DNA from: Candidatus Actinomarina sp.
Lineage (GTDB): Bacteria; Actinomycetota; Acidimicrobiia; Actinomarinales; Actinomarinaceae
Length of the DNA: 64,000 nucleotides
NCBI GenBank assembly: GCA_038147085.1
Contig: JAYQSV010000001.1
Location: 67,447-131,446 of the forward strand
Direction of reading: 5' to 3'
In this document: positions 1 through 64,000 of the stretch, in pieces
Layout of the letters: the number at the start of each line of letters is the position of its first letter
How positions within the stretch are numbered: the first letter of the stretch is position 1
The notes under the pieces: model-generated
Databases searched by the model: none
Told to the model about the DNA's origin: nothing
The model's input: only the letters and a program-made list of their open reading frames with translations
Program-made: the position numbers and the translations under genes

Positions 1-395
1 TTTACAACTAGGTTCTCTTCTTCTAGTTGGCCTTCAACGCCACCTTCTAAACCAAATGATTTTACAAGTCCATCTAAAAATTCTATTGAAACCTTTAATT
101 GTTCGTCTTTATCGGCTTCAATCCTTGGTTTTTTAGGACTATATGGTTTTTTATTACCATTTCTATTATTTCTAAAATTTTTATTTTTATTGTTAAATGG
201 TTTATTTATTCCATTTCTTACGGAAATTCTTACTAAAGCTTTTTTACCACCTACACCAAAAACCCCACCTTCTGGTTCTTGTAAAATGTTAATATTTGCT
301 TGTGTTGCGTCTTCAAGGTTGAGTTCTTTTAATCCTGCTTTTATAGCATCGTCAATTGATTTTGCTTCAACTTCTACCCACTTATTATTAGGCAT
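1..395 (-). CDS. jag: Jag/KhpB-like RNA-binding protein, N-terminal part (gene runs off window edge)
   Basis: Not in the ORF track. Minus-strand ATG at 395 overlaps the yidC stop (TAATG). Translation MPNNKWVEVEAKSIDDAIKAGLKELNLEDATQANINILQEPEGGVFGVGGKKALVRISV resembles a Jag N-terminal domain. Canonical position downstream of yidC. Confidence 0.6.
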   Translation of the reverse strand, partial: MPNNKWVEVEAKSIDDAIKAGLKELNLEDATQANINILQEPEGGVFGVGGKKALVRISVRNGINKPFNNKNKNFRNNRNGNKKPYSPKKPRIEADKDEQLKVSIEFLDGLVKSFGLEGGVEGQLEEENLVV

Positions 396-1213
396 TATTT
401 TCTCCTTCTTTTTTTGCGGTTTTTACGAGGATTTTCAGATATTGGGCTATCTGCATCGGTTTCGTTTTTTTCATCTTTTTTATTAGATTTTTTATTATCT
501 GATTCTTTGTCGTCAATTTTGACAATTAAAGCCTGCTGGCCAATTCTAAATATATTTCCAGTTAAGAAATATAAAACAAGCCCAGTAGGCAAAGTCCATG
601 AAATAAATCCAAAAAATATAGGCATTACCTTTCCAATCATTTGCATTTGTTGAGCTTGTGGATTGTCAGATTTGCCTGCTTTTTTTTGTATCTGATTTTG
701 CTGAAATAGAGCTGTCAAAATAACTAAAAGAATTAATACTAGATATGGAATCCTTTCTAACCAGGTAGCAACCTCTGAGGGTGGTACTTGAAGATCCATT
801 GTAAAAAAAGCCAATCCTGCATGTAAATCCAAATTCTGAAACAAGCCTGAATCAGAAGGTATAAAGTTTAATGGTTCACGTAAAACTCTAAATAAAGCAA
901 ACCAAATAGGCATTTGAATAATAAGTGGAAGTATGCAACCTAATGGATTAATACCTTTTTCTTTATACATTGCAGCCATTGCTTTATTAAGCTCTTCTTT
1001 GTTGTCTTTATACTCTTTTTGAATTTTTTTAATATCTGACTGAGCATCTTGCATTCTTTTGGTTGACCTGGTTTGACGTAAAGTTAATGGAAAAATTACA
1101 ATATTTATAATTACAGTCAAAATAACTATTGAAAACCCATAAGAATTTGTATAATCAAATAAATATGAGAGTAAAAACCCTATAGCTAGCGCAAATGGTT
1201 CTAATATTGCCAT
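395..1213 (-). CDS. yidC: Membrane protein insertase YidC (short form)
   Basis: 272 aa multi-TM protein with a basic C-terminal tail (KNRKKRRRK), in the rpmH-rnpA-yidD-yidC order. Confidence 0.9.
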   Translation of the reverse strand: MAILEPFALAIGFLLSYLFDYTNSYGFSIVILTVIINIVIFPLTLRQTRSTKRMQDAQSDIKKIQKEYKDNKEELNKAMAAMYKEKGINPLGCILPLIIQMPIWFALFRVLREPLNFIPSDSGLFQNLDLHAGLAFFTMDLQVPPSEVATWLERIPYLVLILLVILTALFQQNQIQKKAGKSDNPQAQQMQMIGKVMPIFFGFISWTLPTGLVLYFLTGNIFRIGQQALIVKIDDKESDNKKSNKKDEKNETDADSPISENPRKNRKKRRRK

Positions 1214-1416
1214 TTTTTACCAATTTTCATATATATTGTGTTGCAGGTAAATAGTCTTTTAACGATTAGAGGTATTGATCTTAATAGTCCTTTGTTTTGC
1301 AAACTTTCAGCTATTGCATCACTACAACTTGGATAATAAAGACAGTTACCGCCAGCAAGCCCTAAATAATTTAGAAATGCTCTTGAAAACTGAAAAATAA
1401 AGCTTAATACTTTCAT
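1201..1416 (-). CDS. yidD: Membrane protein insertion efficiency factor YidD
   Basis: 71 aa with a YYPSCSDAIAESL motif, comparable to the YidD CRFxPTCSxYA motif. Lies between rnpA and yidC. Confidence 0.8.
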   Translation of the reverse strand: MKVLSFIFQFSRAFLNYLGLAGGNCLYYPSCSDAIAESLQNKGLLRSIPLIVKRLFTCNTIYMKIGKKWQY

Positions 1417-1737
1417 TTACTTTTTTAGTTTGGGGTGAGAAGATATTATTTCTTTAAGCTCAATTGTTGTTAAGTTTGAAGATTCGTTATTTCCAATTAC
1501 TAATATATCAACAATTGTGTCTGTCTCAATTCCCCTAACTGCTTCCTTAATCCTTCTTTTAAATCTATTTCTGTTTACTGCGTTTGCAAAATTACTAGAT
1601 ATAGTTACGCCTAGTCTTGAAAGTTCTTGATTGCTTTCTTTTATAAAAACTTTCAAATTATTTGCAGTAAAGCAAAATTTTTCTTTTCTTAGGTTTTCAA
1701 AATGAATTTTTTTATTTAACGCAGTGAACTTCACCAC
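1417..1737 (-). CDS. rnpA: Ribonuclease P protein component
   Basis: 106 aa with RLGVTISSNFANAVNRNRFKRRIKEAVR, matching the RNase P protein RNR motif. Directly downstream of rpmH. Confidence 0.85.
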   Translation of the reverse strand: MVKFTALNKKIHFENLRKEKFCFTANNLKVFIKESNQELSRLGVTISSNFANAVNRNRFKRRIKEAVRGIETDTIVDILVIGNNESSNLTTIELKEIISSHPKLKK

Positions 1738-1742
1738 TGAAC

Positions 1743-1877
1743 CTATGCTGACAGAATTTTACGACCTTTATTTCTTCTTCTTTTAAGAATATCGCGACCT
1801 GCTCTTGTTCGCATTCTGGATCTAAAACCGTGTTTTCTGCTTCTTTTTCTATTACTAGGTTGATAAGTTCTTTTCAT
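1743..1877 (-). CDS. rpmH: 50S ribosomal protein L34
   Basis: Not in the ORF track (44 aa). Manual translation: [44 protein letters not shown], a near-canonical L34. Confidence 0.95.
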
Positions 1878-2147
1878 TTTTTACCTGACTGTAAGAATAT
1901 ATCGAAAAAGTTTTTATTCAAACCAAAAAAATTTTTAATTTTTGAAGTTCGCGAAAACTATATTTACTTCGCGAAAAAGAAACTAACTAGTATTCTAAAA
2001 AAATTTATTTTAACTTTTCAATCAGACTTTGTGATGAAAAAAGCACTGTTTTTATTGGGTTTTTACTAGGTATTAAATAAATTGTGAAATATTAGTTTGA
2101 TTTTCACACTCTATTAAAAATTATTGTTTTAATTTAAATTATTTTTA
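1878..2147. promoter_or_regulatory. rpmH-dnaA divergent intergenic region: dnaA promoter and candidate oriC segment
   Basis: 270 bp non-coding at the strand switch. TGTGA/TCACA elements at 2030-2034, 2083-2089 (TGTGAAA) and 2102-2108 (TTTCACA, inverted). An A/T-only tract lies just upstream of the dnaA ATG. The DnaA-box assignment is not secure. Confidence 0.35.
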
Positions 2148-3479
2148 ATGGAAACGCAAAATTTATATTCTCTTGATTTAGATATGATCATTAAAGATAT
2201 TGTTAGCGCTCTTCCAAACAAAACAGATAGATATTGGTTAGACCAGGTTGAATTTAAATTAACGGAAAGTTCGGATTTAAACATTGTTGTCGGTTCCGAT
2301 TTTATAAAACATTCAATCGAAAAAAAAGTTTTCAGTGTAATTAAAAGTGTTTTTCAAAACCATTCATCTGGTGACTGTATTTTTATATTAGACAAAAACT
2401 TCACAGCAAAGTCTTTTTACACCGAGGAGCCTTTAAATCAAAGCATATCTAATAGTGAAGAGAATAAAACAGTAGACCTATATGATCTTTCTCATTTTGA
2501 GAATCTTTATGTTGGGAGTTGTAACAATCTTGCTGTTACTGCTGCAAAAAACATAGTGGTTGCTCCTGGTTCAAGATTTAATCCTCTGTTTATTTATGGT
2601 AAACCTGGTGTTGGTAAAACCTTTTTATTAAAAACAATTGAAAAATCTTACTCGTCTTCCTTTTATATTGATTCAGAGTCTTTTTTGGAGTCTTTTGTGT
2701 CAGGAATTAAAAATGGTGACATAGATAATTTTAAAAGCAAAATCCGTTCGGTTGATATTTTGTTAATCGATGATATACAGTTTTTTCTTGGCAAAAAAGG
2801 GGTGTCGGAAGAGTTGTTTCACACAATCAACTATTTTTTGAACAACTCTAAATCTGTTGTTTTGGCTTCAGATCAAAAACCACAAGACTTAATTGGTTTT
2901 CCTGAAAGATTAGTTTCAAGAATCCTAAATGGTTTAGTAACGGATATTGAAAAACCGGATAAAAATATTTTGTCAGAAATGTTGAAAAAGACAAATGTTG
3001 AACATGGATCAATGCTGTTAACAAAAAAAGAAGTTGGGTTGCTTTTGTCATTAGACTTTCAAAGTTTTAGAGAAGTAAACGGCGTCATAAACAATTTAAT
3101 TATCAACAAGCAAACAGGTGTCGGAAACTCTAAATATGTTGCTGAGTTGGTTTCTATGTATACAGAAAACAAAATACTTGAGCTTACTCCAGAGTTTATT
3201 TTGAATTACGCTTCTGGTGTATATCAGGTTGATGAAAAACTAGTTTTATCTAAAAACAGAAGTGAGCAAGTTAGTAATGCTCGACATTTGTTTATTTACT
3301 TAATGAGAAAACACACAGGGTATTCCTTAAACCAAATCGGTTTGTATGCAGGAAACAGATCTCATTCAACGGTTTTGTCTTCAATAAAAAAGGTTGAAGA
3401 ATCTCCAAGCTTGAAGAGAGAAATAAACATTTTCAACAATAAGGTGCTTTATATAAACTCGGCATTATCTGGTGTTTAG
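2148..3479 (+). CDS. dnaA: Chromosomal replication initiator protein DnaA
   Basis: 443 aa with Walker A GKPGVGKTFL, Walker B LLIDDIQF and a C-terminal DNA-binding helix region ARHLFIYLMRKHTGYSLNQIG. Confidence 0.95.
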   Translation: METQNLYSLDLDMIIKDIVSALPNKTDRYWLDQVEFKLTESSDLNIVVGSDFIKHSIEKKVFSVIKSVFQNHSSGDCIFILDKNFTAKSFYTEEPLNQSISNSEENKTVDLYDLSHFENLYVGSCNNLAVTAAKNIVVAPGSRFNPLFIYGKPGVGKTFLLKTIEKSYSSSFYIDSESFLESFVSGIKNGDIDNFKSKIRSVDILLIDDIQFFLGKKGVSEELFHTINYFLNNSKSVVLASDQKPQDLIGFPERLVSRILNGLVTDIEKPDKNILSEMLKKTNVEHGSMLLTKKEVGLLLSLDFQSFREVNGVINNLIINKQTGVGNSKYVAELVSMYTENKILELTPEFILNYASGVYQVDEKLVLSKNRSEQVSNARHLFIYLMRKHTGYSLNQIGLYAGNRSHSTVLSSIKKVEESPSLKREINIFNNKVLYINSALSGV

Positions 3480-3586
3480 ATTGTCGAATGTTTTCAACAC
3501 AAAAACACCTAAAAACACTGGTGTTTTCGGACTTTACAACACTTCAAACAGCTTTATTATTGTTAAATATATAAAGGAATAAAAGA

Positions 3587-4702
3587 TTGAAAATTAAAAG
3601 TGATGTTAAAGAATTAAAAAGAGCTGTTATGGCTGTGTCCAGAGCTGTTGATCAAAAACCATCAACACCATCCCTACAAGGTATTTATATTAAATGCATC
3701 AATGGTTCGTGCGAGATTATAGGGTCAGACTTAGATTTAATTATTAAGGCTACCGCAAACGTTGATATAGAAGTGGAGGGAGAGTGCCTGGTTAATGCAA
3801 GAATATTAACTGAAGTTTTGAGAAAACTACCTTCAGGCAAGGTCACTGTTTCTGATCTTGGAAGTGAAATAAAAATTGAAACAGACCGATCTGAATATAA
3901 CTTAAGAAAACTTGATCACCTAACATATCCAAAAGCATTACTTGGTTCAAACTATGAAGAAGGTAATAGTCAAAAAATATTTACAGACGAACTTTTTTCC
4001 TCATTAAAAAAAGTTGGAGTAGCCGCATCACCAGAAGGAGGAAAACCGATCTTAACAGGTGTTTATTTTGATAATAACGAAAACAAAACTAACCTCGTTT
4101 CAACTGACAGTTATAGGCTTGCTGTAAACACTGTGTTTGACCTTCCAATCACCGACGCAGGAATAGTTTCTTTTAGGTCTTTAAACGAAGTTATAAAACT
4201 GTTTGAGGAAAACGAAGGTGAGATCTATATAAACTCTTCAGAAAGAGAACTTCATTTTTACAACAATGTTTTTTATGCTTCGGTTAGAAAACTCGAAGGA
4301 AGTTTTCCAGCCTACGAAAACCTTTTTCCAAAAGAAAACCTCTTTTCGATCGAAGTATCAAAAACAAAAATTTTAGAAGCTCTTGATAGATCTACTGTTG
4401 TTGCAGAAGGTTTTATACCGGTAACTTTAAAGATTGTAGATGGAAACACTTTAAACATATCTTCAACCAACAAAGATATTGGTGGTGGAACAGAAGATGT
4501 TGACATAAGAATTTTAGGTTTAGAAGTGGGTGATTTAACAAGTTTTGAAATGTCATTTAATCCAAACTTTTTAATTCAAGGAATAGAAGTATTGGATGGC
4601 TCAACCGCCTATTTGAGGTTTTCAAGCAACGAAAAACCAATAGTTATACAAGGTGAAGAAGAACATTTCAAATACTTATTAATGCCAGTTAGAACAAACT
4701 AA
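3587..4702 (+). CDS. dnaN: DNA polymerase III beta sliding clamp (TTG start)
   Basis: 371 aa, typical clamp length, follows dnaA. Motifs LTGVYF and STDSYRLA are characteristic of DnaN. Confidence 0.9.
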   Translation: MKIKSDVKELKRAVMAVSRAVDQKPSTPSLQGIYIKCINGSCEIIGSDLDLIIKATANVDIEVEGECLVNARILTEVLRKLPSGKVTVSDLGSEIKIETDRSEYNLRKLDHLTYPKALLGSNYEEGNSQKIFTDELFSSLKKVGVAASPEGGKPILTGVYFDNNENKTNLVSTDSYRLAVNTVFDLPITDAGIVSFRSLNEVIKLFEENEGEIYINSSERELHFYNNVFYASVRKLEGSFPAYENLFPKENLFSIEVSKTKILEALDRSTVVAEGFIPVTLKIVDGNTLNISSTNKDIGGGTEDVDIRILGLEVGDLTSFEMSFNPNFLIQGIEVLDGSTAYLRFSSNEKPIVIQGEEEHFKYLLMPVRTN

Positions 4703-4705
4703 ACC

Positions 4706-4990
4706 ATGTTTTCTGATCCAGAAAAATTTGATCCGGAAAACAATACTCTTGGTATAAACTTTAAAAACTCTGAAAAAGTAAAGAAATTTATCGAAAATTC
4801 TGACTTTACCTGGAAACAAGCCGTTGTTTCTGGGCCGGTAGCAGGAGATACAGTAACACTCTATGTTGATAATCCAAGGGTAAAAAAAATGGTTCAACTT
4901 CAAACCTATCAATTTCTAATAGATCTTGAGAAAAAAACAAATCTAGTTTTAAAAACAGTTAATGTTCAAATTTCTAATACCCAGCAATAA
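4706..4990 (+). CDS. DUF721/DciA-like small protein
   Basis: 94 aa between dnaN and gyrB, where actinobacteria carry a DUF721 gene. The pattern W..AV.G.VAG.T....V....L.V resembles DUF721. Confidence 0.5.
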   Translation: MFSDPEKFDPENNTLGINFKNSEKVKKFIENSDFTWKQAVVSGPVAGDTVTLYVDNPRVKKMVQLQTYQFLIDLEKKTNLVLKTVNVQISNTQQ

Positions 4991-5065
4991 TATATAAACC
5001 TAGTAAAATAAGAGTTCAGCAGGGGCTGTAACAACAAAATAGGAAACGTATCTTGGAGATATTTC

Positions 5066-6997
5066 GTGTCTAAAAAAGATTCAAATAACACTAATACTTA
5101 TGATTCTAAAGATATAAAAATTCTTGAGGGTCTTGAGGCGGTTAGAAAAAGACCGGCAATGTATATTGGGTCAACTGGTCCCAATGGATTACACCATTTA
5201 ATTTGGGAAGTTTTAGACAACTCAGTCGACGAAGCCATGGCTGGAAGATGTTCAAAAATTTCAGTTTCTCTTGAAAAAGATGGATCTGTAACCGTTGTAG
5301 ATGATGGAAGCGGAATACCTGTAAAACCTCACCCCAAAACAAAAGTTTCTGCACTAACAACGGTATTAACAACACTACATGCAGGTGGAAAATTTGAATC
5401 TGGTGCATATACCGTTAGCGGAGGGTTACACGGTGTTGGAATTTCAGTAGTTAACGCACTTTCAACTAATGTCAAAGTTGAGGTTCAAAGGGACGGACAT
5501 TTTTGGAATCAAGAGTTCAACCTTGGAAAACCAACATCAAAAATTAAAAGAGGTAAGGTTTCTAAAAAAACAGGCACGTCCGTCAACTTTACTGCAGACC
5601 CTGAGATTTTTAGCGAGACACAAACATATGAATATAACATTGTTGCTGAAAGGTTAAGACAAACAGCTTTTTTAAATAAGGGTTTAAGTATTACTTTGGT
5701 TGACAATAGGGTTAAACCTGCAACAGAAGAAACATATTTATACAAAGGTGGCTTGGTTGATTTTGTAGGCTATCTTAACGAAGGTTTTGAACCACTTCAC
5801 ACGAAAGTAATATCTTTTTCTGATGACTCAAAAGATTCCGAAATAGAAGTGGCTTTACAGTGGAAAGTTGAAGACGACGTTACGGTTAAAAGTTTTGCTA
5901 ACAATATTCACACACTAGAAGGTGGAACTCACGAAGAAGGTTTAAAAACAGCAATTACAAAAGCTGTTAACGACTTCGCCAAAAAAAGAAATTTACACTC
6001 AGACATTTCACTTACAGGAGACGATATTAGAGAGGGTATGACAGGCGTTGTTTCTGTAAGGGTTAGAGAGCCTCAATTTGAAGGACAAACTAAAACAAAA
6101 CTTGGTAATACTGAGATGAAATCAAAAGTTCAAGTTCTCATTAATGAAGAGTTTCCAAAATGGTTAGCAAAAAATACAGCAGACGGAAGAGCAATTGTAG
6201 AACGTTGTGCGCTAGCAGCAAAAGCAAGAATGAGCGCAAAAAAAGCAAGGGAATTAACAAAAAGAAAAAGCATCCTAGAAACCTCAGGTTTGCCAGGAAA
6301 GCTAGCAGATTGTTCATCAACCGATCCAACAGAAAGCGAGCTATTTATTGTTGAGGGAGACTCAGCTGCTGGACCAGCTAAACAGGCAAGAGACTCAAGA
6401 GTTCAGGCTATATTGCCTATTCGTGGAAAAATTATAAACGTTCAAAAAGTTACTGAAAACAGAGCTCTTCAAAATGAAGAAATAAGCGCATTGATTAAAG
6501 CTATAGGAACAGGTATAAAAGCTGAATTCAACGCTGAAGAGTCTCGATATGACAAAATTGTATTTTTAACAGATGCTGATGTAGATGGAGCCCACATCAG
6601 AACCCTTCTCTTAACTTTTTTCTTTAAATTTATGCCAGGTTTAATTACTAGTGGAAAAGTTTGGATATCAGAACCACCTCTTTATAGGCTTAAATCCTCC
6701 TCAGGCATTGTATATCTAAAAGATGACGAAGCCTTAAACGAATATAAGAAAGAAAATAAAAATAAGAAGTTTGATATAAGTAGGTTTAAAGGCTTAGGTG
6801 AAATGAATGCTGGTGAACTTTGGGATACAGCTATGAATCCTGAAACCAGAACATTAATTCGAGTTACACTTGCAGATGCCAAAGGCGCGATGGCAAAGGC
6901 TTCAGAAATGTTTGAAGTGTTAATGGGTAATGATGTTACAAAGAGAAAAGAATTTATTGAAAACAACGCTAAAGACGTTAGATTTTTGGATGTTTAA
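5066..6997 (+). CDS. gyrB: DNA gyrase subunit B (GTG start)
   Basis: 643 aa with ILEGLEAVRKRPAMYIGST, LHHLIWEVLDNSVDE, the EGDSAGG-like motif VEGDSAAGPAKQARD, and PLRGK-like ILPIRGKIINV. Confidence 0.97.
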   Translation: MSKKDSNNTNTYDSKDIKILEGLEAVRKRPAMYIGSTGPNGLHHLIWEVLDNSVDEAMAGRCSKISVSLEKDGSVTVVDDGSGIPVKPHPKTKVSALTTVLTTLHAGGKFESGAYTVSGGLHGVGISVVNALSTNVKVEVQRDGHFWNQEFNLGKPTSKIKRGKVSKKTGTSVNFTADPEIFSETQTYEYNIVAERLRQTAFLNKGLSITLVDNRVKPATEETYLYKGGLVDFVGYLNEGFEPLHTKVISFSDDSKDSEIEVALQWKVEDDVTVKSFANNIHTLEGGTHEEGLKTAITKAVNDFAKKRNLHSDISLTGDDIREGMTGVVSVRVREPQFEGQTKTKLGNTEMKSKVQVLINEEFPKWLAKNTADGRAIVERCALAAKARMSAKKARELTKRKSILETSGLPGKLADCSSTDPTESELFIVEGDSAAGPAKQARDSRVQAILPIRGKIINVQKVTENRALQNEEISALIKAIGTGIKAEFNAEESRYDKIVFLTDADVDGAHIRTLLLTFFFKFMPGLITSGKVWISEPPLYRLKSSSGIVYLKDDEALNEYKKENKNKKFDISRFKGLGEMNAGELWDTAMNPETRTLIRVTLADAKGAMAKASEMFEVLMGNDVTKRKEFIENNAKDVRFLDV

Positions 6998-9519
6998 TGC
7001 CAGCTAAGAAACCAACAAACAAAAAACCGGCTCAGAAAAAAACTGCAGCAAAGAAACCTACCCAAAAAATTTCAACACCTAAAAAAATAGAGGCTGAGAA
7101 CGATACGTTGGTAGTTGAAAACGGTCTATCTACAATTCCAGTTGAAGATGAAATTTCAAAATCATTTTTAGATTATGCGATGTCAGTTATTGTTTCAAGA
7201 GCTCTTCCAGATGTTAAAGATGGCTTAAAACCAGTTCAAAGAAGAATTCTATATTCAATGTATGAAACAGGAATTAGACCAACAGGTCCATTCAGAAAAT
7301 GTTCAAAGGTTGTAGGTGATGTTATGGGTAATTATCACCCACATGGAAACGATGCAATATACGGAACTCTTGTAAGATTAGGCCAGCACTTCAGCACACG
7401 ATACCCGCTTATTGAACCTCAAGGAAATTTTGGAACTCCAGATGATCCACCTGCTGCAATGAGATATACAGAATCAAGAATGTCACTTTTAGCATCACAA
7501 TTATTGGATGGAATTGATGAAGACACAGTAGATTTTGATGCAAATTACTCAGGTGAAACTTCTGAGCCTAAAGTCTTACCTGCAAGATTTCCAAACTTAT
7601 TAGTTAACGGTGCTGAAGGAATTGCTGTTGCAATGGCTACTAACATGCCTCCATATAATCTACGTGAGATTACAGAAGCTGTTAAAGAGACTATTAAAAA
7701 TAAAAATATGAAACCAAAAGACTACTTAAAAATTATTAAAGGCCCTGATTTTCCAACTGGTGGTTTGGTAGTTGATACACCAACTATTAAAGAGGCAATA
7801 TTAAAAGGAAGAGGCTCAATAAAAATGAGAGCTGTTGCTGATGTAGAAGAACTAGGTAGGGGAAGGTCTGCAATTGTAGTTAAAGAGCTTCCTTATCAAG
7901 CTTCTACAGACAGAATTATGGAAAAAATTGCATCACTAGTTCAAGACAAAAAGCTTCAAGGAGTTTCTGACCTGCGAAACGAAAGCAGTGATAGGAACGG
8001 AACAAGATTAGTTGTTGAATTAAAAAGAGATGCTGTTCCACAAGTTGTGTTAAATGAACTCTTTAAGCAAACACAGTTGCAAGATACATTCTCTGTAAAC
8101 TCAGTTGCTTTAGTTGATGGTGTGCCTAAAGTTCTGTCTGTTCCAGAATTAATTCAATATTATATTGATCATCAGATTGACGTAATTCAAAGAAGAACCC
8201 AACATAGACTAGAAAAAGCAGAAAATAGATTACATATAGTTGAAGGCTTACTTCTTGCATTAAACAAAATTGATCAAATAATTAAAGTAATCAAAGCTTC
8301 TAAAGATGTTGAAACTGCAAGAAAATCTTTAATGACAAAATTTAAATTATCCGAAATTCAAGCATCCCATATATTAGATATGCCACTGAGAAGGTTAACC
8401 GCTCTAGAAATGGAAAAACTTGTAGAAGAGAAAGAAGAGCTAAAAGAGACAATTAAAAATTTAAAAGAAATTCTTAAAAGTAGAACTAAGCAAGATACCA
8501 TTTTGGTTGAAGAGCTAGAAGCAATAACTAAAAAATTTGGAGACGAAAGAAGATCAAGAATTGTCCCAGACGTAGGTGAAGTTTCAATAGAGGACTTAAT
8601 TGAAGATGAAGAAATAATTGTATCTGTTTCGGCTAACGGGTATGTTAAATCGGTTCCTTCAACTTCCTATAAAAAACAAGGAAGAGGTGGAAAAGGAGTT
8701 AAAGCAGCTTCTTCAGAGGAAGATATTATAGAACACCTTATTGCAACTTCAGTTCACTCATATTTACTATTCTTTACAGACAGAGGAAAAGTTTATAGAG
8801 CAAAGGCACATGAAATACCAAAAACAAACAGAACTGCAAGAGGATCGTTAATACAAAATGTATTAACCATGAGTCAAGAGGAAAAAGTACAAGCAATTAT
8901 AGACACAAGAGATTATGAAACAGAAAAGTTTTTATTAATAATGACAGAAAAAGGAGTTGTTAAGAAGTCTAAATTTAAAGATTTTGACTCCAACTATAAA
9001 TCTTTACAAGCAATCACTCTTAAAGATGATGACAAAGTAGTTTCTGTTAAAACCACTTCTGGAAACGAAGATGTAATTTTGGTATCACAAAAAGGTCAAG
9101 CAATACGATTTGAAGAGAAAAATCTTAAACCACAAGGCAGAACCGCCCAGGGCGTAAGGGGCTTAAAGCTAAGAGAAGGAGATAAAGTAGTTGGTGCAGC
9201 CACCTCCAGAGATGAAGCGCTACTTTTTGTAACAGCAAAAGGCTATGGAAAAAGAACAAAACTAGATGAGTTTAGAAAAGCCGGTAGAGGTGGAATGGGA
9301 GTTAAAGCATTAAAAGTTACAGAGTCCAAAGGTAATTTAGTTGGAGCCAGGTCAGTTGATGAAGATACTGAAGTAATGCTTATGAGTACAGGTGGAACTG
9401 CTATAAGATGTGCAGTAAAGCAAATAAAACTTATGAGTAGGTCAGCACAAGGTGTTAGAATTATGAAGCTTTCATCAGAAGAAGAGGTGTCAGCTTTTAT
9501 ACCAATAAAGAGTGAATAA
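6997..9519 (+). CDS. gyrA: DNA gyrase subunit A with a Lys-rich N-terminal extension
   Basis: 840 aa with SFLDYAMSVIVSRALPDVKDGLKPVQRRILY and the active-site region AAMRYTESRM. The ATG overlaps the gyrB stop (TAATG). Confidence 0.97.
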   Translation: MPAKKPTNKKPAQKKTAAKKPTQKISTPKKIEAENDTLVVENGLSTIPVEDEISKSFLDYAMSVIVSRALPDVKDGLKPVQRRILYSMYETGIRPTGPFRKCSKVVGDVMGNYHPHGNDAIYGTLVRLGQHFSTRYPLIEPQGNFGTPDDPPAAMRYTESRMSLLASQLLDGIDEDTVDFDANYSGETSEPKVLPARFPNLLVNGAEGIAVAMATNMPPYNLREITEAVKETIKNKNMKPKDYLKIIKGPDFPTGGLVVDTPTIKEAILKGRGSIKMRAVADVEELGRGRSAIVVKELPYQASTDRIMEKIASLVQDKKLQGVSDLRNESSDRNGTRLVVELKRDAVPQVVLNELFKQTQLQDTFSVNSVALVDGVPKVLSVPELIQYYIDHQIDVIQRRTQHRLEKAENRLHIVEGLLLALNKIDQIIKVIKASKDVETARKSLMTKFKLSEIQASHILDMPLRRLTALEMEKLVEEKEELKETIKNLKEILKSRTKQDTILVEELEAITKKFGDERRSRIVPDVGEVSIEDLIEDEEIIVSVSANGYVKSVPSTSYKKQGRGGKGVKAASSEEDIIEHLIATSVHSYLLFFTDRGKVYRAKAHEIPKTNRTARGSLIQNVLTMSQEEKVQAIIDTRDYETEKFLLIMTEKGVVKKSKFKDFDSNYKSLQAITLKDDDKVVSVKTTSGNEDVILVSQKGQAIRFEEKNLKPQGRTAQGVRGLKLREGDKVVGAATSRDEALLFVTAKGYGKRTKLDEFRKAGRGGMGVKALKVTESKGNLVGARSVDEDTEVMLMSTGGTAIRCAVKQIKLMSRSAQGVRIMKLSSEEEVSAFIPIKSE

Positions 9520-10127
9520 TGGTAAGAGTTAATAGAGTCAGAAGGATAATTAGAAAGATAGATCCTTGGACCGTGCTAAAAGTAACCCTGGTTTTAAACT
9601 TTGTAGTTGCATTAACAGTCGTTTTAGGTGTGTCTATTCTCTGGGTCTTGTTAGTAAATGCCGGAGTTCCTCAAGGATTAGAAGATATCGCTAGAAGGCT
9701 TGCCCTGTTAGATGCAGATGCATCTCTAGTTGGAAATATTGAAACTCTTTTTACAGGAGTTGTTTCTCTAGCTGCTGTATATATGTTAACCCAAACAGCA
9801 TTAGCAACAATTGCCGCATTTTTCTACAACTTAGTTTCTGATTTAGTTGGGGGAATTGAAGTTATTGTGCTTGAGGAAACATACAATGATGGAACTGAGT
9901 TAAAACAACCAACTAAAAAGAAAGAAAAAGATACTCAAAAAGAAACTGTTTTAATGTCTCTAGTGAACACTGTTAAAAACTTAAAACCAGAAAAAAAAGA
10001 AGAGCCTGAAATTAAAGTTGAATATCCAAGTTCAGACCTTCCTCGACCAGATGTACCAAGAAATATTGAAGAACCAACTTTGATGGACACATTAAAAAAT
10101 ACTGATAACCAAGAAGAAGATTTTTAA
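9519..10127 (+). CDS. DUF3566-like membrane protein
   Basis: 202 aa, ATG overlaps the gyrA stop. N-terminal RKIDPWTVLKV followed by TM helices, as in the actinobacterial gene that follows gyrA. Confidence 0.6.
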   Translation: MVRVNRVRRIIRKIDPWTVLKVTLVLNFVVALTVVLGVSILWVLLVNAGVPQGLEDIARRLALLDADASLVGNIETLFTGVVSLAAVYMLTQTALATIAAFFYNLVSDLVGGIEVIVLEETYNDGTELKQPTKKKEKDTQKETVLMSLVNTVKNLKPEKKEEPEIKVEYPSSDLPRPDVPRNIEEPTLMDTLKNTDNQEEDF

Positions 10128-10154
10128 CTTCCTGCTAGTATTTTTTAACGAAAC

Positions 10155-10235
10155 ATTAAAGCGAAGCTAGTGAAAACCTAGCACTGTCCCGCAACTGTGA
10201 TTCGAAAGATAAGTCAGGTCGACTCTAGTGTTTTT
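10155..10235 (+). promoter_or_regulatory. Cobalamin riboswitch (short form)
   Basis: AGTGAAAACC...GCACTGTCCCGCAACTGTGA...AAGTCAGGTCGAC matches conserved cobalamin-riboswitch core segments (GGUGAAAAUCC, GCUGUCCCCGCAACUGU, and the B12 box AGCCAGGAGACC). It lies 26 nt upstream of a BtuF-like gene. Confidence 0.75.
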
Positions 10236-10260
10236 AAAATAACCTCGAGAGAAGGAAATA

Positions 10261-11190
10261 ATGAAGCCTAAAATATTAATACTTGCAGCAATTTTTTCTA
10301 TGTGCACAAGTTCAAATGTAAATACTTCTGAGTTAAAGATTGTTTCCTTATCTACTACCCATACAGAAATCATTGATTCACTTGGTGCAGCAGAAAACCT
10401 TGTTGGCATAGACTCTTTTTATCAAACAGATTTACCAATTAAGAGAATTGATGCTTATACAGTAACAGCGGAAGATTTAAAACTGTTAAATCCTGACTTA
10501 GTAGTCGTAGCATTTGATTTCAACAACATTGTTGAGGGACTAGAAAAAAATAAAATTAACTATATATTTTTACCACCAGCTAAAAACTTGGAAGAAGTTT
10601 ATTTACAAATACAAAAAGTTGGAGAAATGGTTCAGAAAGAACAAGCAGCCACTTCGATTGTTGAAGATATGAAATCAAAAATAGATTCACTAATTAAAAA
10701 CAATGATTTTGGCGATGTTTCAGTTTTCCATGAGATTGGGTATTCTTACGGCTTATATACAGTTAACCAAAATGCTTTGATTGGAAATATTTATAACACT
10801 TTAGGGGTCACGAATATTGCAAACTTAGAAGAAGACATTTACGGTTCTGGATATCCAGAATTTACTGATGAAAAAGTCATTGAAGCAAACCCAGATTTCA
10901 TCATTGTTGGACACTCAGATTACCTCAACAAAGATCTTTCAACTAGACCAGGATGGAACAACTTAAAAGCTGTTTCCTCAGGTAACGTTTATTTCTTAGA
11001 TGAAAACCTAGCAAACAATTGGGGAACTACGACACTCCAACTTGTAGAAAATATAGTATTAACTATTGGAGAATCTAATAAAAAAACCGAAATACAAGGC
11101 ACCTATTTGTTAATATCAATATTGGCTTTTATGTTTATATTTAATTTTGGTTTCAAAAGAATCAATAGAAAAACTAAGGAGAAAGTATGA
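10261..11190 (+). CDS. Periplasmic-binding-protein family (BtuF/FecB-like) substrate-binding lipoprotein
   Basis: 309 aa with an N-terminal signal/lipobox-like AAIFSMCTSS and IVSLSTTHTEIIDSLGAAENLVGID, typical of cluster-A SBPs. Has a C-terminal TM helix plus a basic tail. Preceded by the B12 riboswitch. Confidence 0.7.
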   Translation: MKPKILILAAIFSMCTSSNVNTSELKIVSLSTTHTEIIDSLGAAENLVGIDSFYQTDLPIKRIDAYTVTAEDLKLLNPDLVVVAFDFNNIVEGLEKNKINYIFLPPAKNLEEVYLQIQKVGEMVQKEQAATSIVEDMKSKIDSLIKNNDFGDVSVFHEIGYSYGLYTVNQNALIGNIYNTLGVTNIANLEEDIYGSGYPEFTDEKVIEANPDFIIVGHSDYLNKDLSTRPGWNNLKAVSSGNVYFLDENLANNWGTTTLQLVENIVLTIGESNKKTEIQGTYLLISILAFMFIFNFGFKRINRKTKEKV

Positions 11191-12095
11191 AAGGCTATAA
11201 TAACGATCTTTATATTCTTGCGTTTGACCACAGGGGAACGTTAACTAAAGGTTTATTAGGAGTAGATGGCAGAGAACCTTCCCAAGAGGAAATTAGTAGA
11301 GTCTCTGAGATGAAAAATATCATTTTTGATGGATTTTTGAGCGCAAAAGAGTCTGGAATATCAGGTGGTGATCCAGCAATACTTGTTGATGAGGCATTTG
11401 GTTTACAAGTACAAAATAAAGCTAAAGAACTTGGAATAAAGTTTGCAGCTCCTGTAGAAAAATCAGGTCAAAAAGTATTTGATTTTGAATATGGTGATGA
11501 TTTTGGAAACAAAATTGAAGAAGTCGGTGCTGATTTTGTAAAAATATTGGTTAGGTGGAATCCAGACGACCCAGCCGAAACAAGAGAAATTCAAGGTTCT
11601 AGAATTAAAACACTCTCAGATTGGTTAGATGACAACGGAAGAAAATTTTTACTAGAATTTTTAGTCCCAGCTTCAGAAGCTCAACTTGCTAGTGTTGACG
11701 GAGATCAAGCTAGATACGATTCTGAAATTAGACCTAAACTTGCTGTTCAGGTTGTTGAGGAAATGAGAGAAAAAGGGGCAGACCCAGATATTTGGAAAAT
11801 CGAAGGTTTAGATACTAAAGAAGCATGTCAAAACGTTGCATCTGTTATAAAAAGTGGTGGCAGAGAAGACGTTATTGCTGTTGTTCTTGGTAGGGGTGCC
11901 AACGACGAGAAAGTTAATGAATGGCTTAGAGCAGGAGCTTCAGTTGATGGATATAAAGGATTTGCAATTGGAAGATCTATTTTTTGGGATTCATTAAAAG
12001 GTTGGCATGCTGGAGATAAATCAAGAGAACAAGCTGTTTCCGAAATTGCAAACTCTTATTTAAGTTTTATCTCTGTTTATCAAAACGGTAACTAA
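11187..12095 (+). CDS. TIM-barrel aldolase-like protein (DUF2090 / class I aldolase-like)
   Basis: 302 aa. The N-terminal LYILAFDHRGTL resembles the DUF2090/IolC C-terminal domain family. Adjacent to the PPi-PFK gene. The family assignment is from memory. Confidence 0.45.
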   Translation: MKGYNNDLYILAFDHRGTLTKGLLGVDGREPSQEEISRVSEMKNIIFDGFLSAKESGISGGDPAILVDEAFGLQVQNKAKELGIKFAAPVEKSGQKVFDFEYGDDFGNKIEEVGADFVKILVRWNPDDPAETREIQGSRIKTLSDWLDDNGRKFLLEFLVPASEAQLASVDGDQARYDSEIRPKLAVQVVEEMREKGADPDIWKIEGLDTKEACQNVASVIKSGGREDVIAVVLGRGANDEKVNEWLRAGASVDGYKGFAIGRSIFWDSLKGWHAGDKSREQAVSEIANSYLSFISVYQNGN

Positions 12096-12098
12096 TTA

Positions 12099-13301
12099 AT
12101 GCCAAAAGGTAAGGCAATAATTGGACAATCAGGTGGTCCAACCGCTGTAATAAACAAATCTCTTGTTGGTTTCATAAAAGAAGCTGTTCAAGCAGACTTT
12201 GATCAAGTTATTGGAGCTAGGCATGGTTTGCAGGGAATGTTGAAAAAAGATTTTGTTGACCTCTCTAGTCTTAACGAAAGTCAGCTATATGGAATTGGTA
12301 AAACTCCAGCTGCTGCTTTAGGTTCAGTAAGAAAAAAACCTACAGATAATGATATAGAACAACTAGTAGAAATATTTGAACAAGAAGGTATTCGAAACTT
12401 TTTCTACATTGGAGGAAACGACTCAGCTGAAACAGCGAATCTGGTCTCAGAAGGAGCAAAAAAAATAGGCTATGAGATGAAAGCATTTCATATTCCTAAA
12501 ACTATTGATAATGACTTACTAGAAACCGACCATTGTCCAGGATATGGATCAGCTGCAAGATTTGTTGCACATGCATTTCAAGGCGATGATGCAGACAACA
12601 GAAGTTTGAAAGGTATAAAAATTAATGTTCTTATGGGTAGACATGCTGGATGGTTAACAGCCGCAAGTACACTAGGGAAATCAAATGAAGACGACGGCCC
12701 TCATTTGGTTTATGTTCCAGAAAAAGTTTTTAAAATTGAAAATTTTCTTAAAGAAGTAAAAGAAGTTTATGATTCACTTGGTCGTTGTGTTGTTGCTGTT
12801 TCTGAAGGAATACATAATGAAAAAGGAGAGTATTTTTTACAAACCTATGCAAAAGAATCTGGGTCAGGTCTTGCTGGAAAAACAGATAGTCATGGAAACA
12901 TTCAGCTTTCAGGTTCAGGTGCACTTGGAGATACATTAACCAATTTAGTTTCAGAGCATATTGATGGAGCAAGAGTTAGAGCAGACACCTTTGGTTATTT
13001 ACAACGTTCTTTTTTAGCAGACGTATCTGAAGTGGATGCAGAAGAAGCTGAAAGAGTTGGTCAATATGCTGTGGTTGCATCACAAGAAAGAGACAGTGGT
13101 TCAGTTATTTTGAAACGACAGTTCTCTGAAAAATATTTTTGTGATGTTGATGTGGTTGATTTACATAAAGTTGCAAAACACACTAAAGATATGCCTCCAG
13201 AGTTTCTTGATGAAACTAAACCTTATGTTACTAATGACTTTTTTGAATATGCTATGCCTTTAACCGGCGGTATAGAACCAAAAACTCAATTATTTGTGTA
13301 G
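12099..13301 (+). CDS. pfp: Pyrophosphate-dependent 6-phosphofructokinase
   Basis: 400 aa PFK fold. It has IGGNDS where ATP-PFK has GGDGS, so the Gly104 equivalent is Asp. It has PKTIDND where ATP-PFK has PGTIDND, so the Gly124 equivalent is Lys. Both substitutions are PPi-dependence signatures. Confidence 0.85.
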   Translation: MPKGKAIIGQSGGPTAVINKSLVGFIKEAVQADFDQVIGARHGLQGMLKKDFVDLSSLNESQLYGIGKTPAAALGSVRKKPTDNDIEQLVEIFEQEGIRNFFYIGGNDSAETANLVSEGAKKIGYEMKAFHIPKTIDNDLLETDHCPGYGSAARFVAHAFQGDDADNRSLKGIKINVLMGRHAGWLTAASTLGKSNEDDGPHLVYVPEKVFKIENFLKEVKEVYDSLGRCVVAVSEGIHNEKGEYFLQTYAKESGSGLAGKTDSHGNIQLSGSGALGDTLTNLVSEHIDGARVRADTFGYLQRSFLADVSEVDAEEAERVGQYAVVASQERDSGSVILKRQFSEKYFCDVDVVDLHKVAKHTKDMPPEFLDETKPYVTNDFFEYAMPLTGGIEPKTQLFV

Positions 13302-13733
13302 ATGTCAAAAATAGAACTTTCTAGAAATGATTTTGAGGCATTCTGGGAAGCAACAGTAAGATATTATGAACTTGATCCACAAGGTGTAATGCATAACGCA
13401 AACCATGTTGCTTTTTTTGACCAAGCAATTACTGCATACTTTAAGTTTATTAATTACGACTACTTAAAAGACATTGAAGAAACAAACAAAGATTTCCACA
13501 CAGTTCAAGTGTTGGTTCAATATAACAAACCATTGTATTTTGACAACCAGGTTGAAATCGGAGTAAAGGTAAAAAGCATTGGTAATACAAGTATGACATG
13601 GGTTATGGGTATGTTTTTAAAAGACACTGGTGAATTAGTTAGTAGTTGTGAAGCGGTACATGTATACACTGATCAGTCAACAATGAAGCCAACTCCTATA
13701 ACTGATGAATTAAAATCTAAACTACAGAATTAA
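13302..13733 (+). CDS. Hotdog-fold acyl-CoA thioesterase (4HBT/YbgC-like)
   Basis: 143 aa. Size and the pattern VRYYELDPQGVMHNANHVAFFDQA are typical of the 4HBT family. Confidence 0.65.
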   Translation: MSKIELSRNDFEAFWEATVRYYELDPQGVMHNANHVAFFDQAITAYFKFINYDYLKDIEETNKDFHTVQVLVQYNKPLYFDNQVEIGVKVKSIGNTSMTWVMGMFLKDTGELVSSCEAVHVYTDQSTMKPTPITDELKSKLQN

Positions 13734-13762
13734 TAACAAGTTTAAGTTTTATAATTAGTCAA

Positions 13763-14869
13763 ATGAATAAGAGGAGATATGATATTGACGCATTAAGGTC
13801 AATAGCACTATTTTTGTTGATTTTTTATCATCTTGGCCAATCATTTACATACAATGCAAGAAATATTTTATTTGTTCAAAACAAAAGAGTTGTAGAAGAA
13901 ATTTGGATAATTTTAAATCTACTAAATTCTTGGAGAATACCTCTTGTATTTTTAATTGCCGGAATAGCATTAAGACTTTCTTTTTCTAAAAGATCACAAA
14001 CCAAAATATTAAAAGAGAGATTAAAAGTATTGGGCATACCGTGGGTTTTTGGATCCCTAGTGTTTGCCAGCTTATCAGCTTACATAACTGCAAAATTCTA
14101 TGGTTTTTCGTTTTTTTACAAAGTAAGCAACTTAGTTCCTTTTGTATTTGAGTACAACGGCCTACACATGTGGTTTGTATTGTATATCCTAACTTTTTGT
14201 CTTATCACAATTCCCTTTTTAAAAATCATTTCAAATACCAAGGAAAAAGATACAATTTTTTCGAAAATTTTAAATACACAAGGTGGAATTTTCTTATTTT
14301 CCATACCTGTAATTTTGGAAGGGCAGCTATTAAATGAATTAAGGTTTGACTTTAGTGTTGATTATGGAAAATATTACCAAGAGTATGCAAATACAAGTCA
14401 CGGATTTGTACTTGGTTTTATATGGTTTTTGATTGGAATTATTTTAACTTCACAAGGTGATGCTTTTTGGGAATCAAACAAAAGAAATTGGAAAATACAC
14501 CTAGTACTTGGATTATTGTCTTACTTATATAGATTATTTAATGGATTTGAAAGTGGTTTTGCTTTAGACAACAGACTAATTGCGTTTGAGTCATTTAATT
14601 TTATTTTCTTATTGTTAGGTTTAGGTGCTGTGTATTTAAATAAAGATTCTCCACAGTTAACTTATTACAAAACTGCTGTTTACCCAGTTTATATTGTTCA
14701 CCTACCTGTACAAATGTTTGTAATGTTTTACCTTTCAAAAATTGATTTACACCCAGTTATTAAATTTCCTTTAGCGTTATTTCTCATTTGTTTTCTGAGT
14801 CTTACCATTTATCATGCTGTTAAGAATAGTAAATACTTACGCCCACTCTTTGGATTAAGGAAAAATTAA
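13763..14869 (+). CDS. Acyltransferase family 3 integral membrane protein
   Basis: 368 aa polytopic protein. N-terminal RYDIDALRSIALFLLIFYHL is typical of acyltransferase_3/OpgC-like proteins. Confidence 0.65.
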   Translation: MNKRRYDIDALRSIALFLLIFYHLGQSFTYNARNILFVQNKRVVEEIWIILNLLNSWRIPLVFLIAGIALRLSFSKRSQTKILKERLKVLGIPWVFGSLVFASLSAYITAKFYGFSFFYKVSNLVPFVFEYNGLHMWFVLYILTFCLITIPFLKIISNTKEKDTIFSKILNTQGGIFLFSIPVILEGQLLNELRFDFSVDYGKYYQEYANTSHGFVLGFIWFLIGIILTSQGDAFWESNKRNWKIHLVLGLLSYLYRLFNGFESGFALDNRLIAFESFNFIFLLLGLGAVYLNKDSPQLTYYKTAVYPVYIVHLPVQMFVMFYLSKIDLHPVIKFPLALFLICFLSLTIYHAVKNSKYLRPLFGLRKN

Positions 14870-14908
14870 ATTATTTGAACCACCTGTAAAAAATAATTAA
14901 GATTATAG

Positions 14909-17410
14909 GTGTACGCTAAAAAATATATATTATTTATTTTCCTTTTATTAATTTTTTCCTCCTGTGGTTCAAATGGTTCTTCAAATGAAGAGGTGTCATC
15001 TATAGAATATAACGATGATGAAGACGAAAACGATAACTTCGATGATGAAGACGAAAATGATAACTTCGATGATGAAGACGAAAATGATAACTTCGATGAT
15101 GAAGACGAAAACGATAACTTCGATGATGAAGACGAAAACCAAGAATTTTGTGACGACTGTTTAGTTAGTGATGGTTCTAATTGGCTTAATCTTATGCAAA
15201 ATTACGGTAACTATACACCACCTGCTTATCCGAAATTTCAATCACCACCCATCTCAAATACAGTTTGGAATCAAGTAAACGGACCTTACGCTTCTGTAAT
15301 TGTTGATGTGGAAAAAACTAATGGAGGCTTTTGGGCTGGTACAGATGGTGATACACTATCGTACAGTCAAATTTATTTTGTTGACAGTAAAGATTTAACC
15401 TGGTCAATTAAATATTATATTAGAAATCCATTAGTGGATATTGCTGTTGACCCAAATAACTCAAACCATGTTGCTTTTGCTGTTGGAGCTGGTTGGGACG
15501 ATCCTTCAACAATTTATTTGTCAACTGATAGCGGAAGCAGTTGGAATAATGTAACACCAGAAAATATCTCAGCTTACCAAGCACTTGCATTTTCAAAAAG
15601 TAATCCTCTAAAAGTTTATGCAGCAGGGTTTAACGAAGTTGATAAAGTCAGAAATTTTTATATTTATTCTTCAGAAAATTTTGGAGCAACATGGACTAAA
15701 TCAAAACCTTTACCAGAGTATGAAATGAAATCCTCAGCAGTATATGGTATTCGAGATATAGGAATTGAATTTATAGAGACGCATCAAACTAATAATAATA
15801 TTTTGTATGTTGGAACCAGCTACGGTCTTCTATACACAGAAGATGGTGGTAATACCTGGACAAACCTTCTTGAAGATTACAGTCAACAAGACGTGACAAG
15901 TATTGCAATTTCAGAATCAAATCCAAATTTGATTTACTTAAGGGTAGGGAATAACAACTCAGTAGAATGTAATGCGGTTGATGATCTCAGAGAAGAAGAA
16001 TGGGAAGATGAAGATGCTCAAGATGAAGAGGTAAAGGAAGCAATAATTACTTACTGTCCAATTGTCTTACAGTCCAATGATGGAGGTAAATCATGGGGTG
16101 ATTATGGAGATAGTTATATGCTTAGTGGTGATTCAGCTGAGGGAAATGTTTTAATTAGTTCTTATGATGATAACTATATTTATAATGTTTGGTCAAGAAT
16201 AGTAATCCAATCTAAAGATGCTGGAGAAACATGGGAAAAGTTTTTTGGTACTCCGGATTATCCGCACATTCCAGATGTAGGAATACATAAACTTTTGTCA
16301 GGTGATAGTTTAACTGAATTGTATTTAGGTGGAATAGGTGGATTTTTTAAATCAAATGACCGAGGTACAACATGGGTACCTCAAAACACAGGCGTTAGTG
16401 GAACTGACGTATTAGATATAGAGTTTGCTGCTGATGGGACGGTATTTGCTGCAACTCAAAATCATGGAGTTTGGAAAAGTTACGATAGGGGAATAAATTG
16501 GACTTATGCTTCCTTTGGTATAAAGAGTTTTTATGGAATGCAACTTCTCCCACACCCAACCAATCCAGATATAGTCTACTACACAACCTCAGGCGGATTA
16601 TATAAAACAACTGACGGTGGTAATTTGTGGAAAATCTCTGAATCTTTGTGTCCCAGTATTGAAGCTAACAGCTGGACATGCCATTATCACGGTTTAATTA
16701 TTGATCCTGAAAACCCAGAACATATTTTAATTGGAGGTGGAGGTGACGATGGAACTCCAGACGGTGTTGGAGTAAACAAATCATTTAATAGTGGTAAAGA
16801 ATGGAATGAATCAGATGAAGGTTTTGTTAGAGATATACATGTTAGTAAGATGGCTGTTGACCCAAATAACTTTAATATATTCTATGCAACCTCTCAAGGA
16901 GCTGTTACAGGGATTGAGAAATCTTCAGAAGGAGCGGGTGTTTTTAAAAGTACTGATAAGGGTGCAACTTGGAAACAAATTAATAATGGATTAAATACAT
17001 TAGAAACAAATGTAATTGTCATAGATCCTAACAACAGTAACACTCTTTATTTAGGCACTGATGATGACGGCCTTTATAAAAGCACTAACGGTGGGGAAAG
17101 TTGGCAAAAAATGTATTTCCCGAACGTGCCAAATACGTTTGGCGTTGGTGATATAGTTGTTGATCCTAAGAATAGCAATAATGTCTATGTAGGGACTTTA
17201 GACTATTTTAGATTAGCAGTAGATCCAGGAAGGGGAATTATTGGAGAATATGGTATCTTCAAAACAACTAATGCTGGTGAAACTTGGGAGGAGTTTAACG
17301 ATGGATTAATCTATCCAGGTATTTACTCACTTGTAATTGATAAAGATAACAGGACACTTTTGGCTGGCACAAGAAGAGGAGGAATATTTTGGATTAAATT
17401 AGATAATTAA
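14909..17410 (+). CDS. Large secreted lipoprotein with an acidic tandem repeat and about 12 BNR/Asp-box beta-propeller repeats (GTG start)
   Basis: Lipobox LLIFSSCGS. Carries (DDEDENDNF)x4.7. Repeated S/T-x-D-x-G-x-T/S-W motifs include STDSGSSW, TEDGGNTW, SNDGGKSW, SKDAGETW, TTDGGNLW, STDKGATW, STNGGESW and TTNAGETW. Confidence 0.7.
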   Translation: MYAKKYILFIFLLLIFSSCGSNGSSNEEVSSIEYNDDEDENDNFDDEDENDNFDDEDENDNFDDEDENDNFDDEDENQEFCDDCLVSDGSNWLNLMQNYGNYTPPAYPKFQSPPISNTVWNQVNGPYASVIVDVEKTNGGFWAGTDGDTLSYSQIYFVDSKDLTWSIKYYIRNPLVDIAVDPNNSNHVAFAVGAGWDDPSTIYLSTDSGSSWNNVTPENISAYQALAFSKSNPLKVYAAGFNEVDKVRNFYIYSSENFGATWTKSKPLPEYEMKSSAVYGIRDIGIEFIETHQTNNNILYVGTSYGLLYTEDGGNTWTNLLEDYSQQDVTSIAISESNPNLIYLRVGNNNSVECNAVDDLREEEWEDEDAQDEEVKEAIITYCPIVLQSNDGGKSWGDYGDSYMLSGDSAEGNVLISSYDDNYIYNVWSRIVIQSKDAGETWEKFFGTPDYPHIPDVGIHKLLSGDSLTELYLGGIGGFFKSNDRGTTWVPQNTGVSGTDVLDIEFAADGTVFAATQNHGVWKSYDRGINWTYASFGIKSFYGMQLLPHPTNPDIVYYTTSGGLYKTTDGGNLWKISESLCPSIEANSWTCHYHGLIIDPENPEHILIGGGGDDGTPDGVGVNKSFNSGKEWNESDEGFVRDIHVSKMAVDPNNFNIFYATSQGAVTGIEKSSEGAGVFKSTDKGATWKQINNGLNTLETNVIVIDPNNSNTLYLGTDDDGLYKSTNGGESWQKMYFPNVPNTFGVGDIVVDPKNSNNVYVGTLDYFRLAVDPGRGIIGEYGIFKTTNAGETWEEFNDGLIYPGIYSLVIDKDNRTLLAGTRRGGIFWIKLDN
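15014..15139 (+). repeat. 27-bp in-frame tandem repeat, 4.7 copies
   Basis: GATGATGAAGACGAAAAYGATAACTTC at 15014, 15041, 15068 and 15095, plus a partial copy at 15122. The only variable site is a synonymous C/T. Confidence 0.95.
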
Positions 17411-18690
17411 ATAAAAATTGTAAATTTAGCTCCACCAAAACTTGATTCACTTACCTCTATTTTCCAACCTAGTTTTTCTATAGCAGCTTTCACAATACTT
17501 AAACCAAGACCACTTCCTCCATGACCTCTAGTCCTTGATTCATCTTCTTGAAAAAAGGGATTAAATATTAAATCGTAATTTTCTAGTAAGATACCATCCC
17601 CGTCATCTTCAACAATTATTGTTTTGACACCCTCAACAACACAAGTTTGAATTTGGGCTTTTGTATCTTTAAATTTGATTGAATTACTTATTAAGTTGTT
17701 GAGAATAATCTTTAGAAGTCCTAAGTTTGTATCAATTTCAAGTTTGTCTGTGTTAACAAATTCTATATCATATCCTCTATCAATAATTAGATCTGATATT
17801 ACATTCGTTAAATTAAGTGGTTCTACAGGGTAATCAGTTTTTTTGATTTCACTAAGTAAAAGTAGAGACTCTAAGGTTTCTTCAATTTCACTAACATCAT
17901 CTTTTATACCTTTTACAAGATTTTGATCAATATTCTCTGCATTTGCGAGTTTTTCCAGCTGTAAATTTAAACTTGTTAGAGGAGTTTTTAATTCATGTGA
18001 AGCATTTTCAACAAATTGCTTTTGGCTTTTAGAACTTAAATGAGTTTTTTCTAACAAACCATTAAAAGTTTTTATCAATTTACCCACTTCATCGTTAGAT
18101 CCAAGTTCTTTTAACTTATCTAAGTTTTTTAACGGCTCAAGTTTAGAAACTTTAGATATAGTTTCTTTAACCGGTCTAAATGCAATAGTTGTAGCGAGCA
18201 ATACACCAATGACAACTAAAAATCCTATAAAAAGATAAATCCTAAAAAAATCTCTCTGGAAGGGATCAATAAATTCTCTTGGAGCAGAGTTGTTGTAAGC
18301 AACAACTACAGTAACTTTTCCATCTGCACTTGTAGTTTTTTTGTATGTAAATTCTTTTAGTTCAGCAAGCCCTTTAATATTTTGAAGATCATGCATTCTT
18401 CCAAACCTTGGTGGAAAATAACTTCCTTCTCTAATTAATTGTCCTGAAGCATTGTCATACAAAAGAACAAAATAATTATTTATTCTTGGCATATCATCAC
18501 GTTCTAAGCTTGTATAATCTTCAGCTAGTTCTTCAAGGAGTTCGTTGCTGTCAAAATTTAGAGTTTGAGAGTATCTAGACTCTGCAAGATTTTGTAAAAT
18601 TCCTGGAATAAAAAATATTCCAATAAATAGAGTTACTAATGTAATTATGAGTATTTTTGTTCTAATACCTAATTTCTTCATTAATTCCAC
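17407..18690 (-). CDS. Two-component sensor histidine kinase
   Basis: 427 aa with two TM segments flanking an extracytoplasmic domain. H-box ASHELKTPLTSL, and an HATPase region with DDGDGI and GGSGLGLSIV. Confidence 0.85.
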   Translation of the reverse strand: MELMKKLGIRTKILIITLVTLFIGIFFIPGILQNLAESRYSQTLNFDSNELLEELAEDYTSLERDDMPRINNYFVLLYDNASGQLIREGSYFPPRFGRMHDLQNIKGLAELKEFTYKKTTSADGKVTVVVAYNNSAPREFIDPFQRDFFRIYLFIGFLVVIGVLLATTIAFRPVKETISKVSKLEPLKNLDKLKELGSNDEVGKLIKTFNGLLEKTHLSSKSQKQFVENASHELKTPLTSLNLQLEKLANAENIDQNLVKGIKDDVSEIEETLESLLLLSEIKKTDYPVEPLNLTNVISDLIIDRGYDIEFVNTDKLEIDTNLGLLKIILNNLISNSIKFKDTKAQIQTCVVEGVKTIIVEDDGDGILLENYDLIFNPFFQEDESRTRGHGGSGLGLSIVKAAIEKLGWKIEVSESSFGGAKFTIFI

Positions 18691-19355
18691 CTATAGCCAA
18701 AACCGCGCACAGTTTTAATTTTTTCATCAACTTTATAAGGCTTTAACTTTTTTCTAAGGTAGCCAATATAAACTTCAACATTATTAAGTTCTTCCTCTTT
18801 AGGATATAAGTTATCCCAGACTTCCTCTAGTAATTCTTGTTTGGAAATTACCGTTCCAGTATTTTCAATAAGGTTTGCAAGAAGATCAAATTCTCTTTCC
18901 GATAAGTCTATTTCTGTATCTTTAAAAGTTACACTTCTTGCTTCTATATCTATTTTTAAATCCTCATCTATTAAAACACTTCCTTTATTTTTATTTCTTC
19001 TTAAAAGTGCTCTTACTCTTGCTTTTAACTCAACTGAAGAAAAAGGCTTTTTTAAATAATCATCAGCCCCAGTATCTAAGCCTTCTTCAAGGTCATACTC
19101 ACCACTTTTTGCAGTCAACATTAATATTGGTGTTTGATTTCCTACAGATCGTAACTTTGAACATACTTTAAACCCATTCATTTTTGGCAGCATGATATCT
19201 AGTAATATTAAATTGTATGGTTCTTCTAATGCTTTAAAGAAACCAGATTCCCCATCAAACTCTTGGTCGACAACATAATTTTCTTCTTCAAGCAGTTCTT
19301 TTACAAGACCAGAAATTTTCTCATCATCTTCTATCAGCAAGATTTTTTTCGCCAT
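18681..19355 (-). CDS. OmpR-family response regulator
   Basis: 224 aa. The receiver domain has ILLIEDDE and LDIMLPKMNG. The C-terminal winged helix ends in IKTVRGFGYRW. Confidence 0.9.
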   Translation of the reverse strand: MAKKILLIEDDEKISGLVKELLEEENYVVDQEFDGESGFFKALEEPYNLILLDIMLPKMNGFKVCSKLRSVGNQTPILMLTAKSGEYDLEEGLDTGADDYLKKPFSSVELKARVRALLRRNKNKGSVLIDEDLKIDIEARSVTFKDTEIDLSEREFDLLANLIENTGTVISKQELLEEVWDNLYPKEEELNNVEVYIGYLRKKLKPYKVDEKIKTVRGFGYRWN

Positions 19356-19398
19356 AGATTAATGATGACAATTTAAAAATTTAATGCAAGGTTGAATT

Positions 19399-19683
19399 AT
19401 GCAGCTTCTCAGAAAGCTCTCAGCATTGTTAGTGTACATTGACAGTATGAAAAACTTAATACTACAAAACACAGAAACACTTTTCCACAGGGCTGGTAGA
19501 GGTGGCATGATGGGTCCTAAAGGAATGATGGGAGAGGGATCTGAAATGTTCATGGGAGGCATGATTGTTGCTGCCATTATTGCAACACTCGTTATAGTCT
19601 TGTTAGTTCTTGGAATAGTTAAATTAACTCAATCAATAAGGTCTTCTAGAAAGACTAAAAGCACTATAGAGGAAGAGGAATAA
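19399..19683 (+). CDS. Small Met/Gly-rich single-pass membrane protein (start uncertain; alternative ATG at 19447)
   Basis: GRGGMMGPKGMMGEGSEMFMGGM followed by one TM helix and a charged tail. Divergent from the TCS, and its stop overlaps the next gene start (TAATG). Confidence 0.5.
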   Translation: MQLLRKLSALLVYIDSMKNLILQNTETLFHRAGRGGMMGPKGMMGEGSEMFMGGMIVAAIIATLVIVLLVLGIVKLTQSIRSSRKTKSTIEEEE

Positions 19684-20351
19684 TGAAAAAATCACTATTA
19701 ATTGGATTAGCAGTGTTAGTTTTAGCAGCAATCACTGGTGGTGTAGTTTATGCAAGTGAACTAGATCAAATTGCAGACAACGTTGAGTCCAATCTTGAAT
19801 CCAGCTTTGATAGCGTAGAATCTACATTTGATAATATTGAATCAAAGTTTGATGATGATAACGATAATGATGATTATGAGCACGAAGCAATGCATGAAGC
19901 TAAATCAACAATTCTTGAAGATGGACAAATTACTCAAGAAGAAATTGATGCTTTAGAAGATTCAAACTTTAAAACACACCTACAAGAAGAATTTGTAACA
20001 GAATTAGAAGACGGTGTTGTTACAGCTGAAGAACTTCAAGCTCATAAAGAAGCTGAAAAGGCAGAACACCAAGCAATGCATGAAGCTAAATCAACAATTC
20101 TTGAAGATGGACAAATTACTCAAGAAGAAATTGATGCTTTAGAAGATTCAAACTTTAAAACACACCTACAAGAAGAATTTGTAACAGAATTAGAAGACGG
20201 TGTTGTTACAGCTGAAGAACTTCAAGCTCATAGAGTTGCAAAACATGATGAAAATGGTGAAGGTCACAAAAGCCACGGTTTTGGTAAAAAGGGACGTGGT
20301 CACAATAAAGGCAGTCACTCACATAACGAATTAGACGGAGATGATCTTTAA
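19683..20351 (+). CDS. Secreted acidic protein with a duplicated 54-aa module and a His-rich C-terminus
   Basis: Signal/TM LLIGLAVLVLAAITGGVVYA. Two identical modules AMHEAKSTILEDGQITQEEIDALEDSNFKTHLQEEFVTELEDGVVTAEELQAH. The tail is HDENGEGHKSHGFGKKGRGHNKGSHSH. Confidence 0.6.
   Translation: MKKSLLIGLAVLVLAAITGGVVYASELDQIADNVESNLESSFDSVESTFDNIESKFDDDNDNDDYEHEAMHEAKSTILEDGQITQEEIDALEDSNFKTHLQEEFVTELEDGVVTAEELQAHKEAEKAEHQAMHEAKSTILEDGQITQEEIDALEDSNFKTHLQEEFVTELEDGVVTAEELQAHRVAKHDENGEGHKSHGFGKKGRGHNKGSHSHNELDGDDL
19885..20232 (+). repeat. Perfect 162-bp direct duplication (19885-20046 and 20071-20232), period 186 bp
   Basis: The two copies were compared base by base and are identical. Both are in frame within the 19683..20351 CDS. 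Confidence 0.95.
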
Positions 20352-20356
20352 ACCCC

Positions 20357-21016
20357 TTGATCAAAACTCCATTAATAACAGGGCCTTCTATGATGAAGGC
20401 CCTTGTATTATCATACTTAAAGAAAGTTGATGTGAAATTCAATAACTATACAAACGTTTTTTTTATTACAGTTCTTTTGTTTTCAGCCTGTTCGTCTAGT
20501 GAATCACAGGGAGTTGTAACATTACAAAACCAAGAAACTACAACTGAAAGCACTGTTTTAGAAGATATTTCTCCAGAAGATGCACAGTTAATTATTGCTG
20601 AATGTTTACGTGAAAAAGGTTATGACATCCAAGACCCTTCAAGAGAAGAAGGATTTAGACAGCAAATGGGTCCTGAAAACGAAGGTGATAGACAACAAAT
20701 GTTTGAAGAAATTAGAGCATGCGCAGAAGAAAATAATTTACCACTTTTTTCTGAGACTCAATTTGAAGATCCAGCTGTTGTAGCAGCAAGGTTAGATGAT
20801 GAGCTCAAAATGGCGCAATGCTTAAGAGAAAATGGTTACGAAGTTCAAGATCCCAATACAGAAACGGGATTGAGAGAAATTATAAGATCACTTTCTCAAA
20901 CAGCAAATGTAGATATGCAAGAAGTAAGAACTACAGTTGAGAATTGCTTTGACGAACTAGGTTTAGAAAGACCTGAAGGACCGGGTGGTGGGCCAGGAAT
21001 GGGTCCAAGAGGTTAA
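20357..21016 (+). CDS. Lipoprotein with a duplicated C-x-R-E-x-G-x-D/E-x-x-D-P Cys motif (true start probably downstream, around 20390)
   Basis: Lipobox LLFSACSS. Carries AECLREKGYDIQDP...IRACAEEN and AQCLRENGYEVQDP...VENCFDEL. The tail is Gly/Pro-rich. Confidence 0.6.
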   Translation: MIKTPLITGPSMMKALVLSYLKKVDVKFNNYTNVFFITVLLFSACSSSESQGVVTLQNQETTTESTVLEDISPEDAQLIIAECLREKGYDIQDPSREEGFRQQMGPENEGDRQQMFEEIRACAEENNLPLFSETQFEDPAVVAARLDDELKMAQCLRENGYEVQDPNTETGLREIIRSLSQTANVDMQEVRTTVENCFDELGLERPEGPGGGPGMGPRG

Positions 21017-21055
21017 TTTTGATAACTTTTATAATTAAATTTGTAAATTGGGATT

Positions 21056-22627
21056 ATGCTTAATAAAAAATTTCTAACAATAATTATTTTGATAGCTGTA
21101 GCTACTTATGGTGGCTACTATTTTGGTTTTCAAAACTCTACCTCATCAAAAACAAGCAAGACACTTGAGCTAACAACTGTAGCAATTAAGAGAGGAGATT
21201 TAGAAACAAAAGAAGATTATAACGGAACGTTAAGAAAGACAGATAAATCTATACTCAAATCTACAATTTCTGGAGTTGTTACTTATTTACCAAATGAAGG
21301 CAGTGTTATAACATTTGGAGGAGTTTTGTATTCAGTCGATAACAAACCAGTTATTTTGTTACAAGGAAGCACACCTTTTTATAGAACATTAGACCTTACT
21401 TCAGATTCTGGTCCTGATGTTTTACAACTTGAAGAGGCTCTAGTTTATTTAGGTTATGCAAGTCCAGACTTCACTCCTGACAGTAATTTTGATGAAGCAA
21501 CATCCTCAATGTTAAATGCACTTTATAAAGACTATGGAATTGATACAAAATCTGAAATAACTTCAGAAGAGCAAGTAGAAATTAATAAAAAGAAAGACGC
21601 AGTTACTACTATTGAAGACACCATATCAGCAGGCGGTACAAGTTTATTAGAAGTTAACGACAAAAAGAAGAAATTAGATGACACAATTGAAAGCGCTCAA
21701 GATGAAAATGCAGCTTGGCAAGCAGCAACAAAGTTAATTGATGAATATTTAAACCAAATTACAATTTTAAAAGATTTAACAAATCCAAAAACAATTCAAA
21801 AATCCGAAGAAACTCGAAAAGATGAAATTAAAAGCTACGAAGACAAAATTGAAGAACAGAAAAGATTACGCGAACTAGAAGAAGGCAAAGGTTCGGTCAT
21901 AGATGCTAGTGAGGCTTTAGCAATTGATTTAGCTCAAAAAGCGTATGATGATGCCGTTAAAGAATATAACGAAGGTATCGATAAGTCAGCAGAGTTAGAA
22001 CAAGCAAAAAAAGAACTTAATGACTTAGAACTTGCTGCAAAATCAGAAACATTTAGTCCTACTAATGCATTTGCATCTGAAACAGCAATAATTGTTGGCT
22101 CTCACATTAGCGATAAAGGTTCTGTTACAAGCAATAATGCACAACTTTATAACATTTCTACAACAGGATTAGAAGTTGTTTTTAGTATTGAAGCTGCTGA
22201 TCAAGATATAGTTAATATTGGAGATTCTGTTGAAGTAGAATTGCCTAACGGAGATACAATCCTCACAACAATATCATTTATAGACCAAGTAGTTACACAG
22301 TCTCAATCTGGAGATTTTGTAGAAGTAATTTTAGCTATAAGCAATCCAGATGAATTAAATATTTTTGACGAAGCACCTGTCGACGTATTTATTACAACAG
22401 AGGTGTCAAAAGACATTCTATATGTTCCTGTAAATGCTTTACTTGCACTAGCTGAAGGTGGCTATGCGTTAGAAATTTACGAAGGAAATAATGGGGATGA
22501 TTTATCTTCTATCAAATCTGGTCAGGATACAACTTACGTCGGTGTTGAAATAGGTGTATTTACAGATGGATATGTTGAAGTAAAAGGAAACATTTCAGAA
22601 GGCCAATTAGTAATTGTTCCAAGATGA
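21056..22627 (+). CDS. Membrane-anchored efflux adaptor (HlyD/MacA-like) with a peptidoglycan-binding domain
   Basis: 523 aa with an N-terminal TM helix. PG_binding_1-like GPDVLQLEEALVYLGYASPDF...ATSSMLNALYKDYGI, a long coiled-coil, and a C-terminal beta-barrel region. Its stop overlaps the ABC ATPase start. Confidence 0.7.
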   Translation: MLNKKFLTIIILIAVATYGGYYFGFQNSTSSKTSKTLELTTVAIKRGDLETKEDYNGTLRKTDKSILKSTISGVVTYLPNEGSVITFGGVLYSVDNKPVILLQGSTPFYRTLDLTSDSGPDVLQLEEALVYLGYASPDFTPDSNFDEATSSMLNALYKDYGIDTKSEITSEEQVEINKKKDAVTTIEDTISAGGTSLLEVNDKKKKLDDTIESAQDENAAWQAATKLIDEYLNQITILKDLTNPKTIQKSEETRKDEIKSYEDKIEEQKRLRELEEGKGSVIDASEALAIDLAQKAYDDAVKEYNEGIDKSAELEQAKKELNDLELAAKSETFSPTNAFASETAIIVGSHISDKGSVTSNNAQLYNISTTGLEVVFSIEAADQDIVNIGDSVEVELPNGDTILTTISFIDQVVTQSQSGDFVEVILAISNPDELNIFDEAPVDVFITTEVSKDILYVPVNALLALAEGGYALEIYEGNNGDDLSSIKSGQDTTYVGVEIGVFTDGYVEVKGNISEGQLVIVPR

Positions 22628-23313
22628 GTTCAAATATTAACTCTGTAATTTCTTTAAAAAACATTAGTAAGACTTATGACGGACCACCACCAGTAAAAGC
22701 TTTAGATGATATTTCAATTGATATTAATGAAGGTGAATTTGTTTCTATTGTTGGTCAATCAGGAAGCGGTAAATCAACATTATTAAACATGATTGGTTTA
22801 TTAGATAATGCCTCAGAGGGAACTATTGAAATAGAAGGTAAAAATATTTCTGATTTTTCTGATGACGAATTATCAAAGTTTAGGGGTGAAAAAATTGGAT
22901 TTATTTTTCAAAGCTTTTTTCTTTTACCAGGTTTAACTGCTCAAGAAAATGTTGCAGAAGGGTTACTTTATCAAGGAGTAAAACGTGAAGAAAGATTAAA
23001 AAAGGCAAAAGAAGCATTAGAACAAGTAGGTTTAGGACATAGACTTACTCATTTACCGAAAGAGTTATCAGGTGGTGAGCAGCAGAGAGTTGCGATAGCT
23101 AGAGCATTAGTTGAAGACCCAGCTTTTGTATTAGCAGATGAACCAACTGGAAATCTTGATAAAGAATCTGGATTAAAAATACTTAATATATTGAAAGAGC
23201 TCAATGATATTGGAAAAACAGTAATAATGATTACCCATAATCAAGAGCATGCAAAAATGTTCAAAAAGAAAATAGAACTTGTAGATGGAAAAATCGCTAA
23301 ATATGAAAGTTAA
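22624..23313 (+). CDS. ABC transporter ATP-binding protein (MacB/LolD-type)
   Basis: Walker A GQSGSGKST, signature LSGGEQQRVAIARAL, Walker B VLADEPTGNLD. Confidence 0.9.
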   Translation: MSSNINSVISLKNISKTYDGPPPVKALDDISIDINEGEFVSIVGQSGSGKSTLLNMIGLLDNASEGTIEIEGKNISDFSDDELSKFRGEKIGFIFQSFFLLPGLTAQENVAEGLLYQGVKREERLKKAKEALEQVGLGHRLTHLPKELSGGEQQRVAIARALVEDPAFVLADEPTGNLDKESGLKILNILKELNDIGKTVIMITHNQEHAKMFKKKIELVDGKIAKYES

Positions 23314-24487
23314 TAAATTAAAAACTAGAGATTTATTTTTTGTAGCTTTGTATGGAGTTAAAGCAAGAAGAGGTAGGGCTGCGATGACATCTATAGGAAT
23401 TGGAATAGGAATAGCTGCTATTGTTGCTGTTACGGGTATATCCTCTTCAGGGAAAGCTGATTTATTAGCAACTCTTGAATCATTCGGAACTAATTTAATT
23501 AAAGCTTCACCACAAGCTGGTTTTTTTGGTAGTCAGGAAAGCTTACCAGATGGCGTTGTTGGAATGGTTGAGAGAATAGGTCCTGTTGAAGAGGTTACCT
23601 CAACTTCTAGAGCAAACTTGCTTGTAAGACGAACAAATTTCATTTCGGAATATGAAGGTGGTGGAATCTCTACTGTTGTAACTAGTACCGAACTTCTTGA
23701 TGTAATTGGTGGGAACCTTTCAGAAGGTAGGTTTATTGAAGGAGATTTATCAGATGTACCTGTAACAGTTTTAGGTTCAGTTTCTGCTGAAAGACTTGGT
23801 ATTAACTCAATATATCCACCAGTAAAAATATTGATTGATGACCAGTGGTTTGGAGTAATAGGGATTCTAGAAGAACTAACTATTCATCCTGATTTAGACA
23901 GGTCTGTTTTTATCGGATACGGTGTTGCAAAAACATTGTTTGATATTGATTCTGAACCAACTACCTTGTATCTCAGAGCTAATCCTGATTATGTTGAAGA
24001 TGTTGTAGATGTTTTAGCACCTTCAATGAACCCTGAAAATCCAGATCAAGTTGAAGTTAGTAGACCATCGGACGCATTAGAAGCCCAGCAAGCAGCTGAA
24101 GCAGCTTTTACTAATTTATTATTAGGACTTGGTTCAGTAGCTCTATTAGTTGGAGGAGTTGCCATTGCTAATGTTATGGTTATGTCAGTACTTGAAAGAA
24201 GGATGGAAATTGGCGTTAGGCGTTCACTTGGGGCAACAAGAAAAGAAATCAGATCTCAGTTTTTGCTAGAAAGTACAATTTTATCTGGTCTTGGTGGAAT
24301 AGTTGGAGTTTTGCTTGGGGTTGGTATCACTTTCGGGTATACGAATTACACTAATATTGTGTTTTCTATCCCATTTTGGCAAATATTTGGTGCAGTTGTT
24401 TTAGCTTTAGTTATTGGTGCAATTTCAGGAATGTATCCAGCTATAAAAGCCTCGAAAATACAACCTGCTGAGGCTGTGAGAACATGA
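23285..24487 (+). CDS. ABC transporter permease, FtsX/MacB-type (alternative ATG at 23303)
   Basis: 400 aa with an N-terminal TM helix, a large extracytoplasmic domain and three C-terminal TM helices. Contains the FtsX-family motif region ERRMEIGVRRSLGATRKEI. Confidence 0.85.
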   Translation: MEKSLNMKVNKLKTRDLFFVALYGVKARRGRAAMTSIGIGIGIAAIVAVTGISSSGKADLLATLESFGTNLIKASPQAGFFGSQESLPDGVVGMVERIGPVEEVTSTSRANLLVRRTNFISEYEGGGISTVVTSTELLDVIGGNLSEGRFIEGDLSDVPVTVLGSVSAERLGINSIYPPVKILIDDQWFGVIGILEELTIHPDLDRSVFIGYGVAKTLFDIDSEPTTLYLRANPDYVEDVVDVLAPSMNPENPDQVEVSRPSDALEAQQAAEAAFTNLLLGLGSVALLVGGVAIANVMVMSVLERRMEIGVRRSLGATRKEIRSQFLLESTILSGLGGIVGVLLGVGITFGYTNYTNIVFSIPFWQIFGAVVLALVIGAISGMYPAIKASKIQPAEAVRT

Positions 24488-25011
24488 GGTATACATTATG
24501 TATTTTGTTAATAAGTGCTTGCACTATAGGTGGTGAAGAAACACAAGCTGTTGCAACTTTAGATACCTCACCACAAAATGAAATATTAGCCGAAGAAGTT
24601 AGTTTTGAAGAAGGCGTTTTATCTTTTGCACAGTGCATGAGAGAAGAAGGGATTGATTTTCCAGACCCAACATTTGATGCTGATGGAAATCCAAACTTTC
24701 AAGAATTTGACTTAGCATCTGAGAATCAAGAAAAATTTGAAGCAGCCTTTACAAATTGCGAAGACATTTTAAGAAATGCATTGCCAGATGAGTTTGATTT
24801 AGATCCTGAAGTAGAAGCAGCGCTTATAGATGCTTCATTAGAATTTTCACAATGCATGCGAGATCAGGGAATTGATTTTCCAGATCCAGTTCCAGGAGAG
24901 TTTGGTTTTTTTGCATTTAGAGATGCAAACGTCGATTTTAACTCTCAAGAAGTTCAAGATGCATTTGAAATCTGTCAACCTGACAACCCGCTTGAAAATT
25001 TAGACGACTAA
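24484..25011 (+). CDS. Lipoprotein, paralog of 20357..21016 (duplicated Cys motif)
   Basis: Lipobox LLISACT. Carries AQCMREEGIDFPDP...FTNCEDIL and SQCMRDQGIDFPDP...FEICQPDN. Its start overlaps the permease stop (ATGA). Confidence 0.6.
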   Translation: MRYTLCILLISACTIGGEETQAVATLDTSPQNEILAEEVSFEEGVLSFAQCMREEGIDFPDPTFDADGNPNFQEFDLASENQEKFEAAFTNCEDILRNALPDEFDLDPEVEAALIDASLEFSQCMRDQGIDFPDPVPGEFGFFAFRDANVDFNSQEVQDAFEICQPDNPLENLDD

Positions 25012-25229
25012 ATTCCAGAACCTAAAAATTGTGGTTCGCTAACACCTATAGTTCTCCAGCACGGTTTGTTATTGCATAAAGTTTTTTCAAATACCCAAGT
25101 TAAAACTAAATATGAATTATTTTGATTAATAAAATTTACTTCATAATGTATGTTTTCATCACTTTCGAAAATCACTTTGTATGAATAATCTTTTAAATCA
25201 ATAATTTCATATGGTTCAGAATGGATCAA
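25008..25229 (-). CDS. Hypothetical protein (TTG start, weak call)
   Basis: 73-aa ORF only. No recognisable motif and no clear RBS. Confidence 0.3.
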   Translation of the reverse strand: MIHSEPYEIIDLKDYSYKVIFESDENIHYEVNFINQNNSYLVLTWVFEKTLCNNKPCWRTIGVSEPQFLGSGI

Positions 25230-25873
25230 AAATCTTTCTTTAGAGAATCTTGATTATGAACAAAAGCCTTATTTAATCTCCAACATTCATCTGGATTCTT
25301 GAAAAAGATAATTAAAGATTAAAAATCTTCTAATGAAAAAAGGAGATTTTGTTTGTGAGAAGCATTTACTTTGAAGATTACTTGCAGGATATTTAAGAAA
25401 AAAGCTTTTTGCCATTTCCAAGAGAATTAAATAAACAGTGCAATCACTAGGAAGCCAAAAAAGAACGTTTTTCAATTTTATTCACAAGCAAATCTTAGGA
25501 TTTATTGATAAATCTAATAATTATTTATTAGCTTTTTCGTTGATTGTATAAAATTAAAGAGCCCAAAGCAATAAATTGCTAAATGTGAATCCTCTAAAAA
25601 TATAAATTAACAAAACAATTACTGAAACCATGTACACAAACCAAGTTTTGACATAATTATCCTTTCTAGAATATTATAGACTATTTAAAATGGTAAAATT
25701 TATATGTGTTAGAGACAATATTTGACAATCCCTTTTTAATCATTTTGTTATTTCCTGTAGCAACGCTTACCATTTTTGTTATTGGGCTAGTAAGAATAGA
25801 TATTAAAGATTTGAGCGAAAAGAAAAAATCCTAATTTTTAAATCTGTCTCTACAAAAAGCTAAGTTATATTTT

Positions 25874-26374
25874 ATGGATAAAGAAACTCTTTCCAAATTA
25901 GATGAAAAATCATTATTTGAGTTACAAAATACTATTTCTGAAGTTATAAAAGCTAAAAATCTGGAAAATGGTGATATTGAAACAATAATTGATGAAGCTT
26001 TTAATATAGCTTTTCCAAAATTTGATGGTGTCGGACTTAATCCATGGTTAGAAGGTTCTTTACTTATTTGTCCTGGAGCTAGAATCGATAAATCGCAAGT
26101 TAAACATAATTGTAAATTTGTAGTTGTTGGTGATGACTGGTCTTGGGAATCATCAAATATGATAAGCGATGTAATTAGAAGAGATCAATCATCAAAAAAA
26201 TTTAAACAGCACTCTATTACATTAATCTCTCCTTATGAGGGTATGAAAATAGAAGTAATTTCACAAAAATCTCAAAACGGTAAACATCTAGTAGAAAATA
26301 TTGAATCGTATATTTTTTCCAACGGCAAATTAGAGAAAACTATGACTAAATCGTCACGATCAAGAGATCATTAA
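25874..26374 (+). CDS. Hypothetical protein
   Basis: 166-aa ORF with an ATG start and no antisense competitor. I do not recognise a family. Confidence 0.5.
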   Translation: MDKETLSKLDEKSLFELQNTISEVIKAKNLENGDIETIIDEAFNIAFPKFDGVGLNPWLEGSLLICPGARIDKSQVKHNCKFVVVGDDWSWESSNMISDVIRRDQSSKKFKQHSITLISPYEGMKIEVISQKSQNGKHLVENIESYIFSNGKLEKTMTKSSRSRDH

Positions 26375-27741
26375 ATAAGAATTAAAGCAATAGTCAAAAA
26401 TCCAGCAAAACCAGCAATATCGGTAATTAATGTTAAGAATATATTTGATGCTAATGCTGGATCTAATCCAAGTTTTCTAAGTAGTAAAGGTATTGATGAA
26501 CCAAAAAGGTTTCCGATTAAAATATTTGCAAAAATTGAAATACTAAGTGCTGCAGCATAGTTTGATAAGCCAATAATACTTAAAACTAAAAATGACATTG
26601 TTCCAATTAAGAGACCGTTGAACATACCAATAGTTGACTGTTTTCTAATGACATCAAAAACCCTTGCTTCAGATACATCATTTCTAGCTAGAGCTCTAAT
26701 AACTATTGCTAAAGATTGCGAACCAGAGTTACCTCCAACTAAAGCTACTATAGGCATCAATGCAGCAAGTCTTGCATCGTTTGCAATAGTTGATTCAAAT
26801 TGAGAAATTAAAAATGAAACAATAAATGCAAGGCCCATATTTATAGCAATCCAAGGAACTCTTAACTTTATTGATTTTTGTACCGGAGTAAAGATTGTTT
26901 CTTCAGCACCAGCACCAAAAGATTGAGAAAAGTCTTCTGCAATTTCATGTTGTAAAACATCTAAAGCAGAACTAATTGTTGCCTGTCCAATTAACTTATT
27001 TTCTTCGTCGACAACTGGCAATGCTAAGAGTTCATATTGTTTAATTAAAGACGCGGCCACTTCTTGATCATCAGTTGGTTTAATTGATATTGGGTTTGTT
27101 ATCATTACTTTTTCAACCAATTCATTATCTTGTGCAAACACCATTTCTCTAAAAGAAACAACACCTTCCAAAATATTTTCAGAATTGATAATGTAAACAT
27201 AAAAAAAGTTTTCAATATTTTTATGGAGTTCCTTAAGTTCTTTCAAAGCTTTTTTTACAGATAGTCCAGTTTTAATAGTTGGAACTTCTTCTGACATAAG
27301 TCTCCCAACAGAATCTTTTGGCCAAGATAATCTTTTATTTATATCTTTTTGTGTTTCTTTATCTAATAGACTGAGTAATTCTTCTGCTTCATCATGAGTA
27401 CTTTTTTCAAACACATAAACTACATCTTCAACAACCATTTCTTTAAAAAGTGATTCGACATGGTCTGACTCTAAAATTTTTGATATTTCAATAATTGCTC
27501 TTGGTCTTAAATATTCAAATACACCAACTGCATGTTGTTTTTTAAGGTTTTTCAACAATTCACCAGCTTCCTCTGGTTCAAACTCTTCTAATACGTCTGC
27601 ACAGTCAAAAGGATCTTCAATTGCTAATTTGTTCCAAGTTTTTGTATTATCTAATAAAAACTGAAAAGCAATTTCGGGTTCAGTCCTAGAAAGCTCACGG
27701 AGTTCCTTACCTGTTATAGTGTTGATATTTAACTCGTCCAT
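26371..27741 (-). CDS. mgtE: Magnesium transporter MgtE
   Basis: 456 aa with an N-terminal MgtE_N domain, tandem CBS domains and a C-terminal 5-TM domain containing GNSGSQS and DIAGFAGFL-type motifs. Confidence 0.9.
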   Translation of the reverse strand: MDELNINTITGKELRELSRTEPEIAFQFLLDNTKTWNKLAIEDPFDCADVLEEFEPEEAGELLKNLKKQHAVGVFEYLRPRAIIEISKILESDHVESLFKEMVVEDVVYVFEKSTHDEAEELLSLLDKETQKDINKRLSWPKDSVGRLMSEEVPTIKTGLSVKKALKELKELHKNIENFFYVYIINSENILEGVVSFREMVFAQDNELVEKVMITNPISIKPTDDQEVAASLIKQYELLALPVVDEENKLIGQATISSALDVLQHEIAEDFSQSFGAGAEETIFTPVQKSIKLRVPWIAINMGLAFIVSFLISQFESTIANDARLAALMPIVALVGGNSGSQSLAIVIRALARNDVSEARVFDVIRKQSTIGMFNGLLIGTMSFLVLSIIGLSNYAAALSISIFANILIGNLFGSSIPLLLRKLGLDPALASNIFLTLITDIAGFAGFLTIALILI

Positions 27742-27789
27742 AGTTCACCCTTGTTTACTTTACTAAAGTTACTTTTTGAAGAAAAGAAA

Positions 27790-29650
27790 TTATTTTAAGT
27801 GCTTTTTATGCCAGTCAATTATAAAATTAAATCTTTGCTCTCTATGTTTTGGACTTCCTGATCTTGATAATTCGTGACCTTCACCAGGGAATCGTACCAT
27901 TGCAGATGGTACACTGTTCCTTTTTAACTGTGAAAAGAGTTGTTCAGCCTGTTCAATAGGACACCTAAAATCATTCTCAGAATGTATTATCAAAGTTGGA
28001 GTTTTAATTTTATTAGCATAAGAAATCGGACTCTTCTTAAGATAAAAATTTCTATTTTTATCAAGTTCTGTTCCTAAATACATTTCTGGAAAACCAATTC
28101 CAATGTCCGAGGTTCCAACCATGGTCTCCCAATTTATTAGTGCTCTTTCAACAATTGCAGAGTGAAATTTTTTATTGTAATGTCCAATTATCCATGAAGT
28201 CATAAAACCACCATATGATCCACCCATAATTCCAAACTTCTTGTTTTTAATTTTTAATTTTTTAACCATGTAATCAAATGAAGTTAAAACGTCATGAGTA
28301 TCTGTAACACCCCATTTGTTGTTACAAACATCTTTTAACCATTTTGTTCCTCTACCTGTTGAACCTCTTGGGTTGGTAAATATAATGTTGAATCCAGCAC
28401 TTGCATAAACTTGAAATTCATCAAAAAATCCAAAACCATACTGTGAAGCTGGACCACCATGAATATTGAGCAGGGTTGGATTATTAGGATTAACAAGGAT
28501 CCCCCATGCGTCAACTTTTGATTGTTTGGTATCAACTCTTTCATATACATACTTATGTAGTTTTACATTATTTTTAAACCAACTATTAGACAATGAAATT
28601 TGATCTATTGTATCTCCAACTTCATATATTTCGCCTGGACAAGTAGGTTTTTCAACAATACACAATAGTTTTTCATCAAATACAAAATCTTTACATACTG
28701 CTTCTTCGTTATATAAAATTTCGATATTTTTAAGATCTTTTGATTTTGCGACACATACTTTTCCAGAATCTTCAAATGTAAAATAAAGCTCACCATTAAA
28801 GTTTTTTATATCTACAACTGTTCTATCTAAGTTTGTGAATAGTTTTTTTACTTTTGAGTTTTCAATTTTATATATGGACATTGCTTCTGGCCAATCCATA
28901 TAATTTTTTAAGCCGACAGTTAACAATTCATTATTGTGATTTAATAATTTCCCAAAGCTTCCGCCTTTAAATATTGCTTCAAACTTTTTACCTTTTACTT
29001 GAAGAACATCATCTTCAAGTTCTGTTCCTTTTTTATTGTGTTTTGATGATAGAAAATAGTAAGTATTTTTAATTTTTACTACTGATTGTATTGTTAAGTA
29101 GTCAGTCTTTTCAGTATCAGCTATAGTTTTTACAGTTTTACTTTTAATGTTTACTTCTAGAAGCTGGCTTTTTTTATTAAAAATATCACCAATATTGTCA
29201 TATCTAAAAGGTAAATTTCTCAATGTATTTAGGCTCAGATTCCTTTTCTTTAATTTCTTTATATTTGGAATTCCAATTTTCTACAACTACAAAAATATTT
29301 TCATCATCTACCCAAGCAAAATTTGTTATTGGATCAGATGAAATAAACACATCTTTTGATTTATCGGAGGAGTGTTTTTGAAAAACAATCCTAAACTTGT
29401 TGTCTTTTTTGTTTTTGTCTAAATTACTTTCTAAAAATACAACGTCTCCTAGAGTATTTACTTTTGTACTAGAAAACGAAAGTTCTTCACCAGATTTAAA
29501 AACATCCCATCGATTATCTTTTCTGTGCCATATCTCACTTCTATATCTGTTTTTCTCAAAGTCCATCCTTGTTGAAGTTACATACAAGTGATCATTTGAT
29601 GATTGTAATTGCGAAAGTTTTGTAAAAAGATTAAGTTGATTTGGTTTCAT
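27790..29650 (-). pseudogene. S9 family serine peptidase (prolyl oligopeptidase/acylaminoacyl-peptidase-like) split by a frameshift
   Basis: Two same-strand ORFs (29204..29650, 148 aa; 27790..29223, 477 aa) overlap by 20 nt and together give a normal S9 length of about 625 aa. The C-terminal part has GGSYGG, a catalytic Asp region SENDFRCP and GEGHEL. The junction lies at a run of T and A homopolymers. Confidence 0.75.
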
Positions 29651-29686
29651 GAATTGATACTAAAACTACATTAAATAAATGCAAGT

Positions 29687-30043
29687 TCAATTATTTTGTT
29701 TTCTAAAAGTTAAAACATTTCCAAATGGATCGGTGACATCAATTACTTGCATCCCGTCAGCAGTATCAGCTATATCACTGACTAAAGCATTATTTTTCTT
29801 CAAATTACTTTGTAAAGAAACTATATCTTCAACAGAAAAAGAAAAATCAATACTTCCACCAGGTTCACGTGTACCACCTCCTTGACCAGGAATATAAAGA
29901 CCAAACTGAACTGACTCCCGCTGTATTGTTAGCCAACCAAATTCATCGGCTCTAAAAACTAAACTAAACCCTAAGATATCTACGTAAAACTCAATAGCTT
30001 TATCTAAATCTAAAACAGGTATTTTAAACCCTACAATTTTCAT
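29687..30043 (-). CDS. VOC/glyoxalase-family protein
   Basis: 118 aa. MKIVGFKIPVLDLDKAIEFYVDILGFSL is typical of the glyoxalase/bleomycin-resistance fold. It overlaps the upstream transporter stop by 4 nt. Confidence 0.75.
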   Translation of the reverse strand: MKIVGFKIPVLDLDKAIEFYVDILGFSLVFRADEFGWLTIQRESVQFGLYIPGQGGGTREPGGSIDFSFSVEDIVSLQSNLKKNNALVSDIADTADGMQVIDVTDPFGNVLTFRKQNN

Positions 30044-31395
30044 TTTTTTATCCTATCAAAGATTAAACATCCAATCAAAGTTGAAGTAATTGCAACCAAA
30101 AATGTATTTAAGTCAGCAAGTCCATAAATATCAGTTGGTATAAAAAGTCCTCCTGGATTAACCTCAAAATCAACAAATAAGTACCTATAAAAAAGTGTTG
30201 ATACTGCACCAAGTACAAAAATAATCATAAATGAATTTGAAGTTAGTGATTTTTTAAACTGAAAAAAAGTTGGTACAACTATTAAAGCCGTAAATAAATC
30301 AGCTATCAGAAATAATGTAAAAATATTTTCGACTTTTGTTGAAAGAAACACAGCAGCTATAGTCAAAATAATTGTTAAGAGCTGACCAGTTTTTTTATTT
30401 GATTCAAAAATATCAATTGTTAGAGTTGCAGCAATCGCATTCTGTAGAGTATCAACACTTGAAAGAACAAGTAAAGTTGCAAGTATTAGAAAGATTGATG
30501 AAAAAACTGGGTTAAATTCAAATTGCTGGACAAAACTAAGTGATGGATTTTCTAAACCCATACCAGCACCAACAGTGCCAAAGAACCCTAAACAGTAAAT
30601 TGTTACAAAACAAAGTAAAGCAGCATATAGTGAAGATTTTTTTATTACTGAACTATTTTTTGCAGAAAAAGTTCTTTGCCAGTATCCTTGTGAGAATATT
30701 TCAGCACCCGTTACTGCTATTATTACAGCTAACGCAGACTTAAAGCTAAAAAAAGTAAATTCATTGAAGCCGCCTAAATTAGCGTTATTTATAATTTCAG
30801 AATAGTCGGAACTCTTTAACAGTTTATAAATTAAATATGAGAGCATCCCAATTATTGCTACTCCCTGAATACGATCTGTGATTAGTGAAGCTTTAAATCC
30901 AGATTTGAATAAATACAGAAGACTACCAAAAGCAATAAGTATAACTACTTCTATTCCAAATTCTGGATACAAAACTGGAAAGACTAGATAGATTGAAGCA
31001 AGTTCAGCGATTAGAAAAGTAAACATGTAAACACTAGCTATACCTGAAACTAGCTTTTGTGCACCATTTCCAAATTTGCTTCTAAGAAATTCTGGCAAAG
31101 TCGTACCTTCAGTTATTAAATTTGCAATCTTTGGACCAAAGAAATAAAGAAGCAAAAATGGGGTAGCTGCTGAGATAGCATAGCCTAATACATCAAATCC
31201 AAGTCCATACCAGCCAACTTCTGCTGGGGAAGTTAATATCCACAAACCCATACCACTTGCAAAAAAACTCAAGGTTAAGGTGGTTGACCCCTGTATTTTC
31301 TCAGTTTTGAAATAGCCTGTGTCAGAAGAGACTAAATTTTTTGTTATAAAAAAGAAAAATACAATTATAAAAAAAACATAAATATTCGGATTCAT
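30040..31395 (-). CDS. Sodium:solute symporter family transporter under TPP riboswitch control (ThiV-like candidate thiamine-precursor importer)
   Basis: 451 aa polytopic SSS-like protein with a TPP riboswitch in its 5' leader. Confidence 0.7.
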   Translation of the reverse strand: MNPNIYVFFIIVFFFFITKNLVSSDTGYFKTEKIQGSTTLTLSFFASGMGLWILTSPAEVGWYGLGFDVLGYAISAATPFLLLYFFGPKIANLITEGTTLPEFLRSKFGNGAQKLVSGIASVYMFTFLIAELASIYLVFPVLYPEFGIEVVILIAFGSLLYLFKSGFKASLITDRIQGVAIIGMLSYLIYKLLKSSDYSEIINNANLGGFNEFTFFSFKSALAVIIAVTGAEIFSQGYWQRTFSAKNSSVIKKSSLYAALLCFVTIYCLGFFGTVGAGMGLENPSLSFVQQFEFNPVFSSIFLILATLLVLSSVDTLQNAIAATLTIDIFESNKKTGQLLTIILTIAAVFLSTKVENIFTLFLIADLFTALIVVPTFFQFKKSLTSNSFMIIFVLGAVSTLFYRYLFVDFEVNPGGLFIPTDIYGLADLNTFLVAITSTLIGCLIFDRIKK

Positions 31396-31417
31396 AAAAC
31401 TCCTTAATTAAGGAGAA

Positions 31418-31496
31418 AAAGTTGAGACTTCCTTTGCCAGCATTACCTAGCAAGTAAAACGGTCGGATAAACCCTCTCAGCCTTAGCTCCCGTATT
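31418..31496 (-). promoter_or_regulatory. TPP (THI-box) riboswitch
   Basis: The minus-strand RNA reads ACGGGAGCUAAGGCUGAGAGGGUUUAUCCGACCGUUUUACUUGCUAGGUAAUGCUGGCAAAGGAAG. It carries the CUGAGA, ACC and UAAUGCYRGC..AGGRA hallmarks. Confidence 0.85.
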
Positions 31497-31527
31497 TAAA
31501 AGTTTAGTCAAAAATAAATAATTTTAA

Positions 31528-32115
31528 TTATTTTTTTAGAGCTTCCATCTCAGTTTTTACTAATTTTAGATCTCTCCAAGTTAACCATTTCGGCTTACCT
31601 TTTTCTTTAGAAGGATTTCTTAATAAATAAGATGGATGAAAAATTGGCATTACTTTTCTACCGTCTCTTTCAATCCATTTACCTCTAATTTTTGAAATCG
31701 GCTCTTTTATGTTTAAATATGATTCAACAGCTGTTGATCCAGCAAGAACAATTATTTTTGGGTTAATTAAGTTTATTTGCTGATCTAGCCAAGTTGAGCA
31801 ACTCTCAATCTCTTCATTTTGTGGTTTACGATTATTTGGTGGTCTACACTTTACAATATTTGAAATATAACAATCTCTATTAGTATCAATCCCCACTGAT
31901 TGGAAAGCAGCATCAAGAAGTTTGCCTGCACGACCAACAAAAGCTAGTCCTTCCATATCTTCGTTATGCCCCGGTCCTTCACCAATGATAAAAATTTTTG
32001 AAATAGGGTTACCTCTGCCAAAAACTACATTCGTTCTAGTTTTTGATAAAGCACATTGTTTACAATCTAGACAAACTTTTTTTAAACTTTCAAACTCGAG
32101 AATGTTATTCATCAA
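31528..32115 (-). CDS. Uracil-DNA glycosylase, family 4
   Basis: 195 aa with C..C.QC Fe-S Cys residues (CLDCKQCALS), GEGPG and the FVGRAGKLLD motif. Confidence 0.85.
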   Translation of the reverse strand: MMNNILEFESLKKVCLDCKQCALSKTRTNVVFGRGNPISKIFIIGEGPGHNEDMEGLAFVGRAGKLLDAAFQSVGIDTNRDCYISNIVKCRPPNNRKPQNEEIESCSTWLDQQINLINPKIIVLAGSTAVESYLNIKEPISKIRGKWIERDGRKVMPIFHPSYLLRNPSKEKGKPKWLTWRDLKLVKTEMEALKK

Positions 32116-32134
32116 TTAGATGATAACTAAAGAT

Positions 32135-32199
32135 CTATAAAAATGAGAAAACCCTTGAAAACTCCGCAATCTGTTGCCAGATTTCCTGCTTCAAGGGTT
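32135..32199 (-). terminator. Long hairpin plus U-rich tail downstream of cbiM
   Basis: Arms AACCCTTGAA (32150-32159) and TTCAAGGGTT (32190-32199), with inner pairing AATCTG/CAGATT. On the minus strand it is followed by UUCUCAUUUUUAU. Confidence 0.4.
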
Positions 32200-32297
32200 A
32201 TCTCTTAATACTTCTTAAAAAGATTATCTATAAAGACTTTCTTCTTAAAAAGTTATTTTAAATCTACAATATAAAAAATAAAAAATCAAAAAAATAT

Positions 32298-33236
32298 TTA
32301 AATATTTTTCCCACTCTTTAATCTCTTTGAAACAATATTAAAGATAATAACTATCACAAAAATTCCCAGAAGCGCACTTAAAATTGTTGATACAAAATTA
32401 TTGTTTACCCCACTAATACCGTAGTCCTCTAAAAGGAGCACAACTCCACTTGAAGACTCAAAACCAAAAGTTTCAGAAACTGATTCCAACCCATCTGGAG
32501 AACTGTATGCAAACGGTGTTAATAAACTTAAAAGTAAAATTAAAAATACAAAAAATCCATATATTGACGCACCCGCACCTTTAGAATTTTTCTTTTCATC
32601 AGCTGCATAGATAAGATCAGAACGAACTCTTAAAAGTAGAGATATTATCAATACAGTAATAATGCCTTCTCCAATTCCAATTAAAAAATGGGTTGTTACC
32701 ATTGCAATTAAAACACTCCCAATTGGTACAGAGACAGTCCCTCCAATTGCATATTCAAGGGTAAAAGCAATTGATGAAAACACCACAGATACAACACCTG
32801 ATATAAAACTAACTGATAATAATGATGTTCTTGTATTCCCGACTAGTTTGATCCAATTTTTTACAATAAACCAACTAATTAATGTAGTTACTATAGCCAT
32901 ATTTAGGACATTAATTCCTAGTGCGCTAAGACCACCATCTGCAAATAACAATGACTGGATTATCACTACTACAGATAAGCAAATTAAACCTAAGCTTGGT
33001 CCGAGAACAATTACTGCTAGAGCGCCACCTAATAAATGGCCACTGGTTCCAGCGGCTACTGGAAAATTTATCATTTGAAGCACAAATATTAAGGCTGACA
33101 TCATTCCTGTTAAGGCAATAAATTTATCAGCAATTAAATTTTTCGCAGACCTTATATAAGCCCAAAGAGTACTAATACTGAGTAGTCCAGTTGCCGCAGA
33201 AACTGGAGCATTAATGAATCCGTCAGGTACATGCAT
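32298..33236 (-). CDS. cbiM: CbiM/NikM-type ECF transporter substrate component with a C-terminal PDGLE extension
   Basis: Starts MHVPDGFINAPVS, the characteristic CbiM N-terminus. Polytopic, and the C-terminus contains SSPDGLESV. Confidence 0.8.
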   Translation of the reverse strand: MHVPDGFINAPVSAATGLLSISTLWAYIRSAKNLIADKFIALTGMMSALIFVLQMINFPVAAGTSGHLLGGALAVIVLGPSLGLICLSVVVIIQSLLFADGGLSALGINVLNMAIVTTLISWFIVKNWIKLVGNTRTSLLSVSFISGVVSVVFSSIAFTLEYAIGGTVSVPIGSVLIAMVTTHFLIGIGEGIITVLIISLLLRVRSDLIYAADEKKNSKGAGASIYGFFVFLILLLSLLTPFAYSSPDGLESVSETFGFESSSGVVLLLEDYGISGVNNNFVSTILSALLGIFVIVIIFNIVSKRLKSGKNI

Positions 33237-33256
33237 ATAGGTATTATAAATTAGCT

Positions 33257-33289
33257 AAATCTTATTGCAAAAGATTTGCAATAAGATTT
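33257..33289 (-). terminator. Perfect 14-bp stem hairpin overlapping the stop codon of the hydrolase gene
   Basis: AAATCTTATTGCAA (33257-33270), a 5-nt loop, then TTGCAATAAGATTT (33276-33289). The U-tail is weak, so it could also be a protein-binding palindrome ahead of cbiM. Confidence 0.4.
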
Positions 33290-34025
33290 ATATTATTTCT
33301 TTAACTTTAAGCCAGTTATAAATTTCACTTAGTACAAAGGGTCTTGTATCTTGATTTAATATTTCATGAAATGAGTTTTCAACTTTTACAAAAGTTACAT
33401 TATCTAGTTTTTTAATCTCGTCACATCCCGAAATTGGAACAATTGCATCATTTTCACCATGTAAAACAATCGTCGGAATCTTTAATGAATTTATATTCTC
33501 ATTTACAAATTTTTGTGCTTTGTTTATCTCATTACCGAAATTGACTGTCAAACTTCTAAATACCAAGGGATCATTAAAGTAGTCTTCAACAACTTGAGGA
33601 TCAGTTGAAATATTTTTCTTAGTTACAGGAGATGGTGCGCGTAATTTTGGTGCAATTTTTGCTAAAGTGCCTGAAAGATTTTTTACGAATTTAGGATAAT
33701 TATCAGCAAAATGCGGAGCTGAGAGAATTAAGTAATCTGGCTCTACAACACCACTCAAAACTGCAGATATTGTAACTAAACATCCATAAGAATGCGCAAA
33801 GATTATTTTCTTGTCGGAATTCTTAAGTAAATCAAACCCTTCTTTAATCGCACTATAGTTTTCATTCCAATTCTCGATATGACCTTTTTGTTTGATGTCT
33901 CCATGACCTGGTAGGTTTATTGAGTAAGATGATATGCCTAAATTATTTAGCCAATTTACATTATCTTGGTGTCTACCTTTATGCTCAAACAAACCATGAA
34001 CAACAAGCGCTCCAGAATTACTCAC
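33288..34025 (-). CDS. Alpha/beta hydrolase (lysophospholipase/monoglyceride lipase-like)
   Basis: 245 aa with an HG oxyanion motif (VHGLFEH), a nucleophile elbow AHSYGC and a C-terminal His (SFHEIL). Confidence 0.75.
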   Translation of the reverse strand: MSNSGALVVHGLFEHKGRHQDNVNWLNNLGISSYSINLPGHGDIKQKGHIENWNENYSAIKEGFDLLKNSDKKIIFAHSYGCLVTISAVLSGVVEPDYLILSAPHFADNYPKFVKNLSGTLAKIAPKLRAPSPVTKKNISTDPQVVEDYFNDPLVFRSLTVNFGNEINKAQKFVNENINSLKIPTIVLHGENDAIVPISGCDEIKKLDNVTFVKVENSFHEILNQDTRPFVLSEIYNWLKVKEII

Positions 34026-34057
34026 AACATCCTCTTTTCTTTATTAAATTAATATTA

Positions 34058-34777
34058 ATGAATATTGATTTCATAAAAGTGCCGTTTACCAATAATCCGT
34101 CAATGCAAATATATAATGGTGAATTATTCAATAGAAATCCAGATAAGAAATACTTAAATGAAAAAATAGTTCAACACAAAAAATATAAAGATGATTTATT
34201 CGGTGAGGATAGTGTATTTAACGATTTTAATTTGTTTAAAGACATAAAGAATAAAATGCAAATCGTTAAAGAATCTTCATTTTTTGAATTAGCAATGGGA
34301 ATAGAAGAAGATATTGCAGTAATTCATAAAGGTAAATTGGTTGCAATCCATTTTTCTTTTCCAAGTGGATGGATACCAAGCAAAGGTATTGGGAAAGACT
34401 TTAAAGGACTTCACCAACCAGTTGCAGATAATGAAAAATTAATTGATAGTAGCAGTAAATTAACCGACTATATGACTAAGCACACTATAAGACGGTGGGT
34501 TTGGAACATAACAACTATTGAAGATCTTAGTAACCACCCATTAGTTCATAGACCAGAAAAGATTCAATTAGAAAATTTATTTTTTAGATTAGAAACACAA
34601 ATTTCAACTCCTTTAGATCAAGATTCAAGTTTGTTTCTCGTAAAAGTTCAAGTTTGTCCCTTGCAGGAAGTTTGGAGTGATATTATGTTGGAAAGTATTA
34701 ATTCTATGAGTGATAATGTTCTTCAATATAAAAAATTAAAAAATATAAAAAGCTATTTAAATATGATTTCAAAATGA
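34058..34777 (+). CDS. DUF3445-like protein (start moved to the ATG at 34058)
   Basis: The ORF-track start at 33920 overlaps the convergent hydrolase gene. The region ...FRLETQISTPLDQDSSLFLVKV... resembles DUF3445. The family call is from memory. Confidence 0.45.
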   Translation: MNIDFIKVPFTNNPSMQIYNGELFNRNPDKKYLNEKIVQHKKYKDDLFGEDSVFNDFNLFKDIKNKMQIVKESSFFELAMGIEEDIAVIHKGKLVAIHFSFPSGWIPSKGIGKDFKGLHQPVADNEKLIDSSSKLTDYMTKHTIRRWVWNITTIEDLSNHPLVHRPEKIQLENLFFRLETQISTPLDQDSSLFLVKVQVCPLQEVWSDIMLESINSMSDNVLQYKKLKNIKSYLNMISK

Positions 34778-35181
34778 AAAAAGTATATATTGCAGGTCCT
34801 CTTTTTGATGATCATGAAAGAGATTATTTAGAAAAGATTGCTACTTCATTAGAAGCAATAGGCTATCAGACTTTTTTACCGCACAGAGATGCTGGGTTAG
34901 TTGAAGGAGAGTTTACTGAAATAAAAAAATCAGAAATATTTGATATAGATATGAATGCTTTAAATGATGCTGATATTGTAGTTGCACTTTTAACCGGAAG
35001 AGATGTTGATTCTGGTACAGCTGCTGAAGTGGGAATTGCTTATACACAAGGTAAGAGACTAATTGGAATAAACGCAAACAACATAAAGGTTATTAATAAT
35101 TTTGTTTGGGGGCTGTTCGATTATGGCAATAGTATTATTAATGGGATTGAAGATTTAGAGAGAGTTTTAAATGAAAAATAA
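34774..35181 (+). CDS. Nucleoside 2-deoxyribosyltransferase-like protein
   Basis: 135 aa. MKKVYIAGPLFDDHERDYL and DSGTAAEVG motifs are typical of the family. Confidence 0.7.
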   Translation: MKKVYIAGPLFDDHERDYLEKIATSLEAIGYQTFLPHRDAGLVEGEFTEIKKSEIFDIDMNALNDADIVVALLTGRDVDSGTAAEVGIAYTQGKRLIGINANNIKVINNFVWGLFDYGNSIINGIEDLERVLNEK

Positions 35182-35368
35182 ATATGTAAACCTATTTATA
35201 GTTTTCTTTTTCTCAGGAACAATAGCGAATTTATTATTTCGCTTATTAGATTTCTCAATATTTAGAAATTCTGACTTTGCAATGCAAGATTGGAGTTATG
35301 GAAATCTTGTAACACTTGGTTTTGCGATAGTAATGACTTTTGTTTGGATAAATAAAAATAAAAATTAA
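35171..35368 (+). CDS. Small membrane protein (hypothetical)
   Basis: 65 aa with two predicted TM helices. Confidence 0.35.
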   Translation: MKNKYVNLFIVFFFSGTIANLLFRLLDFSIFRNSDFAMQDWSYGNLVTLGFAIVMTFVWINKNKN

Positions 35369-35799
35369 TTATTATATTTTTTCTTAAATTCTTCCAAGTC
35401 ATTTTTAGCTGAATCAACTTGCTCTAAAGAAATCTCTTGATCACCACTAACAGCGCATTCAGTATTGTTTGCATATAAAGCATTTATTTTTGAATAAACT
35501 TCAAAACGCACTTCTAAGTAATTTAAATATATTTCTTGATAGTTCCAATTTTTATCTAAATTTTCAAAAAAATATGTTCTATCTTCATCGACATTTCCTG
35601 GCGAAATATCATCAATAAATATATTTAGTTCAAAACTTGTATTAAAAAGTTTATTTGATAAATTGGTGTATTCTAACTCCAATATCTCACATTTAGTTAG
35701 CTCGAGCGAAGTTGTAGTCGTTGAGTTATCACTTTCACTTGAACTTAATGTTATTGCACAGTTTGTAAAAACAAGAAAAAACACGATTATTTTTTTCAT
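35365..35799 (-). CDS. Secreted hypothetical protein
   Basis: 144 aa with an N-terminal signal peptide MKKIIVFFLVFTNCAITLSS. Confidence 0.45.
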   Translation of the reverse strand: MKKIIVFFLVFTNCAITLSSSESDNSTTTTSLELTKCEILELEYTNLSNKLFNTSFELNIFIDDISPGNVDEDRTYFFENLDKNWNYQEIYLNYLEVRFEVYSKINALYANNTECAVSGDQEISLEQVDSAKNDLEEFKKKYNN

Positions 35800-35808
35800 A
35801 ACTTTTAA

Positions 35809-36075
35809 TTAATTATATGTATTCTTACGTTCCTTAAAAATCAAAAATAAAATAATAAATGTTGAAATTGTTGTTAGCGTGTTCGTGGTTAATATTGGCA
35901 GATCATTTAGATAATAACCATAAACCAACCAAGATAGAGATCCAAAAAATAAAAACAAGTAAGTTATAACGGATAAGCCTGCGACCTCTCTAGTTTTAAT
36001 AGTTTTAATTGCCTGGGGTAAAAAAGAGACTGCTGTAAAAAATGCAGCAAGATAACCTATAATGACAAAATTCAT
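35809..36075 (-). CDS. SemiSWEET / PQ-loop transporter
   Basis: 88 aa with three TM helices and the LPQ motif (VSFLPQAIKTIKTRE). Confidence 0.7.
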   Translation of the reverse strand: MNFVIIGYLAAFFTAVSFLPQAIKTIKTREVAGLSVITYLFLFFGSLSWLVYGYYLNDLPILTTNTLTTISTFIILFLIFKERKNTYN

Positions 36076-36123
36076 TCTTATAGTCTATCAAATTAAATAG
36101 TATTCATTAAGATAAGAAATTTT

Positions 36124-36309
36124 ATGAAAGTGAAACTCCAAATTTTACTCGTAGTAGGTTTTTCTTATTTAGCTTATTTGTCTATTCAAGAGTATTTTCA
36201 AGGAGTTGAAGACAATCATCCTGAGGGGTATATTTTTCTATTTGGAGTTATAAATATATTTTTATCTCTTATTTTGATAAAAAAATTATTTGAAAAACCC
36301 AAGCAATAA
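36124..36309 (+). CDS. Small membrane protein (hypothetical)
   Basis: 61 aa with two TM helices. Its 3' end overlaps an alternative 46-aa minus-strand ORF (36268..36408). Confidence 0.35.
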   Translation: MKVKLQILLVVGFSYLAYLSIQEYFQGVEDNHPEGYIFLFGVINIFLSLILIKKLFEKPKQ

Positions 36310-36451
36310 TAAATATTGGAAGCCATAAAAGTATCATTACAACTGCATTTTGAATAGATTTAGGAAAATTTTTGGCGAGATTTAGATAATTGTTAAATAA
36401 TTTTTTCATATTGACATATTATTATCTATAAATTGAAAACTTTTAAAAATG

Positions 36452-36526
36452 TGGGCCTAGTTAGATTTGAACTAACGACCTCATCCTTATCAGGGATGCG
36501 CTCTAACCAGGCTGAGCTATAGGCCC
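36452..36526 (-). tRNA. tRNA-Ile (GAU)
   Basis: Reverse complement GGGCCTATAGCTCAGCCTGGTTAGAGCGCATCCCTGATAAGGATGAGGTCGTTAGTTCAAATCTAACTAGGCCCA folds as a cloverleaf. Anticodon loop CTGATAA. Confidence 0.95.
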
Positions 36527-36614
36527 ATACGTCTAATTAACATTAGTCTACTAATGGAAATATTTATATTTTTTTTCATTTACTCTTTAAATCAAGGCAT
36601 AATATAAAAAGCGA

Positions 36615-36687
36615 GGGGATGTAGCTCAGCTGGAAGAGCACCTGCTTTGCAAGCAGGGGGTCGTGGGTTCAAATCCCATCATCTCCA
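36615..36687 (+). tRNA. tRNA-Ala (UGC)
   Basis: GGGGATGTAGCTCAGCTGGAAGAGCACCTGCTTTGCAAGCAGGGGGTCGTGGGTTCAAATCCCATCATCTCCA. The G3:U70 identity pair is present and the anticodon is TGC. Confidence 0.95.
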
Positions 36688-36709
36688 CAAAATTTAATGT
36701 AAGTAAATT

Positions 36710-37276
36710 ATGTCACAACACAATTTTGAAAAATTTTATAGAAATTTCTCAAATGAACAAAAAAACGCTTTGTTGGAGACAATACAAACAGCTGAAAAAA
36801 TAGTTCCACAATCAAAAAGATGCATAGCTTGGGCTATGCCAACATTAATAATAGGAAGTGACTATTTATGTCATGTCCAAGGTTTTAAGAACCACAATAG
36901 TTTTTTTCCTTCATCTGGAAATATAACTAAATTATTTAAATCTGAACTCAGTAAATTTAAAGTATCAAATGGCACTATACAATTTGATAAAGATGTACCT
37001 TTTCCTAAATTATTAATGAAAAAAATATTATTAGCTCGAATAGATGAAATAAATAATACATACCCAAGAAAAAGCGGTCAATTCATTGAATATTACAAGA
37101 ATGGAGGAGTTAAATCTAAGGGACATTACAAAGATTCTAAAATGGACGGGTATTGGGAGTTTTATAGACTCGACGGTTCAATAATGAGGACGGGAACATT
37201 AATAAAAGGTGTACAGCATGGCGAATGGGCTACATTTGACAAATTGGGTAAATTAATAAAAAAAAGTATTTTTTAA
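36710..37276 (+). CDS. DUF1801-like domain fused to MORN/YwqK-type repeats
   Basis: 188 aa. The N-terminus has AWAMPTLIIGSDYLCHVQGFKNHNSFFP (DUF1801-like). The C-terminus has YYKNGGVKSKGHYKDSKMDGYWEFYRLDGSIMRTGTLIKGVQHGEW repeats. Confidence 0.5.
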   Translation: MSQHNFEKFYRNFSNEQKNALLETIQTAEKIVPQSKRCIAWAMPTLIIGSDYLCHVQGFKNHNSFFPSSGNITKLFKSELSKFKVSNGTIQFDKDVPFPKLLMKKILLARIDEINNTYPRKSGQFIEYYKNGGVKSKGHYKDSKMDGYWEFYRLDGSIMRTGTLIKGVQHGEWATFDKLGKLIKKSIF

Positions 37277-37329
37277 ACAAATATCAATTTGATTTACATT
37301 CTCTTTTGGTATATTAGGTAATCTTAATT

Positions 37330-37515
37330 ATGGACAAAAAAGATTTTGAGAATTTTTCAGAACAAGAATTAGAAGATCTCAGAGATTCTATTCAAGATGC
37401 GATTGAGAAGAAAAGGTTTAATAAAACCACTTCAAACATGAACACAAAAGGAGTTGCTATTGCTTGGATAATTTTAGCAATTTTAATTTCGCTATATAGA
37501 TATTTTGCAATGTAA
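37330..37515 (+). CDS. Small tail-anchored membrane protein (hypothetical)
   Basis: 61 aa with an acidic N-terminus and a C-terminal TM helix. Its stop overlaps the next ATG (TAATG). Confidence 0.35.
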   Translation: MDKKDFENFSEQELEDLRDSIQDAIEKKRFNKTTSNMNTKGVAIAWIILAILISLYRYFAM

Positions 37516-37745
37516 TGGAATACTTAATAGCATTATTTATCGGCGTATTCATTTTTCGATTTTTGAGAAATTCAATTTCTTCTCTTGCAAGTATCCCTCC
37601 AGAGATAGATACTGAAGATGTTGTTGAAACATCACAAGGATTTAAATGTAATGTGTGTGGAACAGAATTAACTATTAATAAATTATCAGTTGTTGCTAAT
37701 GAACCTCCAAAGCACTGCAAAGAGGAGATGGAACCGCTTGATTAA
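37515..37745 (+). CDS. Small membrane protein with a Cys-rich putative zinc-ribbon C-terminus
   Basis: 76 aa with an N-terminal TM helix, then CNVCGTEL...PPKHCKEEM. Translationally coupled to the upstream ORF. Confidence 0.4.
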   Translation: MEYLIALFIGVFIFRFLRNSISSLASIPPEIDTEDVVETSQGFKCNVCGTELTINKLSVVANEPPKHCKEEMEPLD

Positions 37746-37754
37746 TTTTTGATG

Positions 37755-38009
37755 TTACTTGTAGTTGGTGGTCATTAAAAAACCACCACCAATTAAAGCA
37801 AGCCCGCTCCATAAATACCATCTGGAGACAGATCCAGGTAAAAGAGTTAGATAATTAAGAACTATTAAAAGAACTCCTACAATCATTAGAGCTGACATAG
37901 TGACAACGTACCATTTTGGTGAAGGACCTTTTCCATCAGACATTTGATGAGATAGTTTTTTTGACTGTGTAGCTCTATTACTTTTTTTTCTTTTTTTTGA
38001 TTCAGGCAT
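37755..38009 (-). CDS. crgA: Cell division protein CrgA
   Basis: 84 aa. MPESKKRKKS...GPSPKWYV followed by two TM helices, the same architecture as actinobacterial CrgA. Confidence 0.85.
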   Translation of the reverse strand: MPESKKRKKSNRATQSKKLSHQMSDGKGPSPKWYVVTMSALMIVGVLLIVLNYLTLLPGSVSRWYLWSGLALIGGGFLMTTNYK

Positions 38010-38024
38010 ATTTTAAAGTTAGTA

Positions 38025-38873
38025 TCACTCAGAATTTATTGAAACTAGATTATTTTTATTAACATTTACTAAGCCATCTTTTTCAAGTCCAACTAATGCT
38101 TTATTCAGATTGCTTGTATTTGTATTTAGATTTTTTTTAATAACATTTTTATCAAGCATTGGCGTTTTAATCAAAAGATTTATAATTTGACCCCTAAGTT
38201 CTCTATTTGATCCTTGAAATTTCTCAACTCTTACTCTTTTTTCATTTGTAAAGTCTTTGCTACAGTGCATTTCAAGAGGACAAAAATTACACTGAGGATT
38301 TCTGCTTGAACAAATACTTGATCCCAAATCCATCAACGATTGGTTCAAATCTCTAGAAGAGATATTTTTAAATAAAACTTCTTCAAATTGATTTTTAGAA
38401 TATTTATCTAATTCAGACCCAAAAAATCTTTTGAGTATTCGATTAAGATTTATGTCTCTTGTTAAAACTTTTTCATCATAAACAAATGAGAGCAAAGCAT
38501 TTTTAGTATATTCCCCAACTCCTGGAAGTTTTTGAAAATTTGGATAAATTTTATCAAAACCTAGCTCATTAATTATTTTTGAAGCTTCGAATAACCTTTT
38601 TGCTCTATTGTTGTATCCAAGTCCTGACCATAGCTTTTGCACTTCTATATATTTGGATGTAGCCATATGTTTTGGTGTTGGGAAAGCTTTGATAAACTTT
38701 TTATAATATTTGTCAGCTCTTTCTATTTGAGTTTGTTGAGCAATTACTTCTATTAGTAGAATCTTCCAGGGATTTTTAGTATTTCTCCAGTTAAATTCTC
38801 TCTTATTTGATTTATACCAAGTGAGAACCGCTTTCTTGAAGAAGCTGGTTTTATCCTCCAAATGTGAGCTCAA
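38025..38873 (-). CDS. mutY: MutY-family adenine DNA glycosylase (short form, no NUDIX-like C-terminal domain)
   Basis: HhH-GPD core with WSGLGYNNRAKRL, LPGVGEYTKNA and an Fe-S loop CSSRNPQCNFCPLEMHC. Only 282 aa. Confidence 0.8.
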   Translation of the reverse strand: MSSHLEDKTSFFKKAVLTWYKSNKREFNWRNTKNPWKILLIEVIAQQTQIERADKYYKKFIKAFPTPKHMATSKYIEVQKLWSGLGYNNRAKRLFEASKIINELGFDKIYPNFQKLPGVGEYTKNALLSFVYDEKVLTRDINLNRILKRFFGSELDKYSKNQFEEVLFKNISSRDLNQSLMDLGSSICSSRNPQCNFCPLEMHCSKDFTNEKRVRVEKFQGSNRELRGQIINLLIKTPMLDKNVIKKNLNTNTSNLNKALVGLEKDGLVNVNKNNLVSINSE

Positions 38874-40620
38874 CGAAACCTTCTGGATCTAAGAATTCTC
38901 CTTCTTTAGGGCTTTGATCACTAACACGACCCCCTGTATCACCACTTGCAGAAGGCAATAAACCGACTTCTTGTAATATATTAGAAGCTTCTTGGTATGT
39001 GAAACCTATAACATTTGGAACTTCTACTTTTAATCCCAGCGAAACAATAACTTGGATTACCTGGTCTAATGTCACAATTTCACCTTGACCTGGCAAAGTA
39101 TGCGAAACCAAACCAACATCTACATTTTCTGAATACTCTTCAATAATTTCATATTCAAACCCAAGTGTTTCTAGAATTTGAATCGCATCTTCAGGTGATT
39201 TTCTAGACAGATCACTAATCACAATTAAGCTCGGACCTGCAGAAATAACCAAATCAACGGTTGATGAAGGACCCATTTTTGTTCCAGCAACAGGATTTTG
39301 TGAAATAACAAAACCTCTTGGTACTGTGTCATCATTTACTTCAAGTGTTTGCCCAATTGTAAAGCCACTTTCTTCAATAACATATATAGCTCTTTCAGTT
39401 TCTAAATCTAAAACATAAGGTATTGGGAATGCCTCTGGGCCAACAGAAACAATTATTGTTACGAGAGTATCTGGATTCGTTACAGTATTTGCAGGTGGTT
39501 GTGTTCTTATTACTGCTCCAGCAGGTACAACTGGGTCTGCAGCATTTTCAATTCCTACTCTAAATCCTAAGTTTTGAAGATCTAATAATGCTTGAGCTTG
39601 CTCACTACCTGTTAAGTCAGGAATCTCAACAACAGTAGGAGCTCCTCCATCAGCTGGCAAACCATCAAACACTCTTCCTAAGGTCCAAATTGTTCCAGCA
39701 ACAAGTGCAATTGAGATTAATAATGCAGGTAAAGTAAATCTAAGTTTTATTTTAGGGTTTGTTAAATCTACAAGGTTTTCTCTTGTTTGTTCGGCTTGAA
39801 GATTTTTTCTTTGTTGAAGTAATGTTGCTCTTAAATCTTCAGCAGATCTGTATCTATCGTATGTTGCTTTTTCAAGTAGTTTCATTACAGCATTTTCAAC
39901 TCCCTTAGGGAGATCTCTTCTAAAAGTAGATAGTTTTTCAGGTTTGTCGGTCAAATGTTTCGTGGCTGTAGCAATTGGAGAGTCTCCAGAAAATGGAGGT
40001 CTACCAGCAATTAATTCATATAAGACAGTTCCAAGTGAATAGAGGTCAGACTCAATTGATACGGGTTTTCCTTGGGCTTGTTCAGGAGAAATATAACTTG
40101 CTGTTCCAAGAATTGAGCCAGTCTTAGTTATATCACTTTCTTCATTCTGAAGTGATACAATTCCGAAATCTGTAACTTTAACTTTCCCATCAGGAGTAAT
40201 CATTATATTTCCAGGTTTTATATCTCTATGAACGAGTCCTTTCATATGTGCTGCATGAAGACCACTAGAGACTTGTGAACCAATAAACAAAATATCACTC
40301 AAACTAATAGTTCTGTTCTTTGAAATAATTGAAGTTAAAGTATTGCCTTCAATATATTCCATAACAAAATAAGGTTCTTCATCAATACCCCAATCAAATA
40401 TTTGAACAATATTAGGATGATTTAAATTAGCTGCTGTTTGAGCTTCTCTTCTAAAACGCTCAACAAATGTGTTTTGATTTACATAATTTGGTTTAAGAGT
40501 TTTTATTGCAACAAAACGTTCAAGTTGTGTATCTCTGGCTTTGTAAACAAACGCCATCCCACCTTCACCAAGGATTTCTAGTATCTCGTATCTTTCTTTA
40601 ACTATTTGTCCAATTTTCAT
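38851..40620 (-). CDS. pknB: Ser/Thr protein kinase PknB with C-terminal PASTA repeats
   Basis: Kinase motifs GEGGMAFVYKA, HRDIKPGNIM, DFG and SPEQ, then one TM helix and about four PASTA-like repeats. Confidence 0.92.
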   Translation of the reverse strand: MKIGQIVKERYEILEILGEGGMAFVYKARDTQLERFVAIKTLKPNYVNQNTFVERFRREAQTAANLNHPNIVQIFDWGIDEEPYFVMEYIEGNTLTSIISKNRTISLSDILFIGSQVSSGLHAAHMKGLVHRDIKPGNIMITPDGKVKVTDFGIVSLQNEESDITKTGSILGTASYISPEQAQGKPVSIESDLYSLGTVLYELIAGRPPFSGDSPIATATKHLTDKPEKLSTFRRDLPKGVENAVMKLLEKATYDRYRSAEDLRATLLQQRKNLQAEQTRENLVDLTNPKIKLRFTLPALLISIALVAGTIWTLGRVFDGLPADGGAPTVVEIPDLTGSEQAQALLDLQNLGFRVGIENAADPVVPAGAVIRTQPPANTVTNPDTLVTIIVSVGPEAFPIPYVLDLETERAIYVIEESGFTIGQTLEVNDDTVPRGFVISQNPVAGTKMGPSSTVDLVISAGPSLIVISDLSRKSPEDAIQILETLGFEYEIIEEYSENVDVGLVSHTLPGQGEIVTLDQVIQVIVSLGLKVEVPNVIGFTYQEASNILQEVGLLPSASGDTGGRVSDQSPKEGEFLDPEGFVELTFGG

Positions 40621-40622
40621 TG

Positions 40623-41276
40623 TTAAACCACATTAATAATAATTGCTGATACATTATCTTTTGGTTGTTGTAACAATACTTCACTAATTAAAGTATCAGC
40701 ACTTATTCCTTCTAAAAGTTTCTTTTTTAAATACTCTTCTCCAAACTCATTGTATAAACCATCAGTGCATAAAAGCACTACACATCCTTTACTTAATTTA
40801 AAGTCTTTTCTTTGTACATCTAATTTCTTGGTAGTACCTAGAGCTTGAAGTAGTACATTTTGAAAACCTGGAACATTTTCATCATCAGTTAATTGAATTA
40901 GCTGCCGATTGGAGAGTACATAACACCTAGAGTCTCCAACATGTGCAATATTTAAAACACCATCATTATCAATTTCAACAGCTGTCATCGTTGTGCCCAT
41001 GCCTTCAGAATCAGCATTATTTTTTTGGGAAAAAATAATTTCTTCATTAGCTTTGTTTACGTAATCTTCAATATTTTCTAAATCTAGTTTCATTACACTA
41101 GCTGCTATTGAACTAGCTACTTCACCTTTTTTATGTCCACCCATTCCATCAAACACTCCAGCTTTAAACGGGGTTTTTCCACTTCCTGATTTATTTGGAT
41201 AAACAGAGTCTTCATTTTTTTTACGTTTTGGCCCACATTCACTCTTTACTGACCAAACTAATTTAAAGTTATTCAT
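40623..41276 (-). CDS. PP2C-family Ser/Thr phosphatase (soluble, short)
   Basis: 217 aa with EDS, GVFDGMGGH, GTTMTAV and HVGDSR motifs. Immediately upstream of pknB. Confidence 0.85.
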   Translation of the reverse strand: MNNFKLVWSVKSECGPKRKKNEDSVYPNKSGSGKTPFKAGVFDGMGGHKKGEVASSIAASVMKLDLENIEDYVNKANEEIIFSQKNNADSEGMGTTMTAVEIDNDGVLNIAHVGDSRCYVLSNRQLIQLTDDENVPGFQNVLLQALGTTKKLDVQRKDFKLSKGCVVLLCTDGLYNEFGEEYLKKKLLEGISADTLISEVLLQQPKDNVSAIIINVV

Positions 41277-41340
41277 TCAACAATAATCTTAGTTGTGAAA
41301 TGTATTTGTTTTCTTAGACTATATAAAGAACTAAAATATT

Positions 41341-41423
41341 GGGCGGGTGGTGAAACTGGCAGACACGCAGGATTCAGGTTTCTGTGAGCATTGCTCGTGA
41401 GGGTTCGAATCCCTCCTCGCCCA
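41341..41423 (+). tRNA. tRNA-Leu (CAG)
   Basis: GGGCGGGTGGTGAAACTGGCAGACACGCAGGATTCAGGTTTCTG...GAGGGTTCGAATCCCTCCTCGCCCA. Has a long variable arm and anticodon loop TTCAGGT. Confidence 0.93.
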
Positions 41424-41433
41424 CGGTAGAAAT

Positions 41434-42414
41434 ATGAGAAAAACTTTAAGTTACTTTTTGATTGCAGCTCTAGCCGGAATAGGGTCTGTTTTTGTATTTA
41501 ATTATTATCAAAATTTTACAAAGCAGCAAGAATATAATAACTTTCTTGAAAAAGCTGGATTGGTTTCTGCACTTCATTACGAAGCTGCTGATAAATTCAA
41601 AACAGTTTTAGATTTTTCTGAAGTCAGCAGAGAAGATTTTGAATCAACATTAGATCAAATAATTACAAGTTCAAAAGAAGCATATAATATTACAAATAAT
41701 ATTGACTCAAAGACTACCTCAAGAGAACAAGAGCTTTTAGATATAGCAACAACCCACTGGCTTAAAGGCATCGAGTTGTTCGACGTCTCAATAATTTCAT
41801 TAATTGATAATCCAAACTCTGAAAAAATTCAAGAATCTATAGCTCAGAGTATTGCAGACTTTTCTATTGGAGATAGGGCATACGACGAATTTTTATTTTT
41901 AATTAAGCAAAACTCTTCTAATGAAGGAACTTTTTTACCAGTTTTATACACAATTGAGTATGTAGGAATAGAAGATAATTCGTATAGGTTTGCTGACTTA
42001 CTTGTTGATAAAGCACAGTCAGGCTCAGGTGGATTATTTTTAAGACAAAACTTAGCTATATCTGGTGCTGAGTTTAAGCCAAACCAACTTGCACAAACAG
42101 AAGAAGGTTATTCAGTTTTACAAAATGATAAAGTCGAACTGCAAATTGTACTGACCAATGAAGGTAACGTAGATGCATATGATGTAGTTATTTTGGTGCT
42201 TGTTACAGATGAATTTGGCGATACTGTACATGAGCAACAAGCAAAAATAAACTCAATTGGACCACAAGAGAGTAGAATTTTTTATAGTGATGCTATTGAC
42301 ATTGAACCCGGTGTTGTACATGAGTGGTTTATAAAGTTAGAAGAATTGGAAAAGGAAGAAAACCTAAATGACAATTTATTTCAAGTATTTGGTTTTATTC
42401 CACCTGAAAGTTAA
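41434..42414 (+). CDS. Membrane-anchored hypothetical protein
   Basis: 326 aa with an N-terminal TM helix. I do not recognise a family. Confidence 0.5.
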   Translation: MRKTLSYFLIAALAGIGSVFVFNYYQNFTKQQEYNNFLEKAGLVSALHYEAADKFKTVLDFSEVSREDFESTLDQIITSSKEAYNITNNIDSKTTSREQELLDIATTHWLKGIELFDVSIISLIDNPNSEKIQESIAQSIADFSIGDRAYDEFLFLIKQNSSNEGTFLPVLYTIEYVGIEDNSYRFADLLVDKAQSGSGGLFLRQNLAISGAEFKPNQLAQTEEGYSVLQNDKVELQIVLTNEGNVDAYDVVILVLVTDEFGDTVHEQQAKINSIGPQESRIFYSDAIDIEPGVVHEWFIKLEELEKEENLNDNLFQVFGFIPPES

Positions 42415-42416
42415 AT

Positions 42417-43667
42417 ATGTTAGACCCTAATTTACTTAAAGAAAATAAAGAACTTTTAGAGCTTAGTTTATCAAAGCGAAATAAAGTTATTGACTTGACT
42501 CACTTGGAGAAACTAAATGAAGAAAGAAAGTCAATCAGATTTGAAGCTGAGCAAAAAAGGGCTGAACAAAAAGAGATTGGAAAACTAATTGCAGCTGCCT
42601 CTTCTGAAGAAAAAGAAAAGTTGTTAGAAAAAGCAGCAGCATTAAGTGAAACTGTTAAGTTACTTTTTGACCAAGTTGAAGAAAAAGATAAGAATTTTTT
42701 TGACGAATGGATAAAACTTCCAAATATAATATCTGATACTTCTCCTGTCGGTTTGACGGATGAAGATAATTTAGAAATTAAAAAAGTTGGTGATATCAAA
42801 AATATAGTTAATCCAAAAGATCATTTAGAAATAGCTGAAAGCTTTGGTTTAATTGATGTTCAGAAAGCAGCTGAAGTTTCTGGTTCAAGGTTTTCATATT
42901 TATTTGGAGATTTAGTAAAGATTGAATTTAACTTAGTAAGTTGGGCGTTAAATAAATTATCCGATAAAGGATTTACTCCAACTGTACCTCCAGTTTTAGT
43001 TAGAGAAAAAGCATTATATGGTACTGGGTTCTTTCCTGATGATGCTGAGCAAGTTTATGAGATTCCAAGTGATGATTTATATTTAGTAGGAACATCAGAA
43101 GTTCCACTAGCTGCTTTAAAATCTGATGAAATATTATCAATTGAAAACCTTCCAATTCGATATGCTGGATTTTCAACTTGCTTTAGAAGAGAAGCAGGTA
43201 CTTACGGTAAAGATACCACAGGTATTTTTAGAGTTCACCAATTTGATAAAGTAGAGATGTTTTCATTTTGTGATCCTGAAAAATCAAAAGATGAACATGA
43301 GTACATTTTGTCTGTCGAAGAAGAAATATTACAAGAATTAGAAATACCTTACAGGGTTGTAGATGTATGTTCTGGAGACTTAGGTGCTTCAGCAGCTAAA
43401 AAATATGACATTGAAGCTTGGATACCAAGTCAAAACACATATAGAGAAGTTACTTCATGCTCGAATACAACTGATTATCAAGCAAGGAGATTAAACATCC
43501 GTTCTAAAAAAGATGGAAGTACTCAAATTATTCACACACTTAATGGAACTGCTATAGCTGTTGGCAGAATTCTTATTGCATTAATTGAAAACAACCAACA
43601 AGAAGATGGAACAGTTAAGTTTTCTGATGAACTTTCAAAGATTTTAGGTGTTGAAAAATTAAGCTAA
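42417..43667 (+). CDS. serS: Seryl-tRNA synthetase
   Basis: 416 aa with an N-terminal coiled-coil arm and class II motifs (FRREAG, RVHQFDKVE, GTAIAVGR). Confidence 0.95.
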   Translation: MLDPNLLKENKELLELSLSKRNKVIDLTHLEKLNEERKSIRFEAEQKRAEQKEIGKLIAAASSEEKEKLLEKAAALSETVKLLFDQVEEKDKNFFDEWIKLPNIISDTSPVGLTDEDNLEIKKVGDIKNIVNPKDHLEIAESFGLIDVQKAAEVSGSRFSYLFGDLVKIEFNLVSWALNKLSDKGFTPTVPPVLVREKALYGTGFFPDDAEQVYEIPSDDLYLVGTSEVPLAALKSDEILSIENLPIRYAGFSTCFRREAGTYGKDTTGIFRVHQFDKVEMFSFCDPEKSKDEHEYILSVEEEILQELEIPYRVVDVCSGDLGASAAKKYDIEAWIPSQNTYREVTSCSNTTDYQARRLNIRSKKDGSTQIIHTLNGTAIAVGRILIALIENNQQEDGTVKFSDELSKILGVEKLS

Positions 43668-44207
43668 GAGCAAGCTAGCTACCATACTTAGACCTAAAGA
43701 AACATAGATTACTCTTGCTAAAAGTGCACTTTTTTTAAGTGTATTTTGTAAGCTCTCACCTAAAAAAAGCCAAGCTCCTACACAAAATGGTAATACAGCA
43801 AAATAAATTAGAGCCCCCTGGTTGCTTGTGATATTAAAGGCAGTTAAACCTGATACTGCCATTACTACTCCTTTAGGGTTTATCCATTGAAATAAACAAG
43901 CTTGAATGAAAGTAAATGGTTTTTCAACAGATTCTTTAGTGATTGTTGTTGATGAAGTAGCAACTTTAAACGCAATATAAGTAATTACTGCATATCCAAC
44001 ATATTGTAAGTAGTCGAAAATTTTTACAGGAACTAAAGATAAAGCAAAGCCACCAACAAAAAATAAAAATGTAAATCCCAACCATATACCCAAAAAATGA
44101 GGGATAGAAGCTTTCCTACCAAATTTGAGTGAAGAAGCCATCAACATGGAGTTATTTGGTCCAGGTGTTATAGCAGTAACAAAAGCGAAGATAAAAAACT
44201 CAAACAT
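43659..44207 (-). CDS. LysE/RhtB-family amino-acid exporter
   Basis: 182 aa. The N-terminus ITPGPNN is typical of the LysE family. Polytopic. Confidence 0.8.
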   Translation of the reverse strand: MFEFFIFAFVTAITPGPNNSMLMASSLKFGRKASIPHFLGIWLGFTFLFFVGGFALSLVPVKIFDYLQYVGYAVITYIAFKVATSSTTITKESVEKPFTFIQACLFQWINPKGVVMAVSGLTAFNITSNQGALIYFAVLPFCVGAWLFLGESLQNTLKKSALLARVIYVSLGLSMVASLLLA

Positions 44208-44240
44208 TCGGCAAGTCTAGTAGTTTATAAAATTAAGTAG

Positions 44241-44328
44241 CGGAGAGGGTGGGATTCGAACCCACGGAGCCAAAAAGACTCACGACATTTCGAGTGTCGC
44301 GCACTAGACCGGACTATGCGACCTCTCC
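44241..44328 (-). tRNA. tRNA-Ser (CGA)
   Basis: Reverse complement GGAGAGGTCGCATAGTCCGGTCTAGTGCGCGACACTCGAAATGTCGTGAGTCTTTTTGGCTCCGTGGGTTCGAATCCCACCCTCTCCG. Long variable arm, anticodon CGA. Confidence 0.93.
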
Positions 44329-44335
44329 GAGTAAT

Positions 44336-44803
44336 ATGAATATTATGAAGTATAAGTCTGATGAAGAAAAGATGGAAGTTGCGTTAGAGGAATCTAAAAA
44401 AGCACTCCTTTTAAATGAGATACCAGTCGGTGCTGCAATTTTTGACGAACATGACGAACTTATTTGTTCTAATCACAACAGAAGAGAAGTTGACCAGAAT
44501 CCAGTGGCTCATGCAGAAATTTTAGTTTTACAAGAAGCTGCAAAGAAATTAGGAACTTGGAGATTAGAGGGAACAACTCTTGCTGTTACACTTGAACCAG
44601 ACTCAATGTGTGCAGGAGCTATAGTTTTATCAAGAATTAAAACATTAATTTATGCAGCTCCAAATCTTAAAGCTGGTGCAGCATATTCATTATATAATAT
44701 TCCACAAGACCCTCGCTTGAATCATTTTGTTGAGATAAAAGATAATATTCTTACCCATGAATCTGAAGCTATATTATCCTCTTTCTTTGATAGTAAGAGA
44801 TAG
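44336..44803 (+). CDS. tadA: tRNA-specific adenosine deaminase TadA homolog (start moved to ATG 44336)
   Basis: HAEILVLQEA zinc/catalytic motif and TLEPDSMCAGAIVLSRI. The ORF-track start at 44249 lies inside the antisense tRNA-Ser gene. Confidence 0.85.
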   Translation: MNIMKYKSDEEKMEVALEESKKALLLNEIPVGAAIFDEHDELICSNHNRREVDQNPVAHAEILVLQEAAKKLGTWRLEGTTLAVTLEPDSMCAGAIVLSRIKTLIYAAPNLKAGAAYSLYNIPQDPRLNHFVEIKDNILTHESEAILSSFFDSKR

Positions 44804-44828
44804 CTACAATAGAATCTCAGACTTATAC

Positions 44829-44917
44829 GGAGGGATCGCATAGTCTGGCCTAGTGCGCACGCTTGGAAAGCGTGTAAGGGTTCATCCCCTTCGAGGGTTC
44901 GAATCCCTCTCCCTCCG
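44829..44917 (+). tRNA. tRNA-Ser (GGA)
   Basis: GGAGGGATCGCATAGTCTGGCCTAGTGCGCACGCTTGGAAAGCGTG...GAGGGTTCGAATCCCTCTCCCTCCG. Anticodon loop TTGGAAA. Confidence 0.93.
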
Positions 44918-44930
44918 CACAAGACCATCT

Positions 44931-45016
44931 GGAGGGATGGCCGAGCGGACGAAGGCGTTAGTCTTGAAAACTAATGTATGTATTCCATACCGTGGGTTCG
45001 AATCCCACTCCCTCCG
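44931..45016 (+). tRNA. tRNA-Ser (UGA), CCA encoded
   Basis: GGAGGGATGGCCGAGCGGACGAAGGCGTTAGTCTTGAAAACTAA...GTGGGTTCGAATCCCACTCCCTCCG followed by CCA. Anticodon TGA. Confidence 0.93.
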
Positions 45017-45023
45017 CCAGCTT

Positions 45024-45110
45024 GGAGAGGTGACTGAGTGGCCTAAAGTGCTCGCCTGCTAAGCGAGTGGGGAAGCAATTCCCTCGAGGGTTCGAATCCC
45101 TCCCTCTCCG
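45024..45110 (+). tRNA. tRNA-Ser (GCU), CCA encoded
   Basis: GGAGAGGTGACTGAGTGGCCTAAAGTGCTCGCCTGCTAAGCGAG...GAGGGTTCGAATCCCTCCCTCTCCG followed by CCA. Anticodon GCT. Confidence 0.93.
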
Positions 45111-45114
45111 CCAT

Positions 45115-45188
45115 GCGCCCGTAGCTTAATTGGATAGAGCATCTGACTACGGATCAGAAGGTTGGGGGTTCGACTCCCTCCGGGCGTG
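45115..45188 (+). tRNA. tRNA-Arg (ACG)
   Basis: GCGCCCGTAGCTTAATTGGATAGAGCATCTGACTACGGATCAGAAGGTTGGGGGTTCGACTCCCTCCGGGCGTG. Anticodon loop CTACGGA. Starts 4 nt after the previous tRNA. Confidence 0.93.
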
Positions 45189-45222
45189 CTCTAAAACCAA
45201 TGTTGTAAGTTATAATAAAAAT

Positions 45223-45435
45223 ATGAAAGTATGGACATTAATTTTCATTATTATTTTCTTCAATTGTGGTGGAGATTACCTAGTGCACAACAAAGACGGG
45301 TTTCATGGAAATATTTTTGAGGATGAACAGAAGAGTGATATCGATATTTATGAGGGAGTAAAAATCATAAATAAAAATCAAGTCAAGAAGAAATCTATAA
45401 GTAACGGTGGTTCTGTTTTTAACTTTGGACCCTAA
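45223..45435 (+). CDS. Small lipoprotein (hypothetical; start moved to ATG 45223)
   Basis: MKVWTLIFIIIFFNCGGD gives a signal peptide plus lipobox. The ORF-track start at 45130 lies inside tRNA-Arg. Confidence 0.4.
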   Translation: MKVWTLIFIIIFFNCGGDYLVHNKDGFHGNIFEDEQKSDIDIYEGVKIINKNQVKKKSISNGGSVFNFGP

Positions 45436-45454
45436 TTAATTTATATAAAATTTA

Positions 45455-46117
45455 TTAGTAACTCCATAAAGGTTCATCTAAATTCCAATTTGTTTCGTTA
45501 CCCCAAGAATTTAGATAAGTAACTTCATTTACAGGAGTTCTTTTTGCAACATCCCATTTACCAAGTGGGTAACCTGCTGTAATTATCGCATTGATTTGCC
45601 AACCTTTATCTGCAGGTATATTAAGAATTTCAAATGCTTTTTCTGAATTAAACATACCAAGTACAGTTGTTAAACAAGTTCCAACGTTGTGTGCTCTTCC
45701 CGCTAACATTAAATTCCAAATTGCTGGATAAATCGATGAACCTGTAGGGTCATTTCTTGATAACACAACAAATAATGCTGGTACTTTATGATAATTTTCT
45801 GCTAACCAAGTAGCTGAGTTACTTATCCTAACAACTTGATCTTGCTTTTCAGAATCTACAACTTGAGAAGCTCCCATATCAGCATTATTGCCGTAGAACT
45901 CTTTAATGTAATAACTCCATGCGTCTCTGTATGCATCACCTAATTGATTTTTAATTGTTTCATCTGTAACAACAATAAATTTCCAACCTTGTCTATTTGA
46001 ACCACTTGGAGCACGAATTGCTGCATCGACCATTTGTTGTATAATTTCTTCAGGTATTTTTTCTTCACTAACTCGTCTCATCGCTCGAGTAGTGTATAGA
46101 GCTTCAAATACATCCAT
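45455..46117 (-). CDS. Nitroreductase-family oxidoreductase
   Basis: 220 aa. The N-terminus TTRAMRRVSEEKIPEEII...APSGSNRQGWKFIVV is typical of nitroreductases. Confidence 0.75.
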   Translation of the reverse strand: MDVFEALYTTRAMRRVSEEKIPEEIIQQMVDAAIRAPSGSNRQGWKFIVVTDETIKNQLGDAYRDAWSYYIKEFYGNNADMGASQVVDSEKQDQVVRISNSATWLAENYHKVPALFVVLSRNDPTGSSIYPAIWNLMLAGRAHNVGTCLTTVLGMFNSEKAFEILNIPADKGWQINAIITAGYPLGKWDVAKRTPVNEVTYLNSWGNETNWNLDEPLWSY

Positions 46118-46143
46118 CTAACAATCTTACTAATATAGATAAG

Positions 46144-46953
46144 ATGGATGAGAAATTAATTAAAGAAATTAAAAATCGAGTTGGCTACATCTGGATTAAT
46201 AGACCTGATAAAAAAAACGCCTTAGATCTTGATATTTGGTTTGGTCTCCCAAAGGCTATTAAAGAATTTAATGAATCAGAAGAAGTAAATTGTATAGTTA
46301 TAGCTGGAAAAGGAGATTCTTTTTCTTCTGGTATAGATATAACAACCTTTATGACAAATTTTGAGATAAATGAAGATTTAACATCCAACACTAAAGAGAG
46401 AAAAAAACTAATGGACTCTATTAAAAAAATGCAAGATGCATTTACAGAATTTTCTAAAAGTGAAGTTCCTGTTATTGCGTTAGCACATGGGTATTGTTTA
46501 GGTGGGGCAACAAATCTTATTTCAGCATGTGATATTCGCCTCTCAACAAAAGATGCAAAATTCTCAATAGGAGAGTCAAAACTGGGACTTGTTGCAGATG
46601 TTGGAATCCTACAACGAATGCCAAAGATAGTGTCAAAAGGTGATGTTAGAGAGCTAGCATTTACTGGAAAAATATTTGATGGAATACACGCAGAAAAGAT
46701 TAGATTTGTTAATTCAACTTACGACAGCAAAGAAGATCTTTTTGAAGCAGGAAAACTCTTAGCTGAAGAAATTTCTCAAAACTCGACAAGTGTTATTAGA
46801 GGTGTTAAGCAAGTATTAGATAAAGGTGAAGACTTAACAACAGAACAAGCACTAGAGTTTGTCAGATTATGGAATACTAGTTTTTTAATTTCTGACGACT
46901 TGAAAGAAGGCGTTTTAGCGTTTTTAGAAAAAAGAGACCCTAAATTTAATTAA
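46144..46953 (+). CDS. Enoyl-CoA hydratase/isomerase (crotonase) family protein
   Basis: 269 aa with INRPDKKNAL, GKGDSFSSGIDI and GYCLGGATNL motifs. Confidence 0.85.
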   Translation: MDEKLIKEIKNRVGYIWINRPDKKNALDLDIWFGLPKAIKEFNESEEVNCIVIAGKGDSFSSGIDITTFMTNFEINEDLTSNTKERKKLMDSIKKMQDAFTEFSKSEVPVIALAHGYCLGGATNLISACDIRLSTKDAKFSIGESKLGLVADVGILQRMPKIVSKGDVRELAFTGKIFDGIHAEKIRFVNSTYDSKEDLFEAGKLLAEEISQNSTSVIRGVKQVLDKGEDLTTEQALEFVRLWNTSFLISDDLKEGVLAFLEKRDPKFN

Positions 46954-47926
46954 GTTTTTCATATGTTGCAATTGCATAACGATCTGTCATACCTGCAACA
47001 TAATCTACAGCATTCTGTATATCAGTTTGGTCTTGAATATAAAAATCAGGTAAATCCTGCGGACGTTTTGTAAAGTAATTAACTAAAAATTCAACAATTT
47101 TTTTTGCATCAGTTCTTTGTTCCATTGTTTCTTCTCTGAGGTAAACATTGTTAAACATGAACTCTCTTAATCGATTCATAGTATCTAGAATTTCAGCATC
47201 CATTGCGATTTCAGAATTGTTTGAACCTTTAAACACTCCTGAAATGAGTGTATTAATCCAATTTTTACCTGGCTCACCAAGAACATTAGTAATATCTTTT
47301 GGAATGTCTGATTCTTTTAAAACACCAGCTCTAACTGCATCTTCAACATCATGAGAGAGATAAGCAATTCTGTCTGCAAATCTACAAACCATACCCTCTG
47401 GTGTTTTCGGAGGTTCGGTATATTTCCAAGGATGTTTCTCAATCCCATTTAGAGTTTCTAAAGTTAAATTTTTAGGTTCTATATGTTTAAAAATTTTTAC
47501 AGAGTTTTCTGAGTGACTCCACCCATTGTCTAGCATCTCATTTAAGACGTCTTCACCGGTATGTCCAAATGGCGAGTGTCCAACATCATGTCCAAGGCAA
47601 ATTGCTTCTGTTAAGTCAGGATTTAATCCAAGTGCTTTTGCAATTGACCTACCAATTTGAGTTACTTGTAGAGTATGAGTCATTCTAGTAATAAAATGAT
47701 CACCATCTGGATTTATAAATACCTGAGTTTTATGCTTCAGTCTTCTAAAAGCTTTAGAATGAAGAATTCTATCTCTATCTCGTTCAAATTCGGTTCTAAA
47801 TATATCTTTTTCCTCAAGATTTAATCTACCTTTTGATGAATCGGCAAAAGTTGCTAAAGAAGAGAGTGTAACTCTTTCATTTTGTTCTCTCCATATCCTG
47901 TCTCTTAACACGAAGGAATCATTCAT
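46946..47926 (-). CDS. dgt: dGTPase-like HD-domain triphosphohydrolase (short form)
   Basis: 326 aa with FERDRDRILHSKAFRRLKHKTQVF, THTLQV and LGHDVGHSPFGH motifs. Confidence 0.85.
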   Translation of the reverse strand: MNDSFVLRDRIWREQNERVTLSSLATFADSSKGRLNLEEKDIFRTEFERDRDRILHSKAFRRLKHKTQVFINPDGDHFITRMTHTLQVTQIGRSIAKALGLNPDLTEAICLGHDVGHSPFGHTGEDVLNEMLDNGWSHSENSVKIFKHIEPKNLTLETLNGIEKHPWKYTEPPKTPEGMVCRFADRIAYLSHDVEDAVRAGVLKESDIPKDITNVLGEPGKNWINTLISGVFKGSNNSEIAMDAEILDTMNRLREFMFNNVYLREETMEQRTDAKKIVEFLVNYFTKRPQDLPDFYIQDQTDIQNAVDYVAGMTDRYAIATYEKLN

Positions 47927-47941
47927 AGACTAACTTTACAG

Positions 47942-48514
47942 TTATTGAGATTCTAGTAAAGAAGTTAAATCTTTCCATTTGTATAAATCTACAACTCCCT
48001 CAAGTGGTCGGTTGTAATGTCTAACAAATCTAATAATTAATTTATTGCGTGTTTTTTTTGTAAAATTTTTAAGTTGATGTGGTGCATCATCAATATAGAC
48101 ATCACAGTCAACCTTCCATTTTTCCTCAGTAAAGTGAATTTCCTTAGTTGGAATTTTATTTTCACCTAACCAAATTAATGTGTCATTTATAGACCACCAA
48201 GGCTTAGAGGATATAATTATAATTTCGTGACCAAGATGTACCTGTTCTAAAAGTGTCACAACAGCATCTTCATATAATGGAAGATTTCTAAAAATAGAAT
48301 TACCATTTATGTCTTTAGCCCAATTCCAAAAGTCTATTTCTTTCTTGAAGTGAGTAAGTGGGCTTGCTAATCCCCATTCTGTTATATCAGATTCTTCTAT
48401 TCTTTTTCCGAAATCTTTAAAATATTGAGTTGTCCAACCTGTAGTAAAGTCAGCAACAACACCATCTAAGTCAACACCTATTCTCACTTGACTTAGTTTA
48501 ATTGTATAGTGCAA
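47942..48514 (-). CDS. HAD-superfamily 5'(3')-deoxyribonucleotidase-like protein
   Basis: 190 aa with IGVDLDGVVADF (DxDxV/T motif) and a C-terminal YIDD. Confidence 0.6.
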   Translation of the reverse strand: MHYTIKLSQVRIGVDLDGVVADFTTGWTTQYFKDFGKRIEESDITEWGLASPLTHFKKEIDFWNWAKDINGNSIFRNLPLYEDAVVTLLEQVHLGHEIIIISSKPWWSINDTLIWLGENKIPTKEIHFTEEKWKVDCDVYIDDAPHQLKNFTKKTRNKLIIRFVRHYNRPLEGVVDLYKWKDLTSLLESQ

Positions 48515-48546
48515 TATAGAAAGGTAACATATTAAACTTTACTACT

Positions 48547-50076
48547 ATGCAAGAAGCTTTATACAGAAAATATAGACCAACTAAACTTGATGGCCTTATT
48601 GGTCAAGATGATGCTGTAAAGTTAGTAAAACAACAAATTGAGAAAAATAATTTAAGTCATGCTTATTTATTTTCAGGTCCCCGGGGTGTTGGAAAAACGT
48701 CATTAGCAAGAATTATTGCTATTGAGTTAGGCTGTGATCCGACTTTTGATATTTCTGAAATAGATGCTGCATCTCATAACAAAGTTGATGATATTCGTGA
48801 ACTGAATGAAAATATAAATTTTATTGCAAGCAGTCCTGGAAAAAAACGAGTAATTATATTAGATGAAGTTCATATGCTTTCTAATGCTGCATCCAATGCT
48901 TTTCTAAAAACCCTTGAAGAGCCACCTGAACATGTAATTTTTATTCTTGCAACAACGGAGCCTGAAAGAGTTATTGATACAATCAAAAGTAGAACGACAC
49001 ATGTCGTTTTTAAAAAAATAGAAAACAAAGAAATTACCAATACACTTTCAAATATTGCCAAAAAAGAAAGCATATCCCTACAAAAAGAGGTAATTGAATT
49101 AATTTCAAACAATAGTGATGGTTCTCTTCGAGATGCAATAAATTTATTTGAACAAACTTTTTCTACGTTTGGGCCAAAAGCAACAACGGAGGATGTTTAC
49201 AGCATTCTTGGCAAGGTTTCCACAGAAAATTTACTAGATATAGTAAATTCTATGTTTGAGCAAGACACTTCAAAAGCTTTAAATGTTTTAAAGGAAAATT
49301 ATAAAAAAGGTTTACAACCAAAAGATATACTTGCATCAATAACAAACTTATTCAGAAACATTTTTTACGTTAAGTATCTTCCTAATGACGAAAATATTTT
49401 TAATTTAACCCAAAATGAGTTGAAGTTAGTAAATCAATTAAATGAAAGCGTAACTGCAAAGCAATTGGCAAGAATACTTGACCTGTTAGACGATATCAAT
49501 CAAAATATAAAAAATGCTCCTTCGCAAGAATTAAAACTCGAATTATTTGTAGTCAAACTTATCAAGCCTGAGTTTGCATTTGATATTAAGTCTCTTTCAA
49601 GAAGAGTTGACTTGCTTGAAGATGGGCAACCAATTGTAGAAATAAATAAACCATTAATTGAAAAAACAAATAATGAAGAAGATATCAAACCTAAAACCAA
49701 GGAAAAAAAATCTGATAAGAAGGAAGTAAAAAGTAAAAATAGTATTGAAAATTTTGATGTGATTTGGCCAATCATATTAAAAAATGCAAAAAATCATTTA
49801 ACTCCAAGAAAATATTCTTACCTAACATTGGTCAAACCTGAGATCGAAAATAAAGAGCTAATTTTTCTAATAGATGAAAGTAACGAGTTTTTAATCGCAG
49901 AACTTAATAAATCTCAAGACATCAAAGAGTTTGTTGAAGTTGAAATAGAAAAGCACCTTGGTTTAAATGTAAAAATTCAAATTAAAGCACAGGAAGGTTT
50001 ATTAAAGGAGACCAAGGAACGAAGTAACTTTCAAGAAAATTTAGAAGATATTTTTGGAATTGAAAATATAGATTAA
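48547..50076 (+). CDS. dnaX: DNA polymerase III subunit gamma/tau
   Basis: 509 aa with YRKYRP, GPRGVGKTS, ILDEVHMLS and the SRT sensor motif SRTTHV. Confidence 0.92.
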   Translation: MQEALYRKYRPTKLDGLIGQDDAVKLVKQQIEKNNLSHAYLFSGPRGVGKTSLARIIAIELGCDPTFDISEIDAASHNKVDDIRELNENINFIASSPGKKRVIILDEVHMLSNAASNAFLKTLEEPPEHVIFILATTEPERVIDTIKSRTTHVVFKKIENKEITNTLSNIAKKESISLQKEVIELISNNSDGSLRDAINLFEQTFSTFGPKATTEDVYSILGKVSTENLLDIVNSMFEQDTSKALNVLKENYKKGLQPKDILASITNLFRNIFYVKYLPNDENIFNLTQNELKLVNQLNESVTAKQLARILDLLDDINQNIKNAPSQELKLELFVVKLIKPEFAFDIKSLSRRVDLLEDGQPIVEINKPLIEKTNNEEDIKPKTKEKKSDKKEVKSKNSIENFDVIWPIILKNAKNHLTPRKYSYLTLVKPEIENKELIFLIDESNEFLIAELNKSQDIKEFVEVEIEKHLGLNVKIQIKAQEGLLKETKERSNFQENLEDIFGIENID

Positions 50077-50414
50077 GCGTCTTTAAGATTTAGCTCACTT
50101 AAGGCAACTGTAATTCTTCTAGAACCTTGATTTTGAGCACTTTTACACAATTCAATAAAACTTCTTAGTTCCCCTGTTCTAAATTTTTTTAATTCATCAG
50201 AAGTGTCAATTTTTGAGGCTCTCTCTCTTTCTAACAATTTAATTTCAATTTCCTTAGCTCTTGCTAAGTAAGTGCTACTTACTTCAAACAAAGTATCTAC
50301 ACCATCTGCTATTGGAGGATTAATATGACCCATTAAAACATCAATATATTCACTAAATTCAATATGAAGTTCTTCAGCGCTCGACAAACCTTTTTTAACT
50401 GGAAACTTTTGCAT
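50073..50414 (-). CDS. Hypothetical protein
   Basis: 113-aa ORF that abuts murJ. I do not recognise a family. Confidence 0.4.
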   Translation of the reverse strand: MQKFPVKKGLSSAEELHIEFSEYIDVLMGHINPPIADGVDTLFEVSSTYLARAKEIEIKLLERERASKIDTSDELKKFRTGELRSFIELCKSAQNQGSRRITVALSELNLKDA

Positions 50415-51895
50415 TATTCTCTACCTGTAAGATTAATATATTTAAATTTTAGTAACTTAAGTAGGACAAAAACTACAAAGCTAATTGCTATTAGAGATAC
50501 GAAAAGTGAAAAAATACTATTGCTTATATTTATAGTTTGGACAGCAAAATATGAAACAGATAATATTAATGCTGTCTTAATAAAATCAACTATCAATCCT
50601 TTATCCAATAATTTCTCACCATCAATAGTTAATTTCAAAAGAAGAATAATTGAATATGCATAAAGAGAAAGAACAATAATTAATGCAAAATCTAAACTAG
50701 ATGGATTCTTAATTTGGGTCATGTACAAAATAGTAATTAAAGTAACCGAAGTTCCACTTACAACTGGAAACCAAAAGTTTTCTTGAACATAAAAAGTTCT
50801 CGAAAGTATCTGATTAATTGACCATGGTAAAATTGCAAAACAAATAATAAAGAATATTGAACTTACAATTCCAGATTCTATCGAAGTAAAGCTACCTCTC
50901 TGATACACGAGTTTAATGATTGATTTCGAATTAACTAATCCAAATATCATTAGTACACCGTTTAGGATTACAAGATAACTAAGTTGTTTTCTGACTAAAA
51001 TTTTTAACTCTTCAAATTTTTTATGATTAAATAATTGAGATAAAAATGGGTAGCTAGCAACCCCTATTGCTTGTGCAACAATTCCAACAGGTAGTAATGC
51101 TATTCTTCTTGCATACCTGAAGGATGCAATACTTCCAGTTTCTAATAATGAACCAAAATACCTGAACAACTGCTCATCCATCACTGCTATAGATTGCCCA
51201 ACAATTAGAGGGAGAGAAATAAATAGATATTCTTTCAAATACTTAAAGTTTGGAATAAGCAATTTAAACAATAAACCTGATTTATAAACACCAAATATCT
51301 GAAATATTAAATGACCTAATATTGAACCGACAAGTGTACCTATTGCAAAACCTTTAACTGTTTCTTCTGGAGAAGTAGAGTTAATCCAACCAAAAAATAT
51401 TATTGAGCAGTTATATATTACAGGGGCAAGTGCTGGAAAAATAAAGCTTTCTTTAAAATATTGAAAAGCCATCAAAATAGCTCCAATAAAAAAGAAAAGC
51501 TGGCTGAAAACTATTGGAGTAAGGATTTCTATAAAAAAATCTAAATTTTTAACATTTAGAAAATCTGCTATCTCGTACCTTAAAAAGTATGTGACAGACG
51601 TTAACAATATAAAAATGAAAGTAAGCCCATAAAGCAATGACAGGAAATAATCGTTAATTTTATCTTCCCTCTGCTTATTCAAAAGTGGAATTAACGTAAT
51701 AGCTAAATATCCTCCTGCAGACAAATAAAAAAGAAAGTCAGGAATTACAAATGCTAAATCTAAAATATCTGTTGCTTCTGATAATCCAGTCCAATTTGCA
51801 AGCATGATTTCTCTATAAAAACCAAGAATTCTGCTCATTAAGTATGAAACAGTAACAATAGATATTGATCCAATTATTTTTTTATAATTTTGCAT
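50414..51895 (-). CDS. murJ: Lipid II flippase MurJ (MviN)
   Basis: 493 aa with about 14 TM helices. The N-terminal SRILGFYREIMLANWTG is typical of MurJ. Confidence 0.85.
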   Translation of the reverse strand: MQNYKKIIGSISIVTVSYLMSRILGFYREIMLANWTGLSEATDILDLAFVIPDFLFYLSAGGYLAITLIPLLNKQREDKINDYFLSLLYGLTFIFILLTSVTYFLRYEIADFLNVKNLDFFIEILTPIVFSQLFFFIGAILMAFQYFKESFIFPALAPVIYNCSIIFFGWINSTSPEETVKGFAIGTLVGSILGHLIFQIFGVYKSGLLFKLLIPNFKYLKEYLFISLPLIVGQSIAVMDEQLFRYFGSLLETGSIASFRYARRIALLPVGIVAQAIGVASYPFLSQLFNHKKFEELKILVRKQLSYLVILNGVLMIFGLVNSKSIIKLVYQRGSFTSIESGIVSSIFFIICFAILPWSINQILSRTFYVQENFWFPVVSGTSVTLITILYMTQIKNPSSLDFALIIVLSLYAYSIILLLKLTIDGEKLLDKGLIVDFIKTALILSVSYFAVQTINISNSIFSLFVSLIAISFVVFVLLKLLKFKYINLTGRE

Positions 51896-52760
51896 ATTGC
51901 TCTTCCAATTTTGATAGTACTTCTTTAGGTATTTTTAATGGATTATTTTCATATCCTATACCAAGGTAGTTATTAGGTTTTATTGAACCATGAAAATCAC
52001 TACCACCAGAAACTAGAAAATTATTTTCATTTGCAATTTTTAACAACTTATCAATAGTTGCGTGATTATATCCTGGATAATATGCTTCAATTCCATTGAG
52101 TCCAAGTTTTTTTAAATCTAATAATAAATCTTTAAACTTATGATTAATCCAACTTTCATTCTTACTAAAAGATTCATTGCTCATAAGAGTGTGTGGGTGA
52201 GCTAAAAATGTTAAAACTTTAGTGCTTTTACAAAGTTCAAAGAGTGTATTTATTGAAACTTGATGTGTGCTTACATATGAAGACTTACCGTTACCTAAAT
52301 AGTTTAAAAAAGCTTCATTTACGCTATCAACATATCCTTGTTCAACCATAGCTTTAGCAATGTGAGGTCTACCAGGGACTTTAGTTTTTAAATTTATAAA
52401 TTTTGATTTATCAATAAAAATATTTTGTTTTTCAAGTAGTTCAATAATTTCTAAATTTCTTAAAATTTTCTGTTCTCTAATCTCTTTCAATTCCAAGTTA
52501 AGTTCAGAATTTTCATTTAAAAAGTAAATAAGCAAATGAATGCCAGCAAATTTATTTTCAGTTTCTAGTTTTTTCCAACTAGCACTTACTTCCACACCTG
52601 AAATAATTTTAATTCCAGAGTCTTTAGGAACTTTTGATAGATACTCATGATCAGTAATCGAGATTGCTTCTAATTGTAAGTTTTTACTTTGTTCTACAAT
52701 ATCTCTAATTGACTCTGTGCCGTCCGAGTTTTCTGAATGAATGTGTAAATCAATACTCAC
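51882..52760 (-). CDS. PHP-domain phosphoesterase (TrpH/YciV-like)
   Basis: 292 aa with IDLHIHSENSDG, ITDHE, LAHP and GGSDFHG motifs. Confidence 0.8.
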   Translation of the reverse strand: MSIDLHIHSENSDGTESIRDIVEQSKNLQLEAISITDHEYLSKVPKDSGIKIISGVEVSASWKKLETENKFAGIHLLIYFLNENSELNLELKEIREQKILRNLEIIELLEKQNIFIDKSKFINLKTKVPGRPHIAKAMVEQGYVDSVNEAFLNYLGNGKSSYVSTHQVSINTLFELCKSTKVLTFLAHPHTLMSNESFSKNESWINHKFKDLLLDLKKLGLNGIEAYYPGYNHATIDKLLKIANENNFLVSGGSDFHGSIKPNNYLGIGYENNPLKIPKEVLSKLEEQYAKL

Positions 52761-52807
52761 TAAATCTAGAGTACTAGCCTCTTTTCTTCTGTAATTAATT
52801 AATTAGA

Positions 52808-54022
52808 ATGTTTCCAATGAGTTTAATTGTACAAAAATTTGGCGGAACTAGTGTCGCAAATACTGAGTCATTACAGATTGTTGCACAAAGAATTATTGAA
52901 TGTAAAAATAATGGGAACGATGTAGTCGTTGTTCCATCTGCTATGGGCTCCAGTACAGATGAGTTAATATCTCTAGCTCATGAGCTTTCAACAAAGCCAT
53001 CACCAAGAGAAATGGATATGTTACTTTCGGCAGGAGAGAGAATTACAATGTCACTTCTCTCAATACATTTAAACAGTCTAGGGTACAAATCAATTTCACT
53101 TACAGGTTCTCAGGCAGGAATAATTACAAGTTCTAGACACGGCAAAGCTGAAATTGAAGAAATTACTGGTGAAAGAGTAAGAGAGGGTTTAAGTTTAGGA
53201 AATATTGTTATCGTAGCTGGATTTCAAGGGTTTAACAGAGATACAAGAGAAATTACAACTTTAGGAAGAGGTGGCTCAGATGCGACTGCTGTAGCATTAG
53301 CAGCTGCATTAGGTGCTGAAAGGTGCGAGATTTTTACAGATGTTGACGGTGTTTTTACAGCAGATCCAAGAGTGGTAAATGATGCAAAGTTAATTGATGA
53401 AATTACTTATGAGGAGATGTTAGAAATGGCATCAACTGGAGCCGGAGTGTTAATGGCTAGGTCTGTAGAATTTGGTAGAAGGTATAATATACCAATAATC
53501 GTAAAATCTACTTTTACGAATAATAAAGGTACTTTAGTTAAAGAGAAAACAATGGAAGAAGCAATTGTAAGTGGCGTAACACACAATGATAAGGAAATAA
53601 AATTTACTTTATATGGAGTACCTGATCAACCAGGTATAGCAGGTAAATTTTTTGGAGCACTTTCTGAAAGCGGAATAAATGTAGATATGATTGTTCAAAA
53701 TGTTTCAAAGAAATCCATAACAGATATATCTTTTACTGCACCAGTAGATCAAAAAGCTGATGTTGAAGAAATTTTAATTAAAGCTTCAAAAGATCTTAAT
53801 GCTGATGGTTATGACATTGATGAAAACGTTGCCAGAGTTTCAATCATTGGAGCAGGTATGAAATCGGAGTCCGGTGTTGCTTCAAGAATGTTTAACACTT
53901 TAGGTAGCAACTCAATTAATATTTCAATGATATCCACTTCTCCTATTAGAGTTTCTTGTGTGATAAATAGAAAAGACACTAAAAAAGCACTAGAGTCTTT
54001 GCACAAAGAATTTATAACCTGA
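52808..54022 (+). CDS. lysC: Aspartate kinase
   Basis: 404 aa with VQKFGGTSV, GRGGSD and two C-terminal ACT domains. Confidence 0.93.
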   Translation: MFPMSLIVQKFGGTSVANTESLQIVAQRIIECKNNGNDVVVVPSAMGSSTDELISLAHELSTKPSPREMDMLLSAGERITMSLLSIHLNSLGYKSISLTGSQAGIITSSRHGKAEIEEITGERVREGLSLGNIVIVAGFQGFNRDTREITTLGRGGSDATAVALAAALGAERCEIFTDVDGVFTADPRVVNDAKLIDEITYEEMLEMASTGAGVLMARSVEFGRRYNIPIIVKSTFTNNKGTLVKEKTMEEAIVSGVTHNDKEIKFTLYGVPDQPGIAGKFFGALSESGINVDMIVQNVSKKSITDISFTAPVDQKADVEEILIKASKDLNADGYDIDENVARVSIIGAGMKSESGVASRMFNTLGSNSINISMISTSPIRVSCVINRKDTKKALESLHKEFIT

Positions 54023-54023
54023 C

Positions 54024-55010
54024 ATGAAAATTGCAATTGTTGGTGCAACTGGTTTAGTTGGACAAAATATTATTAAGTTATGTAAACAGTTTTTTAGTAA
54101 CGATGTTGAATATACTTTTTTCGCTTCTGCAAATTCAGTTGGAAAAATAATAAATATTAATAACACTGATGTAAAAGTACTAGAACTTAAATTAGAAAAT
54201 ATTCAAAGTTATGATATTGCATTATTTTCTGCAGGTGGAGATCGATCTAAACAGTTTGCTAATGAATTTGTTGAAAAAGGATCTTTTGTAGTTGATAATT
54301 CTTCAGCATTTAGAATGGATTCAAATGTTCCACTCGTTGTTTATGGTATAAATCAAAATATTATATCTACGGACAAAAAGTTAATTTCAAACCCAAACTG
54401 TACAACTATGGGACTAGTAATGGCCCTTAAGCCATTACATGATCAGTACAATCTTAAAGCAATAACACCTGTTGCATTTCAAGCAGTTTCAGGTTCTGGG
54501 ACTGCTGGTATTAATTCTCTAGCAAAAGAAATTGAAATGGGTGATAATTTAAAACCTGATTTCAGAGATGGATATTATTCGAATCCAATTGCAAAAAATG
54601 TTATTCCTCTAGCTGGAAACCTTCTAGACAATGGGTATTCAGATGAAGAAATGAAATTTTGCAATGAATCTAGAAAAATATTAAATATTGAAAACTTAAT
54701 AGTAGAACCTTCAAATGCAAGAGTTGGAGTAAGAACTGGACACGGAACTTTTTGTTCTGCCTTATTTGAAAATTCTATCGACGTTGAAGATGCAATAAGT
54801 GTTTTAAAAAACTTTGATGGAGTTGAGTACTGGGATGAAACACTTCCAACACCATTAGATGTAGAAGGTAGACATGAAGTTTTAGTATCACGTTTAAGAA
54901 AAGGACTTTCTAGTGATAAGATCATAAATTTTTGGGTTGTATCTGATAATTTATTAAAAGGAGCAGCATTAAATGCTGTTCAGATAGCTAAATACATTTC
55001 AGAACTATGA
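54024..55010 (+). CDS. asd: Aspartate-semialdehyde dehydrogenase
   Basis: 328 aa with IAIVGATGLVGQ and the active-site region SNPNCTT. Follows lysC. Confidence 0.92.
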   Translation: MKIAIVGATGLVGQNIIKLCKQFFSNDVEYTFFASANSVGKIININNTDVKVLELKLENIQSYDIALFSAGGDRSKQFANEFVEKGSFVVDNSSAFRMDSNVPLVVYGINQNIISTDKKLISNPNCTTMGLVMALKPLHDQYNLKAITPVAFQAVSGSGTAGINSLAKEIEMGDNLKPDFRDGYYSNPIAKNVIPLAGNLLDNGYSDEEMKFCNESRKILNIENLIVEPSNARVGVRTGHGTFCSALFENSIDVEDAISVLKNFDGVEYWDETLPTPLDVEGRHEVLVSRLRKGLSSDKIINFWVVSDNLLKGAALNAVQIAKYISEL

Positions 55011-55663
55011 TTACAATTCCTGAAAATATTGCTCAGAAAAAAAGAAGAGTTCTTGGTCCTATTGGAAGATATTTAATCAAATTATTCAAATGGGATGTTA
55101 AAGGTGAAATACCGAATTTAAAAAAAATAATATTAATCGGTGTGCCACATACAGCTATGAGAGATGCTTGGTATGGACTACTTGCTGTGCTTGCTTTGGA
55201 TTTAAAAATTAGTTTTTTTGGTGCAGCATGGATATTCACACGATTGCCTAGTTTATTTACCATATCAAAAAATTTAGATAGGCAAGGAATTCCATGGCCG
55301 CTTTGGTGGTTGCAAAAATATATATTACAAAAACTTGGTGGAATTCCTGTATATAGGGTAAATTCTAAAGGCTTGATACATGCAGCAGTTGAAGAGTTTA
55401 CAAACAAAGAGAACTATATATTAGTAATTGCCCCAGAAGGGGGAGTAGAAGCTGTAGAACAATTTAGGAGTGGTTTTTATTATTTAGCAAAAGGTTTAGA
55501 TATACCTTATGTTCCGGTAGATATTGATTTTGGCAACAGATGTTTCAATATTAAAGAACCGCAATTTGTTTCAGGTTCTTTTGAAGATGAGTCAAAAAAG
55601 ATTATAGAGATATTTGATGGTGTTAAAGGAGCTACTAGAACTTTTACAATGTTAGAAAGATAG
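55007..55663 (+). CDS. PlsC-family acyltransferase
   Basis: 218 aa with the HX4D motif PHTAMRDAW and the APEGG motif. Confidence 0.65.
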   Translation: MITIPENIAQKKRRVLGPIGRYLIKLFKWDVKGEIPNLKKIILIGVPHTAMRDAWYGLLAVLALDLKISFFGAAWIFTRLPSLFTISKNLDRQGIPWPLWWLQKYILQKLGGIPVYRVNSKGLIHAAVEEFTNKENYILVIAPEGGVEAVEQFRSGFYYLAKGLDIPYVPVDIDFGNRCFNIKEPQFVSGSFEDESKKIIEIFDGVKGATRTFTMLER

Positions 55664-56327
55664 GAATAAACAAACTTAATATGTAATTCCCAACAGGAAT
55701 TTTCTTTATTCCTAGTAAGTTAATACCAACACCAATTAACAAAACACCACCAACTCCAGCAATTGAATTCGAAATTGTTTCATTTATTACTTCACCTATT
55801 CCAAATGCACATAAAGTAAAAAAACCTTGATAAATTAATATAGATAAACCACAATACACAGCACCTTTTCCTCCACTTGAAGTTAAAAACAAAACTAAAA
55901 AGCAATCTAGAGCTGATTTAATTAATAGGAGTTCAATATTATTTTCAACGACGTCAAAAAATGGACCAACTATAGCCAACGGTCCTGTTATAACAATTAA
56001 TGTTGCTGTTAGAAAGCTATCAATAAATTTACTTTTATCTACATCTGTACTTTCAAATTTAGTATGAAGATAATCACCGAATTGTTCAATTTTTTCCTCA
56101 ATTTTCAAATAGCTACCAATAAGAGCACCTATCAGAACCGAAAATAAAATAATCATAAAATCAGGACCTTTTAAAGTTTCTCTAATGCCCAAAGTTAAAA
56201 CTAACAAACCTAAAGGTAATAAATTATTCTCGAAATTTTTTATTTCTTTTTTAATAAATAGTCTCGAAAGAAAACCGATCAGCAGTACAGAACCAGCATT
56301 AATTACAGTACCTACTCCAGGGAACAT
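55644..56327 (-). CDS. DUF554-family membrane protein
   Basis: 227 aa polytopic protein. The N-terminus GVGTVINAGSVLLIG is typical of DUF554 (from memory). Confidence 0.6.
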   Translation of the reverse strand: MFPGVGTVINAGSVLLIGFLSRLFIKKEIKNFENNLLPLGLLVLTLGIRETLKGPDFMIILFSVLIGALIGSYLKIEEKIEQFGDYLHTKFESTDVDKSKFIDSFLTATLIVITGPLAIVGPFFDVVENNIELLLIKSALDCFLVLFLTSSGGKGAVYCGLSILIYQGFFTLCAFGIGEVINETISNSIAGVGGVLLIGVGINLLGIKKIPVGNYILSLFIPIFLTL

Positions 56328-56329
56328 AA

Positions 56330-56890
56330 CTATTTAAAATCGTTGTGACTTCTACTTGGAGTAGGGCCTTCTTGACCTTGATATTTGCTTCCGTAAAAAC
56401 TAGAACCATATTCTGATTCAGAAGGTGTATTTAGATAATAAAAAGATATCTGTCCAATTTTCATTTCTGGATAAATTTTTATTGGTAAGTTAGCAACATT
56501 AGAAAGTTCTAATGTTAAATACCCAGTAAAACCTGGATCTACAAATCCTGCTGTTGAATGAATTAGTAGTCCAATTCTTCCTAATGAACTTTTCCCTTCG
56601 AGTCTGGCAACAATTTTGTTTGAAAGTGAAACTTTTTCAAAAGTTGTTCCTAATACAAATTCACCAGGATGTAGTACAAAAGGTTCTTCAGAAGTTGCAG
56701 TTACTAATTTTGTAAGATCATTTTGCTCAGCTTTTGGATCAATATGTGAATATTTATGATTTTCAAAAACTCTAAAATCATCCCCCACTCTTAAATCAAT
56801 ACTCGATGGCTGTATAAATGATTCTTCCATCGGTGATATCTTAATATCACCATCCTTAAGAGCTTTTTTAATATCTAGATCTGAAAGCAT
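56330..56890 (-). CDS. dcd: dCTP deaminase
   Basis: 186 aa with MLSDLDIKKAL, QPSSIDLRVG and GFVDPGFTGYLTLEL motifs. Confidence 0.9.
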   Translation of the reverse strand: MLSDLDIKKALKDGDIKISPMEESFIQPSSIDLRVGDDFRVFENHKYSHIDPKAEQNDLTKLVTATSEEPFVLHPGEFVLGTTFEKVSLSNKIVARLEGKSSLGRIGLLIHSTAGFVDPGFTGYLTLELSNVANLPIKIYPEMKIGQISFYYLNTPSESEYGSSFYGSKYQGQEGPTPSRSHNDFK

Positions 56891-56934
56891 TTTTAACCTC
56901 TTGTTCTTTGAATATAATAACCTATTTTTGAAAA

Positions 56935-57135
56935 TTATCTGTTAATTATTGAAGCAATAGACCAAACAGTAATAATTGTTCCAATAATTGTTAAGAAAAC
57001 AGTTCTAGAAAAATAAAGTTTGTGATTTTCTGAATTATTTTTAAATAAAGCTGCCAAATTTCCAGCTACCATTGCAGCACCAACACCAAGCAGTAAAAGA
57101 TTAATAGTTAAATCTAGTGCGAAAAGATCATTCAT
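56935..57135 (-). CDS. Small membrane protein (hypothetical)
   Basis: 66 aa with two TM helices. Confidence 0.35.
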   Translation of the reverse strand: MNDLFALDLTINLLLLGVGAAMVAGNLAALFKNNSENHKLYFSRTVFLTIIGTIITVWSIASIINR

Positions 57136-57145
57136 AACTTATATT

Positions 57146-57994
57146 ATGATAATGAACATGGAGACAACAGAACAAATAGTTGAAATTTTTCTCAAATACG
57201 GAATAACATCAAATAAAAATTTAAATGAATACGAAATATTGCCTTTAGATGGAATTACAAATACAAGCTACATTGTAAAACTCAATTCCAAAGAATTTGT
57301 ACTAAGACTACCTGGGAATAATCCCGATGAGATTAATAGATATTCAGAAGAACAAAATACCTTATTAGCTTTAGAAAATGGTCTCACGTTGCCGCATATT
57401 CTATTTGATGTTGAAAGCGGTATAAAGATATCAGAATATTTTGATATTTACACATATAAGGAAAAAGATTTTGAGAATGATGATTTGAGAAAAAACGCTT
57501 TTGAAATTTTGAATAAACTACATAGTTCAGAAATTATATTCTTAGATAATTTTTCACCATATAGAGTATTTGAAAATCTTGCTGATGTTTCGAATGGGAT
57601 TGAAGAAAATGCCTTAAATGTAGGTAAAGAAATAATTGAGAAATTAAACAATATAGGTTTAGAACAAAAACCATGTCACCAAGATCTTTATTCAGGTAAT
57701 TTTGTAATTTATGAAGATAAAACATATTTAATTGATTGGGAGTATTCTTCTCAAGGAGATCCGTATTTCGATTTAGCTGACTTGTTTTGGCAGAATGAGT
57801 TTGAGAAAAAAAACGGACTTAAAAATTTAGCACTGTCTGAAATAGGGTTGATAGATTCAGATCAAAAAGAAAAATTTATTCTATTTGAAATTCTGTCAAT
57901 GATAACTTGGGGTTTCTGGGCAAAACGTAAGTCACCTGAAAGTAACAGGGGTGAAGAAGCATTAATAAATGCCTTACATCTATTTGAAAAATAA
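57146..57994 (+). CDS. Phosphotransferase, APH/choline-kinase fold
   Basis: 282 aa. HQDLYSGNFV (Brenner motif) and YLIDWEYSSQGDPYFDLA are typical of the choline/ethanolamine/aminoglycoside kinase family. Confidence 0.7.
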   Translation: MIMNMETTEQIVEIFLKYGITSNKNLNEYEILPLDGITNTSYIVKLNSKEFVLRLPGNNPDEINRYSEEQNTLLALENGLTLPHILFDVESGIKISEYFDIYTYKEKDFENDDLRKNAFEILNKLHSSEIIFLDNFSPYRVFENLADVSNGIEENALNVGKEIIEKLNNIGLEQKPCHQDLYSGNFVIYEDKTYLIDWEYSSQGDPYFDLADLFWQNEFEKKNGLKNLALSEIGLIDSDQKEKFILFEILSMITWGFWAKRKSPESNRGEEALINALHLFEK

Positions 57995-58076
57995 TTTTAT
58001 AAAAGAAATTTCCATTTAATAGCGAAAATCAGTTAGAATTTCGCAGTTAGGAAAAAAGGAAGAAAAAACTTTAAAT

Positions 58077-58172
58077 ATGGGATCTTTGATTAAAAAAAGA
58101 CGCAAAAAAATGTCTAAACATAAATACCGCAAGCGTCGTAAATCAAATAGACATAAGAAGAAAAACGTTTAA
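58077..58172 (+). CDS. Mini ribosomal protein bS22 (AURKAIP1/COX24-like)
   Basis: Not in the ORF track (31 aa). MGSLIKKRRKKMSKHKYRKRRKSNRHKKKNV closely matches the mycobacterial bS22 pattern MGSVIKKRRKRMSKKKHRK. Confidence 0.8.
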   Translation: MGSLIKKRRKKMSKHKYRKRRKSNRHKKKNV

Positions 58173-59021
58173 TTAATTATCTCTTTCTTCATTTAAGAAA
58201 TCTTCAATTTGCTGAACTAGATTATCTTCTGAAAAGTTATTTTCAAGACTAACTTCTGATTCTTCCAACCTAGAAACATATTCAGCCAAGTCTTGTGAAT
58301 TTTCCATAGCTTTATTTATCTTTACTTCAAATTGCTGACCTTCAGTTTGAATACCTGAATCATCAATATCAATTTTTAGTATTTCAGAAGTTTTATTCAT
58401 CAAAGCACTCATACCTTTTGGATAACCACCACTGCTTAGATAATGTGGAACAGCAGCCCAGAGACCAGTAGTCTCTATTTCACTTTCACTTAAAGTCTGA
58501 CCGACTACACTAGTAATTCCAGTCGGGCCTGAATAATTTGGATTAAGAATGTTATATCTTGAATGAAAAGTTGGATCAGTACTTACACCAAAGATTGGGA
58601 CTGGTAATGTATGTGCAACTTGTCCAAAAAAAGCACCTAAAGTGATAGCTCTTTTAACCCCAAGTTCAACTAGTACATCTTTTATGTTCTTTGCATATTC
58701 TTTCCAACGCATTGAAGGTTCTTCTCCAAAAACTAAAATTAGATCTTTCTTTAGTTTGTAATCTTCGATTGAATAGAAAGAAGTTTGTGGCCAGTGGAAC
58801 TCTCTTTCACCAAAATCTTTTACTTCGACAATAGGTCTTCTCATTTGGTAGTTATAGAAAGAATCTGAATCTAATTCGGCAAATGGTTCAACATCATAAG
58901 TGCAGCTAATATTCTCAATACAACCCGTTGCAGTATTGCCAGCATCACTCCAACCTTCAAAAGCAAGAATTGCAACAGGCTCTGAGAGAAGGGGTTTTCT
59001 ATACCAAACTACATCTTCCAT
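58173..59021 (-). CDS. PAC2-family protein
   Basis: 282 aa. The N-terminus PVAILAFEGWSDAGN is typical of actinobacterial PAC2 proteins. Confidence 0.7.
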   Translation of the reverse strand: MEDVVWYRKPLLSEPVAILAFEGWSDAGNTATGCIENISCTYDVEPFAELDSDSFYNYQMRRPIVEVKDFGEREFHWPQTSFYSIEDYKLKKDLILVFGEEPSMRWKEYAKNIKDVLVELGVKRAITLGAFFGQVAHTLPVPIFGVSTDPTFHSRYNILNPNYSGPTGITSVVGQTLSESEIETTGLWAAVPHYLSSGGYPKGMSALMNKTSEILKIDIDDSGIQTEGQQFEVKINKAMENSQDLAEYVSRLEESEVSLENNFSEDNLVQQIEDFLNEERDN

Positions 59022-59061
59022 AGTGAAAGAGTAATATTTTAAAAAATTTATTTAGTATTTA

Positions 59062-61125
59062 TTATTGAAGTTTTCTCGATGAATTTAAAACTACTGAAAC
59101 ACTAGAAAGTGCCATAGCTAGTGCAGCCAAACTAGGTGAGATCAATCCAATAACAGCTACTGGAATCATCAATATGTTATATATGAATGCGAGAAATAAA
59201 TTTTGTTGAATTTTTTTATTAGAGGAATTAGAAATTTTAAATACAGTAGATAGTGTATTTAATCCACCATTGTGAATTAAAATATCTCCAGAAACTTGCG
59301 CAATCTGAGAACTAGTTGTGGTTGAAATTCCAATGTCTGCTTGCTTCAACGAAGGTGAATCATTAATTCCATCACCTATAAATATGACAGGTGAAGATTC
59401 TTGCTTTGCTTTAATAAATTCAAGTTTTTCTGAAGGAGATTTTTCAAAATAAAATTCATCAATATTTACCTCTTTAGCAAAATTTTCAACATTAATTTTT
59501 TTATCACCTGAAAGAATAATAATTTTTTTTGATTTAACTATTTCTTGAATAAATCCAAAGGAAATTGATGCTTCTTCTTTTAGATAAATTACAAAATTAT
59601 TATTTTCTATAGCAACTTTTAATGAATTACTTTCTGTTTCTTCATTTTTTGTGATTACAACTTTTTTACCTGCAACAATACCTTCAATACCAACTCCTGA
59701 TTGTTCTGTTACATTTTTAGATTCTAGGAAACTTAAATTTTTTAATTCTGCAGCGTATACAAGACTTCTAGCGATTGGATGTTGAGAATTGATTTCTAGA
59801 CTAGATACAAATTGTAAAACTTCATCAGAGCTTAATTGAGAGTCCAATGAAACGATTTTTTCTATCACAAAAATACCAGATGAGAGAGTACCTGTTTTAT
59901 CAAATATAAGTGTGTCGATTTGTGTTAGTTTTTGAAGTGCATCAAAATCTTTAAAAATAAATCCTTTTCTCTTACTTTCAGCAGCTGTTCTATACAACAC
60001 AATAGGAGTAGCTAATCCTAATGCACATGGGCAAGCAATAACTACAACTGAGATAGCATTTTCTAGTGATTGAATTAATCCAAGATCAGAAACTATAAGC
60101 CTAAACAAAAAAGTTAAAACACTAAGTATTAAAACAAAAGGGACAAAAAATTGTGTTATTTTATCTAGGGTTTTTTGAATCTTTGGTTTCGTCAATTGTG
60201 CAGCATTAATTAGCTGCTCAATAATGTTATATGCAGACTCATTAAAAGGATTATCAACTTTTATTTTTATTGCGCTGTTTAAGTTTATGCTTCCACCTAA
60301 CAATTTATCTCCAACAAATCGAGTAACCGGAATTGACTCTCCTGTTATTAAACTTTCATCAACAGAAGCAGAACCTTCAAATAAAACACCATCTAGTGGT
60401 ATGATTTCTCCAGCTAAAACTTCAAACACATCACCTTCAGCTGTTTCAGAAGTAGGCACTTCTATTTTTTCTTTATCTCTTTCAACAATAAGAGATGAAG
60501 GAAGTTTATTTTTAAGATTTTTTGATGATTGAACTGCATCTCCAATAACTTTTTCTTCTACAGATTTTCCAATTAAAATAAACGAAATTATAAATGCTCC
60601 TGTATCAAGAAACATTATATTATTTGGAAAAAGAGAAATTAATAAAGCACTTAAACTTCCAATTGAAACTAAAGTGTCCATATTAAAGTCAAAAAACTTA
60701 ATTTTTTTAAATGCTGATATATGAAAGTCTTTTCCAAAATACAGCACTATTAGAAAGCCTATTAAATACGCTATGCTTTCTAAATTGGAACTAATAAAAT
60801 ACCTCATAATAAAAGTAAGTAGTAATGAGACCAAAGGTTTAACAAAGAAAAATTTTGACCTATTTGTTTCTTCTAATTCTGATGAAATTTTTGCTTTATA
60901 GCCAATACTATTAATTTTTTTAATTACTTGATCTAGATCAAAATTATCTTTATTTTTAATTTCAACTTGTGCTGTTTTAAGTGGAAAACTAACGGAAACA
61001 TTTTCAATATTTTCTGATTTTTGTAGTACACGTTCGATTCGAGCTGCACAGGCAGCACAAGTCATTCCGTCTATATCGAGTGTTAACTGATTATTCTGTT
61101 GAGACAACGGAGTATCCTTGATCAT
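59062..61125 (-). CDS. copA: Copper-translocating P1B-type ATPase
   Basis: 687 aa with an HMA domain GMTCAACAARIE, a CPC motif in TM6 (ACPCALGLATP), DKTGTL and GDGINDSP. Confidence 0.92.
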   Translation of the reverse strand: MIKDTPLSQQNNQLTLDIDGMTCAACAARIERVLQKSENIENVSVSFPLKTAQVEIKNKDNFDLDQVIKKINSIGYKAKISSELEETNRSKFFFVKPLVSLLLTFIMRYFISSNLESIAYLIGFLIVLYFGKDFHISAFKKIKFFDFNMDTLVSIGSLSALLISLFPNNIMFLDTGAFIISFILIGKSVEEKVIGDAVQSSKNLKNKLPSSLIVERDKEKIEVPTSETAEGDVFEVLAGEIIPLDGVLFEGSASVDESLITGESIPVTRFVGDKLLGGSINLNSAIKIKVDNPFNESAYNIIEQLINAAQLTKPKIQKTLDKITQFFVPFVLILSVLTFLFRLIVSDLGLIQSLENAISVVVIACPCALGLATPIVLYRTAAESKRKGFIFKDFDALQKLTQIDTLIFDKTGTLSSGIFVIEKIVSLDSQLSSDEVLQFVSSLEINSQHPIARSLVYAAELKNLSFLESKNVTEQSGVGIEGIVAGKKVVITKNEETESNSLKVAIENNNFVIYLKEEASISFGFIQEIVKSKKIIILSGDKKINVENFAKEVNIDEFYFEKSPSEKLEFIKAKQESSPVIFIGDGINDSPSLKQADIGISTTTSSQIAQVSGDILIHNGGLNTLSTVFKISNSSNKKIQQNLFLAFIYNILMIPVAVIGLISPSLAALAMALSSVSVVLNSSRKLQ

Positions 61126-61300
61126 CTAATAATTGCTCAATATCAGAAAGATCAACTACTTGGTCTGAATCAATTGAAACTATTTTGCTTTCAATATCAA
61201 CATTTACTTTTTCAACATAATCTAATGAACCAATAGCGGACTCTATAGTTTGTTTACAATGCCCGCAAGAAATTTCAGGCACTTTAAATTTAATTTCCAT
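61091..61300 (-). CDS. copZ: Copper chaperone CopZ (HMA domain)
   Basis: 69 aa with the metal-binding motif SCGHCKQTIE. Overlaps the copA start. Confidence 0.85.
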   Translation of the reverse strand: MEIKFKVPEISCGHCKQTIESAIGSLDYVEKVNVDIESKIVSIDSDQVVDLSDIEQLLDDQGYSVVSTE

Positions 61301-61328
61301 AGGAATACTTTAATACTGAATGGTTTAT

Positions 61329-61359
61329 AAAAAAAGCCCCTATTTTATAGAGGCTTTAT
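61329..61359 (-). terminator. Rho-independent terminator after the 64-aa gene
   Basis: The minus-strand RNA reads AAAGCCUCU-AUAAAAU-AGGGGCUUU, a 9-bp stem including one G-U pair, followed by a U run. Confidence 0.6.
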
Positions 61360-61386
61360 GAAATCTCTTGGGGGAGATTTTATTAA

Positions 61387-61581
61387 TTAAGCAGTTTCTT
61401 GTAGAATTCTGCCTCTTACTCTAGGGTATTTTACTGGAGCGTGGTTGAAGCAATAATCTCTTTTGTTATATATGCTTAGTTGAGTCTTACATGATTCATC
61501 TTTGCAAACTCTACCTTGGTCAAAACTTTTAGATGGTCTTATACCACCTTTGATTTGACTTGCTTTTAATCCGTCTGTCAT
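61387..61581 (-). CDS. Small Cys/His (putative zinc-binding) protein
   Basis: 64 aa with RVCKDESCKTQLSIYNKRDYCFNHA, a C-x4-C...C-x2-H pattern. A CRP-type palindrome lies upstream. Confidence 0.5.
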   Translation of the reverse strand: MTDGLKASQIKGGIRPSKSFDQGRVCKDESCKTQLSIYNKRDYCFNHAPVKYPRVRGRILQETA

Positions 61582-61604
61582 TTATTAGTTTCCTTATATA
61601 TACT

Positions 61605-61622
61605 TTGTGAATATATTCACAA
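61605..61622. promoter_or_regulatory. Perfect CRP/GlxR-type palindrome TTGTGAATATATTCACAA
   Basis: 18-bp perfect inverted repeat containing TGTGA-N6-TCACA, centred about 32 nt upstream of the ATG at 61581. Confidence 0.6.
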
Positions 61623-61651
61623 GCTTAACATTTCAATTATAAAGGTCAAAT

Positions 61652-63547
61652 TTAAAATAACAAGTTTTTTTGAATTAAAAATGATTCATCATTCCAATCT
61701 CTACCAAGAAAATTTCTTACCAATTCTTCAGCAGGTTTTGTTCCTCCAGGTTTTAGAATTTTGTTTTTGTAGTCCACTCCAACAGTATTTGACAGAATTC
61801 CTTCATTTTCAAATCTACTAAATAAATCATCACCGATTATATCAGCCCACAAATATCCATAATAAGCAGCATCATAACCTCCAAGAAGGTGGCCAAATGA
61901 ACTAAGGTGCATGACGTCGTCAGGGTAATCAATCGTAGTTATTTTTTGAGATTTACTTTCAATTGCATCAAGTGAATCCATAAAGTCACTTCCATGAAGA
62001 TGTTGATCAGCCAAACCAAAAGATACTTGTCTAAGTGTTAATAAACTTACTCCTATATTTTTAGAATTTTTTAACTTTGTACAAATGTCTTCTGAAAGCA
62101 TTTCACCAGTTTCAACATTTTTAGCAAATCTTGAAAGACACTCAATTTTCCAGACCCAGTGCTCCATAATTTGGCTTGGTGCTTCTACAAAATCCCACTC
62201 CACACTTGCACCAACATATCTTGAAATTTTTGACTTACCAATACCATTATGGAGAATATGTCCAAATTCATGAAATAAAGTTTCCACCTCATCAAAAGTC
62301 ATTAACCCATCTCCAGTTTTAGGGTTTGGAAAATTAGCTACCATTGACGAAACTGGTAATTGTTGAGAATCTAATCCACCTGAAGATAAATCAAATACTG
62401 CAGCATGTGTGTACTTACCTTCTCTTGGGTATAAATCTAGATAGAATAAAGCAATTTTTTCTCCTTCTTGGCTGATTGACCAAAGCTCAACATCAGGATG
62501 CCAAGCAGTTGAAGCATCTTCTTCTACAATTTCAATATCAAATACTTCTTCACAAATTGAAAACATTTCTTTTTTAACATCATGAATAAAAAAGAATTTT
62601 TTTAGCTCACTACTATCTATGTTGCTTAATAAGCTTCTTTTTTTAGAGATAAAATATCTAATATCCCATGGAGCTATTTCTGAAATGTCAATATCATCTG
62701 AAACAATTTCCAACTTTTCTTTCTCAGCTGCTTTTTGCAGTTTTGGAATTAAGCTTTTATACATTTTCTCTACGTTTTCTGGATTCTGAGCCATTCGATG
62801 TTGCAAACGATACTGAGCCCAAGTTGAAAAACCAAAAAGTTTGGCTTTTTTGTTTCTTAATTTAACAGCTTCTTCCAAAACAGGAGAGTTTTCTTTTGAA
62901 GCTCTATTATTGAAGGCCTTCCAAACTGCTTCTCTAGTTTCTCTTACGGTACAATTTTCTATAACTGCATTTACATCCGGATAAGCCATAGTTACTGTAT
63001 ATTCTTCATCTTCTTGTTTTAAGTTATTTAGTTCACCTTCGCTTAAGCCTTCAAGCTGGTGGACTTGAAATTTTAATTTTGTTTTATCATTTGCAATATT
63101 TTCAGAAAATTTGATTTCTAGTTCAATTAATTTTTTATCAATTTCTGACAACAGTGATCTATCATTTTCACTTAAATTATGTCCAACATCAATAAAGTCA
63201 TTTTGTAAATCTTTATAAAACTCTTTTTCTTCATCATCAAAATTATTCGTTTTTATTTCTTTAAATTTTTGATAAAGATTGGGATCTTTCATTGAATCTA
63301 AAATAAAATTCCTGACTTTAGATTCTGCTTGATGACCAAATTCTCTTATTTCTTCATTAGGATGTACATCCGCCATAAATGGAACTCTTCCAAATAAGTA
63401 ATTAATTTCTCTTTCTAAATTATTAAAATTTTCTAATTTAGGATCAGAATCATTTTTGATATCATTTATTAATTCTGTGCATTTTTTTAGAGTTGACTCC
63501 AGGTCAATCTCAAGTTCATTTTTTGTAATATTTGAGTAATCGAACAT
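61652..63547 (-). CDS. M3-family zinc metallopeptidase (oligopeptidase A/Dcp-like)
   Basis: 631 aa with the HEFGH zinc motif (LFHEFGHILH) and a downstream E in the EAPSQ region. Confidence 0.9.
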   Translation of the reverse strand: MFDYSNITKNELEIDLESTLKKCTELINDIKNDSDPKLENFNNLEREINYLFGRVPFMADVHPNEEIREFGHQAESKVRNFILDSMKDPNLYQKFKEIKTNNFDDEEKEFYKDLQNDFIDVGHNLSENDRSLLSEIDKKLIELEIKFSENIANDKTKLKFQVHQLEGLSEGELNNLKQEDEEYTVTMAYPDVNAVIENCTVRETREAVWKAFNNRASKENSPVLEEAVKLRNKKAKLFGFSTWAQYRLQHRMAQNPENVEKMYKSLIPKLQKAAEKEKLEIVSDDIDISEIAPWDIRYFISKKRSLLSNIDSSELKKFFFIHDVKKEMFSICEEVFDIEIVEEDASTAWHPDVELWSISQEGEKIALFYLDLYPREGKYTHAAVFDLSSGGLDSQQLPVSSMVANFPNPKTGDGLMTFDEVETLFHEFGHILHNGIGKSKISRYVGASVEWDFVEAPSQIMEHWVWKIECLSRFAKNVETGEMLSEDICTKLKNSKNIGVSLLTLRQVSFGLADQHLHGSDFMDSLDAIESKSQKITTIDYPDDVMHLSSFGHLLGGYDAAYYGYLWADIIGDDLFSRFENEGILSNTVGVDYKNKILKPGGTKPAEELVRNFLGRDWNDESFLIQKNLLF

Positions 63548-63583
63548 ACATCTCCTCCAATTTTTTTATGATACTATTTAATT

Positions 63584-63820
63584 ATGGAAATCAAACTTGA
63601 ATTTTGTGTAGTTTGAAATTACACACCTCGTGCAGTTAGTACGATTGAAGACATTTTAGAAAAATATGGAAAGGAAGCTAATCCAATTACATTAATACCG
63701 AGTGGTGGTGGTGTATTTGAATTTTACTTAGATGGAAATCTCATATTCTCAAAAAAATCTCTTGGAAGACATGCTGAAGATGGTGAGATATTAAGTTTGA
63801 TGCAAGAAGCACTTAGTTGA
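63584..63820 (+). CDS. Rdx/SelW-like thioredoxin-fold protein with an in-frame TGA at the CxxU position (candidate selenoprotein)
   Basis: Not in the ORF track. ATG at 63584 and TGA at 63614-63616. Translation: MEIKLEFCVV[U]NYTPRAVSTIEDILEKYGKEANPITLIPSGGGVFEFYLDGNLIFSKKSLGRHAEDGEILSLMQEALS. This matches the bacterial SelW-like pattern IEYCxxC/U...L.PgxgGvFEvxvdGxliwSkk..grfP. Confidence 0.75.
63628..63644 (+). promoter_or_regulatory. Candidate bacterial SECIS hairpin
   Basis: UCGUGC-AGUUA-GUACGA forms a 6-bp stem including one G-U pair. It starts 12 nt after the UGA and has a G in the apical loop. Confidence 0.4.
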
Positions 63821-64000
63821 ATCTTCCATTTGATTTAAGTTATACACAGATATTCTTTCTTGCTATCTTATTTTATTTAAGTTCAGCTATTCAAGGTGTT
63901 TTGGGTTTTGGTTTTGCAGTAATATCTTCTCCAATTGTGGTTCAAATTAATGCTGACTTGGTTCCGCAGTTACTTTCTTTACTAGCTTTACCACTAGCAA
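63817..64000 (+). CDS. TauE/SafE (DUF81) family anion permease, N-terminal part (TTG start, runs off window)
   Basis: LNLPFDLSYTQIFFLAILFYLSSAIQGVLGFGFAVISSPIV matches the TauE/SafE N-terminal GxGGG/F-type TM1 motif. Its start overlaps the preceding stop (TTGA). Confidence 0.65.
   Translation, partial: MNLPFDLSYTQIFFLAILFYLSSAIQGVLGFGFAVISSPIVVQINADLVPQLLSLLALPLA

Follow-up and report, generated by a model that had tools for sequence, protein, structure and literature searches.

The closest described precedents for the locus analyzed here are the Gram-positive MacAB-like pumps Spr0693-0694-0695 of Streptococcus pneumoniae (PDB 5XU0/5XU1; PMC5768738) and YknXYZ of Bacillus (PMC5985334), the TCS-coupled MacB relatives BceAB and HrtAB, and the small-protein modulators YknW and AcrZ (PMC5985334, PMC5768738, PMC11237747). 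Spr0693-0694-0695 and YknWXYZ combine an adaptor, a separate ABC ATPase, and a 4-TM MacB/FtsX permease in a host without an outer membrane, and YknWXYZ contains an additional noncanonical component, the Yip1-type membrane protein YknW. In HssRS–HrtBA (heme) and BceRS–BceAB (peptide antibiotics), an OmpR-type two-component system (TCS) is found beside a type VII ABC transporter, which is induced by its TCS (PMC11237747, PMC9271180, PMC5985334). Accessory proteins are known from other systems: cpxP is divergent from cpxRA, and CpxP inhibits CpxA (PMC6737893); PacL1 (Rv3269, DUF1490) is a metallochaperone-like partner of the P-type ATPase CtpC (PMC9374683); and YbjP (PDB 9qgy, 9tg4) is a recently recognized lipoprotein partner of TolC in MacAB–TolC and AcrAB–TolC (PMC13082787, PMC13095208), a case that illustrates how long lipoprotein pump partners can stay unnoticed.

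Gene order and conservation of the cassette

The window, by which we mean the whole 64,000-nucleotide stretch of DNA analyzed, belongs to a 1.01 Mb genome of 32% GC of the "Candidatus Actinomarina" type, that is, to a streamlined marine actinobacterium unlike typical high-GC actinobacteria. The cassette in it is read as a TCS-controlled MacB-type ABC pump anchored to the cell wall, joined by an unstudied lipoprotein partner with four cysteines (Cys4). All nine genes of the original prediction were found, with agreeing ORFs, strands, and coordinates: the response regulator (RR) and histidine kinase (HK) genes on the minus strand diverge from seven plus-strand genes.

17407..18690, minus strand: sensor histidine kinase (Pfam HisKA, 7e-10; HATPase_c, 6.5e-20)
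18681..19355, minus strand: OmpR/PhoB-type response regulator, REC plus winged helix (Response_reg, 5.6e-27; Trans_reg_C, 1.8e-22)
19407..19423, plus strand: direct repeat TCTCAG-N5-TCTCAG, 11-bp period, putative response-regulator box, genome-unique and conserved
19435..19440, plus strand: TACATT, -10-like hexamer, conserved in siblings
19447..19683, plus strand: mini-protein, probably 78 aa (ORF from 19399; start ATG 19447)
19683..20351, plus strand: acidic secreted or anchored protein, 222 aa, with a His-rich basic C-terminal tail (ORF; relatives aligned)
19881..20232, plus strand: tandem duplication in the 222-aa gene, 186-bp unit, 1.9 copies, 99% identical (repeat analysis)
20357..21016, plus strand: Cys4 lipoprotein 1, encoded ahead of the adaptor, which is the ancestral position (lipobox LLFSAC)
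21056..22627, plus strand: membrane fusion/adaptor protein (AF2 model, pLDDT 80.9; Foldseek)
22624..23313, plus strand: ABC ATPase of the MacB/LolD/FtsE type (ABC_tran, 4e-37; MacB NBD, 1.4e-68)
23285..24487, plus strand: MacB-type (type VII) permease, 4-TM FtsX domain plus MacB periplasmic core domain (FtsX, 1e-21; MacB_PCD, 1.3e-15)
24484..25011, plus strand: Cys4 lipoprotein 2, terminal extra copy (lipobox LISAC)

The RR ORF overlaps the start of the HK ORF. Overlapping stop/start junctions, predicted for the plus-strand block as a whole, are found at four of its six junctions, with gaps of 5 and 39 nt at the other two. Pfam and NCBIfam identify HisKA plus HATPase_c in the HK, REC plus Trans_reg_C in the RR, ABC_tran in the ATPase, and FtsX plus MacB_PCD in the permease.

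We surveyed synteny in 80 distant loci, drawn from Actinomycetota, Chloroflexota, and Dormiibacterota. Of these, 74–79 keep the order [RR-HK]-lipoprotein-adaptor-ABC-FtsX (lipoprotein, 80; adaptor, 79; ABC, 77; FtsX, 76; HK, 75; RR, 74), and genomes of the same class show equal gene order. The core cassette is thus clearly conserved in several phyla, and this synteny, together with a conserved promoter repeat (see below), backs the earlier description of the locus as an efflux module of the envelope that has a MacB-type pump at its core and is under an adjacent OmpR-type TCS. The TCS adjoins the cassette in about 93% of the sampled loci, unlike in Spr0693-0695 and YknWXYZ, and by analogy with HssRS–HrtBA and BceRS–BceAB the logic of the cassette would be envelope detoxification. 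In contrast to the cassette, HrtBA and BceAB have neither adaptor nor lipoprotein, BceB has 10 TM helices, and the Bce kinase lacks a sensor domain. On balance, we consider it rather probable that the locus is an inducible MacAB-type envelope-detoxification machine suited to a cell that lacks an outer membrane, with small proteins that modulate the kinase.

Pump core and Cys4 lipoproteins

As judged from sequences and structural models, the core is a MacAB-like pump in which an ABC ATPase and a MacB/FtsX permease are combined with an adaptor of the periplasmic-adaptor fold that contains a peptidoglycan-binding insert. The adaptor comprises an N-terminal TM helix, a beta half-domain, and a PG_binding_1-like helical insert (about residues 118–161), followed in the AF2 model by an ≈160-residue alpha-hairpin and C-terminal beta domains; this model matches MacA, AcrA, MexA, EmrA, and CusB (Foldseek, E 1e-17 to 1e-9). 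The insert and the much longer hairpin distinguish it from the adaptors of Spr0693-0695 and YknWXYZ. The predicted peptidoglycan-binding function finds its support in the family rather than in the window, where the match to PG_binding_1 (19.5 bits) is under the Pfam cutoff of 23; 25 of 32 adaptor orthologs match this model (best E 7e-23), and nine of the 32 match HlyD_3. The Walker A, signature, and Walker B motifs of the ATPase are all intact, and the best PDB matches of the permease are MacB (5gko, 4e-26) and Spr0695 (5xu1, 1e-21). Such a pump would use mechanotransmission to clear the membrane/wall zone of toxic amphiphiles, which would most likely be peptides or lipophilic compounds, by way of a wall-fixed adaptor channel.

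As originally proposed, the lipoproteins are paralogous (34% identity, E 6e-16). Lipoprotein 1, the true start of which is probably downstream of the TTG, contains two C-x-R-E-x-G-Y...DP...C modules. Lipoprotein 2 (pI 4.05; model pLDDT 82.9) harbors invariant C51, C92, C124, and C164 and is an Actinomarina-specific copy conserved within the genus. They belong to a large, unnamed family (2,864 clusters) for which there is no Pfam model, and a Foldseek search of the PDB with the lipoprotein model returned no relatives (best match, E 2.3). This extra component thus differs from the Yip1-type protein of YknWXYZ; it resembles YbjP in being a lipoprotein linked to a MacAB-type pump, but its fold is dissimilar, and the outer-membrane duct that YbjP binds is absent from the cassette. 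The Cys4 lipoprotein gene is directly 5' of the adaptor gene in essentially all sampled relatives and accompanies the pump even in genomes without the TCS. From this gene neighborhood, we infer that the lipoprotein is a pump partner; with its cysteines in a disulfide-type arrangement, it would be a dedicated extracytoplasmic component for substrate capture or docking.

These features could instead reflect mechanotransmission on the cell wall (FtsEX-like, with a wall-remodelling partner activated via the peptidoglycan-bound adaptor) or Lol-like extraction or positioning of the Cys4 lipoprotein, with no efflux involved, which we regard as unlikely. FtsEX and LolCDE, whose targets are extracytoplasmic proteins and lipoproteins, do belong to the type VII ABC family (PMC5985334), the PG_binding_1 insert points to peptidoglycan binding, and the lipoprotein gene strictly accompanies the pump genes, with two to four copies in Actinomarina. 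However, the cassette has no hydrolase domain, the permease retains a full MacB_PCD and best matches MacB and Spr0695, not FtsX or LolC, the adaptor has a complete efflux-adaptor fold (FtsEX and LolCDE function with no adaptor of this kind), and TCS control is typical of detoxification modules.

Two-component system and divergent promoter

The kinase contains two TM helices, an ≈115-aa extracytoplasmic sensor, unlike the Bce kinase, and a HAMP-like segment preceding HisKA (H-box SHELKTP) and HATPase_c. It reaches the cutoff of no NCBIfam equivalog model: with the heavy-metal kinase subfamily (cztS/silS/copS) it scores 104 bits versus a cutoff of 292.55 and is outscored by generic kinase models, and an alignment of the sensor reveals no conserved His, Met, or Cys. 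In the envelope-detoxification reading, the kinase would sense an envelope signal.

The repeat TCTCAG-N5-TCTCAG has a single copy in the 1.01 Mb genome (0.05 expected), located in the divergent promoter, and is kept in sibling loci. Of the 41 divergent promoters of distant loci, 13 contain CTCAG-(10/11)-CTCAG (0.03 expected; shuffle mean), with the repeat facing the pump operon in 12 of the 13, and this ties the regulator to the operon. Among loci with co-directional genes, the CTCAG repeat is near-absent, both upstream of the regulator gene (0/33) and between the kinase and lipoprotein genes (1/35), so that the evidence for the cis-element comes mainly from Acidimicrobiia. TACATT lies 11 nt past the repeat and 6 nt ahead of ATG 19447, and GTACATT with an ATG six bases on is kept in the window and in the siblings L016 and L108. 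This spacing suggests a leaderless pump operon transcript; a consensus promoter scan called neither the TACATT -10 element nor a leaderless start. Phosphorylated regulator would bind the TCTCAG repeat, which would stand in for a -35 element, and thereby turn on the probably leaderless operon.

Small proteins between regulator and pump

The first plus-strand ORF (19399–19683) encodes 94 aa, but its first 16 codons take in the conserved regulator-type repeat, which makes the 78-aa protein the probable product; the public annotation of a sibling contig has 75 aa. This protein has a Met/Gly-rich N-terminal tail (8 Met), one TM helix with a predicted N-out/C-in topology, and a C terminus that is basic and then acidic. 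The predicted Met/Gly-rich membrane protein is thus present in the window, although probably shorter and with a tract that is absent from the mini-proteins of L016 and L108. It is nearly an orphan (only two near-identical database matches) and is seen only in TCS-bearing loci.

The next gene, which overlaps the end of the mini-protein gene by 1 nt, encodes a protein with a signal/anchor sequence and two units, each with paired SHOCT-like "EDGxIT-EE" motifs. It is acidic (pI 4.3) with a His-rich C-terminal tail, as predicted (14 His, seven in the last 40 residues). The HEAMHEA and EHQAMHEA motifs are both present but are not independent, being copies within the 99% identical 186-bp duplication, which by its sequence is recent and the source of both HxxMH motifs. 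About 60 relatives were found, in Actinomarina only, with one to three units; the closest are single-unit proteins of 160 aa, and far relatives carry PF09851. Family members share the tail GHxNHKGKGHKKGRGMHxH, which keeps metal binding by the 222-aa protein possible.

The original prediction also raised a metal-responsive efflux system. In such a Cu/Ag/Zn efflux or buffering system, the small proteins would bind metal outside the membrane, the kinase would sense it, and the MacB pump would remove metal or chelates; our analysis makes this quite improbable. The family tail, in full GHxNHKGKGHKKGRGMHxHDHDD, is similar to the Zn-binding DLHDHDH of PacL1 (PMC9374683), EHEAMH is conserved in the second repeat of the family, the mini-protein tail contributes its Met residues, and MacB-type pumps can export siderophores, as noted in PMC5985334. 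The resemblance to PacL1, likewise an actinobacterial, exporter-linked protein with a single TM helix and a region that is rich in repeats and largely helical or disordered, extends to the C-terminal His/Asp motif (MHxHDHDD in the family), but the window tail GHNKGSHSHNELDGDDL lacks the HDHDH run, DUF1490 is not matched, the bulk of the protein is predicted outside the membrane (cytoplasmic in PacL1), and it is partnered with a MacB pump where PacL1 has a P-type ATPase. Furthermore, both small proteins are missing from all 80 distant cassettes, the Met/Gly tract does not extend to the siblings, the HxxM pair of the window is a duplicate, HxxM is missing and the basic tail is poor in His in a distant variant of 159 aa, the kinase falls far below the heavy-metal cutoff and has no conserved metal-type residues in its sensor, and no cassette protein matches a metal-binding Pfam family, including SilE/PcoE and DUF1490, at E ≤ 0.01. 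Metal-ion transport is not known for any MacB-type pump.

By their distribution, the mini- and His-tailed proteins are add-ons confined to the marine Actinomarina lineage that accompany the regulator, not the pump. The RR type of the window is present in about seven of 41 genus genomes, and the His-tailed protein is found in five of the seven Actinomarina genomes with the TCS versus none of the 34 without it. That both are unrelated hitchhikers or fast-evolving filler in a variable regulator–pump slot is very unlikely, even though the TCS-bearing G033 and G036 hold unrelated 546-, 339-, and 146-aa genes in this slot, repeat number varies, the mini-protein has so few relatives, and the most distant SHOCT-bearing homolog has no adjoining pump. 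Arguing against it, besides the strict association of the His-tailed protein with the TCS, the conserved regulator box directly precedes this gene pair, the two genes are coupled by their 1-nt overlap, and the tail and SHOCT-like motifs hold down to about 25% identity.

Both are probably kinase-linked accessories, and because of their co-occurrence and gene position, the 78- and 222-aa proteins, as first induced genes, would probably be feedback modulators of the kinase like MgrB or CpxP/ZraP, with the His-rich tail perhaps lending sensitivity to metal or charge. Modulation of PhoQ by MgrB is a small-protein parallel. As in CpxP/CpxRA and ZraP/ZraSR (PMC6737893), in which the gene of a helical periplasmic accessory diverges from the TCS genes, small secreted or membrane proteins would come first from a TCS-divergent promoter. 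Unlike CpxP and ZraP, to which they show no sequence or Pfam relation and whose LTXXQ motifs they lack, these accessory genes share an operon with the pump; the helical, acidic 222-aa protein with its His-rich region nevertheless recalls Zn-binding ZraP.

Gene content and synteny of the cassette

The source genome consists of one contig of 1.01 Mb with ≈32% GC and, judging from the source names of its closest homologs, belongs to a "Candidatus Actinomarina"-type marine actinobacterium. All nine ORFs of the original prediction were found with their coordinates unchanged, and the locus is organized as follows.

17407–18690, minus strand: histidine kinase
18681–19355, minus strand: response regulator
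19407–19423: TCTCAG-N5-TCTCAG direct repeat in the divergent intergenic region
up to 25011, plus strand, in this order: mini-protein, 222-aa His-tail protein, lipoprotein 1, adaptor, ABC ATPase, FtsX-type permease, lipoprotein 2

On the left, a gene encoding an 833-aa BNR/Sortilin-Vps10-type lipoprotein-like protein (14909–17410; its F510_1955-family glycosylhydrolase match is below cutoff) is convergent with the kinase gene, which it overlaps by 4 nt, and harbors a 27-bp tandem repeat (4.7 copies, 15013–15139) encoding DDEDENDNF. This gene is missing from the same position in sibling genomes, where an acyltransferase-3 gene directly adjoins the cassette. Downstream, the genes for a conserved 166-aa protein of unknown function (25874–26374) and an MgtE-type Mg transporter (26371–27741) are present in all sibling genomes and form a stable right-hand border of the locus.

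To place the cassette among other bacteria, we surveyed one genome per species with a 10-sequence alignment as query, which gave 570 confirmed loci, and counted genes by tblastn of the window's proteins against the best 80 of these. The 80 loci are drawn from Acidimicrobiia, Thermoleophilia, Actinomycetes (Planotetraspora, Nocardioides, Asanoa, Microbispora, Dactylosporangium, and Hamadaea), Chloroflexota, and Dormiibacterota.

Genes of the cassette matched in the best 80 of 570 loci (tblastn)
Lipoprotein: 80/80
Adaptor, adjoining the lipoprotein: 79/80
ABC ATPase: 77/80
FtsX permease: 76/80
Histidine kinase: 75/80
Response regulator: 74/80
Mini-protein and His/Met protein: 0/80

The order lipoprotein, adaptor, ABC, FtsX holds without exception in these 80 loci, with the two-component system (TCS) upstream and either codirectional or divergent, and truncated contigs account for most of the missing genes; the identical cassette is seen in genomes of the same class. 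The neighborhood survey that the original prediction had proposed thus reveals conserved lipoprotein–adaptor–MacB synteny. One Dormiibacterota metagenome-assembled genome (L065) harbors two complete lipoprotein-adaptor-ABC-FtsX cassettes in mirror orientation on one contig.

The two lipoproteins are paralogous (34% identity, E 6e-16) and are predicted Lgt/Lsp substrates, each with a signal peptide ending in a lipobox Cys (LLFSAC in lipoprotein 1 and LLISAC in lipoprotein 2) that is almost invariant in an alignment of 38 family members. These 38 sequences conserve four further, invariant Cys in two tandem C-M-R-x-x-G-x-D-x-P-D-P...C modules, in each of which the second Cys lies ≈40 residues past C-x-R-x-x-G...D-P; the invariant residues are C51, R53, D61, C92, C124, R126, G129, D134, P135, and C164. 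An exhaustive profile search retrieved 2,864 representative clusters at E ≤ 1e-3 and 589 at E ≤ 1e-10. The structural model (pLDDT 82.9) folds each module as a helix, a β-hairpin, and a helix; Foldseek against the PDB returns no fold match (best E 2.3), the profile finds no sequence relative in the PDB, and a Pfam scan of the 38 members gives no model match. This Cys4 "CMRxxGxDxPDP" lipoprotein family, to which the window's lipoproteins belong, is without a name. Pfam matches of family members to CHCH, CX9C, and COX17 models were at chance level and were dismissed.

The MacB-type pump and its adaptor

The permease matches FtsX (1e-21; 77.6 bits, cutoff 25.5) and MacB_PCD (1.3e-15; 58.6 bits, cutoff 27) in Pfam, and its best PDB matches are to MacB (5gko, 4e-26; 5lil, 3e-23), with pneumococcal Spr0695 (5xu1) also retrieved. 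It is a four-TM FtsX-type protein whose TM1 and TM2 are separated by a large extracytoplasmic core domain, as in type VII ABC transporters. The ATPase (ABC_tran, 4e-37; NCBIfam MacB nucleotide-binding region, 1.4e-68, and LolD, 3e-68) is a MacB/LolD/FtsE-type nucleotide-binding subunit that retains intact GQSGSGKST, LSGGEQQR, and LADEPT motifs. The cassette encodes no TolC-type exit duct, and the source actinobacterium is presumed to lack an outer membrane; we class the system as MacAB-like, not MacAB-TolC, with the absence of TolC referring to the cassette alone.

The adaptor gives a weak signal at the sequence level (TIGR01730, 28 bits versus a cutoff of 94.9), finds no match in the PDB by sequence search, and is matched by HlyD_3 in nine of 32 orthologs. 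Its AF2 model (pLDDT 80.9; strands 39–103, helices 170–329, strands 338–522) comprises a β half-domain, a helical insert (residues 120–160) at the peptidoglycan-binding position, an α-hairpin of ≈160 residues, and C-terminal β domains. Foldseek aligns this model with TMexC (8e-17), AcrA (2e-16), and MacA (5nik_D, 5e-14; 4dk0, 6e-14), among matches to MacA, AcrA, MexA, EmrA, CusB, and BesA that range overall from 1e-17 to 1e-9. The modeled architecture, an α-hairpin between lipoyl halves followed by β-barrel and membrane-proximal domains, is that of the HlyD/MacA/AcrA superfamily. PG_binding_1 (PF01471) is subthreshold in the window's adaptor (19.5 bits versus a cutoff of 23, E 1.2e-3) and is found in 25 of 32 orthologs (best E 7e-23). 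Together, the fold matches and the insert at the peptidoglycan-binding position identify the modeled protein as a genuine efflux adaptor with a predicted wall-binding insert.

Little is understood of adaptor-equipped MacB-type pumps in bacteria without an outer membrane, and to our knowledge, only two such systems, both from Firmicutes, have been studied. The cassette adds a third version, one far more widespread, that spans Actinomycetota, Chloroflexota, and Dormiibacterota and comprises six genes encoding a TCS, a Cys4 lipoprotein with no relative of solved fold, an adaptor with a predicted peptidoglycan anchor, and a MacB pump. The pump type and TCS control of such a pump are of kinds already known; new are the fixed six-gene cassette, whose adaptor is predicted to bind the wall, the unnamed lipoprotein, whose modeled fold has no PDB relative, a putative regulator box, and the Actinomarina-specific TCS accessory genes. 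In the literature searched, we found no description of the cassette, the lipoprotein, the regulator box, or these accessory genes.

The two-component system and its accessory proteins

The kinase harbors HisKA and HATPase_c domains, with the H-box His in SHELKTP, and the regulator, with REC and Trans_reg_C domains and a phospho-acceptor Asp in LLDIMLP, makes this an OmpR/PhoB-type TCS. The kinase scores 104 bits against the heavy-metal family TIGR01386 (CusS/CopS/SilS; cutoff 292.55) and the regulator 180 bits against TIGR01387 (CusR-type; cutoff 279.2), and both are outscored by the generic families RstB, CpxA, and PhoB. The kinase thus lies far below the heavy-metal cutoff, and its sensor alignment reveals no conserved His, Met, or Cys; considered together with the accessory proteins described below, the metal-efflux function originally suggested for the cassette is not supported.

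A published survey of Actinomarinales reported no identifiable TCSs (PMC7771536). Contrary to that survey, some Ca. Actinomarina genomes do have them: Response_reg is above the Pfam cutoff in 30 of 41 genomes of the genus. In ≈22 of the 41 there is a second response regulator (a 233–240-aa frame) with a kinase next to it, and in the source genome a second regulator lies beyond the window (836508–836837 of the contig). The pump-linked kinase and regulator are found in only seven of the 41 genomes, always adjoining the pump. Within the genus, 17 of 18 relatives have the adaptor, cassettes carry two to four lipoprotein paralogs (an extra terminal copy included), and the lipoprotein is retained beside the pump in genomes that lack the TCS. 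The His-tail protein family occurs in five of the seven TCS-bearing genomes versus none of the other 34, one marginal fragment excepted; the remaining two of the seven carry unrelated genes in the slot of the mini-protein and the His-tail protein. This pattern of presence and absence splits the locus into two parts, an ancient core of pump and lipoprotein and a TCS submodule, to which the two small proteins belong, that is under loss in a streamlined genus. One TCS of Actinomarina is thus a flexible trait tied to a MacB pump and lineage-specific small envelope proteins.

Several of these loci deserve separate mention. In two (L107, 9110–12256 of G036:C1, and L109 in G033:C7), the interval from the regulator to the lipoproteins is occupied by three unrelated genes. 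Their products are a membrane-anchored protein of 546 aa, whose gene lies on the regulator's strand, an anchored protein of 339 aa, and a multi-TM protein of 146 aa that is present in the sibling locus L016 (G009:C3) too. In L016, the pump-linked regulator is apparently frameshifted and split over two frames (960–1650), and in the 222-aa homolog the His-rich tail is likewise out of frame (2478–2563); these frameshifts reflect either decay of the TCS submodule or assembly error. Pseudogenization was considered for a single TAA in the kinase matches of two genomes (G003 and G052) and dismissed, as this TAA probably lies at the regulator/kinase gene overlap.

In the HMM searches foreseen in the original prediction for the four small or unknown proteins, no accessory protein reached a Pfam or NCBIfam threshold. 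The mini-protein, of predicted N-out/C-in topology, carries eight Met in a presumably external N-terminal tail and has only two near-identical copies in a collection of 5.8 billion proteins; its homologs in the sibling loci L016 and L108 have EGMRRGDMFIEGHNRFGRRGVM ahead of the TM helix in place of the Met tail. The 222-aa protein has ≈60 relatives, all Actinomarina-type, which share a signal/anchor sequence, an acidic region, one to three units with paired SHOCT-like EDGxIT-EE motifs, an EHEAMH motif in the second unit, and a His-rich basic tail (GHxNHKGKGHKKGRGMHxHDHDD); a divergent 159-aa variant has only a basic tail with few His. The two units in the window's gene are a 186-bp tandem duplication (99% identical). 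SHOCT (PF09851) gives no match in this protein at E ≤ 0.01; for its two most distant homologs (P0179 and P0180), precomputed annotations list PF09851, marked as faint, and the repeated LEDGxIT-EE motif aligns with these homologs. The neighborhood of P0180 reveals no pump context for the His-tail protein beyond Actinomarina. An EF-hand reading of EDGxIT-EE was dismissed on its score (EF-hand_5, 16.9 bits versus a cutoff of 25.9) and on nonacidic loop positions 1 and 3.

Neither the 222-aa protein nor the 94-aa mini-protein ORF matches the SilE/PcoE, PacL/DUF1490, or ZraP/CpxP/Spy families (Pfam at E ≤ 0.01, NCBIfam); Pfam gives only subthreshold matches to the unrelated families Mycobacteriophage_73, GA_3, and EF-hand_5, and NCBIfam gives none. 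By analogy to PacL1, which binds Zn through a DLHDHDH motif (PMC9374683), metal binding by the tail of the 222-aa protein is plausible. We consider it improbable, nonetheless, that Actinomarina has rewired a generic wall-anchored MacB detoxification cassette into a metal-sensing circuit, with the SHOCT-like His-tailed secreted protein and the Met-rich N-out mini-protein serving as extracytoplasmic metal cosensors or buffers for the kinase, similar to ZraP or PacL1 in role but unrelated in sequence, and the pump clearing metal-damaged or metal-chelated compounds. If true, a metal-linked MacB system would for the first time be found with an adaptor in a cell without an outer membrane, and SHOCT-like repeats would gain a function outside the cell.

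A conserved promoter repeat and a proposed mechanism

The TCTCAG-N5-TCTCAG direct repeat, with a period of 11 bp, is conserved in alignments of the divergent intergenic regions of sibling loci, and the window's copy is the single occurrence in the genome, degenerate forms included (0.05 expected). Among 41 distant loci with divergent regulator and lipoprotein genes, 13 harbor an exact CTCAG-(10/11)-CTCAG repeat (shuffle mean 0.03); these are mostly from Acidimicrobiia, and 12 of the 13 repeats are oriented toward the pump operon. The repeat was not found in loci with codirectional genes. Its architecture is that expected of an OmpR/PhoB-type binding site, which makes this putative box a concrete candidate for the regulator's binding site. 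Downstream of the repeat, the window, L016, and L108 share a conserved GTACATT with an ATG six bases on, which we infer to be a candidate −10 element and a leaderless start. If so, codons 1 to 16 of the 94-aa ORF would be promoter DNA and the mini-protein would comprise 78 residues (19447–19683), in agreement with a sibling contig on which the gene is called at 75 aa. Neither the consensus promoter scan nor the terminator scan was informative. A second conserved block (19359–19390; TAATGATGACAAT...TTAATGCAAG), directly upstream of the regulator gene and common to the sibling loci, may be the promoter of the TCS operon or an autoregulatory site.

Starting from the established components, folds, and gene order and a conserved promoter repeat unique in the genome, we propose that an envelope signal activates the kinase, whereupon the regulator binds the repeat to induce the operon. 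By mechanotransmission (PMC5985334), the MacB motor would drive amphiphilic toxic compounds out of the membrane/wall zone, and these would exit via an adaptor channel fixed to peptidoglycan; exit through the adaptor channel is likewise proposed for Spr0693-0695 and YknXYZ (PMC5768738, PMC5985334). Genomic context suggests that the Cys4 lipoprotein is the dedicated extracytoplasmic partner of the pump, and that the mini-protein and His-tail protein, coinherited with the TCS, would be the first products induced. These two proteins probably tune the kinase in the way CpxP tunes CpxA (PMC6737893).

Cultured carriers of the cassette, which include Desertimonas, Nocardioides, Planotetraspora, Asanoa, and Microbispora, could serve to identify the pump's inducer and substrate. 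The divergent promoter in Desertimonas flava (L071) and those of three other surveyed loci (L052, L058, and L100) harbor three or four consecutive (T)CTCAG elements with a spacing of 10 to 11 bp.
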